From Gammaproteobacteria bacterium (GTDB lineage: Bacteria; Pseudomonadota; Gammaproteobacteria; Eutrophobiales; Eutrophobiaceae), in assembly GCA_965238225.1 (NCBI GenBank), contig OZ250183.1:1056001-1120000 (forward strand): a DNA stretch of 64,000 nt, given 5' to 3'. Below the pieces are notes generated by a model. It was not told the DNA's origin and did no database searches. It worked only from the letters and a program-made list of their open reading frames with translations. Made by a program: the position numbers and the translations under genes. Position 1 is the first letter of the stretch, and every line of letters starts with the position of its first letter. Below are positions 1 through 64,000 of this stretch, in pieces.

Positions 1-96
1 ATGCGCCATCTTGCCTGTTTGATTCGCGAGACATAAATTATGCCAGTGCTCTTTTTGCCACGGAAATGGTTTCATGAATGTGCATTCAAATGTCAT
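1..96 (-). CDS. holB: DNA polymerase III delta' subunit, N-terminal part (runs off window edge)
   Basis: Minus-strand translation MTFECTFMKPFPWQKEHWHNLCLANQTGKMAH matches the HolB N-terminus (PWQ...AH); directly downstream of tmk as usual; start at 96 or 75. Confidence 0.8.
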   Translation of the reverse strand, partial: MTFECTFMKPFPWQKEHWHNLCLANQTGKMAH

Positions 97-753
97 TCAA
101 CTTACGTTAATTAAACCTTGTTCGAGCAAAACTTCTAGGATTGATGATTGAACGGTTTCTAAGGGTTGTTCGGCATTAATAATTTTAACTCGATCTGGAT
201 CATCTTGCGCAATTTTTAAGTAAGTCTTTCGCGCACTCTGGAAAAAATTTATAGTTTCAATTTCAAAACGATCAATTTCGCCTCTAGCTTTGCTGCGAGA
301 TAATCCGGTTTCTACAGATAGATCCAGCAATAAAGTAAGGTCAGGTCTAAACCCTGATAATTCTCCAGAAAATAACCATGTCTCCAGCTTTTTAATTTTT
401 TCATTAGAGATTCCTCGCCCACCACCTTGATAGGCATAACTTGAATCAATAAACCTGTCGCAAATTACAATCTTAGCGGCAATCATCGCTGGCAAAATAA
501 CCTTTTGCACATGTTCTGCTCTGGCTGAAAACATTAAAAGCAATTCTGTCTCTTTTGACATTTTTTCCGAGTTTTTTTTAAGTAAAAGATCGCGTATACC
601 CTCACCTAAAGGTGTTCCGCCTGGTTCATGTGTTGACGACACTTCTTTGCCTGCTTGTTGTAATTTTTTAGAAATAAAGTCCATGTGACTACTCTTTCCA
701 GCACCATCGATGCCTTCTAATGTAATCAAATAACCTTTTTTTGATGCGTTCAT
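97..753 (-). CDS. tmk: Thymidylate kinase
   Basis: ITLEGIDGAGKS P-loop, HEPGGT and CDRFIDSSYAYQG motifs. Confidence 0.97.
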   Translation of the reverse strand: MNASKKGYLITLEGIDGAGKSSHMDFISKKLQQAGKEVSSTHEPGGTPLGEGIRDLLLKKNSEKMSKETELLLMFSARAEHVQKVILPAMIAAKIVICDRFIDSSYAYQGGGRGISNEKIKKLETWLFSGELSGFRPDLTLLLDLSVETGLSRSKARGEIDRFEIETINFFQSARKTYLKIAQDDPDRVKIINAEQPLETVQSSILEVLLEQGLINVS

Positions 754-759
754 GAAAGA

Positions 760-1782
760 TTATCTATCTAATTGATATTTGCCTACAGCACGGTTGTGCT
801 CTTTAAGGGTTTGTGAAAAATAATGCGTTCCATCTTTTTTTGCTACGAAATATAAGGATACTCCATCCTGAGGATGTAATGCTGCATGTATTGCCTCAGC
901 ACCAGGCAATGCGATCGGAGTTGGCGGCAATCCTGCATAAAGGTAGGTATTATACAGCGAAGCTATCTTTAAATCTTTGCGTCGTATATTGCCATTGTAA
1001 TCATCACCCATGGCGTAAATGACCGTAGGATCTGTTTGTAATCTCATCTTCTTTTGCAACCTTCTAACAAATACACCGGCTATTTGGGCGCGTTCATCTG
1101 TAACCGCAGTCTCTTTTTCAATAATGGAAGCCATGATTAATGCTTCATCAGCGGTCTTGTAGGGTAAATCTTTTTCCCTTTGTTGCCATTCTTCATTTAG
1201 AACACTTATCATTTTTTCATATGCTCGTTGCAAATATTCTACATCTGTCATGCCATAGGGGAAGTGATAGGTATCAGGAAAAAAACGACCTTCCGGATGC
1301 ACGCCAGCATAACCTATTGCTGACATAACAGTTTTACTATCGGTGTCACGTAAGGTCTTTACAAGTATTTTATTATTACTTACCGCGTGTATTGCTTGCC
1401 TGTACGACCAACCTTCTATCAAGGCTAAGGTATGTTGTATGACCTCACCCGACACAAATTTATTTAACAGTTGTCGTTGTGTTATTTTTGAATCCAAGCG
1501 GTACTCTCCTGCCTTGAGTCTTGATGCGCTACTATGCAATCTGGCTTCTAACGTAAAATAATAAGGATTATTTAATATCTCCTTTTGCGTTAAATCCTGT
1601 ACAATTTGTTGCAGACTCATTCTCGGTTTAATTGTATAAATCAGAGGGGTGTTTGCTTTAATCTTAATAGGAAAATCTAACTGCGTTTGCATATCAGACC
1701 AGACCCAGTATGTCGTTACTCCTCCTGCAACGAACAATAAAACAAGCAATGCCGTAATTATTTTTTTATTAGTATGAGTCAT
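760..1782 (-). CDS. mltG: Endolytic murein transglycosylase MltG (YceG)
   Basis: N-terminal TM, EGRFFPDTY, ASIIEKET, LQTDPTVIY, GLPPTPI motifs; pabC-mltG-tmk order. Confidence 0.96.
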   Translation of the reverse strand: MTHTNKKIITALLVLLFVAGGVTTYWVWSDMQTQLDFPIKIKANTPLIYTIKPRMSLQQIVQDLTQKEILNNPYYFTLEARLHSSASRLKAGEYRLDSKITQRQLLNKFVSGEVIQHTLALIEGWSYRQAIHAVSNNKILVKTLRDTDSKTVMSAIGYAGVHPEGRFFPDTYHFPYGMTDVEYLQRAYEKMISVLNEEWQQREKDLPYKTADEALIMASIIEKETAVTDERAQIAGVFVRRLQKKMRLQTDPTVIYAMGDDYNGNIRRKDLKIASLYNTYLYAGLPPTPIALPGAEAIHAALHPQDGVSLYFVAKKDGTHYFSQTLKEHNRAVGKYQLDR

Positions 1783-1798
1783 GGTAGCAAGGCACGCT

Positions 1799-2620
1799 TT
1801 AAACAGGCGCGATAATCTTTTTTGAGATCAGAAATTTATTAATTTCATTGGCAGCAAGTTGTGAATGGAATCTATTATTTCCCAATTGTTTAACAGGCAT
1901 AATGCCTGCGATGCTGTTACAAAAAAATATTTCACTAGCAGAACAAACATCTTTCAATGATAATTTTCTTATTTCACTTGTGTAAGATAATTCTGTCGAG
2001 TGGTTTAATATGTATTGCCGAATAATACCTCGAATACCGCAGAGAGAAAGATCTGGTGTGATTAATTTTTTATCAGGAAAAACTATAAATAGATTGCTCA
2101 TAGTGCCTTCAATAACATTGTCATCAATATCCATCATCAATCCTTCGCTTGTATCAGTATCATCCCATTCATTGCGAGCTAATACCTGCTCCAGCCTGTT
2201 TAAATGTTTTATGCCTGCAAGTTTAGGGCTGTGCCCTAACTTATTAGAGCACAGAAAGACATGTATTCCTTGTGTTGAATAATTGTCTGGATATTTTGGC
2301 CAAGGGTATATTGTTAGCAATCGCGTAGGTTTTAACTCTAGACTACTTCTTTTATAACCTCTATCTCCTACCCCACTGGTAATGATAATCTTTAGAACAG
2401 CTCGATCAATATTTTTACAAATAGAAATAATTTCTGATTCAAGAATTTCTACATCATTGAAATCCAGCTTTAATTCCACGCATCCTGATAACAGTCGTTG
2501 AAGATGCTTGCTTAAGCAAAGCGGTTGTTCATTGATGACTGCAATTGTCTCGAACAGACCATCGCCATAATGTAAGCCTCTATCTAAAACATTCAGTCCA
2601 TCTATGTTTTTCCCATTCAA
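1799..2620 (-). CDS. pabC: Aminodeoxychorismate lyase
   Basis: DRGLHYGDGLFET, KHLNRLEQV, EGTMSN class IV PLP motifs; start uncertain (TTG 2620 or ATA 2629). Confidence 0.93.
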   Translation of the reverse strand: MNGKNIDGLNVLDRGLHYGDGLFETIAVINEQPLCLSKHLQRLLSGCVELKLDFNDVEILESEIISICKNIDRAVLKIIITSGVGDRGYKRSSLELKPTRLLTIYPWPKYPDNYSTQGIHVFLCSNKLGHSPKLAGIKHLNRLEQVLARNEWDDTDTSEGLMMDIDDNVIEGTMSNLFIVFPDKKLITPDLSLCGIRGIIRQYILNHSTELSYTSEIRKLSLKDVCSASEIFFCNSIAGIMPVKQLGNNRFHSQLAANEINKFLISKKIIAPV

Positions 2621-2656
2621 GAGAAATATGGTGATTGCTTGTGTAATTTGAATTAG

Positions 2657-3898
2657 TTACTCAGTTCGTCCGAATATCAGTGTGCCATTAGTCCCACCAA
2701 ACCCGAATGAGTTTGACAAAACAATATTGATTTTCATTTGTCGTGCTTCATGTGGCACAAAGTCCAAGTCACACCTTGGGTCAGGGTTATCTAGGTTAAT
2801 TGTTGGCGGCGCAATACAATCACGTAAAGCGAGTACAGAAAAAATAGCTTCTACACCACCTGCTGCACCCAGCAAGTGACCTATCATAGATTTGCTTGAA
2901 CTTACAGCAAGTTTGGCTGGTTTGGCACCAAATATTTTTTTTAGTGCACGTGTTTCTGCAATGTCGCCTGCAGGCGTAGAAGTCCCGTGGGCATTGATAT
3001 AATCAATTTGTTCTGGATTAAGCTCAGCATTATTTAGTGCATTTTTCATACAACGCGCAGCACCGTCACCGTCTTTTGATGGTGCAGTCATATGATACGC
3101 ATCACCACTCATGCCATAACCAAGCATCTCTGCGTAGATATTTGCCTCGCGCTTCTTTGCATGCTCATACTCTTCCAGCACCATCACGCCTGCACCATCG
3201 CCGAGTACAAACCCATCTCTATCTCTATCCCATGGCCGACTGGCGGCTTCCGGAGCATCATTGCGTGTCGATAATGCCTTTGCCGAGGCAAAGCTGGCCA
3301 AACATGTCTCTGAACTTGCCATTTCTGCACCACCTGCAACCATGATATCGGCATCTCCATATTCAATTAGCCTAGCCGCATCGCCAATATTGTGCGTTCC
3401 CGATGTACATGCTGTAACGATAGCAAAATTAGGACCCTTAATTCCATATTTGATGGAAAGATTGCCCGATATCATATTGATAATAACACTGGGCATAAAG
3501 AATGGAGAAATCTTACTAGGTCCTTTATTTAAAAATTGTTTGGTGCATTTTTCAATGCCGGCTAGACCTCCAATCCCCGATCCAATAGCAACACCAATTC
3601 TATGTGCATTTTCCTCGGTAATCTCCAAGCCAGAATCTTCAATGGCATGACTCCCTGCGACCATCCCATAATGGATAAATGGAGTCATTTTTTTTATATC
3701 TTTACGGGGGATATATTGAGCTGCATCAAAATTTTTGAGGAACCCGCCAATACGCACAGAAAACTCAGATGTGTCAAAACGATCGATGAGACCAATGCCA
3801 CTGACACCATTTTGAATATTGCCCCAAGTCTCTTTGACGCTATTGCCAACAGGCGTTAAAAGCCCAAGGCCAGTAACTACCACACGCCTTTTACTCAA
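2657..3898 (-). CDS. fabF: 3-oxoacyl-ACP synthase II
   Basis: [15 protein letters not shown] (Cys), [24 protein letters not shown]. Confidence 0.97.
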
Positions 3899-3976
3899 TC
3901 TCTTTAATCCTTGTTGCTTTACAAACCATGTTACATATAACAGTAATTCTATTACTACATTTACCTCTCATAACAG

Positions 3977-4011
3977 AAAAAGGCCGCATCATTCTTTCTG
4001 ATGCAGCCTTT
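3977..4011 (-). terminator. Rho-independent terminator after acpP
   Basis: Minus strand AAAGGCTGCATC-loop-GATGCGGCCTTTTT stem-loop with T tract. Confidence 0.75.
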
Positions 4012-4032
4012 CATGCCATGTAGCAAATGGCT

Positions 4033-4269
4033 TTACTCCATATGCGCATTGATGTAATCAATCGCAAGCTGAATTGATGTAATCTTCTCTGCTGCTTCAT
4101 CGGGAATTTCCGTCTTAAACTCTTCTTCAAGAGCCATAACCAGCTCGACTGTATCCAACGAATCTGCGCCTAAATCATCTATAAAAGAAGCTTCATTCGT
4201 TACTTCATCTTCTTTGACTCCCAGCTGTTCTACAGTAATTTTTTTAACGCGTTCTTCAACACTACTCAT
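4033..4269 (-). CDS. acpP: Acyl carrier protein
   Basis: [12 protein letters not shown] phosphopantetheine motif; ATG at 4269 ([10 protein letters not shown]) preceded by GAGGA. Confidence 0.98.
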
Positions 4270-4428
4270 GATGGAATTATCCTCCTTAACGACCAAGCCG
4301 GCCGAACAGCGGGTCTAGTTTAGTGAAATACAGGTAACTTTCAACCCAGATATTGTAATAAATAATCTTTTTCTTTTCTAATCAAAAAGATAGTTTAATT
4401 ACTTAATGATTTAAATATTGAATAATAG

Positions 4429-5172
4429 TTATCCCATATACATACCACCGTTCACGTTGATTGTTTCTCCTGTGATATAAGCTGCGTCATCTGATGCCAA
4501 AAAACTGACTGTTGCAGCAATTTCATCTGCCTTACCCAGTCGATTCAGTGCTATTTGCTTGAGCAATGATTCCTTTTGTTTGCCCTCCACAGCACCGGTC
4601 ATATCTGTTTCTATAAATCCAGGTGCGACTGCATTGACAGTAACCCCGCGTGAACCAATCTCTTTGGCCAAAGATCGCGTAAAACCTATCATTCCCGCCT
4701 TTGATGCCGCATAATTCGTTTGTCCGGGATTTCCAGACATAGCAACTACTGAGGTGATATTAATAATTCTTCCTGATCGTGCCTTTAACATGCCACGCAG
4801 GCACATTTTTGTGGTTTGGTAAATGGCATTTAGATTGGTATTAATAACATCTTCCCATTCCTCATTTTTCATACGTATCAGGAGATTATCCTTAGCGATT
4901 CCTGCGTTATTGACCAATATATCTGGGACATAAGCGGTTTTTTTTAAGGTATTCTTAAACTCATTAATGGAGGAATTGTCTGCAACATCTAAAACATAGG
5001 CGCTACCTTTCAAACCATTATCAGTAAATATTTTTTTTATGGATTCAACGCCATTTTTTGAGGTGGCGGTACCAATAACATGAGCTCCAGCCTTGCCTAA
5101 TGCCAACGCAATAGATTGACCAATGCCTCGGCTTGCACCCGTTACCAGCGCAGTTTTTCCTTCAAGTTTCAC
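4429..5172 (-). CDS. fabG: 3-oxoacyl-ACP reductase
   Basis: TGASRGIG, NNAGI, YAASK SDR motifs; GTG start. Confidence 0.97.
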   Translation of the reverse strand: MKLEGKTALVTGASRGIGQSIALALGKAGAHVIGTATSKNGVESIKKIFTDNGLKGSAYVLDVADNSSINEFKNTLKKTAYVPDILVNNAGIAKDNLLIRMKNEEWEDVINTNLNAIYQTTKMCLRGMLKARSGRIINITSVVAMSGNPGQTNYAASKAGMIGFTRSLAKEIGSRGVTVNAVAPGFIETDMTGAVEGKQKESLLKQIALNRLGKADEIAATVSFLASDDAAYITGETINVNGGMYMG

Positions 5173-5191
5173 TATTTGATCCTCATGCTAA

Positions 5192-6124
5192 TCACTTCAA
5201 TTTCATCAGAGTTTTTTCCAATGATGCTAAGTCAAAAATTGGAAAACTATCGAGGTTCCGATCAATCCTCTTAATCAAACCACTCAACACCTTGCCCGGA
5301 CCGCACTCAATGATAATCTTGATGTTTTTTGTAACCATTTTCTGAATGGTTTCAAGCCAGAGAACTGGTTTGCAAAGCTGATCTTGAAGTATCAATTTTA
5401 TCTCACGTACATCATGTCGTTCAGCAGCATCAACATTATGCAAAACCGGAATATCAGGCTGCTTAAAATCAATTGTATCCATATATTTTGCAAATTTATT
5501 TGCTGCTTTTTCCATGAGTGCGCAGTGAGAAGGCACACTCACTGGCAAGATAACTGATCGCTTAGCCCCTTGTGTTTTTGCTAAACAAACAGCACGTTGA
5601 ACGGCTTCTTTATGTCCTGAGATGACTACTTGCTCGGAAGAATTATAATTTGCTGCAGAAACTATTTGCCCTTTTGCAGCTTGCTTACATATTGCTTCAA
5701 TTTGATCGTTTGTAAGACCCAAAATCGCCGCCATGCTACCAGTTCCTTCTGCAACAGCGTCTTGCATATATGCTCCTCTGCAAGCAACCAATTTGATGGC
5801 ATCGGTAAAATTGAGAACGCCCGAACAGACCAATGCCGAGTATTCGCCCAGACTATGTCCAGCCAATATGACTGGTTTGTCTTGAGATAATTCATTCCAA
5901 ATACGCCATGTGGCAATACTGCTTGCCAGTAGCGCTGGCTGAGTTTTTATTGTTTGATTGAGTTTGGCTTCAGGACCTTGTTGTACGAGCTGCCATAAAT
6001 CATAGCCAAGCACATCAGAAGCTTCTGTAAATGTAGATTTAACCGTTTGATAGGAAACGGCCAATTCGGCCATCATGCCTAATGATTGAGAACCTTGTCC
6101 GGGAAATACAAAAGCAATGGTCAT
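5192..6124 (-). CDS. fabD: Malonyl-CoA:ACP transacylase
   Basis: AFVFPGQGSQ, GHSLGEY, SVPSH; likely start MTIAF at 6124. Confidence 0.97.
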   Translation of the reverse strand: MTIAFVFPGQGSQSLGMMAELAVSYQTVKSTFTEASDVLGYDLWQLVQQGPEAKLNQTIKTQPALLASSIATWRIWNELSQDKPVILAGHSLGEYSALVCSGVLNFTDAIKLVACRGAYMQDAVAEGTGSMAAILGLTNDQIEAICKQAAKGQIVSAANYNSSEQVVISGHKEAVQRAVCLAKTQGAKRSVILPVSVPSHCALMEKAANKFAKYMDTIDFKQPDIPVLHNVDAAERHDVREIKLILQDQLCKPVLWLETIQKMVTKNIKIIIECGPGKVLSGLIKRIDRNLDSFPIFDLASLEKTLMKLK

Positions 6125-6227
6125 ATTGTATAAGTATAATAAAGTTAAAAATATTATCTCAGATAGCAAGTCATTTTTTTAATTAGCACCTTCATTTATT
6201 ATATCTGCTGCACCGGTTTTATTTAAG

Positions 6228-7196
6228 TTAATAATCCAGCAGCGCTGAACCCCAGGTCAATCCACTTCCAAAGGCTTCAAGCAATAACTTGTCACCGCGT
6301 TGTATTCTTCCATCTTTGATTGCTACATCTAACGCTAATGGTATTGATGCTGCTGAGGTATTACCATGTTCACCCACTGTTAAGACAACCTTATCCATAG
6401 ACATATCGAGTTTTTTTGCCATCGCTGAAATGATCCTTATATTGGCCTGATGAGGCACCAGCCAATCTATATCTTTTTCCTCAAGATTATTTGCTGCCAG
6501 AGTTTCATCAGCGACCTTGCCTAAGGTATTCACAGCTATTTTAAATATTTCATTGCCCTGCATCTGTATATAGGTATTGCCATCTTTGAGTGATGCATAA
6601 TTTGAAGAAATGCCTGTAGGAACTTTCAGCAAGTCCTTATATTGACCGTTGGCATGCAGAACAGTCGAAATGATTCCAGGCTGGAGGTTCGCCTCCAATA
6701 CAACAGCACCTGCACCATCGCCAAATAGCACACAGGTATCCCTGTCTGTCCAATCAATGATCTTGGATAAGGTTTCAGCACCAACTACTAGGACTTTCAC
6801 GGCGCTATCTGTTTTTATAAATTTGTCGGCGATACTAAGTGCGTAAATAAAACCTGCACATACTGCTTGCACATCAAAGGCAGCTCCACCGCTTATGCCC
6901 AAACGCTCTTGTAATAAACAGGCGCTGCTGGGGAAAACGAGATCAGGGGTAGTTGTTGCAAAAATGATTAAATCAATTTCATCTGCATTTATTGAAGCAG
7001 TTTGCATAGCAAGCTGTGCTGCATGTTCGGCAAGATCGCAAGTGGTTTCATGCTCAGCAGCAATATGCCTCCTGTGAATACCCGTTCTATTTTTAATCCA
7101 TTCATCGGAAGTATCTATCATTCGCTCTAGTTCGGCGTTTTCCATAATACGCTCTGGTAGATAGCTGCCTACGCCTGCAATCTTTGAATAAATCAA
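6228..7196 (-). CDS. fabH: 3-oxoacyl-ACP synthase III
   Basis: AVCAGF, LFGDGAGA, PHQANIRI, GNTSAAS. Confidence 0.97.
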   Translation of the reverse strand: MIYSKIAGVGSYLPERIMENAELERMIDTSDEWIKNRTGIHRRHIAAEHETTCDLAEHAAQLAMQTASINADEIDLIIFATTTPDLVFPSSACLLQERLGISGGAAFDVQAVCAGFIYALSIADKFIKTDSAVKVLVVGAETLSKIIDWTDRDTCVLFGDGAGAVVLEANLQPGIISTVLHANGQYKDLLKVPTGISSNYASLKDGNTYIQMQGNEIFKIAVNTLGKVADETLAANNLEEKDIDWLVPHQANIRIISAMAKKLDMSMDKVVLTVGEHGNTSAASIPLALDVAIKDGRIQRGDKLLLEAFGSGLTWGSALLDY

Positions 7197-8215
7197 ATTG
7201 GTTCGCGCTCCGTCAGTAATTCTTCAAGTCTGGCATTAATCTTTTCCGGGACATTTTTCTTAACCTCGGCAATGGCTTCTTCAATGGCATGCGCAAAAGA
7301 TATCTTATCAGCACTGCCATGGCTTTTTATAACAATCCCTCTAAGCCCTAATAAGCTTGCACCATTATAACGTCTGGGATCAAGTTTGTGTTGAATGCCT
7401 TTGAATATTGGCATGGTTATCAAAGCCGCCAATCTGCCATAGAAAGACTTCTGGAATGTATTTTTTATATGTTGACTTATGAATTCTGCTACACCTTCAC
7501 TTGCTTTTAGTGCAATGTTACCAACAAATCCATCACACACAATGACATCAAATTTTCCGCTATATATATCTGTGCCTTCGGCAAATCCAACATAGTTAAG
7601 ATGGCTGTCAGATAGAAATGTTGCTGCAAGTTTAATACGATCATTGCCTTTCATTTTTTCAGAGCCAATGTTTAATAATGCAACAGTTGGGCTATTAATA
7701 TCCTTGGTAGCACTGGATAATTCTGTACCCATTACTGCAAACTGCAATAGCTGTTCAGCACTTGAATCAACATTTGCGCCTAAATCAAGTAAATACGTTT
7801 CACCGTCCAATGCTGGCATGACAGAACAAATGGCGGGGCGGTCAATTCCCGGCAGCATTTTCAGAACAAATCTAGATATGGCCATTAAGGCACCTGTATT
7901 TCCAGCACTGACGCAGGCTTGCGCCTCGCCTTCATGAACCATGTTGATAGCAATCCGCATTGATGAATTTTTTTTATTACGCAATGCCTTGGAGGGTTGT
8001 TCATGCATCTCTACTACTTCAGGCGCATGCTTAATACTTAGTTGCTTGTTCGATGTGGCATTATTTTCCAAGAGTGTTTGTAGCAGAATTTCGTCTCGCC
8101 CAACAAGGATAAGATGCAGGTTGCTATACCTATCCAATACACTGAGTGCGGCGGGAATAATCTCGGCTGATCCGTGATCACCGCTCATGGCATCTAACGC
8201 TATGGTGACTTCCAA
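7193..8215 (-). CDS. plsX: Phosphate acyltransferase PlsX
   Basis: IALDAMSGD, SAGNTGA, DLGAN, CDGFVGN, KSHGSA. Confidence 0.96.
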   Translation of the reverse strand: MEVTIALDAMSGDHGSAEIIPAALSVLDRYSNLHLILVGRDEILLQTLLENNATSNKQLSIKHAPEVVEMHEQPSKALRNKKNSSMRIAINMVHEGEAQACVSAGNTGALMAISRFVLKMLPGIDRPAICSVMPALDGETYLLDLGANVDSSAEQLLQFAVMGTELSSATKDINSPTVALLNIGSEKMKGNDRIKLAATFLSDSHLNYVGFAEGTDIYSGKFDVIVCDGFVGNIALKASEGVAEFISQHIKNTFQKSFYGRLAALITMPIFKGIQHKLDPRRYNGASLLGLRGIVIKSHGSADKISFAHAIEEAIAEVKKNVPEKINARLEELLTEREPI

Positions 8216-8340
8216 AATAACCTCACTGGTGTGGAAAATATATCCTGTCCAATCAATAATTCAGACAGATAGAATTTAAAAATGATAATAAACTGAGAAG
8301 TTGACAGAAATTGATAGTCTAAAATTTAATCAATCTAGAT

Positions 8341-8520
8341 CTAAATTTCTTTATTTTCTACGACTTTATTGCCGCGGTAGTAACCGTCTGCGCTAACATG
8401 ATGACGCCTGTGTGTTTCACCTGTATTTGGTTCAATAGACAATGTTGCTAGATTAAGCTTGTCGTGGGAACGCCTCATACCACGACGTGAAACAGATTTT
8501 TTACTTTTTTGAACAGCCAT
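8341..8520 (-). CDS. rpmF: 50S ribosomal protein L32 (59 aa, not in ORF track)
   Basis: Hand translation [20 protein letters not shown]...[21 protein letters not shown]; AGGAG RBS upstream. Confidence 0.97.
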
Positions 8521-8537
8521 GGCTGATTTTCTCCTAA

Positions 8538-8995
8538 CTAGTTACTTAATTTTAATTTTTCTAACTCAACAAAACGATTTTTGTCCTTAATTGCTCAGAT
8601 TTAAATTTGTTTGCTTTTTCTGCATTCCTGTTTTTCACGCGGCAAGTTCTCATGCAGTGAAACATAAGGACATCGCCAGCAACAATTCATCACATGGCGC
8701 AAACCCAGCCGGTAGATTTTCTGCCTCTACTGCAGAGGTTCCATACAACGCTGGCAAACCTGAGGCAGTGTCGTTTACACATGCCCAGCCATACTAAGAA
8801 ATCGATTTTTGTTACCCCTGTTAAAGTTTAAATCTAGAAAGTTTTAATATAGAGAACTCAAGCCTGAAGCGTACTTGAGCCTTAAAACCGCCTTCTAATA
8901 ACGCATTTATGTGATCAAATTGGCGCGAATTATAGCACCTGAGAATTTTTTGCCCATTTTTGCGAGTCGCATCGGGTTGATTGTTATTTGGTAGC
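8538..8995 (-). pseudogene. yceD: Eroded YceD (DUF177, 23S rRNA accumulation protein)
   Basis: Fragments in different frames: INPMRLAKMGKKFSG, GHV*TTLPQVCQRCMEPLQ*, EAENLPAGF..DELLLAM, KNRFVELEKLK; canonical position upstream of rpmF. Confidence 0.85.
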
Positions 8996-9006
8996 CCAGC
9001 CGGCGA

Positions 9007-9035
9007 AGTGTATCGACACGGGGTGTAGCTGTCAA
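9007..9035 (-). promoter_or_regulatory. Sigma70 promoter of the yceD-rpmF-plsX-fab operon with GC-rich discriminator
   Basis: TTGACA-17nt-TACACT followed by TCGCCGG. Confidence 0.65.
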
Positions 9036-9061
9036 AATTTCATAGTTTTCTAACTAAGCCA

Positions 9062-9091
9062 TTGACCTGATGAGCATTTATCAGCTTTAAT
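9062..9091 (+). promoter_or_regulatory. Putative sigma70 promoter of maf
   Basis: TTGACC-18nt-TTTAAT just upstream of ATG 9104. Confidence 0.4.
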
Positions 9092-9103
9092 CAGAGTTTA
9101 CTT

Positions 9104-9703
9104 ATGAACCTCAAGGGGAAAATTCCTATCAATCTTATCTTGGCATCATCATCTCCCTACCGCTCCTTACTCTTACAAAGGCTGGCAATCCCCTTCAAGC
9201 GTGTATCGCCAGACATAGATGAGTCACAACTTAAAGGTGAAACGCCAAGAGACTTGGTGTTGAGACTGGCAGAAATGAAAGCTGTTGCAGTTGCCTCAGC
9301 ACACCCAAGGTCGCTGATTATTGGTTCTGATCAGCTTGCCATTTCCGGTGATGAAATTTTAAACAAACCGGATAATTATAAAAATGCGAAGATACAATTA
9401 AACAAGCTGAGTAACGAATCAATTGTATTTCTCACTGGTCTTTGCGTGATTAATACAGCGAATGACAAGAGACAAAAAGACTGCATTAGCTATACCGTAC
9501 ATTTTCGTCATCTAACAGAAGGTGAGATAGAGCGCTATCTTCTTCAGGAAAAACCCTATGATTGCGCAGGCAGTTTTAAGTCTGAAGCTTACGGGGTCTC
9601 TTTAGTCCAAAAGATGGAAGGAGACGATCCGACAAGCCTGATTGGTTTGCCGCTTATTAGACTGTCTCAGATGTTAAGGAATGAAGCGCTAAATATTCCT
9701 TAA
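9104..9703 (+). CDS. yceF: Maf family nucleotide pyrophosphatase (YceF-like)
   Basis: LILASSSPYR, IDES, IIGSDQ, CAGSFKSE, LIGLPL. Confidence 0.92.
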   Translation: MNLKGKIPINLILASSSPYRSLLLQRLAIPFKRVSPDIDESQLKGETPRDLVLRLAEMKAVAVASAHPRSLIIGSDQLAISGDEILNKPDNYKNAKIQLNKLSNESIVFLTGLCVINTANDKRQKDCISYTVHFRHLTEGEIERYLLQEKPYDCAGSFKSEAYGVSLVQKMEGDDPTSLIGLPLIRLSQMLRNEALNIP

Positions 9704-9727
9704 AAATAGCTTTTGATGTATTTCACA

Positions 9728-10684
9728 TCATTTGAGCTCAAATGATGTCAGTATTGATTTCATCGAACTTGCAAATCTTGCGCCGATTTCATTTGCGAGC
9801 CGCTCCAAAACAGTATCTTGTCTGGTAAAGTTAACAATCTCTTCGACACCGATTATCTCTCTTGCAACATAACCAGGACTGCCAAGGGCATCAACAAGAC
9901 CCAATTCTACTGATTGTGCGCCAGTCCAGATCAGACCTGAAAAAATATTTTCATCATTGCTTAGTTTGTCGCCGCGCCCTTTTTTCACTACATCGATGAA
10001 TTGATGATGAATATCTGCGAGCAATGTTTTAACGTGCGCAACTTCTTTTGATTTCAGGGGAGAAAAAGGATCGAGAAATCCTTTGTCCTTGCCCGCGTGC
10101 AGTAATCGACGTTCAATACCAAGTTTCTCGATTGTATCAACAAAGCCAAAGCTGGATATTATGACACCTATTGAACCCACAATACTGGCCTTATCGGCAT
10201 AAATTCTATCTGCCGCTGCTGCGATATAATAACCACCCGAAGCACATACATCAGTAATCACAGAATAAAATGGTATGTCGGGGTATTTTCCCCGTAATCT
10301 GTATATCTCGTCATTCACATAACCGGACTGCACAGGGCTGCCGCCGGGGCTGTTGATCCGCAAAATAATGCCTGCGGTATTTTTATCCTCAAAGGCAGCG
10401 CGTAAGCCACTACTGATGTGGTCTGCATTGGCTGTCGATTCTGCTGAAATTATACCAGAGATATCGATCAAAGCGGTATGTTCTCCCCCTCCTACTGAGG
10501 TACCGTCCCAATCATATCCAACAAGATACGCTAATGTAAATACTGAAATATACACCACCACAAACAGCTTAAAAAAAACGCCCCACCGTCTTGCGCGACG
10601 TTGTTCTTTAATAGCTTCTGTTGCTATTTTGTTAACCAGCGCTTGTTCAAATTTTGACTGATTGTCGGCTTGTTGTTCGCTCAT
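9728..10684 (-). CDS. S49 family peptidase (SppA 36K type)
   Basis: LRINSPGGS, CASGGYYIA, VGSIGVI; N-terminal TM. Confidence 0.93.
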   Translation of the reverse strand: MSEQQADNQSKFEQALVNKIATEAIKEQRRARRWGVFFKLFVVVYISVFTLAYLVGYDWDGTSVGGGEHTALIDISGIISAESTANADHISSGLRAAFEDKNTAGIILRINSPGGSPVQSGYVNDEIYRLRGKYPDIPFYSVITDVCASGGYYIAAAADRIYADKASIVGSIGVIISSFGFVDTIEKLGIERRLLHAGKDKGFLDPFSPLKSKEVAHVKTLLADIHHQFIDVVKKGRGDKLSNDENIFSGLIWTGAQSVELGLVDALGSPGYVAREIIGVEEIVNFTRQDTVLERLANEIGARFASSMKSILTSFELK

Positions 10685-10730
10685 TATATTAATAATAACC
10701 TCTATTTATAATTTAATCATGCCAAATGCC

Positions 10731-10739
10731 ATTATAGCA
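10731..10739 (-). promoter_or_regulatory. Extended -10 promoter for S49 peptidase
   Basis: TGCTATAAT about 47 nt upstream of the start codon. Confidence 0.45.
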
Positions 10740-10819
10740 AATACCCGTGCAATGTATGTCTATACAAGCCCAGATAGTTCGGTACGAGGTGCTGGTGAAG
10801 TGTGACAGCTCAAGATACG

Positions 10820-11770
10820 CTATGACAATCTATCTAGACATTGTTGAAGTTCATTGGGTAGCTGTGTTGTAAGACTAATCTGTTTTCCTGTATTGGGCAT
10901 CTCAAAAGACAATTTTTCTGCATGCAGAAATAATCTTTTGAGTCCTGATTTTTTCATTGTACGATTAAATTCCCAATCACCATATTTCTCATCACCAGCC
11001 AGTGGATGGTTAATAGCTACAGCATGCACTCTTATCTGGTGTGTTCTTCCGGTCATGAGTTCAACTCGAGAAAGTGAGGCAGTATTAAAACCTTCCAATA
11101 AATGAAAATGTGTTAATGCCCGTTTTCCTGCCTTATCAATTCTGACTTTTCTATTGTCTGATGCTGTCTCTTTTTTACTCAAAGACAAAGAGACTGTTTC
11201 TAATCTATTCATCAATCGTCCTTTCAAAAGGGCAAGATAGGTTTTTTTTACTTTGCCATTCTTCAAAGCGCCATGTATCCCTGTAAGGGTTTGGCGATCT
11301 TTTGCAATGAGCAGGCAGCCAGATGTGGCTCTATCCAAACGGTGTGCCAGCTCAAGAAAATTGGCCGCAGGTCTTTGCCAGCGCAGAATTTCAATTACTC
11401 CATATTGCACGTTACTGCCACTATGCACCGCTATATTTGTGGGTTTATTGACGACAAGAAGATGATCATCTTCGTAAATGATACTATTTTTGATTAACCG
11501 AGACAGATTTTCCGGCGGTTTATAAGGATTTTCACGGGAGCTTATGTGTGCAGGGGGAATTCTAACCATATCCCCAGTCTGCAGGCGATAATTTTGCTTA
11601 ATCCTGCCTTTATTGACCCGCACCTCGCCTTTTCTTATCATTTGATAGATTCTAGACCTAGGAAGACTGCCAAAATGGCTTATAAGGAAGTTATCCAGCC
11701 GCCTTTTGATCTGTTCTTCTTCCACTGTGATGAAGGAAACCTGCCGTTGTTCAATTTTTTTTGCCATCAT
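10820..11770 (-). CDS. rluC: 23S rRNA pseudouridine synthase RluC
   Basis: S4 domain RLDNFL, HRLDRATSG, TGRTHQIRVH; divergent from rne. Confidence 0.95.
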   Translation of the reverse strand: MMAKKIEQRQVSFITVEEEQIKRRLDNFLISHFGSLPRSRIYQMIRKGEVRVNKGRIKQNYRLQTGDMVRIPPAHISSRENPYKPPENLSRLIKNSIIYEDDHLLVVNKPTNIAVHSGSNVQYGVIEILRWQRPAANFLELAHRLDRATSGCLLIAKDRQTLTGIHGALKNGKVKKTYLALLKGRLMNRLETVSLSLSKKETASDNRKVRIDKAGKRALTHFHLLEGFNTASLSRVELMTGRTHQIRVHAVAINHPLAGDEKYGDWEFNRTMKKSGLKRLFLHAEKLSFEMPNTGKQISLTTQLPNELQQCLDRLS

Positions 11771-11799
11771 AATTGCAGGAGTATATCAACATTGTTATA

Positions 11800-12239
11800 T
11801 TAGTCTCTGGAATACGGATATTTTCGGATATTTGACGACGACAAACGACACAAGCTGATGTTGTGAAGCCGGCAGCGACGGTGACGGTGACGGTGATGGC
11901 AGATGAAGCACAATTTCTGTCTCCCCACCTCTTCATGGTCAGTGAATGCCTGCGAGATATTCAGGCCATGCAAATGGCTGAAATATTCCTGAAGAACAGA
12001 GGGTTTTGATGTAGTTACTAACATACTAGATTAATAGCGAATGAAAATTAAGTGACGGAACAGATCCTCGTAACATAAACGGTTTAATTATCACTCAAGT
12101 GGATGTAAATGAGTGGTAAAGGCGCTCCCGATAGCCCAACAGATGTTTGCTGATAGAACATTTGTTATCTCAGGATGTTCAAGATATATTTTTGTCTGGG
12201 TACGGCTAGTGGTAGAGCGCACGCATTAAGGAATACAAA
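11800..12239 (+). promoter_or_regulatory. Long structured rne 5' leader
   Basis: 469-nt rluC-rne spacer with GCAA-tetraloop hairpin at 11957-11985 and nested pairings at 12122-12220 next to the RBS. Confidence 0.55.
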
Positions 12240-14360
12240 ATGAAAAGAATGCTGATTAACGCAACTCAGCCCGAAGAGATGCGTGTGGCGCTGGTTGATG
12301 GTCAAAAACTGTACGATCTGGATATTGAATCTACCAGTCAAACCCGAAAGAAATCTAATGTATACAAAGGTCGTGTGGTTCGTGTTGAGCCGAGTTTAGA
12401 AGCTGCTTTTGTTGACTATGGCGGCAATCGTCATGGTTTTTTACCGTTCAAAGAAATTTCCCGCAACCTGTTCAAAAAGAAGCCTGAATCTGAACGGCGA
12501 GGTCGCGCCAATATCAAAGATGTGATTGACGAAGGCCAAGAATTTATCGTTCAGATTGAAAAGGAAGAACGTAGCAATAAGGGAGCCGCCCTAACGACAA
12601 TGATTAGTCTGGCTGGTCGATATATGGTGCTCATGCCAAACAACCCTCGTGCAGGTGGCATTTCACGCCAAATTGAAGGGGCAGACCGTGCTGAAGCACG
12701 TGAAGTCATGGACGAGCTCAATATTCCGCAAAACATAGCAATTATCCTCAGAACGGCGGGTATTGGTAAATCCAAAGAAGACTTACAATGGGATACCGAC
12801 TATCTAATCACTTTATGGGAAGCCATCACAAAAGCAGAAAATGAACGCCCTGCCCCATTTCTGATATACCAGGAAAGTGAGATAATTATTCGTGCAATTC
12901 GAGACTATCTGCGTACCGATATCGCAGAAATCTGGGTAGACGATAAAAAAGTTTATCAGCGTGGCAAAGAGTTTATGGAACAGGTCATGCCCCACAATCT
13001 TCATAAACTTAAATTGTATGAGGAAGAAAATGATCCGCTGTTCACAAGATATCAAATTGAAAGTCAAATCGAATCAGCATTCTCCAGAGAAGTGCATTTA
13101 CCTTCCGGGGGTTCATTGGTTATTGACCACACAGAAGCCATGCTAAGTATTGATATTAACTCAGCACGTGCAACCAAAGGCGGCGACATTCAGGAGACTG
13201 CACTCAATACAAATTTAGAGGCCGCCGATGAGATTGCCAGACAACTAAGATTACGTGATTTAGGTGGGCTCATCGTCATTGATTTCATCGACATGATGGC
13301 TAGCAAAAATCAACGAGAAGTAGAAAGTCTCATGAAAGATAGTTTACGTCTCGATCGTGCAAGAGTCCAAATAGGCAAGATATCCCGATTCGGATTATTA
13401 GAGATGTCACGACAAAGATTGCGTCCTTCTTTAGGGGAATCTCGTCATTTGCCCTGCCCTAGATGTCAAGGTCAAGGATCTATTCGGGATATTGAATCTC
13501 TTTCTTTAGCTATTTTAAGAATTATTGAAGAAGAAGCCATGAAGGATTCAACAGCCAAGGTTATTGTTAACTTGCCCGTGTCAGCAGCAACGTTCCTTTT
13601 GAATGAAAAACGTCAACCGATCAATGAATTACAACAAAGACTTGATGTTGATATTGTCATCATCCCATCTCCTGTGATGGAGACACCTCAATATCAGGTG
13701 TCAAGAGTGCCTTTATCAAAAGCCAATGAAGTACAACATCAACAAGCGAGCTATAACCTTATTGATGAGACAGGCAATGTAGATTTAAAGGGTCACGATC
13801 TGCGCACACATACGACGATTATTGAACAACCTGTTGTCCAAAAAATTATCCCTGAAAATTATACTGTTACCCAAAATAAAGCTATGAAAAGTTCAGGGCT
13901 TATTGCAAGAATAATTAAACGTTTATTTGGCTCATTCAAAAAAGAAACTGAAAAACCTAGAAATAGCAGCAGAAATCATTATTCTTCAAATCGCAATCGC
14001 AACAATAGAAACAGGACAAACCAGCATAATCATTCTGGAAACCGTCAACGCAACAATACCGACAGAAGAGCCAAACAGACAGAAAGATCGACTAACAATA
14101 CAAAAAGATCGACTAACAATACAAATACTGCTAAAAAAACCCATGCGGACAATTCAGCCAATCTGGCTGGTAGCGATACGGCAAACCCAAATGCGGGTTC
14201 ATCTCGCCGCGGAAGAAGGGGTGGGCGCAACAGACGTCCTCGTAACACAGAACAGGATCAAAAACAGAAAAAAACTCAAGAACAAGATGTAGTCTCTGCT
14301 ACTCAAGCTGAGTCAAAACCTGAATCATCAACAACAAGCGATATCAAAAATGATTCATAA
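12240..14360 (+). CDS. rne: Ribonuclease E with short C-terminal scaffold
   Basis: [14 protein letters not shown]1 domain, [12 protein letters not shown] Zn-link, amphipathic [12 protein letters not shown] helix, Arg/Asn-rich tail. Confidence 0.97.
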
Positions 14361-14361
14361 C

Positions 14362-14652
14362 TTTGCCAATGGAGACAAATACGTTGGTGAATACAAGGAT
14401 GGCAAACCGCACGGACAAGGTACCTTAACCTCAGCCGATGGAGGAGTGCTTCAAAAAGGGATATTTGAAAATGATAAATTTCTTTAAGTCAAAAAAACTA
14501 CACCCACAGTTATTGCTAAGAAATCGCATAAGCCTGATTCAGTAATCATCAGGTTCAGTTTTTTTATCTCTAAGCTAGGTCATGTCATCACCAATCAACA
14601 CATTGTCAGTGATTACGGAAAGGTAACGGTGGGAGATCATTTAAAGTTTTGA
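14362..14652 (+). pseudogene. Fragment of a MORN-repeat / trypsin-like serine protease gene
   Basis: One frame: FANGDKYVGEYKDGKPHGQGTLTSADG..KGIFENDKFL* then FFISKLGHVITNQHIV; no start codon, internal TAA at 14485. Confidence 0.75.
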
Positions 14653-14733
14653 TTCAATAGGCTATAGACCAAGCTTGTTGTATCAAACCGACGAAGAGCC
14701 AAGTCGTTTTCTTTCACTGTTAACAGGACAATG
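14646..14733 (-). mobile_element. Isolated IS4-family left-end remnant
   Basis: Close match to 37421-37510 (shared TTGTATCAAACCGACGAAGAGCCAAGTCGTTT), which is the upstream end of the IS4 transposase fragment. Confidence 0.7.
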
Positions 14734-14757
14734 GAAGAATCACAATCTAAGGCGATA

Positions 14758-16344
14758 CTACTGGTTAGCGGTCTGTTCACACGTTACCGTAAATTCTATT
14801 TTTGGCCAGCGTTCAATGACAAGATTCAAGTTCACCATAGATGGTGCAATGTAAGCCAATCGATTACCTCCATCCATGGCTAGATTTGATGAGGTTTTAT
14901 TTTTAAATTTTAGTAAAATTTTTTCATCATCACAGAATATCCATCTGGCAGTTACCGCGGGTATATGATGGTAAACACAGTCGACACCGTATTCCTGTTT
15001 CAGGCGTGCCGCTATCACATCAAACTGTAAAATACCGATAGCGCCAACAATCAGATCGTTATTATCTAATGGTCTGAATACTTGCGTTGCACCTTCCTCA
15101 CCTAACTGAATTAGACCTTTAAGTAAAGCTTTGGCTTTAAGAGGATCTTTGAGTTCAACCCGACGAAACAATTCAGGTGCGAAAAACGGAATGCCCTTGA
15201 AGGATAAAGACTCACCTTCAGTAAAGGTATCGCCAATCTGAATCGTGCCATGATTATGTAAACCAATAATGTCACCAGCCCATGCATTATCTGTCTGGCT
15301 TCGACTTCCAGCTACAAAGGTTAAGGCATTGGATACTCGTATGTCTTGCCCTATTCTGACGTGTCTCATCTTCATGCCTTTTTGATATTGGCCTGAACAT
15401 ATTCTTAAAAATGCAATCCTGTCTCGATGTGCCGGATCCATATTTGCCTGTATCTTGAAAACAAAGCCGCTCAGCTTCTTTTCATCAGCTTTTACCTTTC
15501 TTTGAATTGCGACCCTTGCCTGAGGCGCTGGCGAATGCTTCATTAAACAATCGAGAAACTCGGCAATACCAAAATTATTCAAAGCTGATCCGAAAAAAAC
15601 CGGGGTTTGTTTGCCTCGCAAAAAAACCTCAAGATTAAATTCTTCAGACAAACCACGAACCAATTCAATTTCTTCCTTAAAATCGTCAATATCTGTAGAT
15701 AATAATTCTTCAGTTTCTTTAGAATCCAGACCATTAACAATCTTCCCGTGTATGTTTTCATTTCGTTTATTATAGATACGAATATAGTCGTCATTAAGAT
15801 GATAAATTCCTTTGATACGATTACCCATGCCTGTTGGCCAGGTTATTGGCGCACATCTAATCTTGAGTTCACTTTCTATCTCATCCAGTAATGTAATTGG
15901 ATCTTTACCTTCCCTGTCTATTTTATTCACGAAGGTAATGATTGGCGTGTTGCGCAGACGACATACATCCATTAATTTACGCGTGCGTTCTTCAACACCT
16001 TTACTGACATCAATCACCATCAAAACAGAATCAACTGCCGTTAATGTTCTGTAAGTATCTTCAGAAAAATCGGCGTGCCCCGGGGTATCCAGTAAATTTA
16101 TAATATGATTATCATATTCAAACTGCATAACAGAGCTGGTGATAGAGATACCTCTTTCTTTTTCCATTTCCATCCAGTCGGAAGTTGCATATCTTGATGA
16201 TTTTCTAGCCTTTACTGTACCTGTTTCCTGTATCACACCGCCACACAATAGGATTTGTTCAGTAATTGTTGTCTTCCCTGCATCTGGGTGAGAAATAATG
16301 GCAAATGTACGGCGCTTGGAGACTTCTGAATGTAAATTACTCAT
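14758..16344 (-). CDS. prfC: Peptide chain release factor 3
   Basis: [38 protein letters not shown]. Confidence 0.98.
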
Positions 16345-16360
16345 AGCGTGTTATGCGTTA

Positions 16361-17077
16361 CTATGCGCTTGATTCACAGATGATGGTTTTTATTTCTCTG
16401 ATAGCTGCGTCTAGACCGGCAAACACTGCTCTTGCAATAATTCCATGACCTATATTTAATTCGTCAATATCTGAAATTTGAGCAATCTGCCCCACGTTTT
16501 GGTAATTTAAACCATGCCCTGCGTTTACTTTGAGCCCTAAAGACTTTGCCAAATTAACGCCCGATATGATTTTTGCCAATTCAGTTTCGTCAGCAAGGGC
16601 AGCATCCGCAAAATGACCTGTGTGAAGTTCTATAACTTCTGCGCCAGAATCTCTGGACGCAGAGATTTGTTTATCATCTGCATCGATAAATAACGATGCG
16701 CGTACTCCAGCCTTTTTTAATCTTGCGCAGGCTACAGCCACTTTATCTATTTGCCCAGCTACGTCCAAACCGCCCTCGGTAGTAAGCTCTTCTCTATTTT
16801 CAGGAACCAGACAACAAAACTCTGGTTTGATACGCTCTGCAAATGACAACATCTTCTCAGTTATCGCCATTTCTAAATTCATTGGGGTCAGCATAATCTG
16901 GCGCAGTAAATCAATATCTCGTTCTTGAATATGTCTTCTGTCTTCTCGTAAATGTACCGTAATGGAATCTGCGCCGGCCTGCTCTGCAATTTGAGCGGCA
17001 AATACGGGATCGGGGTAGCGCGTTAGCCGCGCTTGCCTAAGCGTAGCAATATGGTCAATGTTCACACCTAATAACAT
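16361..17077 (-). CDS. pdxJ: Pyridoxine 5'-phosphate synthase
   Basis: [33 protein letters not shown]. Confidence 0.98.
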
Positions 17078-17232
17078 ATTTTTCGCCTGTCTTTACCTAT
17101 CCTATTCGCGCCCTATTCGCGATGAAAATGGCACATTTTAGCGTATTCACGGAAAGAGTTTGCAACAGAAACAGAGATTTATCATCTTGCTGTAAAATAT
17201 GATGTTAAGCATGGCGTTAAATAGGTAAATTT

Positions 17233-17949
17233 TCATATAGCTTTACATAAGTAAGCCTTGTATAAGGCTCTACTGGCCAAGGGTTTAGTGCCCAGATGAT
17301 GTTGCAGTATAAAACGCATCAGTTTTTTTGCCTCTTCTGATTCTGATTTATTCTTCAATACTACTTTCTCCAAGGCTAACAAGCTATTGCCTGTAATTTC
17401 GATATAGTTTCCTGTTGGAGGGGTATTTTTCATTGGTCCTGAGCCGATAAGGTAATAATATTTTTCATCTGCTTTGACAGTATGGTTATTACTAACATCA
17501 TGATCCAGCACCAGTCCGTAACCAAGCGCCTTGAGCAAGCCTTTTTCAAATAATCTAAGAACTGTATCAATGTTTTTTTCAGAAGAGAGGCAGGACATGG
17601 TTTTATTATATAAGTCAAATAACTCAGGATGTGATTCATGCTTATGTAATAACCGAACTAACAATTCGTTCACATAGAAGCCTGCAATAACTTTTGCATC
17701 TGATAAATCATATGGCTCGATATCTACTTCGACATCTATCAAAGTCATTAGCTCGCTTTTTCCTCGCCATGCCATTAATAATCTCTGGTAAGGTTGCAAG
17801 AGTCCGGAAAAGTGAGATTTTTCCCGTTTCGCACCTTTTGCTATTATGTTCAACCTGCCATATTTCATGGAGAAAATATCCAGTATTAAGCTGGACTCAA
17901 GGTAAGACCTAGAGTGAAGGATAAAGCAGGGGGTTAATTCTACATGCAT
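17233..17949 (-). CDS. recO: DNA repair protein RecO
   Basis: FILHSRSYLESSLI, GFYVNELL, KPLASR; follows era; likely start MHVEL at 17949. Confidence 0.94.
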   Translation of the reverse strand: MHVELTPCFILHSRSYLESSLILDIFSMKYGRLNIIAKGAKREKSHFSGLLQPYQRLLMAWRGKSELMTLIDVEVDIEPYDLSDAKVIAGFYVNELLVRLLHKHESHPELFDLYNKTMSCLSSEKNIDTVLRLFEKGLLKALGYGLVLDHDVSNNHTVKADEKYYYLIGSGPMKNTPPTGNYIEITGNSLLALEKVVLKNKSESEEAKKLMRFILQHHLGTKPLASRALYKAYLCKAI

Positions 17950-17959
17950 AAATATGGTT

Positions 17960-18871
17960 TCAAGAATTGAAGCCAAGCTGTTTTATGTCCAGTTCACTGT
18001 CTACCCACTTAACCTTGATCTTGACCCATACCCTTAAAAAAACCTTATTTTCAAACATTCGCTCCATATCCTTACGCGCCCGTTCCCCAACAGCCTTTAA
18101 GCCTGCACCTTTTTGACCAATGACTATCGTTTTTTGACCTTTGCTTGCAACCCAGATAATTGCATCAATATTAATTATTTCTTCTTTTTCAGTAAATGAA
18201 TCAATGGTAACCGTTGTTGTATAGGGCAGCTCTTTGCCTAATCTTTTTATTAATTTTTCACGGATAAATTCTGCTGCAAAATATCGTTTAGGTTTGTCTG
18301 TTATTTGATTATCTGGGTATTGAAATACCCCGGCAGGTAATAATTCTTTTATAGATTGTTCTAAGGATTTCAGATCTTTTTTAGATAATGCAGAGATAGG
18401 AATGATCTGTTTAAAATTCATCTTTTCCGAAAGCTCTTTTAAGAAAGGTAGCATTATTTTTTTATCTTTAATTTTATCTATTTTATTTACTGTCAGAATA
18501 ACTGGGGTAGTTTTATTTTTAATCAAATCTAATATATATTCATCAAGCGCAGTCCATTTTAATATTTCAATCATGTGCACCAAAATATCAACACCAGTTA
18601 ATGCATTTGTTGCCTCTTTATTCATATATCTATTTATGGCATTTGTTGGTGAGGTTTGCAGCCCCGGGGTATCGATATAAATAATCTGACAATTCTTGTT
18701 TGTGTTCACGCCAATTGTACGGTGTCTGGTTGTTTGCGGTTTTCTTGAGGTGATGCTCAGTTTTTCCCCGATCAAATGATTTAGCAATGTCGATTTACCG
18801 ACATTTGGGCGACCAAGAATGGTTACAGAACCGCAATAAGTTTGATTGTTTTTTAAATTTTTTTTCTGCAA
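17960..18871 (-). CDS. era: GTPase Era
   Basis: GRPNVGKST, KPQTTR, DTPG, NKID, KH domain. Confidence 0.97.
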   Translation of the reverse strand: MQKKNLKNNQTYCGSVTILGRPNVGKSTLLNHLIGEKLSITSRKPQTTRHRTIGVNTNKNCQIIYIDTPGLQTSPTNAINRYMNKEATNALTGVDILVHMIEILKWTALDEYILDLIKNKTTPVILTVNKIDKIKDKKIMLPFLKELSEKMNFKQIIPISALSKKDLKSLEQSIKELLPAGVFQYPDNQITDKPKRYFAAEFIREKLIKRLGKELPYTTTVTIDSFTEKEEIINIDAIIWVASKGQKTIVIGQKGAGLKAVGERARKDMERMFENKVFLRVWVKIKVKWVDSELDIKQLGFNS

Positions 18872-18886
18872 AATTTTTACTGCGTA

Positions 18887-19570
18887 TTATTTTAATTTAT
18901 TTTCTAAAACAAGTAAGGCTTGCTCAGCAGCAGATTGCTCGGCTAGACGTTTACTGCGACCTTCAGCTTGCACTGAAACAGCTAGTTCTGCGATCGTACA
19001 TGTGACGTTAAAAAGCCGATTATGCGCATCACCACTTTCTAATGATACGCGGTAAACAGGCAATTCTAATTTTCTCGACTGTAATAATTCTTGCAGAGTG
19101 GTTTTTGAATCTTTGCTGAGTTTGTCGAGAGACATTTCCAGAAGTAATTGGCGATAGAGATAAATCACGCATTTTTGACAAATACTCATATCGGCATCAA
19201 GGTAAACTGCGCCAATTATTGCTTCAAACGTATTTGCAAGAATTGAATTGCGGCGCCAGCCACCGCTTTTCATTTCCCCTAAACCAAGCTTAATGTAGTT
19301 ACCAAGATCCAGTTCTCGTCCTAATTTTGCCAGCGTTTCTCCTTTAACTAAAAAAGATCTAAGGCGAGTCAGTTCGCCTTCTGTTGCCTGGGGGAATTTC
19401 TGAAATATCGTATCTGCAATAATGAAGCCTAAGACGGCATCACCAAGATACTCAAGCCGCTCATTATTGCCACGACCGTGACTACGATGCGTCAATGCGG
19501 TTTCTAACAGTATCTCATCATGAAATTTATAATCAATTATTTTTTCTAGCTTAGATAAGGGTTCATTCAT
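18887..19570 (-). CDS. rnc: Ribonuclease III
   Basis: NERLEYLGDAVL signature and dsRBD KTTLQELLQ. Confidence 0.97.
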   Translation of the reverse strand: MNEPLSKLEKIIDYKFHDEILLETALTHRSHGRGNNERLEYLGDAVLGFIIADTIFQKFPQATEGELTRLRSFLVKGETLAKLGRELDLGNYIKLGLGEMKSGGWRRNSILANTFEAIIGAVYLDADMSICQKCVIYLYRQLLLEMSLDKLSKDSKTTLQELLQSRKLELPVYRVSLESGDAHNRLFNVTCTIAELAVSVQAEGRSKRLAEQSAAEQALLVLENKLK

Positions 19571-19986
19571 CCAGAATCTGTTCTACCTAGTTCAACCTTA
19601 TGATCAAAAGGAAGTGTAAAATATAAATCTTTATAAAATAGCTTCCTTCCTTCATAAGCAACACGCAAATATCTTTTGCCTTTTCTTGTTTTTTTTGTGA
19701 CTTTAACCAATTTTTTAAGAGATTTTTCATTGCTAAAACGTTTATAACTTGAAGATATTTCTATATTTCTTCTGAAGTAGGTTCGTATTTGTTTTTTAGA
19801 CATCAACCCGGTATCAGGCATGGTCGCAACGGTTTGCATTGCTGCAAGAACTATAAGCTTTTCCCCGTATAAAGGAACAACCTTTATTCCTGTAAAAACA
19901 AATATTGCCAAGGAGCACAATGCAAAAAGCCAAGCCAGCATACCCATGCCATGCTGTTTATTTTTCATATTTTTCATATTTTTCAT
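19567..19986 (-). CDS. DUF4845-type membrane-anchored protein
   Basis: Pilin-like KQHG leader, hydrophobic helix, K-V-P-Y motif; typical lepB-rnc position. Confidence 0.75.
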   Translation of the reverse strand: MKNMKNMKNKQHGMGMLAWLFALCSLAIFVFTGIKVVPLYGEKLIVLAAMQTVATMPDTGLMSKKQIRTYFRRNIEISSSYKRFSNEKSLKKLVKVTKKTRKGKRYLRVAYEGRKLFYKDLYFTLPFDHKVELGRTDSG

Positions 19987-20006
19987 TAATGCTGCTTAAT
20001 TGTTAA

Positions 20007-20795
20007 TTAGTTGTGGTCAATCATTTTTCCAATCCTGTTCCAGTCTATACCGCCATTTCTACTGTCCCAATTCATCCAAATCATAAATGCGCGGCCAACG
20101 AGATTCTTGTCCGGAACATAACCCCAATAACGACTGTCTTTACTGTTATCACGATTATCGCCAAGAACTAAATAATGCCCTTTTGGGACGACACCTTCAA
20201 CATGCTGCGATGGCCTGCTTGGCGCACGTAGAATTTCATATTTTGCGTCGCCCAGTAATTCTCTGCTCAATATTGCTCCATCCATCATTACCCCTGACCC
20301 CACGGCTCCGTAAGTACCTATATCTAATTGCTGGATCGGTTTGTTGTTTATATACAATACCTTATTCTGATATTTAAATATATCATCAGGCAGCCCGACA
20401 ACCCGTTTGATAAAAGGGATGCTCGGGTCAATGGGATAGCGAAAAACAACAATATCTCCACGCTTCGGAGTTCTATTCTCAATAACCTTTATATTGAGCA
20501 TAGGTAAGCGAATACCGTAATCATACTTATTTACCAAAATAAAATCACCTATTAACAGTGTTGGCATCATGGATGCAGAAGGAATCTTAAAAGGTTCTAC
20601 GACAAATGAACGCAATATTAAAACAATGAGAAATACAGGGAAAAAAGACTTAGAAAAATCAACAATGGCGGGTAAAACCAACCTGCCATTATCATCCCTG
20701 TTATTTTTATCAGCAAAAAAAAGTACGCCAAGTAGCCAAACAAGGCCGCTAATCAATGTTAAAACAACCAAAACAGATGAAAAATCTATATTCAT
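20007..20795 (-). CDS. lepB: Signal peptidase I
   Basis: [35 protein letters not shown]. Confidence 0.97.
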
Positions 20796-22588
20796 TTATC
20801 TTTACCTATGTGCAGTATGGCCATAAAAGCATTCTGTGGAATCTCTACAGAGCCAAATCGTTTCATCCGTTTCTTGCCTGCTTTTTGTTTTTCCAATAAT
20901 TTGCGTTTGCGACTAATGTCACCGCCATAGCATTTTGCTGTCACATTTTTTCGCAATGCTTTTACAGAGTGCCTTGATAGAATTTTTGACCCAATTGCAG
21001 CTTGAACAGCGACATCAAACATTTGCCTAGGAATAAATTCTTTAATTTTAGCTGTTAGCTCATGTCCTTTATTTCGAGATCGCTCTTGATGCGTAATAAT
21101 AGAAAGTGCATCCACTCGGTCACCGTTAATTAATATATCCAATTTCACCAATGAGGATGCTTCAAATCTCACAAAATGATAATCAAAAGAAGCATAGCCT
21201 CGGCTTGCTGATTTAAGACGATCAAAAAAATCAAGAACAACCTCGCTCATAGGCAACTCAAAATTTAATGAAATTTGATTACCGAGATACTGTAATTTCT
21301 TTTGTACGCCACGTTTTTCGATACACAATGAAATGACATTGCCTAAATAATCCTGTGGCACAAGAATATCAGCGCAAATAATTGGTTCACGGATCTCCTT
21401 AATTTTATCTGCAGGAGGTAGTTTTGCAGGATTATCAACCGTAATTATCTCTCCATTGGTAGTTTCAATCTCATAAATTACCGTTGGTGCAGTAGTAATT
21501 AAACTCAAATCATATTCACGTTCAAGTCGTTCCTGAATAATTTCAAGGTGCAACATCCCTAAAAAACCGCAACGAAAACCAAAACCCAGCGCCTGAGATG
21601 TTTCAGGTTCAAAACGAAGTGCCGCATCGTTTAATTTTAATTTAGTCAAAGCTTCGCGAAAAGCTCCATAATCATTGGAATCAACAGGATACATACCTGC
21701 AAAAACCTTAGGTTTTATTTCCTCAAACCCCAGTAACACCTCTGATGCGGGGTTTTCTGCCAACGTTAAGGTATCGCCAACAGGCGCACCCTCAAGATCT
21801 TTAATGTTGGAAATTACATAGCCAATTTCACCGGTATTCAATACTGTCTGAGCGCACCGTTTCGGTGTAAACACGCCAACTTCATCAATCAAATGATCTC
21901 TGCCTGTACTCATCACGCGTATTTTTTTTCCTGTCGGAAGACAACCATCAACGATTCTTACAAGTGAAATGATGCCTCTATAATTATCAAACCAGGAATC
22001 AATAATCAATGCCCGAAGCGGCGCATCTTCCACACCTGATGGTGCAGGAATGAGGTCTATAATTCGCTCAAGCAAATTTTCTACTCCCAGACCAGTTTTG
22101 GCGCTTACTTGCATTGTATCTGTAGTATCAAGACCAATTATTTCTTCAACCTCATTTAACACACGTTTGGGGTCTGAGTATGGAAGGTCAATTTTATTCA
22201 ACACAAGCAATACTTCCAAATCGAGTTCAATGGCGGTCATGCAATTTGCAACGCTCTGCGCCTCAACACCCTGCGTTGCATCTATAACCAGTAATGCGCC
22301 ATCACAAGCAGCAAGAGAGCGCGAGACTTCATAGCTGAAATCTACATGACCCGGCGTATCAACAAAATTTAACTGATAAACCTCTCCATTTTTAGCTTTG
22401 TATTTAAGGGCAACGCTCTGGGATTTTATAGTAATACCGCGTTCACGTTCCAGATCCATAGAATCAAGCACTTGATCAGCCATTTCTCGTTCAGTCAATG
22501 CGCCACAATACTGTATAAACCGATCAGCCAATGTGGATTTGCCGTGATCTATGTGTGCAACGATCGAAAAATTACGAATATTCTGCAT
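20792..22588 (-). CDS. lepA: Elongation factor 4
   Basis: [35 protein letters not shown]. Confidence 0.98.
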
Positions 22589-22938
22589 TTGCTTATGTCT
22601 TTGACCGATATAAGAGGTGACTCACCATGTAAAAGATGTAGTAATTTTAGATTGCTAAAGGTAGGCAATTTTAGCTTATCCGAAAACTTATATACAGCTA
22701 TGAGTGGCATCAAAGATAAATAATGCAGAAAAAAGAAATTGTTATATTTTTATTGTTTTCTTCAATATATTATTTTCTTTAATTATTATTCTGTTTGTTC
22801 CGAACTAAGCTATAGTCCTGCAAGCCACCTTTATATCACATCCCTCTTAGCTATCAACATCCATAAGAGATAAAGTGCAGAGAATCCATGCCAGCGGTTA
22901 CCCCTCCTGATAAAATTCCAATGAATACTATGTCTTGA

Positions 22939-24372
22939 TTAGGAATCATCTTTCAATTTTAAGGCAAGAAAAATAGGCGTTCCTCTTCTGTGAATTAAGA
23001 TAGGGACTGACTTGTCTTTAGATAAATGATTAACCAGACTGTTAAAATGTTTCGCATTTTTCACCTTGACGTTATTAATCAGCAGTATAATGTCACCATT
23101 TCGCACGCCTGCTTTGTAGGCAGATCCTAGTGAAATATGGCTGACAATTACGCCATGATTTTTGATTTCTAATTTTTTTCGTTGATCCTTTGTTAAATCT
23201 TCAACGAGCACATTTAATGGATTTTGTTTTTTACTTTTATGTTTATCTGATGAAGATAATCTAATATTCTCATCAGTAGGTAATTCTGCAATTTTAATCT
23301 TAATATTTCTTCGTTTTCTATTGCGAATAATTGTAACTGGCACAGTTTTACCTGCTTTTATACTACCCACCATTGGCGGAAGGTCGGATGAGGTATTTAT
23401 TTTACCCCCATTAAAATTTACAATAATATCACCAACTAGCATTTTCGATTTTTCAGCGGGGCTGTCTTCTAAAATTTCTGCAACAAGCGCACCATGCGGC
23501 TTTTTCATACCAAAAGATTCAGCTAATTCTCTAGTCACATCCTGTATTAATACACCCAACCAGCCACGTGAAACATAACCTTGTTCTCTTAATTGTTTAT
23601 AGATATCTTTAACAACCTCAATAGGTATCGCAAAAGATATGCCTATATAAGTATTTGTACGAGCAGTATAAATATGGGAATTAACGCCTATGACCTCACC
23701 TTGCAAATTAAATAATGGTCCGCCAGAATTACCAGGATTGATTGCAACGTCTGTTTGGATAAACGGCACATAATTTTCACTTGGCAAATTTCGACCTATT
23801 GCACTTACGATTCCTTGTGTAACAGAGTGATCAAATCCAAAAGGAGAGCCGATAGCCAACACCCATTCACCGACTTTTAACGCAGAAGAATCGCCCAGCT
23901 TTAAAACTGGTAATTTACCAGCTTCAATTTTTAATACAGCAATATCACTGCGTACATCAGTGCCGATAACTTCAGCTATGAATTCTCTCCTGTCATTAAG
24001 GCGCACGATGATTTCATCTGCATCTTTCACAAGGTGGTTATTGGTGATGATGTAACCATCCCTAGATACGATAAAACCAGAACCAAGCGAAGTTCTCTGC
24101 TGATTAGGAGCTGTGCCATCAGGGACTTCTCTAAAAAATTTATTGAATAAATCATAGAATGGGCTATTTTTCGGAATGTCAGGCATATTATATCTTTGAA
24201 TCGACTTATTCTTTTTTAAGGTTGTGCTAATATTGACGACCGCAGCAGAGTTTTTTTCTGCCAGTTCAGAAAAATCTGGTAACGAATATACCTGTGAAGA
24301 TTGGGTAGATAAAACAAAGAAAACAAAAATAAGCCTTACAACGTTTTTAGGAAATAGTATTTTGTGTTCCAT
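22939..24372 (-). CDS. mucD: DegP/DegQ (MucD) periplasmic serine endoprotease
   Basis: GSGF, TNNH, DIAV, INPGNSGGP, two PDZ domains; last gene of the rpoE cluster. Confidence 0.93.
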   Translation of the reverse strand: MEHKILFPKNVVRLIFVFFVLSTQSSQVYSLPDFSELAEKNSAAVVNISTTLKKNKSIQRYNMPDIPKNSPFYDLFNKFFREVPDGTAPNQQRTSLGSGFIVSRDGYIITNNHLVKDADEIIVRLNDRREFIAEVIGTDVRSDIAVLKIEAGKLPVLKLGDSSALKVGEWVLAIGSPFGFDHSVTQGIVSAIGRNLPSENYVPFIQTDVAINPGNSGGPLFNLQGEVIGVNSHIYTARTNTYIGISFAIPIEVVKDIYKQLREQGYVSRGWLGVLIQDVTRELAESFGMKKPHGALVAEILEDSPAEKSKMLVGDIIVNFNGGKINTSSDLPPMVGSIKAGKTVPVTIIRNRKRRNIKIKIAELPTDENIRLSSSDKHKSKKQNPLNVLVEDLTKDQRKKLEIKNHGVIVSHISLGSAYKAGVRNGDIILLINNVKVKNAKHFNSLVNHLSKDKSVPILIHRRGTPIFLALKLKDDS

Positions 24373-24438
24373 AGGCGCTCCATAAAAAAATTTTAGATTA
24401 TTAATGGTACTGATTTTAAATAAAGGAAAATAATAAAA

Positions 24439-25461
24439 TTATTTGTTTGAAACGATAGATTTGGCAAGTAATTTCACAGTATCTTTAGGAACTTCGCCAA
24501 TGGCAGTGATAAGATGGCCATTGCTTATCGTCGAAAATGTGTTCACGCCACCTATACTCGAGAAACCAGTCACAACATCCTCAGACTTATCAAGTTTTTC
24601 GATAAATACTGAAATCATCGCCATATCATCTGAATATATCAGATGCTCAATTGGTGTTTCATTTTTACCAGAACTCTGTTTTTCTTTACTACTCATGGTA
24701 AAGCCATCAGGTGCCCATGTTGCTTTCCATGAGGCATCTCCCTCATGCATTAGAAAATTTTTCGAGGAGTTATCATGCCAAGTATATTCTGTATATCCTG
24801 CACCTGATATTTCAGGCTTTAATAGTTCATCAGAAATTTCTTCAACAATTTTCAATTCTGCAAAAAATAATTTTTCAAGCGCGATACCTTCCCTGTTTTT
24901 TAGTTCAGATTTCAGTAATAACTTTGATTTCAGATCAATCCACAACTGATATCCATAACGGTAATCATCTTTGGGCAAAATATCTACTACCAATGCAGAG
25001 CGGTTAGCAATACGGTCTTGCCCAGCAATTGAAATAGTGTAGTATCCAGAAACCTTGCTCATTTGTTCAGATAATTGACTGATATTAAATTGTCTTGGAC
25101 GACTTTTTTCTACCATAACGGATTCATCATCGGGAAAAATGTAAGTCACAGAGTTTTTATTACGCAAAACTTCATAAGCAAAGCCTGTTAATGAAACAAT
25201 CCTTTCTTGTATTTCGTCTTCATCAACTTTATGGATAATACGCATAGCATCTACTTTTCCCTGATGTTGATAAATAAGAATACCTTCATAGCTCAATTTG
25301 TGATTCGCCTCAGACATTTGTCTAATGAGTTGTTTTACAGGCAATACTTCATCAACGGCAAAAAGCGATTTTGAGGCCAGTATTAAAAACGAGAATAGAA
25401 AACACGACAACAAGATTTTATCAGGTTTTTTTATAAAAAAATCAGCAAGAAATTTTTGCAT
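24439..25461 (-). CDS. rseB: Sigma-E regulatory protein RseB/MucB
   Basis: LSYEG, PKDDYRYGY, WAPDGF, YSDDMAMISVF, IGEVP. Confidence 0.93.
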   Translation of the reverse strand: MQKFLADFFIKKPDKILLSCFLFSFLILASKSLFAVDEVLPVKQLIRQMSEANHKLSYEGILIYQHQGKVDAMRIIHKVDEDEIQERIVSLTGFAYEVLRNKNSVTYIFPDDESVMVEKSRPRQFNISQLSEQMSKVSGYYTISIAGQDRIANRSALVVDILPKDDYRYGYQLWIDLKSKLLLKSELKNREGIALEKLFFAELKIVEEISDELLKPEISGAGYTEYTWHDNSSKNFLMHEGDASWKATWAPDGFTMSSKEKQSSGKNETPIEHLIYSDDMAMISVFIEKLDKSEDVVTGFSSIGGVNTFSTISNGHLITAIGEVPKDTVKLLAKSIVSNK

Positions 25462-25599
25462 GTAAATTTAAGAATCTCACAATAATTGATTAAAACGATA
25501 TTACAGGTAGCGCATATCTTCCCGTTCCACACTCCATTATATCCAACTTCATCAAATTTTTAAGATATATCGTGCGCAAAATTTCTAGAATAAACCCCA

Positions 25600-26187
25600 T
25601 TATCGGCTTGAATCTAAGCCATTAGCAACCATTCTCACGTGCGGTAGCATTCCATTTATGTTTGTATTTGAGCGATACTCGCTATAGTTTATCAAGTATC
25701 GATTTAGGCGCAGATCAAAGTTTCTGGTTTGAGAAAGCTCAACCCTTCCCTTTTTCTGAGCCACTAACTGCCAGTTCGCTATTGAAGAAACCGAAGATAA
25801 CGGGCTTGTAGTAATACTGGGTTGTGCAACAACAGATTGTTCTGTCCTTGGAATTTGTTTGTCTTGTTGAATGTTAAAAATAACGGCCACTGTAACCGAA
25901 GCGGCAATGGCAAATCCCATGACTGGCTTGACAAAATATGAAAATTTCTTTCTTGGAGCAAGTACTGTCGGCTCTAAAGCAATTGCCTGAGTCACATTAT
26001 CTGAAATATCCTTTAGGCGTTTAGGCAAACAACCGCGTAATGAATCACCGATTATATGGTATCGCTCCCAGGTTTTTTTGGCCTTATCGTCTTTCAATAA
26101 ACTATCGACCGCAGACGATATATCATGAGTCAGTTCATTATCTACTAGAGCTGACAATTGCTCACGCTTTTGTTCGTTAGATTTCAT
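25600..26187 (-). CDS. rseA: Anti-sigma-E factor RseA/MucA (full length)
   Basis: EQLSALVDNEL, WERYHIIGDSLR, TM with IAAS, RLNRYL periplasmic part. Confidence 0.95.
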   Translation of the reverse strand: MKSNEQKREQLSALVDNELTHDISSAVDSLLKDDKAKKTWERYHIIGDSLRGCLPKRLKDISDNVTQAIALEPTVLAPRKKFSYFVKPVMGFAIAASVTVAVIFNIQQDKQIPRTEQSVVAQPSITTSPLSSVSSIANWQLVAQKKGRVELSQTRNFDLRLNRYLINYSEYRSNTNINGMLPHVRMVANGLDSSR

Positions 26188-26250
26188 TTTATTTTGTAGT
26201 GTTGCTCAGTATATTAATTAATTTAGAATTTTAACGTTCAATTAATAGTT

Positions 26251-26457
26251 TTAGTTTTTGTCTATCACTAAGCGTGCTCTAAATATACGCTTAGGCAAAC
26301 AACCGCGTAATGAATCACCGATTATATGGTATCGCTCCCAGGTTTTTTTGGCCTTATCGTCTTTCAATAAACTATCGACCGCAGACGATATATCATGAGT
26401 CAGTTCATTATCTACTAGAGCTGACAATTGCTCACGCTTTTGTTCGTTAGATTTCAT
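26251..26457 (-). CDS. Mini-RseA copy 2 (68 aa, soluble anti-sigma domain with RpoE-derived tail)
   Basis: Residues 1-57 match RseA, then IFRARLVIDKN*; upstream region nearly identical to that of rseA. Confidence 0.6.
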   Translation of the reverse strand: MKSNEQKREQLSALVDNELTHDISSAVDSLLKDDKAKKTWERYHIIGDSLRGCLPKRIFRARLVIDKN

Positions 26458-26520
26458 TTTATTTTTTAGTGTTGCTCAGTATATTAATTAATTTAGAATT
26501 TTAATGTTCAATTAATGGTT

Positions 26521-26727
26521 TTAGTTTTTGTCTATCACTAAGCGTGCTCTAAATATACGCTTAGGCAAACAACCGCGTAATGAATCACCGATTATATGGT
26601 ATCGCTCCCAGGTTTTTTTGGCCTTATCGTCTTTCAATAAACTATCGACCGCAGACGATATATCATGAGTCAGTTCATTATCTACTAGAGCTGACAATTG
26701 CTCACGCTTTTGTTCGTTAGATTTCAT
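26521..26727 (-). CDS. Mini-RseA copy 1 (68 aa, identical to copy 2)
   Basis: Sits in the native rseA position, 43 nt after the rpoE stop. Confidence 0.6.
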   Translation of the reverse strand: MKSNEQKREQLSALVDNELTHDISSAVDSLLKDDKAKKTWERYHIIGDSLRGCLPKRIFRARLVIDKN

Positions 26728-26770
26728 TTTATTTTTTAGTGTTGCTCAGTATATTAATTAATTTAGAATT

Positions 26771-27349
26771 TTAATGTTCAATTAATGGTTTTAGTTTTTT
26801 GTCTATCGCTGCGCGCGCTCTAAATATGCGCGATCTTACAGTGCCAATCGGACAGTCCATAGCAGTCGCAATATCTTCATAATTCATCTTTTCTATCTCT
26901 CGTAAGATAATTGCAGTCTTCAGATCTTTAGGTAACGCCTCAATCGATTTGAAGATAGTTTCCTGCACCTCGTCCCTTAATAACAAACGTTCCGGGGTTT
27001 CTTGGGATATTAGAGTGTGATCACCATCTATTTGTTCCATACTATCGATATTATATGCTGATTCGAGGGGGGTTCTGGACTTTGCCGCCAAGTAATTTTT
27101 GGCTGTATTGACCGCAATACGGTACATCCAAGTGTAAAAAGCACTATCACCTCGAAAATTCGACAGCGCTGTATAGGCCTTAATAAAGGCTTCCTGAGCG
27201 ATATCCTGCGCATCACTAGGATTATGGACAAATCTTGAGACTAGATTGATAATGCGCTGCTGGTATTTTAATACCAGAAGATCAAAGGCCTGCTTATCAC
27301 CACTTTGCACTCTTTCCACCAGCTGTTTGTCAGTGATGCTTTCGTTCAT
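26771..27349 (-). CDS. rpoE: ECF sigma factor RpoE (AlgU)
   Basis: AFDLLVLKYQ, FRGDSAFYTWMYRIAVN, CPIGTVRSRIFRAR. Confidence 0.97.
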   Translation of the reverse strand: MNESITDKQLVERVQSGDKQAFDLLVLKYQQRIINLVSRFVHNPSDAQDIAQEAFIKAYTALSNFRGDSAFYTWMYRIAVNTAKNYLAAKSRTPLESAYNIDSMEQIDGDHTLISQETPERLLLRDEVQETIFKSIEALPKDLKTAIILREIEKMNYEDIATAMDCPIGTVRSRIFRARAAIDKKLKPLIEH

Positions 27350-27544
27350 TATTAAGGGAGCCCCCGTCTAGGCAAATACTCTGCTATAATTCTTACTGCA
27401 TTAAGATCCTTGAAATTACGGCTTCTATATTGACCGAAATAAATGGCAGGAACCTGAAACCAGAGCTACCTTGAAATTAGAGTTCAGAAATAAATTTTTC
27501 AGCAATAGCTTACATTCATCCTCGGGCATATTACCTTAAGTTAG

Positions 27545-28141
27545 ATGACGCGCCAATACCAACATGCAATGTGTTTATCTGGATATTAGCCATCAACCGA
27601 AAGATTTTATTATTTCTCACTTTCCAAACATTTATCAAAAATGCCTGTGTTTTGGGTTTGATTTAGCCAAACAAGCTGTTCCAGTGGTTCCTGCGGCACA
27701 TTACACCTGCGGTGGTGTGCTTGTCGATATGTATGGCCGAACAGATATGTCATGCTTGTATGCGGTTGGTGAAGTGACGAACTCAGGATTGCACGGCACT
27801 AATCGTATGGCCAGCAATTCGCTGCTTGAATGTATTGTGTTTGCACATTCTGCTTATAAAGACATACTAAGTCCAGGTTAGCAAAAGCGCATGAGTCTTG
27901 CCAATTACCTGCTTGGAACGAAAGCCAAGTCACGGATTCTGATGAAGAAGTCGTGGTTTCTCATAATTGGGACGAGATCCGTCGCTTCATGTGGGATTAC
28001 GTGGGTATCGTCAGAATAACGAAGCGATTGCGCAAAAAAAGCCGAGGTTTGCACTATTCGCTTGATTATCTTCATCTCAACGATAGTAAGACACCTGCAA
28101 ATACAATACTTACCCCTGCAAAAAATAATGAAAATGGTTGA
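27545..28141 (+). pseudogene. nadB: L-aspartate oxidase remnant with two large internal deletions
   Basis: MTRQYQH start joined to [36 protein letters not shown], then [28 protein letters not shown] joined to SRGLHY; divergent from rpoE as usual. Confidence 0.93.
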
Positions 28142-28303
28142 TACTGTAAGCTTAACAACAAGGCTTAATTATTATTAATTTAATTAATAAACAATTATAT
28201 ATATAATACACTTAATGTTTATTATAGTTTAATCAATCATAAAGCATTTTAACAATAGTCGCACAAGTATTCTATTAGCGCCAAGACTCAACCTTGGTTA
28301 AAC

Positions 28304-31100
<2,797 letters not shown>

Positions 31101-31171
31101 GTTTCTTTAATTGAACTCGTAAAGATATTTATGAGTATCTATTTTTGAAGGTATTCTCTGCGCATTATTCA

Positions 31172-34100
31172 TCAAGCTATCTGTGCCATCTCAATAGCTT
31201 CATCAACATCAACAGAAACCAGACGCGAAACACCAGGTTCATACATAGTTACGCCAAGCAATTGATTCGCAATTTCCATTGTGATCTTATTGTGTGTAAT
31301 AAATATAAATTGAATATTTGTTGACATTTTTGCCACCATATCACTATAGCGCCCAACATTTGCGTCATCTAAAGGTGCATCAACCTCGTCGAGAATGCAA
31401 AAAGGCGCTGGATTAAGCTCAAAAAATGAAAACACCAGCGCTACCGCAGTAAGTGCCTTCTCTCCACCTGACAACAGGTGAATTGTACTGTTACGTTTTC
31501 CGGGAGGTCTCGCCATAATAGTAACGCCCGTCTGCAATAAATCTTCACCAATTAACTCAAGATACGCATGTCCACCACCAAATAATTGAGGGAATCTCTC
31601 TTTAAGTTTAGTGTTGAGTTTATCAAATGTTTCTTTAAATCTTGTTCTTGTTTCTTTATCAATTTTTCGGATTGCATTTTCCAGTATATTCAGAGCTTTA
31701 TCTAAGTCTTCATTTTGACTGTCAAGATAAGTCTTCCGTTCTGATAAATGTGAAAATTCATCAATTGCAGCAAGATTAATTAGTCCTAATCTTTGTATTT
31801 TCCTAGCAAGTCCTTGTAGACGTTCTTTCCAAACATCAATGTCAGCATTTTCTGCCAATTGCTCAAGCACCAAGGCGACTTTATGTCCGTCAGATTCAAG
31901 TTGTTCCTCGACAGTCTGTAGTCGAATGTGTCTTTCTTGGGTCGCTAATCGTGCCTTTGTTAGGAGATCTTGCAATTCCTGCTGTTTTTGACCCTTGATA
32001 CCGCGAATCTCTTCATGCTCTTTTAGAGTTGTTTCAAGCGTCTGAACTGATGTTCTAGAATCCATCAGGCATTTTCCCGCTAATACTTTTTCTTTAAGTT
32101 TTAATTCAAGTTCATTTTTATATTCTTGTGTAGGCTTTTTTTGGTAATTTATAGAATGCTTTATATCTTCAATGCGTTTTTCTAAATGTTCAAGTTGAAT
32201 CTGGTTACGCTTCATTCCCTGCTCTAAAAATGCACGTTGTGAACTTATTGATTCAAGCTGCAGCGCTATATTATGACTCTTGTTATGTGTTGACTTCCAG
32301 CTTTGGCGTGCATTTTCTAATAAAGATTTTCGTTGCTCTTTTAAGTTAATTAAGGTTTCACGTTCATTTTCAATATCCTTATGACTGCCAGAGATACTTG
32401 TCAAATTATTATGAATAGTTTCTATTTCGAATTGATCATCTTTTATTTGTTCTTTCAAAACAATGAGTTCTTTATTAATTTTTTCAGTTCTTATTTCAGC
32501 TTGTTCTTGTTGCACATAACTAGCGGCTAATAACGCACGAAGACCGGACAACTCTTCTTGATTTTTGCGTAGTCCCAGCTGTACATCATTCAATGCTTGC
32601 TCTGTTTCATCATATAAAACTTTACTGTTTTCAATATTCGTTTCAAGTTTCTGCAATTGCTGCTCTGCTATTTTATGCCTAGACTTGAGCTCTTGAATTT
32701 CCTGCTCTCTGGTCAAAGCTCTGTTTTGTTCATTCATGCCTCTGCAGATCCTAGACCAACCACAACCAAGCCATATCCCATCATGGGTAATAACAGATTC
32801 ATTACCTTTTAATTGCTTTCTAATTTTTTTTGCTGCCTCAAGATTTTCTGCAATATAAATACCTTCAAGCAACCCAGATAGTGAGAAAGAAGTATTAATT
32901 TTATCTGATAGGCGAGTGAATACAGTCTGTTCTTCTGATATCTTATCTACTGTTTTTGCAGAAATAATACCCAGATTCCCTTCGCTTAAAGTGGTTAATT
33001 TTTCTGTATATTGTTCATGATTATTAACGATGATGTCTTGTAGATTGTCTTCCATGACAGTTTCAACAATACGCACCCAGTCTGCTTCAACTTCCATTTG
33101 TTGCGCTAATCTTGGATTATTAGCGAGTCCTGTAGACTCAAGCCAATGATTGATTTTTTCCCGATCTTTACCAAAGGAAGATTGCTGTAATGCCTCAAGT
33201 GATGATAAACGACCTTCTAACTGCTGCTGCGTGCGACGTTTGTTATCAGCCTCTTCGTTTAGTGTTTGAGTTTCATTACGTAGAGATAATAATGCTTTAC
33301 GTTTTTCTTCCAGTTGGCGCGTAAAATCAGTTTGTTTTTTCTCTAATGCCTTTGCCGAAGCTTGTTGTTCTTTGATTACTTTACCTATCGCATTTTCATC
33401 AATAGCATCTAACTCCTGCTCTAGTATTTTCTGGTCTTGCTGTGATTCTTCAATACCTTGTTGTAGATATTCTAGTCGCATTTTACTCATCTGTTCTTGG
33501 TTTAAATAATCCGCAGATGTTTCGTTAAAAGTATCCCACTCAGCTTGCCAAGCCTGAATCACCTCTTCAGCTTCATTTAGAGATTCATAAGCTTTGTCGC
33601 TTTCATTCTTGGAGTCTTGTAGCTTTGGTTCCAACGCACTGGCAGTTGCCGCAAGCGCTTCCAGCTTGTCTTTATCTTGTTGTAGATGTTGATTAGCATC
33701 AGCCTTTTCATGTTGAGCATGTTCTGTATCCTGTTCAGCAGACAAAACTCTCTCTTTAGCATGCTGAATTTTTTGTTCGAGCTGAGAAATATTGCCATCA
33801 ACACCATAAAAATTTGATTGCGCAGTATTAAAGACTTCATGAGCTGAACTTAAATCATCACGATATTTCTCTACAGCGCTCTCCAGCTGTCGCAATTCTG
33901 CGTAATTAGCCTCAACGTGGTTTTCTTGAGTAATTACAAGCTGTTCCTCGTTTTGCATATGACTTTTCAGATGCTTCCAGTTGAGCGCCAATAGTTCTGC
34001 CTGAAGTTGGCGCTCTTCTTTTTTGAAGTTCTGATATTTTTCAGCAGCTTTTGCCTGGTGTTGCAGATGATTGAGCTGTTTTTCTAACTCATTACGAATG

Positions 34101-34687
34101 TCTGCAAGCCTACTAATATTTTCCCTAGTGTGCTCTATCCTGTTCTCAGTTTCTCTACGCCTTTCTTTGTATTTGGAGATTCCAGCAGCTTCCTCAATGA
34201 AGGTACGTAATTCATCTGGTTTGGCTTCAACCAAACGGGAAATCATTCCCTGTTCAATAATGGCATAACTTCTAGGACCTAAACCGGTTCCAAGAAAAAT
34301 TTCCTGGATATCCCGACGACGACATCGCGTACCATTAAGGTAATATACTGAGACCGCATCACGATTAATTTGTCTTTTAACAGATATTTCGCTGTAACTG
34401 GCGTATTGGCCACCTGCTTTACCTTCCGAATTATCAAAAAGCAATTCTACGACGGCCTGACCAACAGGATTCCTAGACGTTGAACCATTAAAAATGACAT
34501 CGGTAAGAGAGTTGCCGCGCAGATGTTTTGCGGAGCTTTCCCCCATAACCCACATGACAGCATCAATAATATTGGATTTACCGCAGCCGTTAGGTCCAAC
34601 CACGCCCACTAGATTTCCTGGTATGTTAAGTGTGCTTGGGTCGGCGAAGGATTTGAATCCGGCTAATTTAATTTTGCACAAACGCAT
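31172..34687 (-). CDS. smc: Chromosome segregation protein SMC
   Basis: GFKSF, GPNGCGKSN, long coiled coils, LSGGE, LDEVDAPLD. Confidence 0.98.
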   Translation of the reverse strand: MRLCKIKLAGFKSFADPSTLNIPGNLVGVVGPNGCGKSNIIDAVMWVMGESSAKHLRGNSLTDVIFNGSTSRNPVGQAVVELLFDNSEGKAGGQYASYSEISVKRQINRDAVSVYYLNGTRCRRRDIQEIFLGTGLGPRSYAIIEQGMISRLVEAKPDELRTFIEEAAGISKYKERRRETENRIEHTRENISRLADIRNELEKQLNHLQHQAKAAEKYQNFKKEERQLQAELLALNWKHLKSHMQNEEQLVITQENHVEANYAELRQLESAVEKYRDDLSSAHEVFNTAQSNFYGVDGNISQLEQKIQHAKERVLSAEQDTEHAQHEKADANQHLQQDKDKLEALAATASALEPKLQDSKNESDKAYESLNEAEEVIQAWQAEWDTFNETSADYLNQEQMSKMRLEYLQQGIEESQQDQKILEQELDAIDENAIGKVIKEQQASAKALEKKQTDFTRQLEEKRKALLSLRNETQTLNEEADNKRRTQQQLEGRLSSLEALQQSSFGKDREKINHWLESTGLANNPRLAQQMEVEADWVRIVETVMEDNLQDIIVNNHEQYTEKLTTLSEGNLGIISAKTVDKISEEQTVFTRLSDKINTSFSLSGLLEGIYIAENLEAAKKIRKQLKGNESVITHDGIWLGCGWSRICRGMNEQNRALTREQEIQELKSRHKIAEQQLQKLETNIENSKVLYDETEQALNDVQLGLRKNQEELSGLRALLAASYVQQEQAEIRTEKINKELIVLKEQIKDDQFEIETIHNNLTSISGSHKDIENERETLINLKEQRKSLLENARQSWKSTHNKSHNIALQLESISSQRAFLEQGMKRNQIQLEHLEKRIEDIKHSINYQKKPTQEYKNELELKLKEKVLAGKCLMDSRTSVQTLETTLKEHEEIRGIKGQKQQELQDLLTKARLATQERHIRLQTVEEQLESDGHKVALVLEQLAENADIDVWKERLQGLARKIQRLGLINLAAIDEFSHLSERKTYLDSQNEDLDKALNILENAIRKIDKETRTRFKETFDKLNTKLKERFPQLFGGGHAYLELIGEDLLQTGVTIMARPPGKRNSTIHLLSGGEKALTAVALVFSFFELNPAPFCILDEVDAPLDDANVGRYSDMVAKMSTNIQFIFITHNKITMEIANQLLGVTMYEPGVSRLVSVDVDEAIEMAQIA

Positions 34688-34884
34688 GGGACGTTACAAT
34701 ACAAAGATTAGGCGATACAAACAAGCAAAACAAAAAACTATTATTAACATTAAGTATAATATTTATATATATAATTAATATAGTAATATTACTATTTATT
34801 TAAGCTTTTAATTAACTTATTTCAGCAACTTTTATTAAAATCATGCTATGGTTTGTACGTATTGTTTTTTAAACAACATCAGAC

Positions 34885-35274
34885 ATGAACGCGAGACCTT
34901 CAGGACAATTAGAAACCTTTTCAAACCCATCACCTGAAAGGGATTATACAATTCATATTTCAACTCATGAATTTACTTGTTTATGCCCAAAAACTGGTAA
35001 ACCAGATTTTGCAACATTGGAGCTTGACTACATCCCTAACGCGCTTTGCATCGAACTTAAAGCATTAAAGTGTTATATCTGGTCATACAGAGATAAAGGC
35101 ACTTTTCATGAGGCGGTTACCAACCAGATTTTAGAAGATATTGCCGCAGTAATCTCTCCTAAATTTATGCGAATCACAACAAAATTTAATGTGAGAGGCG
35201 GCTTATACACAAGCGTTGTTGTAGAACAAAAAATGGAGGGTTGGCGCCCAAAAGAAATAATTATTCTGCCTTGA
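34885..35274 (+). CDS. queF: NADPH-dependent preQ0 reductase (short type)
   Basis: [30 protein letters not shown]. Confidence 0.95.
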
Positions 35275-35790
35275 TGGCCGATTTCTCAGGCTTCAAATAT
35301 GCTTTCTCTGGGATTTAAATTAATCATTCAGCTTGGCATTAGTATCTATTATACTCAGCCCTCTTTTGATCAGCTCACTCTTGTTTGTATCTGTGATTGC
35401 CTATGGCGAGCGCGCGCTATCTGAACTTATTGATGCTTGGAATAATTGTTATGCCTGCCACAGTTGCCAGCGCAAGTAAAATGTGGATGGATAAACCAAA
35501 ACCAAAAAAATTACTTGCAATTCTTGATATATTGTTGTTTATAATCGTTTTAGTCCAAAATGGTTTGGGTAAAAATCATTACCTACATACGAACAAAAGT
35601 CATGGGGTTAATAGCTCTAATTGGCATTAGGAGATATTATCATGGCTGTAGGTCTTGTTACACATACTTGCCGATGTTATCGGCTCATAACAATTCAGTC
35701 TATTTATAAGAAATCTTGGTTGCCTCAAGGTCGTCTTTCTGGTATTTATACGCAAATTACTATTTGTTAAGTGGTTGGAGTAACTAGGCT

Positions 35791-36645
35791 ATGCCTCCCA
35801 AGAGAAAGACAAAAAGAGTTGCGAAGAAAAAAACAAATTTCGCAAAATCCGTATTCAGCAGAATCCAACCAAAAAAGAGAATAGCTAAAAAAGCTATAAA
35901 GAAGAAGCCTCCGACAAAAAAGAAAATAGCTAAAAAAGCTACAAAGAAGAAGCCTCCGACAAAAAAGAAAATAGCTAAAAAAGCTACAAAGAAGAAGCCT
36001 CCGACAAAAAAGAAAATAGCTAAAAAAGCTACAAAGAAGAAGCCTCCGACAAAAAAGAAAATAGCTAAAAAAGCTACAAAGAAGAAGCCTGCGACAAAAA
36101 AGAAAATAGCTAAAAAAGCTACAAAGAAGAAGCCTCCCACAAAAAAGAAAATAGTTAAAAAAGCTATAAAGAAGAAGCCTGCGAGGAAGGCAGGCAATAT
36201 AAAAAAATCACCCACACAAAAAATAAAATCATTAACAAAAAATAAAATCACCCCTTATAAAAAGAAAAAAAATAATAAAGATTATATGAGCTTAGAACAA
36301 ACTGAATATTTCAGAGGAATTTTGCTTGCTTGGAGAGGAGGGTTAATGCAAGAAGTTGACAGAACAGTGGCTCACATGCAAGACGATGCTACCAATTTCC
36401 CAGATCCAAATGATCGTGCGTCACAAGAAGAAGAATTTACACTAGAATTACGTACGCGAGACAGGGAACGTAAACTTATTTCCAAGATAAATGAATCTAT
36501 TGCCATGCTGGATTCTGCTGACTACGGATTTTGCGAAATTTGTGGAGTAGAGATTGGTGTTCGCAGACTAGAAGCACGCCCAACCGCAACTCAATGCATA
36601 GACTGTAAAACTTTAGATGAAATTAAGGAGCGTCATCTGAGCTAA
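35791..36645 (+). CDS. dksA: DksA with histone-H1-like Lys-rich N-terminal extension
   Basis: C-terminal FPDPNDRASQEEEF, RDRERKLI, CEIC..RPTATQCIDC; followed by a gluQ remnant as in the canonical dksA-gluQ operon. Confidence 0.95.
   Translation: MPPKRKTKRVAKKKTNFAKSVFSRIQPKKRIAKKAIKKKPPTKKKIAKKATKKKPPTKKKIAKKATKKKPPTKKKIAKKATKKKPPTKKKIAKKATKKKPATKKKIAKKATKKKPPTKKKIVKKAIKKKPARKAGNIKKSPTQKIKSLTKNKITPYKKKKNNKDYMSLEQTEYFRGILLAWRGGLMQEVDRTVAHMQDDATNFPDPNDRASQEEEFTLELRTRDRERKLISKINESIAMLDSADYGFCEICGVEIGVRRLEARPTATQCIDCKTLDEIKERHLS
35872..36186 (+). repeat. 7 x 45-bp coding repeat (KKKIAKKATKKKPPT)
   Basis: Near-identical 45-nt units within dksA. Confidence 0.95.
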
Positions 36646-36719
36646 GTTTTATTTTTATGGTCATTATTCAGATTCTGATATTTACCAGACCATGATTTGC
36701 TAGGCTATTAGATCATCGA

Positions 36720-37978
36720 ATGTCGATAATAGGTTGATTCGCACTCCCGCCCACTGGTTCGTTACATTTTAGATCGACTGTGGCCGCCGTTGCCAGTTAT
36801 ATGCATGCAAAAAGCCAGCATGGCAAATGGTTGGCACGCATGGACGATATAGATATCTCTCGCAAGCAAAAAAGTATTCCGATACTTCCATCCTAAAATC
36901 AATCGAGACATTAGGCCTGTATTGGGATGATAAAATCTTATTCCAGAGTCATCTGGCAAAGGATTTTACCATGAAGCTTTGAACCTTCTTTCATTCGAAT
37001 AGGTTGACTTGTAAAAGCCGTAATATTTTCTGCATGCTCCTAGCCAAACTCGATGTCAGTTTGATGAATGCCAGAATCAGATAAACACACATCGAAATCC
37101 AAGTTTGGGTCAGCACGGCATTCTTGCTAATATCGATAGACGATTTAATTTTCAGGTTTTGTTTGATCCGCTTGAAAAACAGTTCGACCTGCCACTTGAC
37201 CTTATAAATATCTGCAATGGTTTTTGCGCAGAGTTTAAAGTTATTCGTCAGAAACGTATATCGTTTGACCTGTGATGCTGTCCTTAAATAACGAATTCGT
37301 CGAAGTGGCACAAGACATTTCTTTGCAGTCTGTGCACCCGTCAATTTAATCGTTTGATCACAGATCAATCCTTTGCTCTTGAGTATGGTGCTGGCATCCA
37401 GTAAATTTACTTGATTCTCCGTTTTAATTCAATAGGTTACAGACAAGCTCATTGTATCAAACCGACGAAGAGCCAAGTCGTTTCCTTTTATTGTTAACGG
37501 GGTGGCAGTGAATTTTAATAATAAAATCCAAAGTAGTTCTAAACAAAATTCAGGGACTGAAACAGGAGATTTTATTGTACGTCGTGCCGATGGTTTTTGT
37601 TGCTTATCATCTGGCAACCGTCATCGATGATCTTTGCTAGGAAATTACTGAAATTTTAAGAGGTGCAGATTTACTGGATGCGACATCTAAACAAATTTAT
37701 TTGCAGAACGTACTCAATTACGCATGCACTTGCGCATGCGCATTTACCTACCGCCGTTGATAAACAAGGGTATGAATTAAGTAAACAATGTCATGTAAAA
37801 CCCATTGATGATGCAGATTCTGTAACAATATTGATTCTAGCGCTTGATTTCTTAGGGTAATATCCCGAAAAATCATTAACGCTAAGGAAGTGTGGATGAA
37901 ATTATTCAATGGGGAATTAAACATTGGTCATTGGAGAAAATTCCCCGACTAAATTCAATTGCAGTAGAAAATTATTAG
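36720..37978 (+). pseudogene. gluQ: Glutamyl-Q tRNA(Asp) synthetase, frameshifted and split by IS4
   Basis: MSIIG*FALPPTGSLHF..GKWLARMDDID, GLYWDDKILFQS; after the IS: GDFIVRRADG, AYHLATVIDD, RGADLLDATSKQIYLQ, HLPTAVDKQGYELSKQ, QWGIKHWSLEKIP. Confidence 0.92.
36991..37510 (-). mobile_element. Internally deleted IS4-family element (left end plus transposase C-terminal fragment)
   Basis: FLTNNFKL..IADIYKVKWQVELFFKRIKQNLKIK (YREK-type signature); upstream end begins CACTGCCACCCCGTTAAC; right end missing. Confidence 0.88.
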
Positions 37979-38288
37979 GGATTTACCGCAAATAAAATAT
38001 ATTTATTGTCATACAATGCATTTTATAGGTATGTCAGTGACAGCTGTAGAGTTTTCAACGCTTTCTTTCAAATAATTTAATAAATATCTTGGGTCAAATA
38101 TTTTTAGATATGAGATAATTAGCAAATAACAGTAAATAAAATAACCAATAAATAGCTATTTTCTTTCATTAGGTAAAATAACTAAAAAAACTAAAAATTA
38201 GTTTAGAAATATCTAGTTTAGAAATAAATTTAAAAAATTAACTATCATAATAGTGCGCTATTATATTAATAACCTGTACTTAAATGCC

Positions 38289-38936
38289 ATGTTAAAACGA
38301 CCACAATGTCTCTTATTATTGATTCTTTCAACGAATGTATTTGCTGTAGACAAGGTCGTTGTCCTAGGTCTATTACAAAATAAAGCCGTCGTCAATATAG
38401 ATGGTAAACAGAGATTACTTAAAGCTGGCAAACCAAGTTCGGAAGGTGTCTTGCTTGTCTCGGCAAACTCTAAAGAGGCAATCATCGAAATTGATGGCAA
38501 ACAAAACACTTACATATTGGGACAAGGTATAAATAGCAATTTTGCAAAACCAGCAGCAGGTAAATCAATTACTATTACATCTGACAGAAGCGGTGCATAC
38601 ACAGTCAACGGCAGCATTAATGGATTTCAAGTAAACTTTCTGGTCGATACTGGTGCGTCGTTTGTTTCAATGAATGGCAACGATGCTAGGCGCATGGGTA
38701 TCGAATACAGACTTGAGGGGAAAGAAGGCTTATCATCAACAGCCTCTGGTGTGGACAAAGTATATTTCGTTAATCTTGAAACTGTGGCGGTAGGAGACAT
38801 TAAAATACATAATGTAGGAGGTTCGGTTCGTTCTGGTAATTTTCCTAAGATTATATTATTAGGGAATGCCTTTCTCAATAAAGTTAAAATGATTCGTGAA
38901 GGTAATTTTCTTAAGTTAGAAGAAAAACCATATTAA
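38289..38936 (+). CDS. Clan AA retropepsin-like aspartic protease
   Basis: FLVDTGAS catalytic motif, ILLGNAFL, N-terminal signal-like segment. Confidence 0.9.
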   Translation: MLKRPQCLLLLILSTNVFAVDKVVVLGLLQNKAVVNIDGKQRLLKAGKPSSEGVLLVSANSKEAIIEIDGKQNTYILGQGINSNFAKPAAGKSITITSDRSGAYTVNGSINGFQVNFLVDTGASFVSMNGNDARRMGIEYRLEGKEGLSSTASGVDKVYFVNLETVAVGDIKIHNVGGSVRSGNFPKIILLGNAFLNKVKMIREGNFLKLEEKPY

Positions 38937-38969
38937 GAAGATAATTTGTAAAAATAATTTTTAATATCT

Positions 38970-39539
38970 TTATTGGTTTAAATTTTCACCATCAAGCCTT
39001 TCGCTTCTCCAGTATATTTCCTGACCTCCATCACTAAGCGCAAGTGTTCTGGCAAAGATAAATAATAAATCAGATAATCTATTTAAAAATTCAAGAGATA
39101 TCTTATTGATAGAAGATTTTTTGGATAAGCGTACAAGTTGCCGCTCTGCTCGACGACAAACTGTACGTGCATAATGACACTTTGCAGCTGATGCAGAACC
39201 TCCTGGAAGAATGAATTCTTTCAACGGCTCTAAGGATGCATTATATTTATCAATAATCTTTTCAAGATATTCAACGCGTGCTCTGGAAACCATCTTGATA
39301 TTAAACATGGCAAGTTCTCCGCCTAGATCAAATAAAATATGTTGTATATCTAATAAATGGTTCTGAATTTTTATATCAATATCGTCTGCAATTAATAGCC
39401 CTAATAAACTATTTAATTCATCAACATCACCAAAGACATTGACTCTGTCACTGTCTTTTTCGACTCTACTACCATTCGCCAAACCAGTAGTTCCATCATC
39501 ACCTGTTCTCGTATAGATTTTTGAAAGTCGATGTCCCAT
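38970..39539 (-). CDS. PduO-type cob(I)alamin adenosyltransferase
   Basis: KIYTRTGDDGTT, GDVDELNS, EFILPGG, RTVCRRAER, LNRLSDLLF. Confidence 0.95.
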   Translation of the reverse strand: MGHRLSKIYTRTGDDGTTGLANGSRVEKDSDRVNVFGDVDELNSLLGLLIADDIDIKIQNHLLDIQHILFDLGGELAMFNIKMVSRARVEYLEKIIDKYNASLEPLKEFILPGGSASAAKCHYARTVCRRAERQLVRLSKKSSINKISLEFLNRLSDLLFIFARTLALSDGGQEIYWRSERLDGENLNQ

Positions 39540-39584
39540 AAAAACCTCGTTATAATTATCTTGTTAATCTTGCACCCTAATTGC

Positions 39585-39832
39585 CCGTGGTAAATCAGTT
39601 CTCAGTATATGCACATTAGGGTGTGTCGCGCTTGTTTCTAATTGACATCGTACCAATTTTATCAATTTCAATAACTTGATGCATTTTCAGGAATGATATT
39701 TTTTGTCACAATTGGTAAACCAACAACATCCGCGGAATAATCACATTCATGTGTTACTCCAGCCAAATGTTCTCGCAGTCCTACTGAACAGATGATTTCC
39801 GTCGCACTAGGGAGAAGCGAAGCAATCTTCAT
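39585..39832 (-). pseudogene. Truncated BtuF-like cobalamin-binding periplasmic protein
   Basis: ATG overlaps upstream stop (ATGA); MKIASLLPSATEIICSVGLREHLAGVTHECDY..LPIVT..*, continuing EIDKI in another frame, then lost. Confidence 0.85.
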
Positions 39833-40356
39833 ATTATTTTTACCGTTGTATCATTGCTACTTAAGGGCCAATGTTGAAACCCTTCATAAGCTCCAAACAA
39901 GATACTGCAATAAAATATATCGGCAAATAACGCCTTTCCAAAATATGGAATCCCGTTAACATAACACAATAATAATCCATCAATCGTGTGTGGGTAATAA
40001 ACCCACCAGAAACTCGCGTTTGACAAAATAAAAAATATTAACGCAGCAACAAAAATGGCCGAACCCATATTTAAAAAAGTACGCTTCTTACTAAGCAATA
40101 GTTTTCCGATACACGCTGAAGCAGCAAAACCAATATAAACAGAGAGCATTATAATTGCACTGTAAAATCCTATGAAGACATCACATATTAGCAATGCCAT
40201 TAAAGGAACTGCCCACGACCATCGATAATTCATGTAAGCACCAGAAAATAATCCCAGAGCACCGATAGGCGTAAATCCTGATGGATGCGGTATTAATCGA
40301 GAAAACGCTACCAATATAATAAGTAAAGAAACCGCAAGTAAGTTTTTCTTTTGCAT
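39829..40356 (-). CDS. DUF6580-type membrane protein, putative cobalamin transporter
   Basis: SRLIPHPSGFTPIGALGLF, FFILSN, CYVNGIPYF; several TM helices; lies in the B12 operon. Confidence 0.8.
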   Translation of the reverse strand: MQKKNLLAVSLLIILVAFSRLIPHPSGFTPIGALGLFSGAYMNYRWSWAVPLMALLICDVFIGFYSAIIMLSVYIGFAASACIGKLLLSKKRTFLNMGSAIFVAALIFFILSNASFWWVYYPHTIDGLLLCYVNGIPYFGKALFADIFYCSILFGAYEGFQHWPLSSNDTTVKII

Positions 40357-40375
40357 AATAGCGCTCCGTTTAAGG

Positions 40376-42304
40376 TTAAAAATTAATCTTTAAACCCACG
40401 ATACCACTTACGCCTGCCGTCTGAAAGCCTAAGACATCTACATAATTTTCGTCTAACAGGTTTTGAACTCTGGCATTAATATTTACGTTCTTTGTAATAT
40501 GGTAAGAAGCTGCTAAATTAACCAATACATAACTACTCAAATCAACTGCTGCCTGTGTGGCAAAATTTGTATCTCTTCGCGTTCCTGTGTGGCTAATATT
40601 CAAATTTACATTTCCACGGTTGCCAAAAAAATTGTAATTCAGATTCAAATGACTCGTAGTTTTTGGACGACGCATCTCCAGTATTTGATTCCCTACTGCA
40701 TTAGCTTCTGTGGCATCCAACCAAGTGTGTGTGCCCGTGAACTCAAGATTATCGCTCAGTTTCGCATCTACAGTTATTTCAACGCCTTGCCGTTTGCTCG
40801 TGCCATTGATATTTATCGCTGTAAAACCAGCGCCATTAAAGAAAAAACCATTAATTTCATCGTCTAATCTTGAATTAAAATAAGTAATGTCAGCATTAGC
40901 CTTATCATTCCACAACACTTGTGTAATACCTACATCCCAAGACTTGGATTTTTCAGGGTTCAAATCTGGATTACCAATAAAAGTGTTCGCATAGAACCCG
41001 AATCGGTCACTAAATGTTGGACGTTTGATACCTGTGGCATAACTTCCATGTAATCGTGTTCCCCAATCAAGCAGCTTATAAGCTCCTGTGATTTGATAGA
41101 TCGTTGTATCGTCAAAGTCTGAATTGTCGTCATATCGTATATTGCCAGATACGAATAAACGTTCCCACAAACCTACACGATAGCCCAAAACAAGCCCTGT
41201 CGTTGTTATATTTTGTTTCTGATTTGGATCAAAACTAAGGAACGCTGTGCCACGTTGAGTAAATAGATCTCTTTCATAATCAATACCAAGCGTTAAAATA
41301 TGCGAAGCACTGCTGGGATTCTCCGTATCAAGATAAAAATTGGTTTTATAGTCAAATCGAAATTTCTTTCCTTGTGTACTATTTGATTCATTGCCGGAAA
41401 TAAAATGATTGTTTTCAGTGCTGGTAATCGCAACACCTGCAATATGTTCCCATGCATCATTAAATAAGCTCAATGATATTTTGCTTCTCAGATAATCTTG
41501 ATTGGTTTTGGTTTCTCTATCAGCATCGATAGCGAAACCCGTTACTAAGAAATCTTGATCATCAGTCTCATTATTTGCCTTTGTATGCCTGCCGGTAATG
41601 TCAATTTTCAAATTATCAAAGGCAACCGTACCCGCTGCAAAAGAAATAGTAGCATTCTCATAAGCATCGTCTTCATCCCCTGCGGGCGCAATATTGCTTC
41701 CCGCTGAATTCAAATATGAACCCTGTAAATTATAATGATATCCGTCGCCACTTCCCGAAATACCACCGCCAGCATTAAAAGTACCAAAAGATCCTGTTTC
41801 CAAAAAGGTTGACAGTGTTATTGGCCCGCTGCCTTTCTTGGTGATGATATTAATAACCCCAGAAAGCGCATCGCTGCCATAAAGCGCACTCTGCGGACCT
41901 CTTATAATTTCAATGCGTTCAATATTTGTCGTCATCAAATGTGCAAAGTCAAATTCATCTCCAGACGCAATATCATTAGCTTCTATACCATCAATAAGCA
42001 CCAGTAATTGATTGGCTTCTGCTCCACGAATCCTAAGCTGTATTTGACTGCCAATACTACCGCCGTTACTAATAGAAAACCCAGGAACATCACGCAATAA
42101 ATCTGCAATTTGCACTGCCTGCCGTTGTTTAATTTGTGTCTCAGTAATAACAGTATAAGAACTACCGATTTCATTAATAGTAATAGGCGTATGCGAACCT
42201 GTGACAATAATATGATCAGATTCAGAAATACCTGATTCTGCAAACACAGGAAATGAAATGAAATAAACAATTAAAAAATTAATAAAAAACAATATACGGA
42301 TCAT
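40376..42304 (-). CDS. btuB: TonB-dependent vitamin B12 receptor
   Basis: IIVTG TonB box, LVLIDG, RIEIIRGPQSALYG, C-terminal Phe; downstream of cobalamin riboswitch; GGAG RBS before ATG 42304. Confidence 0.88.
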   Translation of the reverse strand: MIRILFFINFLIVYFISFPVFAESGISESDHIIVTGSHTPITINEIGSSYTVITETQIKQRQAVQIADLLRDVPGFSISNGGSIGSQIQLRIRGAEANQLLVLIDGIEANDIASGDEFDFAHLMTTNIERIEIIRGPQSALYGSDALSGVINIITKKGSGPITLSTFLETGSFGTFNAGGGISGSGDGYHYNLQGSYLNSAGSNIAPAGDEDDAYENATISFAAGTVAFDNLKIDITGRHTKANNETDDQDFLVTGFAIDADRETKTNQDYLRSKISLSLFNDAWEHIAGVAITSTENNHFISGNESNSTQGKKFRFDYKTNFYLDTENPSSASHILTLGIDYERDLFTQRGTAFLSFDPNQKQNITTTGLVLGYRVGLWERLFVSGNIRYDDNSDFDDTTIYQITGAYKLLDWGTRLHGSYATGIKRPTFSDRFGFYANTFIGNPDLNPEKSKSWDVGITQVLWNDKANADITYFNSRLDDEINGFFFNGAGFTAININGTSKRQGVEITVDAKLSDNLEFTGTHTWLDATEANAVGNQILEMRRPKTTSHLNLNYNFFGNRGNVNLNISHTGTRRDTNFATQAAVDLSSYVLVNLAASYHITKNVNINARVQNLLDENYVDVLGFQTAGVSGIVGLKINF

Positions 42305-42439
42305 GAAAACGATCTCCATTTGCTTGATTCCCGTCCTAGATCGAGAAAATAAATGGTATATCGCTATGAAGATTGATGCGGAGAGAATAAGAAAGCAGAC
42401 CTATCAAACCGTTATCATCGCCCACCGCGATATGATTCT

Positions 42440-42655
42440 GGCAAAAGGTCGGTCTCCGGACTCATGTGATACTAAAAAATATTAATTTTAGTAGCTTGAT
42501 CGCCTTCCCATGTTATGTATATCTTATAAACACAGTGGCAAAATGATCAAGCCTTTACTCATTTACCGTTGCGGGGGCAGTGTCGGAATCGCCTAAACGC
42601 TCACCGACTTCCCATTTAATTTTGTAGTAGAAAACTATCAAAAACCTAATGCAAT
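42440..42655 (-). ncRNA. Cobalamin riboswitch
   Basis: AGGT..AAATGGGAAGTCGGTG..ATTCCGACACTGCCCCCGCAACGGTAA..GCCACTG..TGGGAAGG..AGTCCGGAGACCGACCT. Confidence 0.95.
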
Positions 42656-42858
42656 TAGTGAGCAAAATATGGCATCCGTTCAGGATTGTCAACTTGACAT
42701 ATAAAAATGATGCAGAGACCAAAAAATCGCACTAGAGTTTATACTTCACATCCGCCGTTTGATAAAAATACGATAAATTTTTAGTTTAGTAATTAAGGTA
42801 TATCTTTGATTTGTATCATTAGAAGGTTAAGCAAAGTTATATTATAATTTGGCAAAGT

Positions 42859-42967
42859 TTTGCTTGAGGAGCACTGCGACGGCTTCTATTCCGCTAGGCT
42901 TAAACAATTAAATTTGGCAATGAAAATTGACAATAAAATTGGCAATAAAGCTTAAAACTGTGATCGC
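42859..42967 (+). ncRNA. SAH riboswitch (somewhat degenerate) upstream of metH
   Basis: TTGCTTGAGGAGCACTGCGACGG..CCGCTAGGCTTAAACAA core with downstream AACTGTGATC pseudoknot partner; metH is a known SAH-riboswitch target. Confidence 0.75.
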
Positions 42968-43056
42968 TTAGTTAAGGTCTAGGCAAGCGAGTTCTCATCT
43001 GCACATCATTCCTTGCTTATTTGAAAACATATTACAAAAACAATATAGAATCAGGC

Positions 43057-46000
43057 ATGACGAACAGTACAGAAAAACTCAAACAGGCCTTACAATCACG
43101 TATCCTAGTGCTAGATGGCGCCATGGGCACCATGATTCAATCCTACAAATTAGAAGAAGCAGATTATCGCGGGGAACGGTTTTCTAATCATCCCTGTGAC
43201 CTCAAAGGTAATAATGACCTGCTCTCATTGACGCAGCCGGATATCATAAAAGCCATTCATGGCGCATATCTTGACGCTGGCGCTGATATTGTTGAAACCA
43301 ATACCTTCAACTCAACGTCGATCGCTATGCTCGATTACCAGCAACAAGATCTAGTTTACGAGCTAAATAAAACAGGTGCCTTGCTTGCTCAAGAAGCTGC
43401 AGAAGCCTATGAAGGATTTGTCGCTGGCGTGCTTGGCCCAACCAACCGCACCTGCTCAATCTCGCCAGATGTAAACAATCCAGGTTTTCGTAATGTTAGC
43501 TACACGGAACTGGTCGAGGCATATACCGAGGCCATTCGCGGGTTAATTGACGGCGGTTCTGATCTATTGCTGGTCGAAACCATCTTTGATACTCTAAACG
43601 CTAAAGCCGCGCTATTTGCCATCAATCAATATTTTGATGCGCATGATATTTCGCTACCAATCATGGTTTCTGGCACGATTACTGATGCTTCAGGACGCAC
43701 TCTCACAGGCCAGACAACAGAGGCCTTCTGGAACTCTGTAAGGCATTCAAATCCACTTTCAATTGGACTAAATTGTGCCTTAGGGCCCAATGATTTACGT
43801 CATTATATTGAAGAACTTTCTAGCTTTTCTCAAGCACTGATTAGCGCCCATCCAAACGCTGGTTTGCCCAATGAATTTGGGGAATACGACATGCAGGCAA
43901 AAGCCATGGCCGAGCATATCAAAGAGTGGGCTGAATCAGGCTTCTTAAACATCGTCGGCGGTTGTTGCGGCACAACGCCTGAGCACATTGCCGCCATAGC
44001 AAACGCTGTCTATGGAGTTAAGCCTAGGGATATTCCTGAAATCCCAACACATTTAAGACTGAGCGGACTGGAACCCTTTAATATTACTCCAGATGTAAAT
44101 TTTGTGAATATCGGCGAGCGCACCAATGTTGCGGGTTCCCCCTTGTTTTTACGTTTGGTCAAAGAGGAAGGGGATTTAGATGCAGCTTTGGACATTGCCA
44201 AACAACAGGTTGAAGACGGTGCGCAAATTATTGATGTCTGTATGGATGAAGGCATGCTCAACTCTGAGCAAATGATGGAAGATTTTCTTAAACTTATCGC
44301 CTCAGAACCAGATATTTGTCGCGTTCCTGTCATGATTGATTCTTCTAAATGGTCAGTCATTGAAGCGGGCTTGCGCTGCGTGCAGGGTAAATGCGTGGTG
44401 AATTCTATTAGCCTTAAGGAAGGTGAAGCAAAGTTTATAGAATACGCCAGACTCATCCGTCGCTATGGTGCGGCCGTGGTCGTTATGGCTTTTGATGAGG
44501 CGGGTCAAGCAGATACTACTGAACGTAGATTTAATTTATGCAAACGTTCCTATGATATTCTATTAAATAATGCCAACTTCCCACCAGAAGACATTATCTT
44601 TGATCCCAATATCCTAACGGTCGCAACCGGCATGAAGGAACATAATAATTATGCTGTGTCTTTCTTTGAGGCAACACGTTTGATCAAAGAACATTTGCCG
44701 CATGCATTAGTGAGCGGTGGCTTGAGTAATGTGTCGTTTTCTTTCCGCGGTAATAATCTAGTGCGTGAAGCCATGCACTCGGCATTTTTATATCACGGCA
44801 TTCAAGCTGGAATGGATATGGCGATTGTCAATGCTGGGCAGCTAGAAATTTATGACGAAATCCATAAAGAATTACTCGAGTACGTTGAAGATGTCTTGTT
44901 AAATAGACGAGATGATGCCACTGACCGTTTGGTTAAATTTGCAGGAAATGTTCATATATATATTTCCAGTGTTGTTCACTACCTCAAACCATATATTCCG
45001 GACAGTGTTAGCGTGTCGGACAAGTTAACACGGGAATTAGAAAAGGGAGTGGATTTAGAATGGCGTAAAGGCGATGTCCAGGCAAAACTGAGCCATGCCT
45101 TGGTAAAAGGTATTACAGAATTTATTGAAGAAGATACTGAAGAAGCCAGACAAGAAGCCATACAACAGGCAAAAAAATCTCTGCATGTAATAGAAGGCCC
45201 GTTGATGGTGGGCATGAATGTCGTAGGCGATCTATTTGGCGCAGGCAAAATGTTTCTGCCGCAGGTCGTAAAAAGCGCGCGCGTTATGAAAAAAGCCGTA
45301 GCCTATCTCCTGCCCTATATCGAAGCAGAAAAAGGCAGCGAAGAAATAAAAGGCAATGGCAAAATAATTATGGCCACAGTTAAAGGTGATGTGCATGACA
45401 TAGGCAAAAATATTGTTGGCGTCGTTTTGCAATGTAATAACTTCGAGGTTGTTGATCTCGGCGTTATGGTGCCTGCACAAACGATTCTTGATAAAGCCCG
45501 TGATCTTAATGCTGACATCATAGGATTAAGCGGATTAATCACGCCATCATTAGACGAGATGGTGCACGTTGCCAAAGAAATGCAACGACAGGATCTTACC
45601 CTGCCCTTAATGATTGGCGGCGCAACAACATCACGCGCCCATACTGCAGTCAAAATTGATTTAGCTTATAAACATCCAGTTATCCACGTCAAAGATGCCT
45701 CGCGCGCCGTTGGCATATCAACGCGTCTTTTAAATGTTGATATGAAAGAAGAACTATCCAAAGAGATTAAAAAAGATTACGACATTGTGCGAGAACGACA
45801 TGCTGGGAAACAGGCGAAAATCAATTGGCTAACCCTTGAAGACGCAAGAGCCAATCGCGTAGTGATAGATTGGCATCATTACACGCCACCAATACCAAAG
45901 AAATTAGGTATAGAGATTTTTACAGATTATTCGTTGGAGGAACTCGCAAAATATATCGACTGGACACCATTGTTCATTGCCTGGGAACTCGCAGGAAAAT

Positions 46001-46815
46001 TCCCGCGGATTTTAGACGATAAAATCGTTGGTAAAGAAGCAACAAAACTCCATGAAGATGCAAAGATGATGCTTGATAAAATCATCAAAGAGAAATGGTT
46101 TTCTGCAAAAGGTATTTATGGATTATTTTCTGCTAATTCTATTGGTCGCGACGATATTGAAATTTATAAAGACGAAAAAAGAGACGGGCTTTTGATATCT
46201 ATGCACAGCCTGCGTCAGCAAACACAAAAGCCGCCCGGTCAAGCCAATTTTGCGTTGGCTGACTTCATTGCACCGGAAGAAACACATGTAAAAGATTATA
46301 TTGGCGCATTTGCTGTCGCCACAGGCTTTGGCGTAGAAGAACGGATTAAACAATTTGAAAATGATCATGATGATTATAGTGCCATTATGCTTAAAGCTTT
46401 GGCAGACAGGCTTGCCGAGGCCTTTGCAGAAAGACTGCATCAGCGCATCCGTAAAGAATTCTGGGCTTATGATGCGAATGAGACATTGGAAAATGAGCAT
46501 CTTATTGCTGAAAAATACCAAGGTATTCGTCCCGCGCCGGGTTATCCGGCCTGTCCGGATCACACTGAAAAACTATTGATATGGAATTTGCTTAAAGTAG
46601 GAAAAAGTACAGGCATTACACTTACAGAAAGTTATGCCATGTATCCATCTGCCGCAATCAGCGGACTATATTTCTCGCATCCTGACTCCAGATATTTTGG
46701 ACTGGGGAAGATTAACAAGGATCAAGTAAAAGACTACGCAAGAAGGAAAGGGATTTCTATCCAAGAAATGGAGCGGTGGTTGGCACCTAATATAGGCTAT
46801 GACCCGGATACTTAA
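43057..46815 (+). CDS. metH: Cobalamin-dependent methionine synthase
   Basis: [27 protein letters not shown] cobalamin motif, [10 protein letters not shown]; likely start MTNST at 43057. Confidence 0.98.
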
Positions 46816-46983
46816 TGCTCGCAAAAAATTTATAAAGCGAAATTTAACTTCGTTAAAAAATATTTTCTAGCTATTTCTGTCAGCTCATCTCTATAAACTG
46901 CACGCAGAAAGATTCATAAAAAATTTCTTAAGTTTCAATTTTTATGGTTTTTGTTGCTGTCAAGTCAATATTAAGTCTTAAAG

Positions 46984-49900
46984 CTAAAACTCAAGACCAA
47001 GTTCCAAGTCAAAACTGTCTAGATGTCCTGAATCTATGGCTTCGGTGCGCTCGTAACCTGCTGAGACATAAGCACCATTTTGAGATTTGTACTCAAGGCC
47101 TGCACCAAACTTCAAGTTATGCGTTGCCTTGTCTTCTGTGGTAATGGTGTACTTTGTATTGGGTACGTCCAGATAATAAAGCTCAGCAGTAGAACTAAGG
47201 CTGATATCGACACCATATTCAATGACGCCATAAGGCCTTAGTGTGCCTTTATTTAAGCGTATGAGGTAATCCACATCAAGCCCTGTGTATAAAATCATAT
47301 TATTGATGGTTTGACGATCATAAGCGAGCGCACCGAAGCCAGATTCCGCATAGTCACTCAATCGGGTATAGGAGGCATTCACCCTGCCGTAGGGAGAGAA
47401 TTTCATGGCTTGTTTTTTGAAGTTACCCCTGAAGGTTAAGGATGCAAATATTTGATTTATATCACGTTTACCTTCGATTAATGCATTGTTGTTACTCAGA
47501 TATCTTTGGATATTGGCATCAATGCGGCTTATACCTACAAGGCCTTCAATGGTGGTGTTATTGTCTCGCTCAAAGGCACTGTAGACCGAAAAACTATAGG
47601 CATCTGACTCTATGTTGGTGGTATCAATATCGTTATCAGCAACGCCCAAGCTTACAGCAACACCGAAGAGGTACTTACGATTGTCCAAGTATCTGTCTAA
47701 GCCAAAAGAGATGCTTCGTGTAAAGATATCTTGTGCATCAAGATTGCCTAGGGTGATGTTACCTGCTGACCAGATTGCCCAAGTATCACTGATACTGCCT
47801 GTGGGGTTTAGGGCAACCAGATTACCGAAGATATCTTGTTTTAGTTTGGCAAATTCATTCGCAGCGCGATCGGCGATCTCTTGTTTGAGCGTATCAAACA
47901 TGGATGTGCCATTGTTATCGTTATTGTAGGCGAGTGTCTTTGCCATACCTGCAAGACGTTCTTGAGTGAACTGATTATTTTCTCTTACCTGTGTATTAAA
48001 GAACTTGTTGAATATTTGATCAGCAAAGCCAATCCTGATGCCTTGATAGGATAGATTGTTACTTCCCCGGTTATGACGTAACCAGGTCATGCGTGCAGCA
48101 ATAGCGTTTGTTGAGGCAGCAGTCCATGCGCTTGCAGTAGCAGCTTGGGTTTTAATGCTGCTCATGGCGCTTGCAGTAGCAGCTGGATTAGAAGCGGATG
48201 TGATAGCTGATGTAGTAAAGACAATAACATCCTCACCATTGTAAGCATTACCTGCAAGGTCAGTAAATAATTCTATTGGGATGGTGATCGTATAGCGTGC
48301 ATTAGCAAGCAAGTCCTCGCTTGGATTAATGGTGATTTGATTACTGCCCTCGCCCGTAACTTCTGTGCTCGTATTTGTCACAGAAATGGTTTGCGTACTG
48401 CTTATTTCAATGTTGTTTTGTGTAGCAGAGCCTGTAATCGTGATATTACCAGAACCTATTGTCATCGCTTCACTAAAGGTCAGGACAATATTGTTATCTA
48501 CAGAAATCCCCGTTACACCATTTGCAGGTATGGATGATACAAGTTCCGGGAAAGTAGCATCAGGGGTTACTGTCAAGCTTGCTGTTGATGTTGTTAAAAC
48601 ATTAGTTGAGCTATCTAGCACAAATAATTTATAAGTACCTGTGGCGCGGGGCGCATAAATGGAGGCGGCATCACCTGCAGCTTGGGTCATAGTGGCACTT
48701 TCAACAAAGCTCACCGTAACTTCCGGTGCAAACCAGATGCTATTATTCTTATCGCCTGAGCTTACAATGGTAACTGGCTGTCCAGATGTAGTGCTTACAC
48801 TGTCAACAAACACTGTGGTACTCGTACTGCTTTTTGCAGCTGGAGATTTTTTAGCTGATACAGATGATGTACCTGCAGTGTCACCTGTTACAACAATGCT
48901 TCCACCAGAGGTGGGCTCGCTAACTACCGTGTTGCCTGCTAGGTCTGTGCCTTGGCTCAATCTAAATTTTTGTGTGCCGGAACGACTGCCTACGCTCCAT
49001 ATATAGTAATAGGTTCTTGCATTACTTGGCTCCCTTAGCATGTTCGTTGCATTGATGGTTTGTACACCACTGCCAGAAATCTGCATAGCAGGCGTAGCTG
49101 CTATGTCCTCATTGAAGGTGACAGTGATAAAGACTCTATTCCCAGATTCTACTTCTGTAACCGAATCATTTCCTGTAGATGAAAGGGAATATCTGAGCTG
49201 TGCTGTAGGTCGTGTGATATCTACTGCTGCTACTGTTGTAATGTTAGTGGTGGTACCAGCATAGGCATTACCTGCAACATCTCCAAAGACTGTTGCTGGG
49301 ATGGTGATTTCATAGTTTGTATCTGAAAGTAAGTCGTCTGTTGGGTTAATGGTGATGGTAGAAGTACCTTCGCCTGTTACCTGTGTGCTTGTTATAGGAA
49401 TATTTATAGCAGTACCACCTTGAGGTGCTAGGGTAATATTGCCTATGTATGCTGTGGTAATTTCTTCATTAAAGGTCAGCACAATATTACTGTCTAATGG
49501 AACATTAGTTGCATTATTTGCAGGTGTAAAGGATGTTAATGTCGGAGCTGTGGTATCTACTGTAAGCTCGTTTGATGTAGTGTCTGTGCTTACATTGCCT
49601 GCTGTGTCTGTGACTGTTGCAGTGATGTCGTAAGTAGCATCAGCAAGTGTATTGGCTGTAAAAGACCATGTGCCATCTGTAGCAACAGTAGGTGTATAGG
49701 TTTCATCATTTAAGGCAACAGAGAGTGTCTCACCTGTAAGAAGTGCGCTACCTGTGCCTGTTGTGCCTGTGATTCGTGTTGTTGGGTCATTGCTGGTCTA
49801 GTGCATTGACTGTAGGGGTAGCAGGGGCTGTGTTGTCCACGGTAAGCTCGTTTGATGTAGTGTCTGTGCTTACATTGCCTGCTGTGTCTGTGACTGTTGC

Positions 49901-52900
49901 AGTGATGTCGTAAGTACCATCAGCAAGTGTATTGGTTGTAAAAGACCATGTACCATCTGTGGCAATAGTAGGTGTATAGGTTTCACCATTATTTAAGGCA
50001 ACAGAGAGTGTCTCACCTGTAAGAAGTGCGCTACCTGTGCCTGTTGTGCCTGTGATGACAGGTGTGCTGTTGTCATTGCTGGTTAGTGTATTGACTGTAG
50101 GGGTAGCAGGGGCTGTGTTGTCCACGGTAAGCTCGTTTGATGTAGTGTCTGTGCTTACATTGCCTGCTGTATCAGTGACTGTTGCAGTGATGTCGTAAGT
50201 GCCATCAGCAAGTGTATTGGCTGTAAAAGACCATGTACCATCTGTGGCAATAGTAGGTGTATAGGTTTCACCATTAAAGGCTACAGAGAGTGTCTCACCT
50301 GTAAGAAGTGCGCTACCTGTGCCTGTTGTGCCTGTGATTCCTGTCATTGCTGGTCTGTGTATTGACTGTAGGGGTAGCAGGGGCTGTGTTTCCACGGTAA
50401 GCTCGTTTGATGTGCTGTGCTTACATTGCCTGCTGTATCTGTGACTGTTGCAGGATAGGTGCTCGTAAGTACCATCAGCAAGTAAGATTGGTTGTAAAAG
50501 TCCATGTACCATCTGTGGCAATAGTAGGTGTATAAGTTGTACCATCTAACACTACAGAGAGTGTCTCACCTGTAAGAAGTGCGCTACCTGTGCCTGTTGT
50601 GCCTGTGATTCGTGTTGTTGGGTCATTGCTGGTCTAGTGTATTGACTGTAGGGGTAGCAGGGGCTGTGTTGTCCACGGTAAGCTCGTTTGATGTAGTATC
50701 TGTGCTTACATTGCCTGCTGTGTCTGTGACTGTTGCAGTGATGTCGTAAGTAGTGCATCATCAAGTGCATTGCATTACTTACTGTAAAGTGCCATGTACC
50801 ATCTGTGGCAATAGTAGGTGTATGTATAAGGACAACAGAGAGTGTCTCACCTGAGAAGTGCTACCTGTACCTGTTACTGACAGGTGTGCTGTTGTTGCTG
50901 CTGTGATTTGTTGTTATTGCTGGTCTGTGTATTGACTGTAGGGGTAGCAGGGGCTGTGTTGTCCACGGTAAGCTCGTTTGATGTAGTATCTGTGCTTACA
51001 TTGCCTGCTGTGTCTGTGACTGTTGCAGTGATGTCGGTGCATCATCAAGTGCATTAGTACTTACTGTAAAAGACCATGTACCATCTGTGGCAATAGTAGG
51101 TGTATAAGTTTCACCATTATTTAAGGCTACAGAGAGTGTCTCACCTGTAAGAAGTGCGCTACCTGTGCCTGTTGTGCCTGTGATTTCAGGGGTTGTGTCA
51201 TTGCTGGTTAGTGTATTGACTGTAGGGGTAGCAGGGGCTGTGTTGTCTACGGTAATAGTGGTAGATGTAGGTTCTATTACATTGCCTGCTAAGTTTGTAC
51301 CTTGGCTTAGTGTAAATATTTGTGTGCCATCGCCCGTGCCTACTGTCCATCTATAGGTGTAGGTTGTTGCATTGAATCTTGTCATGTTGGTGGCAGCAAT
51401 GGGATTTACGCCAGTACCTGTAATTTGCATGGCAGGCGTATCTGCTATGTCCTCACTGAATTTAGCATGGACGATGACGGTATCCCCTGCTTTTACTGCA
51501 GGTATACGATAATTAGCTCCTATACGATAACTCATGCCGTTTACTCTTAGCCAAGAACGGACATCGGCTGTGGGGGCTGTGTTGTCTGCTGCTACTGTTG
51601 TAATGTTAGTGGTGGTACCAGCATAGGCATTACCTGCAACATCTCCAAAGACTGTTGCTGGGATGGTGATTTCATAGCTTGTACCTGAAAGTAAGTCGTC
51701 TGTTGGGTTAAGGGTGATGGTAGAAGTACCTTCGCCTGTTACCTGTGTGCTTGTTACAGGAATATTTATAGCAGTACCACCTTGAGGTGCTAGGGTAATA
51801 TTGCCTGTGCCTATGGTAATTTCTTCATTAAAGGTCAGCACAATATTACTGTCTAATGGAACATTAGTTGCATTATTTGCAGGTGTAAAGGATGTTAATG
51901 TCGGAGCTGTGTTGTCTACGGTAATAGTGGTAGATGCAGTGTCTGTACTTACATTGCCTGTTGTATCAGTGACTGTTGCAGTGATGTCGTAAGTACCATC
52001 AGCAAGTGTATTTGCTGTAAAGTGCCATGTGCCATCTGTAGCAACAGTGGGTGTGTAGGTTTCATCATTTAAGGCAACAGAGAGTGTCTCACCTGTAAGA
52101 AGTGCGCTACCTGTGCCTGTTGTGCCTGTGATGACAGGTGTTGCTGTCATTGCTGGTTAGTGTATTGACTGTAGGGGTAACAGGGGCTGTGTTGTCTACG
52201 GTAATAGTGGTAGATGTAGGTTCTATTACATTGCCTGCTAAGTCTGTACCTTGGCTTAGTGTAAATGTTTGTGTGCCATCGCCCGTGCCTACTGTCCATC
52301 TATAGGTGTAGGTTGTTGCATTGAATCTTGTCATGTTGGTGGCAGCAATGGGATTTACGCCAGTACCTGTAATTTGCATGGCAGGCGTATCTGCTATGTC
52401 CTCACTGAATCTAGCATGGACGATGACGGCATCCCCTGCTTTTACTGCAGGTATACGATAATTAGCTCCTATACGATAACTAATGCCGTTTACTCTTAGC
52501 CAAGAACGGACATCGGCTGTAGGGGCTGTGTTGTCTGCTGCTACTGTTGTAATGTTAGTGGTGGTACCAACATAGGCATTACCTGCAACATCTCTAAAGA
52601 CTGTTGCTGGGATGATGATTTCATAGCTTGTACCTGAAAGTAAGTCGTCTGTTGGGTTAAGGGTGACTTGAGTCATAGGCTCTGTGCGTATTCCTACAAG
52701 AAAAGGCTCTAATTGATGATCGTCATCGTTCCTGACATCAATTTCAACCACAGTGCCTGTGCTAGGGGTTAAGGTGATGTTGCTGCCGCCAGAACCTACG
52801 GCGATTGGTTCATCAAAGGTCAGGACAATATCGCTGCCTATAGAAACACCTGCTGCATTACGGGCAGGTGAGGAAGATATTAATTTCGGGGCTGTATTAT

Positions 52901-55900
52901 CCACTATAATTGTGGCTCCATGTGTGGGCTCACTCACGACTAGATTGCCTGCTAAGTCCCTGCCCCCGCTTAGTGTAAATGTTCGTGTGCCCTCACCAGG
53001 GCTGACCCGCCAGCCAAAAGAATAGAGTACTACTACTACTACTAACATTGGGGTCAGGGAAAACAGGCGACATCTCGATAAGTGTGCCTTGGATTTCTAC
53101 AATAGGGCTAACTATGGTAGGGCTATCTTCTATCTCCTCACTAAACCTAACAGTGGTAAGTATGAGAGTCCCTGTTTTTACTCGAGTCAATTCATTGCCA
53201 CTGTTGATATAGGAGTTTTCCGGAACAGACGCTCCGTTATGATGAAAAAGTTCTGCTGTAGGGGCTGTGGTATCTACTACTACTGTTGTAATGTTAGTGG
53301 TGGTACCAACATAGGCATTACCTATAACATCTCCAAAGACTGTTGCTGGGATGGTGATTTCATAGTTTGTACCTGAAAGTAAGTCGTCTGTTGGGTTAAG
53401 GGTGATGGTAGAAGTACCTTCGCCTGTTACCTGTGTGCTTGTTACAGGAATATTTATAGCAGTACCACCTTGAGGTGTTAGGGTAATATTGCCTGTGCCT
53501 ATGGTAATTTCTTCATTAAAGGTCAGCACAATATTACTGTCTAATGGAACATTAGTTGCATTATTTGCAGGTGTGAAGGATGTTAATGTCGGAGCTGTGG
53601 TATCTACTGTAAGCTCGTTTGATGTAGTGTCTGTACTTACATAGCCTGCTGCATCAGTGACTGTTGCAGTGATGTTGTAAGTGCCATCAGCAAGTGTATT
53701 GGCTGTAAAAGACCATGTGCCATCTGTAGCAACAATAGGTGTATAGGTTTCACCATTTAAGGCAACAGAGAGTGTCTTATCTATAAAGACTAGCGTATCT
53801 ATAAGGAGTGCGCTACCTGTGATTTGTGGTCTTGGGTCATTGCTTGTCTGTGTATTAACCGTGGGTGTGGCATCTATTATAAGCTCGTTTGATGTAGTAT
53901 CTGTACTTACATAGCCTGCTGCATCAGTGAATGTTGCAGTGATGTCGTAAGTACCATCAGCAAGTGCATTTGCTGTAAAGTGCCATGTGCCATCTGTAGC
54001 AACAATAGGTCTATAGGTTCTAAAATTTAAGACAACAAAGAGTGTCTCACCTGTAAGAAGTGCGTTACCTATGCCTGTTGTGCCTGTGATTTGTGCCCTT
54101 GGGTCATTGCTGGTTAGTGTATTGACTGTAGGGGTAACAGGGGCTGGGTTGTCTACGGTAATGGTGGTAGATGTAGGTTCTATTACATTGCCTGCTAAGT
54201 CTGTGCCTTGGCTTAGTGTAAATGTTTGTGTGCCATCGCCTGTGCCTGGTGTCCATCTATAGGTGTAGGTTGTTGCATTGAATTTTGTCATGTTGGTGGC
54301 AGCAATGGGATTTACGCCAGTACCTGTAATTTGCATGGCAGGCGTATCTGCTATGGGTTCGCTGAATCTAGTATGGACGATGACGGCATCCCCTGCTTTT
54401 ACTGCAGGTATACGATAATTAGCTCCTATACGATAACTCACGCCGTTTACTCTTAGCCAAGAACGGACATCGGCTGTAGGGGCTGTGTTGTCTACGGTCA
54501 GCTCGTTTGATGTAGTGTCTGTGCTGACATTGCCTGCTGTGTCTGTGACTGTTGCAGTGATGTCGTAAGTGTCATCAGCAAGTGGTGTATTGGCTGTAAA
54601 GTGCCATGTGCCATCTGTAGCAACAGTGGGTGTATGGGTTTCACCATTTAAGGCAACAGAGAGTGTCTCACCTGTAAGAAGTGAGTTACCTATACCTATT
54701 GTGCCTGTGATTCGTGTTGTTGGGTCATTGCTGGTTAGTGTATTGACTGTGGGGGTAACAGGGGCTGTGTTGTCTACGGTAATGGCAGTAGATGTAGGTT
54801 CTATTACATTGCCTGCTAAGTCTGTGCCTTGGCTTAGTGTGAATGTTTGTGTGCCATCACCTGTGCCTACTGTCAATCTATGGATGTAGATTGTTGCATT
54901 AATTTTTGTCATGTTGGTGGCAGTAATGGGATTTACGCCAGTACCTGTAATTTGCATGGCAGGCGTATCTGCTATGGGTTCGCTGAATCTAGCATGGACG
55001 ATGACGGTATCCCCTGCTTTTACTGCAGGTATACGATAATTAGCTCCTATACGATAACTCATGCCGTTTACTCTTAGCCAAGAACGGACATCGGCTGTGG
55101 GGGCTGTGTTGTCTACTACTACTGTTGTAATGTTAGTGGTGGTACCAGCATAGGCATTACCTGCAACATCTCTAAAGACTGTTGCTGGGATGATGATTTC
55201 ATAGCTTGTACCTGAAAGTAAGTCGTCTGTTGGGTTAAGGGTGACTTGAGTCATAGGCTCTGTGCGTATTCCTACAAGAAAAGGCTCTAATTGATGATCG
55301 TCATCGTTCCTGACATCAATTTCAACCACAGTGCCTGTGCTAGGGGTTAAGGTGATGTTGCTGCCGCCAGAACCTACGGCGATTGGTTCATCAAAGGTCA
55401 GGACAATATCGCTGCCTATAGGAACACCTGCTGCATTACGGGCAGGTGAGGAAGATATTAATTTCGGGGCTGTATTATCCACTATAATTGTGGCTCCATG
55501 TGTGGGCTCACTCACGACTAGATTGCCTGCTAAGTCCCTGCCCCCTCTTAGTGTAAATGTTCGTGTGCCCTCACCAGGGCTGACCCGCCAGCCAAAAGAA
55601 TAGAGTCTCCTACTACTACTAACATTGGGGTCAGGGAAAACAGGCGACATCTCGATAAGTGTGCCTTGGATTTCTACAATAGGGCTATCTTCTATCTCCT
55701 CACTAAACCTAACAGTGGTAAGTATGAGAGTCCCTGTTTTTACTCGAGTCAATTCATTGCCACTGTTGATATAGGAGTTTCCCGGAACAGACGCTCCGTT
55801 ATGATGAAAAAGTTCTGCTGTAGGGGCTGTGGTATCTACTACTACTACTGTTGTAATGTTAGTGGTGGTACCAACATAGGCATAACCTATAACATCTCTA

Positions 55901-57471
55901 AAGACTGTTGCTGGGATGGTGATTTCATAGTTTGTACCTGAAAGTAAGTCGTCTGTTGGGTTAAGGGTGATGGTAGAAGTACCTTCGCCTGTTACCTGTG
56001 TGCTTGTTACAGGAATATTTATAGCAGTACCACCTTGAGGTGTTAGGGTAATATTGCCTGTGCCTATGGTAATTTCTTCATTAAAGGTCAGCACAATATT
56101 ACTGTCTAATGGAACATTAGTTGCATTATTTGCAGGTGTAAAGGATGTTAATGTCGGAGCTGTGGTATCTACTGTAAGCTCGTTTGATGTAGTATCTGTG
56201 CTTATATTGCCTGTTGTATCAGTGACTGTTGCAGTGATGTCGTAAGTGTCATCAGCAAGTGTATTGGCTGTAAAACTCCATGCGCCATCTGTAGCAACAG
56301 TGGGTGTGTAAGTTTCACCATTTAAGGCAACAGAGAGTGTCTCACCTGTAAGAAGTGCGCTACCTGTGCCTGTTGTGCCTGTGATTTGTGCCCTTGGGTC
56401 ATTGCTGGTTAGTGCATTAACCGTGGGGGTAACAGGGGCTGTGTTGTCTACGGTAATGGTGGTAGATGTAGGTTCTATTACATTGCCTGCTAAGTCTGTG
56501 CCTTGGCTTAGTGTAAATGTTTGTGTGCCATCGCCTGTGCCTGGTGTCCATCTATAGGTGTAGATTGTTGTATTGAATCTTGTCATGTTGGTGGCAGCAA
56601 TGGGATTTACGCCAGTACCTGTAATTTGCATGGCAGGCGTATCTGCTATGGGTTCGCTGAATCTAGTATGGACGATGACGGCATCCCCTGCTTTTACTGC
56701 AGGTATACGATAATTAGCTCCTATACGATAACTCACGCCGTTTACTCTTAGCCAAGAACGGACATCGGCTGTGGGGGCTGTGTTGTCTACGGTAAGCTCG
56801 TTTGATGTAGTGTCTGTACTGACATTGCCTGTTGTGTCTGTGGCTGTTGCAGTGATGTCGTAAGTACCATCAGCAAGTGTATTGGCTGTAAAAGACCATG
56901 TGCCATCTGTAGCAACAGTAGGTGTGTAGGTTGTACCATTTAAGGTAATAGAGAGTGTCTCACCTGTAAGAAGTGCGCTACCTGTGCCTGTTGTGCCTGT
57001 GATGACAGGGGTTGGGTCATTGCTGGTTAGTGTATTAATCGTGGGTGTAGTAACAGGGGCTGTGCCTATCACTGTAATGGTGTTAGACGTGGTTTCGACA
57101 GTGTCCGTGCCTTGGTGGGTTAAAGTAAATGTTTGTATGCCAACAGCACCATCGTTGATTGTCCATGAATAGTAATAGAGCTCTCCGAGACTATCAATAG
57201 AGTATCTCATCATACTGGTTGCAGGAAAGCTATGTGCGCCAGTACCTGTGATTTCTATACTAGGACTATCTGCCCATACTATTCCTCCAAGGTCTGTGGC
57301 AATGATAAATACATTATTCCCTGCTTCTACTTGAGTAACAGGCTGACCATTCACCACATAAATGAGTTTAGCTGTGAGTGCTGCCTGTGCTACCTGTGCA
57401 GAAAATCCTGCAAGGAAAAAGACCAGTGTGAGACGTTTAAGTAGGTTTGTTGTGTTGTTAAGTAGTTTCAT
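46984..57471 (-). CDS. Giant Ig-repeat autotransporter adhesin (~3,500 aa if intact; frameshifted in this sequence)
   Basis: Signal peptide ..AQVAQA; about 29 Thr-rich Ig-like modules spread over ORFs 52993-57471, 52107-53048, 50996-52150, 49787-50545 and 46984-49482; C-terminal beta-barrel ending LELGLEF. Confidence 0.85.
49220..57050 (-). repeat. Mosaic array of near-identical ~270-370-bp domain repeats of five types
   Basis: e.g. GTGTCTCACCTGTAAGAAGTGCG and RSWLRVNG/RIGANYRIPAVKAG segments recur many times. Confidence 0.95.
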
Positions 57472-57748
57472 TATTATGTTCTTACCGTAATTATCCTAGG
57501 AATGTTATGCCTAAATCTTACACCTAATTCTTGACCGCTTAACTATAAAGTTTGAACCAGCATAATTTTAAACACATAAATTATTACTAATGATTTTTTA
57601 GTTATTCCTCTATTTTACATTGTTTATTTTTACATTGTTCTTCAGTGTTGTAGCCTTTAGTGCTGCTGAAGTTAAAATAGTTCCTTAAAAATTCCAGAAA
57701 AATATACTTAAACATTAGCAATGTTGCTTTAAGGTAATTTTGGTGAAG

Positions 57749-57784
57749 ATATATTACGTACCCATCATATATTACGTACCCATC
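57749..57784. repeat. 18-bp tandem direct repeat
   Basis: ATATATTACGTACCCATC x2. Confidence 0.85.
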
Positions 57785-57903
57785 TATGTAGCGATAAAAG
57801 CATGCAAAAATAACGATTTTCCGGAAATTGTTTTGGTGCTTGCAAATTGTTGCAAATTGACCAAACCCAACGTTCGGCTGCCTATCTCTACGTCTATTCA
57901 AAT

Positions 57904-57993
57904 TGGCGGAGAGAGAGGGATTCGAACCCTCGAAGGGCTTACACCCTCGCTGGTTTTCAAGACCAGTGCATTCAACCGCTCTGCCATCTCTCC
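57904..57993 (-). tRNA. serT: tRNA-Ser (anticodon UGA)
   Basis: GGAGAGATGGCAGAGCGG..CTGGTCT-TGA-AAACCAG, long variable arm, GGTTCGAATCCC, 3' GCCA; adjacent to yccA. Confidence 0.98.
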
Positions 57994-58161
57994 CAAGCTT
58001 ATTAATATTTTTTACATGACTACTGCCTTATGCCGTACATATCATAGCACTTGATATCCCTTAGAACATGATAATTTCTATCGTTTTTTTAATCTACTAT
58101 TTTTAATCTACTAGAGTATTAGTTGGGGTATTAATTTTTCTATTTTTATACCATCTAAAGA

Positions 58162-58190
58162 CTTGAAAATGCTGATTTATCCCGCATACT
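58162..58190 (+). promoter_or_regulatory. Possible sigma32 promoter of yccA
   Basis: CTTGAAA-13nt-CCGCATAC resembles CTTGAAA..CCCCAT. Confidence 0.4.
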
Positions 58191-58233
58191 GGCGATGTTG
58201 CGTGTTTTAATTAATTACTAGGAGCTTATTCTC

Positions 58234-58908
58234 ATGATCCAAAACCCAGAAATTGTCATACGCAGGCCAAATGAGTCTGTTTTAGCGACCAACAAAGTCC
58301 TTAAAAACACATACATGCTGCTTTCGATGACTTTGCTTTTTAGCGCACTAACAGCATGGATTGCCATGAAAATAAACATGCCGCCTCTAAATATATTCAT
58401 TACTCTTGGTGGTTATTTTGCACTGTTATATACCACAACAAAGCTGAGAAATAGCGCTTGGGGGATTATCTCAATTTTCGCATTTACCGGTTTTATGGGT
58501 TTAACAATGGGTCCTATAATTAACTTATATCTAAATACATTTTCTAATGGTACTGAGCTCGTTACCTTGTCTATGGGCGGTACTGGGGCTATTTTCATTG
58601 GTCTTTCAAGCTATGTCTTGACCACAAAAAAAGATTTCAGCTTTATGAGCGGGTTTTTAATGGTCGGCATTTTAACCGCCTTTTTGGCTGGCATTGCTGC
58701 ATTGATATTTAATATCCCTGCGCTTTCATTGGCAGTTTCAGCTGTTTTTATATTACTGATGTCTGGTCTCATACTTCACCAAACAAGTGAAATTATTCAT
58801 GGCGGCGAAACCAATTACATCATGGCGACCATTACGCTTTACATATCCATATATAACCTCTTTATGAGCTTACTGCATATATTAGGCGCTGTGGCTGGTG
58901 ATGATTAA
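58234..58908 (+). CDS. yccA: Bax inhibitor-1/YccA family membrane protein
   Basis: TNKVLKNTYMLL, FTGFMG, KKDFSF, IIHGGETNYI. Confidence 0.95.
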   Translation: MIQNPEIVIRRPNESVLATNKVLKNTYMLLSMTLLFSALTAWIAMKINMPPLNIFITLGGYFALLYTTTKLRNSAWGIISIFAFTGFMGLTMGPIINLYLNTFSNGTELVTLSMGGTGAIFIGLSSYVLTTKKDFSFMSGFLMVGILTAFLAGIAALIFNIPALSLAVSAVFILLMSGLILHQTSEIIHGGETNYIMATITLYISIYNLFMSLLHILGAVAGDD

Positions 58909-58953
58909 CTAAACTATTTCACATACGAACATGCCGTAGAGCATGAATTTCAT

Positions 58954-58986
58954 AAAAGTCCGATATTGTTAAATCGGGCTTTTTTA
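58954..58986 (+). terminator. Rho-independent terminator after yccA
   Basis: AAGTCCGAT-loop-ATCGGGCTT followed by a T run. Confidence 0.75.
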
Positions 58987-59141
58987 TTTGTAGCCTATAT
59001 CCGTGCTAGTACGTTTAAGCTTGCGTATCGGCGCTATTTACATCTAGCTAGGTTAAAAACGGCAAACAGTATTAAGCAGTGTCGGAAACAACAATTCTTT
59101 TAAATATTTTTAGGGCAAACATTTTACAAAAGGTTATTGGC

Positions 59142-60683
59142 ATGCAAATTGGAATACCCGCAGAAATTTATGCAGACGAAAAACGTGTCGCGACTACGCC
59201 TGAAGTCGCAGGATGGCTGCAGAAGTTAGGATATACAGTTGCTGTAGAAACAGGCGCTGGTAAAAGAGCAAATTTCTCTGATGAATCCTATGCTAATGCG
59301 AATGTTAAAGTTATTGCGGATACAAAAACATTGTGGGAAAACTCTGACATTATTCTTAAGGTAAGGGCGCCAGAGCCCTCTGAAGTTCACTACCTAAACG
59401 CTGATAAAACACTGATTAGTTTTATTTGGCCTGCGCAAAATGAATCGTTGTTAAAACAAATGGCCAATACAGGCGCTACTGTATTAGCAATGGACAGCGT
59501 GCCACGTATCTCTCGTGCGCAAAAGATGGATGCATTAAGCTCAATGGCCAATATTGCAGGCTACCGCGCTATTGTTGAGGCAGCTCAACATTTTGGTCGT
59601 TTCTTTGCCGGGCAAATTACTGCGGCTGGTAAAATACCTCCTGCAAAAGTTATGGTAATTGGTGCAGGCGTTGCAGGTCTCTCTGCGATAGGCACTGCTA
59701 AAAGCATGGGCGCTATTGTTAGGGCGTTTGACACACGTTTAGAAGTTAAAGAGCAGGTTGAAAGTATGGATGCTGAATTTCTTGAGCTTGATTTTGAAGA
59801 AGATGGCGCAGGCGCAGGTGGTTACTCCAAACAAATGAGTGATATCTTTTTGCGCGCAGAAATGGAGCTATTTTCTAAGCAAGCCAAAGAAGTTGATATT
59901 ATCGTCACCACTGCCTTAATACCCAATAAGCGAGCCCCTAGGTTAATCTCAGAAGACATGATTAAGTCTATGCAAGACGGCAGCGTTGTGGTTGATCTCG
60001 CTGCTGAACAAGGAGGCAACTGCGAGGGCACAAAACCAGACGAAGTTGTTGTACAGCATGGTGTGGTGATGATTGGCTATACAGATTTACCCAGCCGCAT
60101 GGCAGCACAATCAAGCCAATTATACAGTACCAACTTGCGTCACATATTAACCGATATGACCCCTGAAAAAGATGGTGAGATTAACATTGACATGGAAGAC
60201 GAAGCGATACGCGGCGCTACAGTTATTAAAGCAGGAGAGATTACCTGGCCACCGCCAGAACCAAAATTATCAGTCGCAACAGCAAAACCTGTAAAAGCCC
60301 CTACAGTAGAAGTTGCAAAAACAAAGAAACCTATACTTTCACCAGCGCTAAAGCAATCCTTGCCTATGCTGATTGGTGGTTTGTTGCTTTACGGGCTAGG
60401 CGCAGTTGCGCCAAGCTCTTTCATGACACACTTTACAGTATTTGTACTTGCGTGTTTCATCGGTTATATGGTTATCTGGAATGTGTCTGCATCGCTACAC
60501 ACGCCCTTGATGAGTATTACCAACGCGATAAGTAGCATCATCGTCATTGGCGCACTGATACAGATATCCTCCACACATTCAGTTGTATTTATACTTGCGG
60601 CTATAGGCGTATTGATTGCCAGTATTAATATTACTGGTGGCTTCGCTGTCACGCGCCGTATGTTGAAAATGTTTCAAAAGTAG
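59142..60683 (+). CDS. pntA: NAD(P) transhydrogenase alpha subunit
   Basis: [41 protein letters not shown]; likely start MQIGIP at 59142. Confidence 0.98.
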
Positions 60684-60696
60684 AAGGTGGTAGTCA

Positions 60697-62097
60697 GTGA
60701 TGTCTGAAGGAATTATCACAGTTTCATATATCGCCGCGACCATCCTCTTTATTCTCGCGTTAAGCGGACTGAGTCATCAAGAAACTGCCAGAAAAGGCAA
60801 TGCCTACGGCATGATTGGTATGGCAATTGCCATTATTGCAACCGTCGCAGCACCTAGTGTTACAAGTTATATGGAAATAGCGATAGCCATGTTTATCGGC
60901 GGAATTATAGGCTACATGCTGGCAATGAAAGTTGAAATGACTCAGATGCCAGAGCTTGTTGCGATATTGCATAGCCTAGTGGGTATGGCTGCTGTTTTAA
61001 TTGGCTATGCCACCTTTATAGATCCAAATATTCACTTTTCAACACCTGTAGAAAAAACCATTCACGAGATTGAAATTTATGTTGGCGTTTTAATAGGCAC
61101 CATAACCTTTTCTGGTTCTGTCATTGCCTTTGGAAAATTAAGCGGGAAGATTGGCAGCTCGCCATTAACGCTCCCCGCTCGTCACTGGTTAAATTTAGCC
61201 TTACTCATTGCTGCTATTTATTTTGCTTATGAATTTGTTCATCAAGCAGAAATTGGCGGTAATCCCATATTGCCATTAGTCATCATGACAGTGCTTGCAT
61301 TAATTTTCGGTATTCATATGGTCATGGCGATTGGTGGTGCAGACATGCCAGTCGTAGTTTCCATGCTCAACAGTTATTCCGGTTGGGCAGCAGCCGCAAC
61401 AGGATTTATGTTAGGCAATGACCTGCTTATTGTGACCGGTGCATTGGTCGGTAGCAGTGGTGCTATTTTGAGCTATATCATGTGTCGCGCTATGAATAGA
61501 AATTTTATCTCTGTGATTGCAGGTGGTTTTGGCACTGGTTCTGGTGTGTCTTCTGTAACAAACGAGCAAGGAGAAGTGATAGAGATAGAGACCGAAGAAG
61601 TCGTCAGTCTCTTTAAAGAAGCAAAGGAGATTATGATTATTCCAGGTTATGGAATGGCAGTGGCTCAAGCACAGCATGTCGTTAATGAAATCGTTAAAAC
61701 ATTAAAAAGCAAAAAAATCAATATACGTTTTGGAATTCACCCCGTTGCCGGACGTATGCCTGGACATATGAATGTTTTATTAGCCGAAGCGAAAGTTCCG
61801 TACGATATCGTTTTTGAAATGGATGAAATTAATGAAGATTTCCCCAATATTGATGTTACAGTCGTCATTGGCGCAAACGATATTGTCAATCCATCAGCAT
61901 TGACCGACCCCAATAGTCCAATAGCCGGTATGCCAGTATTGCAATGCTGGAAAGGTGAAACTACTATTGTGCTTAAACGTGGCATGGCTGTAGGCTATGC
62001 AGGCGTTGAAAACCCGCTTTTCTTTATGGAAAATACACGCATGTATTTTGGTGATGCGAAAGAAAGTCTTGATGCTGTTTTAAAACAATTAAATTAA
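60697..62097 (+). CDS. pntB: NAD(P) transhydrogenase beta subunit
   Basis: [37 protein letters not shown]. Confidence 0.98.
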
Positions 62098-62113
62098 TTA
62101 AGGAAAAAATCTG

Positions 62114-62303
62114 ATGGCTAACTAAGGTTAGTACGAGCCAATTTCTGAATTAAACAATGAAACAAGAGATATGCACAGAGCAATCTCTTCTTTAATGGAA
62201 GAATTAGAAGCGGTTGACTGGTATAACACAACGTGTTGGATGTCTGTTAAGGGTGAAGAGTTAAAAGCTATTCTTGCGCATAACCCGTGACGAAGAAAAA
62301 GAA
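62114..62303 (+). pseudogene. Encapsulin-cargo-type ferritin-like protein (EncFtn) remnant
   Basis: MAN*G*YEPISELNNETRDMHRAISSLMEELEAVDWYN..ELKAILAHN/RDEEKE with stops, frameshifts and truncation; AGGA upstream. Confidence 0.88.
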
Positions 62304-62319
62304 TTTGTTTCATTGATAT

Positions 62320-63621
<1,302 letters not shown>

Positions 63622-63702
63622 CTAATTAAGTTTTTAAAGGTTTCTGAGTGTATGGCTTGGTTTTATGTGAAACCAATTTGACAATTATGATCTTAAATTT
63701 GC

Positions 63703-63999
63703 TTATATATTTCTCCCTAAGATCATGCCCAAAAAACAAGCCAATAGGCAAAGCGCGACACTCAAAAAGATATTCAAAGCAGCTTTTAATTGTTCACCGG
63801 ATTGGAATAGGTTTAATGTTTCAATAGAAAATGTTGAAAAGGTGGTAAAGGAACCTAGCAAACCTACCACTAAAGCTGCACGCCATGCAGCGCTCATATC
63901 CATGCGTTCTGCTATAAATACATAACATAAACCCATGAATAGTGAACCAAGGACATTGACTGTCAATGTCCCATAAGGGAATCCTTTGCCCAGTAGCGC
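63703..63999 (-). CDS. crcB: Fluoride efflux channel CrcB/FluC (5' part beyond window)
   Basis: GFPYGTLTVNVLGS and GLLGSFTTFSTFS motifs; frame is open to the window edge. Confidence 0.95.
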   Translation of the reverse strand, partial: ALLGKGFPYGTLTVNVLGSLFMGLCYVFIAERMDMSAAWRAALVVGLLGSFTTFSTFSIETLNLFQSGEQLKAALNIFLSVALCLLACFLGMILGRNI

Positions 64000-64000
64000 A

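Follow-up and report, generated by a model that had tools for sequence, protein, structure and literature searches.

The locus considered here raises the question of why two short genes, each joining the beginning of an anti-σ factor to the end of its σ factor, lie between rpoE and rseA, and of what their products do to σE. Anti-σ factors of the RseA type are the standard example of control through the regulated proteolysis of a membrane protein. The window, that is, the whole stretch of 64,000 nucleotides analysed, carries the operon on its minus strand in the order rpoE > mini > mini > rseA > rseB > degP/mucD, where mini denotes the short fusion. The relevant features are the following.

27429-27456, minus strand: remnant of a σE-type promoter upstream of rpoE, recognised by alignment with relatives.
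26771-27349, minus strand: rpoE, encoding the ECF σ factor σE, 192 aa (TIGR02939, 285 bits against a cut-off of 236).
26771-26831, minus strand: last 61 nt of rpoE, the source segment from which the tail of each unit originates.
26728-26770, minus strand: rpoE-rseA spacer of 43 nt, which holds the rseA translation start region and is repeated at 26458-26500 and 26188-26230.
26521-26727, minus strand: mini1, 68 aa, with its junction at 26560/26561.
26501-26560, minus strand: rpoE-derived tail of the middle unit, with the same five substitutions and deletion as the other tail.
26251-26457, minus strand: mini2, 68 aa, the same protein as mini1, with its junction at 26290/26291.
26231-26290, minus strand: rpoE-derived tail of the rseA-proximal unit, with five shared substitutions and a 1-nt deletion.
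25600-26187, minus strand: full-length rseA, 195 aa (Pfam RseA_N, E 5e-18; 1or7_C, E 4.9e-9).
24439-25461, minus strand: rseB, 340 aa (Pfam MucB_RseB N and C domains).
22939-24372, minus strand: gene for a Do-family serine protease of the degP/mucD type (TIGR02037, 485.6 bits against a cut-off of 416.2).

The region 26021-26831 forms a tandem array with a period of 270, 3.0 copies, 98% matches, no indels and a score of 1557 in Tandem Repeats Finder. Each unit is composed of 60 nt from the 3' end of rpoE, the 43-nt spacer and 167 nt from the 5' end of rseA, and the minis, like rpoE and rseA, are all read from the minus strand, so that they are co-oriented with the ECF gene beside which they lie. 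Column-by-column comparison finds no difference among the three copies of the 167 nt derived from rseA, and the units differ from one another at 26196, 26235 and 26247 only. Compared with the real rpoE end, the tails of both minis carry five substitutions, every one from G/C to A/T, and lack one A of an A6 run, which leads to an earlier stop. The breakpoint falls inside codon 56, between its AA and its G, and fuses rseA to rpoE in frame; microhomology was considered as the cause of this junction and rejected, as none is clear at the breakpoint, where just a CGC lies one base off. The spacer preceding the real rseA has C in place of A at position -9 (26196), and the rseA-proximal tail reads CGT at 26235 and CTA at 26247, both past the new stop. 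In the middle unit, the distal part of the tail and the spacer match the real rpoE end exactly, which makes this unit a mosaic. No promoter-like or terminator-like sites were found inside the array, and a whole-genome search places all copies of mini and rseA at the rpoE-rseA locus. The anatomy given in an earlier note, made from the letters alone, is thereby borne out by the open reading frames, the repeat search and the column comparison: this holds for the gene order in 270-bp units, the 68-aa frames that fuse the RseA N-terminus to an RpoE-derived tail, the invariant rseA part, the tail changes with their new stop shared by both minis, and the three positions at which units differ.

The same note had maintained that the array is no echo of the assembly, and the depth of the junction in run X1, together with the same fusion in the assembly of a sister strain, upholds this. 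Repeats of this size are prone to miscounting, and run X1 may be the assembly's own source data, but in these data derived from reads the junction-bearing contig at 26506-26637 has a word depth of 51.1 and the contig at 26608-26774 one of 45.6, against 25.2 and 20.3 in the flanks, so that coverage of the junction is roughly double that of its flanks. Given also the three unit-specific variants and the recurrence of the fusion in another strain, it is highly improbable that assembly has multiplied what is in reality a single unit. The sister strain, which is diverged and was assembled elsewhere, encodes a mini of 75 aa (P0002) that shares the junction and whose RpoE tail, free of mutations, is retained at its full 19 residues and ends at the original rpoE stop; this mini, the RseA (P0004) and the RpoE (P0007) are found on one contig of 69,112 nt, and the two strains differ by 1-6% in protein sequence. 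Two junctions are counted in this genome and, as seen from proteins, at least one in the sister strain, with no minority copy numbers among the X1 contigs; the run also contains a contig with 7 differences, an R8H change among them. Head-to-tail units, one novel junction and support from outside the assembly identify a tandem duplication, and our verdict is that the array is a real, inherited amplification. Among the relatives examined, the fusion is confined to one lineage. The survey of related genomes that the earlier note had proposed leaves the sister strain as the only other holder: none of the loci in 19 related genomes has a duplication at rpoE/rseA, both loci that the sister strain's mini recovered from the JGI metagenomes are ordinary rpoE-rseA-rseB (0 of 2 with the fusion), and the hits of a protein search over lengths of 37-119 aa were confined to the cluster of the mini itself and to one RseA_N fragment of 104 aa, encoded on a contig of 446 nt. 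In the literature searched, neither additional truncated copies of rseA nor an rpoE/rseA duplication came to light.

As for its origin, the array most likely arose by a single illegitimate tandem duplication that joined rseA codon 56 in frame to rpoE codon 174, an event for which an age greater than the split of the two strains is shown or at least strongly inferred. The CGT (Arg) in the dead part of the rseA-proximal tail is the state present in the RpoE and the mini of the sister strain, which fits a single origin. Since then, RecA-type exchange has most likely prevented the RseA-derived part from departing from the functional rseA gene, and exchange between copies has most likely also taken the array to three units in this genome; the mosaic middle unit points to such exchange, and a derived R8H is common to the mini and the RseA of the sister strain. 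Because exchange with a selected rseA keeps the copies identical, no selection on the minis is needed for their identity, and the integrity of their reading frames is weak evidence of selection, which deprives the earlier argument from intact frames in an ORF-destroying genome of most of its force. The tail, the sole part free to drift, has drifted and shortened here and is full in the sister strain, so that evolution lends no support to a specific role for it. Positive selection on the five tail substitutions was entertained and dropped, since all of them are G/C-to-A/T changes and the patch concerned is very rich in GC. Arrays of direct repeats with units of some hundred bases are expected to suffer deletion at rates high enough for them to collapse. 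Both recA and recO are intact in this genome, and the retention of the array in two strains in spite of a working recA would, at such deletion rates, argue for selection against its loss.

The mini consists of RseA residues 1-56 followed by RIFRARLVIDKN, which stems from RpoE residues 174-185. Its residues 8-56 match Pfam RseA_N (PF03872) with an E of 1.1e-13 (51.9 bits against a cut-off of 24) over profile positions 3-49 of 87, and this profile has three matches genome-wide, all at the rpoE-rseA locus. The four-helix domain is not complete in the mini: the junction precedes DISDNVTQAIALE of the parent, which aligns to helix 4 of 1or7_C, and alignment and model alike thus place it between helices 3 and 4 of the anti-σ domain. 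Judged by homology, the helices 1-3 that are retained are the part that binds σ region 4, and the Ser, Asp and Tyr positions contacting the last helix of σ4 are retained among them. The AlphaFold model of the monomer has helices at 4-15, 23-32, 34-51 and 56-66, the fourth being, according to this model and the column comparison, derived from RpoE, with a pLDDT of 59-68 in the tail. Of the domain architecture claimed at first, the retention of helices 1-3 stands, in agreement with the alignment to 1or7 chain C and with AlphaFold, whereas a specific role of the tail as a replacement helix 4 finds no backing in evolution, the tail not being conserved between strains. The mini stops 12 residues past the junction and has neither membrane anchor nor periplasmic domain, and the parental hydrophobic segment is absent, as the earlier note had it for the transmembrane segment. 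The product has a calculated size of roughly 7.9 kDa, and Lys and Arg are so frequent at its junction that trypsin would yield peptides too short to be useful there. When compared with the PDB by Foldseek, the monomer model finds nothing at E ≤0.001 (best 6in7_A, E 0.91); it superposes poorly on MucA taken from its complex (rmsd 10.2 Å over 74 columns), and its three-helix bundle alone gives 3.4 Å against RsiW.

Modelling of the mini with RpoE, a check suggested at the outset, supports docking, with an ipSAE of 0.90 (runs 0.91, 0.86 and 0.90) against 0.00 for the best of 3 controls, a level that 116 of 157 solved complexes and 2 of 215 mismatched pairs attain, although the weight of this score is limited by solved relatives (1OR7, 6IN7 and 8Z6G), which it may recall instead of reporting on binding by the truncated form. 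The runs have at least 88% of contacts in common, with a partner pLDDT of at least 80. In the model, RpoE 172-187 is contacted by mini residues 12-16 and 39-46, and mini residues 53-66 are set against RpoE and not against the mini itself. The modelled contacts correspond to the sites S7, D11 and Y36 of E. coli RseA in the available extract of PMC7406223, which names D11-R178 as a key contact and assigns most σ2 contacts to helix 4. As helix 4 is missing from the mini, affinity for RpoE may be low. In the available extract of PMC10069406, viability is sustained by the MucA fragments 1-62 and 1-75, only poorly by 1-50 and not by 1-40; by alignment, the mini is approximately equivalent to MucA 1-55. 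From model and analogy, the binding of minis to RpoE is plausible, and they are probably soluble σE binders that escape the proteolytic switch.

By sequence, the locus belongs to the same family as E. coli RseA/σE (1OR7) and P. aeruginosa MucA/AlgU (6IN7, 8Z6G), i.e. to the envelope stress modules of the ECF02 type, with which the minis share the operon position beside rpoE and helices 1-3. They differ from these systems in lacking the native helix 4, the membrane segment, the periplasmic RseB-binding domain and the degron exposed by cleavage, as well as in carrying a fused piece of the σ factor and in being present as two copies beside a full-length RseA. Further parallels are the C-terminally truncated MucA alleles of P. 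aeruginosa, mucA22 and the engineered MucA 1-50, 1-62 and 1-75, soluble N-terminal fragments with partial σ inhibition as far as the extract of PMC10069406 describes them. Whereas these alleles stand in for the full-length protein and increase σ activity, the minis are extra to an intact rseA, originated through duplication and would reduce or buffer σ activity. Tandem duplication that creates a novel in-frame junction ORF is a general phenomenon of bacterial amplification, and the array resembles it in its head-to-tail units, its one novel junction, a copy number open to unequal exchange and its homogenised copies. It departs from the typical case in that the unit is very small (270 bp) and crosses a gene boundary, in that the junction ORF amounts to a complete small protein domain and, unlike transient amplifications, in its retention by two diverged strains. 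Plant MicroProteins, or small interfering peptides, are truncated paralogues reduced to an interaction domain. The minis are evolutionarily unrelated to them, and the parallel is one of logic, namely that a paralogue consisting only of the binding domain could titrate the parent's partner.

The remainder of the pathway is in place. RpoE also matches Pfam Sigma70_r2 and r4_2, and RseA comprises the anti-σ domain, a hydrophobic segment at about 85-106 and a periplasmic part; RseP, a DegS/AlgW-like protease, ClpX and SspB are all encoded in the genome, with intact genes for RseA, RseB, RseP, the Do-family protease and the one resembling DegS. These intact components and the ordinary divergence rate of RseB indicate that the σE module as a whole is still in use. 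In contrast, RpoE evolves unusually fast in this lineage, with a distance ratio of 3.1 against 1.1-1.8 for six other proteins. Its changes are not enriched at the predicted interface (7 of 31 changed conserved positions against 50 of 150 unchanged ones, P 0.29), so loosened constraint fits better than co-adaptation. Upstream of rpoE, the promoter remnant retains the -10 TCAAT, and its -35 reads AGGTTCC instead of the GGAACTC or GAAACTT of relatives; eight of nine loci of the same genus have the σE-type motif that is absent here. The exact consensus GGAACTT-N15-17-TCNAA has no match in the window, and loose motifs genome-wide (3 strict, 30 medium) are fewer than in crude shuffles (7-14 and 44-56, respectively), which makes them uninformative on the regulon. 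Fast evolution of RpoE and loss of the autoregulatory -35 box both point to a σE that this lineage has turned down or loosened.

The explanation we favour, held at even confidence, combines an inherited duplication with co-expressed minis that inhibit σE regardless of stress. Within the rpoE operon, every mini is preceded by the 43-nt start region that also precedes rseA, and this, together with the lack of terminator-like sites in the array, suggests that the minis should be made together with RpoE and RseA. The product would be the three-helix bundle of a class I anti-σ domain, gripping the last helix of σ region 4; devoid of helix 4, membrane anchor and periplasmic domain, it would most likely bind σE in the cytoplasm, more weakly than RseA does. 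Lying beyond the DegS/RseP cleavage route, it would add a stress-insensitive layer of inhibition, which fits the lineage picture of lowered or loosened σE; any adaptive value it may have is hypothetical. A bolder version, which we put forward tentatively, takes the minis for selected anti-σ microproteins, immune to proteolysis and dosed by repeat copy number, as one of three moves that turn down a chronically over-activated or toxic σE, the other two being the hypomorphic drift of RpoE and the lost self-activating -35 box. Loss of the minis, once they were present, would then unleash σE, and a perfect 270-bp repeat would survive in a recA-proficient genome for this reason.

These readings have to be set against others in which the peptide does nothing or does something else. 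A substantial minority of the probability goes to a neutral by-product, in which a genuine, inherited duplication yields minis that are unstable or have too little effect to count, and the array persists by chance, passively homogenised and tolerated as selection on σE loosened in a shrinking genome. The decay of the tail here through five changes and a frameshift, copy identity accounted for by exchange with rseA, the fast evolution of RpoE without focus on the interface, the lost -35 box, the remnant state of nadB next to the operon and further near-perfect tandem duplications, such as that at G000:867774-868585, all agree with it, but with recA intact a perfect 270-bp direct repeat should collapse well before proteins diverge by 1-6%, both strains keep it, and the σE module is intact with RseB evolving at an ordinary rate. 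It is unlikely that the tail, as a copy of the σ4 helix (RpoE 174-185), folds back in cis or binds RseA or another mini, which would leave the mini inert or raise σE availability. Such a self-capped form or decoy would make use of the tail Arg, the counterpart of the conserved helix 1 Asp (the D11-R178 contact singled out in the extract of PMC7406223), and of a five-residue turn that could position the tail where the contacted RpoE segment, residues 175-187, runs antiparallel to mini helix 3; the helical tail of the monomer model and its poor fit to complexed MucA, next to the better fit of the bundle alone to RsiW, are also in keeping with it. The complex model, however, sets the tail on RpoE, its pLDDT in the monomer is low, and it is not alike in the two strains. 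Still slighter is the likelihood of an effect at the DNA or RNA level, whereby extra units would alter spacing, mRNA stability or translational coupling and hence the RpoE:RseA ratio. The rseA start region is repeated in each unit, and a precedent exists in E. coli, where rseA has its own σE promoter inside rpoE according to the extract of PMC8595263, but no promoter-like or terminator-like site occurs in the array, the 43-nt leader of the real rseA is unchanged except for one base and in the sister strain, whose mini runs to the native stop of rpoE, rseA keeps an unaltered context.

If the favoured explanation is true, this would be a natural operon making free, uncleavable binding domains, which would test how much of the domain suffices to hold σE and illustrate how cells can set a stress-independent floor on the σE response. 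It would also be a case of a new regulator arising in one step, when 270 bp spanning a gene boundary were duplicated. The pairing of the minis with a suddenly fast-evolving σ factor offers a testable link between the dose of a regulator and the constraint on its target. If the minis are inert, the locus would show plainly how concerted evolution can preserve a junk ORF in an "intact" state, and would caution against taking ORF integrity as evidence of function.

Regarding the surroundings, nadB, adjacent to the operon, is present as a remnant, and among the other near-perfect tandem duplications of the genome, that at G000:867774-868585 comprises 2.1 copies of 384 bp.

A single tandem array at 26021-26831 (period 270, 3.0 copies, 98% matches and zero indels in Tandem Repeats Finder) separates rpoE from rseA and creates free-standing three-helix anti-σ domains alongside an intact RseA. 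The genes concerned are the following:

26771-27349, minus strand, rpoE
26521-26727, minus strand, mini1, a 68-aa ORF
26251-26457, minus strand, mini2, a 68-aa ORF identical to mini1
25600-26187, minus strand, rseA
24439-25461, minus strand, rseB

After rseB, the minus strand continues with a Do-family protease gene and then lepA, lepB, rnc, era, recO and pdxJ. Each 270-bp unit takes in 60 nt of the rpoE 3' end, the 43-nt spacer and 167 nt from the start of rseA, and the minis join RseA residues 1-56 in frame to an RpoE-derived tail, with the breakpoint within codon 56 and no real microhomology seen there. Column-by-column comparison finds no difference in the rseA part among the three copies and confines unit-to-unit differences to 26196, 26235 and 26247. 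The tails of both minis share five substitutions (CGC>CGT, GCG>GCA, the two changes of GCA>TTA, and GCG>GTG), every one from G/C to A/T, and lack one A of an A6 run, so that they end in ...VIDKN-stop. In a profile search, Pfam RseA_N covers mini residues 8-56, and its three matches in the 1.72-Mb genome are all accounted for by the array copies and the rseA locus. The anatomy described in the earlier note was borne out in every detail by the repeat finder, the ORFs and the column comparison.

The tandem amplification is real; it has been inherited and homogenised. An assembly echo, already doubted from the sequence, is excluded as its origin by the roughly twofold depth of the junction in sequencing run X1, whose public contigs were placed on the window, and by the same junction in the assembly of an independent strain. 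The 132-nt X1 contig at 26506-26637, which runs from the mutated tail across the junction into the beginning of the rseA part, matches without a difference at a word depth of 51.1, and a 167-nt contig covering 26608-26774 has a depth of 45.6, versus 25.2 and 20.3 for single-copy flank contigs; the ratio of about 2 fits because both contigs carry sequence present twice in the assembly. Since X1 may be the assembly's own source, these depths support the junction and its dose, not independence. By exact-sequence look-up, the 90% cluster of the mini has a second member, on a 69,112-nt contig from another assembly, that of a diverged sister strain. This sister mini (P0002) is 75 aa long and carries RseA 1-56 with R8H, joined at the same residue to RIFRARAAIDKKLKPLIER. 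On the same contig, the sister RseA (P0004) shows 7/195 differences, R8H among them, and the sister RpoE (P0007), with C-terminus PLIER, shows 12/192. Another 167-nt X1 contig, placed on 26338-26504, differs from the unit at 7 positions, including the R8H change, in agreement with the sister assembly's proteins; both strains therefore co-occur in this run.

When related genomes were searched for the fusion, as the earlier note had suggested, it was found in the sister strain but not at the loci of more distant relatives: all 19 examined have a plain rpoE-rseA-rseB order without the duplication (RseA 34-65% identical), and both loci from a JGI metagenome scan are ordinary. Among 5.8 billion proteins, a search of the 37-119 aa size range turned up nothing beyond the mini's own cluster and a single fragment. 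The dead distal tail adjoining rseA has CGT (Arg) where the real rpoE of this genome has CAT (His), and Arg also stands in the sister strain, in the RpoE as well as the mini; this shared residue and the identical junction point to a single duplication that predates the split of the two strains. The copies appear to have exchanged sequence repeatedly, as marked by their within-genome identity, by the derived R8H common to the sister mini and its own RseA, and by the mosaic middle unit, whose proximal tail is mutated and whose distal tail and spacer match the real rpoE end exactly. Both recA and recO are intact in this genome.

Regarding the product, the available text of PMC7406223 describes class I anti-σ domains in which a bundle of helices 1-3 binds σ region 4 and helix 4 binds region 2, with RseA S7, D11 and Y36 contacting the last helix of region 4. 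Alignment of the parent RseA with the E. coli protein in 1OR7 (E 4.9e-9) puts the junction after the helix 3 segment and before that of helix 4, and the mini retains all three contact positions. Its AlphaFold model has helices at 4-15, 23-32, 34-51 and 56-66 (mean pLDDT 76; tail 59-68). The proposed replacement of helix 4 by a σ-derived helix thus stands as regards the junction after helix 3 and the tail modelled as a helix, but a specific role of the tail is unsupported, since this only part free to drift has done so and become shorter here; in the sister strain, all 19 RpoE residues are retained. The RpoE:mini complex model scores 0.90 (runs 0.91, 0.86 and 0.90; at least 88% of contacts in common, partner pLDDT at least 80), and the best of its three controls scores 0.00. 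Among solved complexes, 116 of 157 attain the model's mark, and among mismatched pairs 2 of 215 do. Because similar complexes are already solved, the score expresses likeness rather than binding. In extent, the mini resembles MucA 1-55 of P. aeruginosa, for which the available text of PMC10069406 reports fragments 1-62 and 1-75 as enough for viability, 1-50 as poor and 1-40 as insufficient. As the sequence confirms, the minis have neither the membrane segment nor anything beyond it, which puts them out of reach of the DegS/RseP route. The route itself looks intact here, with a DegS/AlgW-like protease, RseP, ClpX and SspB all present. Outside the window, a ClpX-like gene (possibly hslU-type) at G000:C1:593029-594456 gives a three-piece match with an internal TAG and may be broken. 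No promoter-like or terminator-like sites were found within the array, which makes transcription together with rpoE the simple expectation.

In this lineage, sequence comparisons show that RpoE evolves unusually fast. Of ten proteins compared across the two strains, it differs most (RpoE 93.8% identity, ZipA 95.7%, RseA 96.4%, LigA 98.1%, RseB 98.2%, Do protease 98.3%, LepB 98.5%, Rnc 98.7%, Era 98.7%, PrfC 99.6%), and holds 12/18 of the RpoE-plus-RseB changes versus 24% expected (binomial P 1.2e-4). Among eight same-genus relatives, RpoE is the best conserved protein of the operon (mean identity 94%). The ratio of the distance from this genome to relatives over that of relatives to each other is 3.08 for RpoE, 1.79 for RseB, 1.48 for RseA, 1.43 for RpoH, 1.28 for Era, 1.22 for RecO and 1.14 for Rnc; in the second part of this comparison, the relatives' genomes G005 and G007 were left out and one Rnc locus was lost to low coverage. 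The changes are spread out, with no enrichment in the predicted mini interface. They strike positions conserved in relatives, e.g. T148I here. Upstream of rpoE, 8/9 same-genus loci carry a σE-type motif (GGAACTC or GAAACTT, 16 nt, TCAAT) at 79-123 nt; here, 27429-27456 retains the -10 TCAAT but has lost the -35 box, in whose place stands AGGTTCC. Read on the other strand, these bases give GGAACCT-N16-TGAAA, directed at a dead nadB, whose 105-aa remnant (27564-27881) aligns to just 306-406 of the 537 positions in the L-aspartate oxidase model; rpoE and ligA are only about 950 nt apart.

The most likely model, to which we give roughly an even chance, is that the minis would be made together with the operon, would bind region 4 of σE with reduced affinity and would add inhibition that the envelope-stress proteases could not relieve, as part of a loosening or down-tuning of σE peculiar to this lineage. 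A tolerated by-product without physiological effect is the main rival, less probable but to be taken seriously. The intact mini ORFs, read earlier as a sign of selection, count for little as one, since exchange continually copies their RseA-derived part from a selected gene. On the other side stands the survival of the repeat: the perfect 270-bp direct repeat is uncollapsed in both strains, whose proteins diverge by 1-6%, and repeat deletion in recA-proficient bacteria should be fast relative to the time such divergence takes. This provides a moderate, indirect indication that losing the minis is disadvantageous. As a minor alternative, the tail could fold back on the bundle of the same mini, or could bind RseA in trans: it is a copy of RpoE 174-185, the helix contacted by the bundle in the complex model, and includes an Arg that pairs with a conserved Asp of helix 1 (PMC7406223, available text), although the tail lies against RpoE in that model and differs between the two strains.

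Elsewhere in the genome, a 384-bp tandem duplication (2.1 copies, 100%) within a 629-aa acidic ORF at G000:C1:867774-868585, outside the window, is another very recent duplication. At 36991-37368, the 125-aa ORF of an IS4-family transposase fragment fits only the C-terminal third of its model. The dksA ORF (35791-36645) encodes 284 aa, of which DksA models cover only residues 142-283; the remainder may reflect either an N-terminal extension or a long open frame upstream. Several adjoining ORFs with Ca2+-stabilised adhesin repeats at 49787-57471 look like one giant adhesin gene in pieces, and a 285-bp tandem repeat (6.1 copies, 84% matches) occupies 49547-51255.
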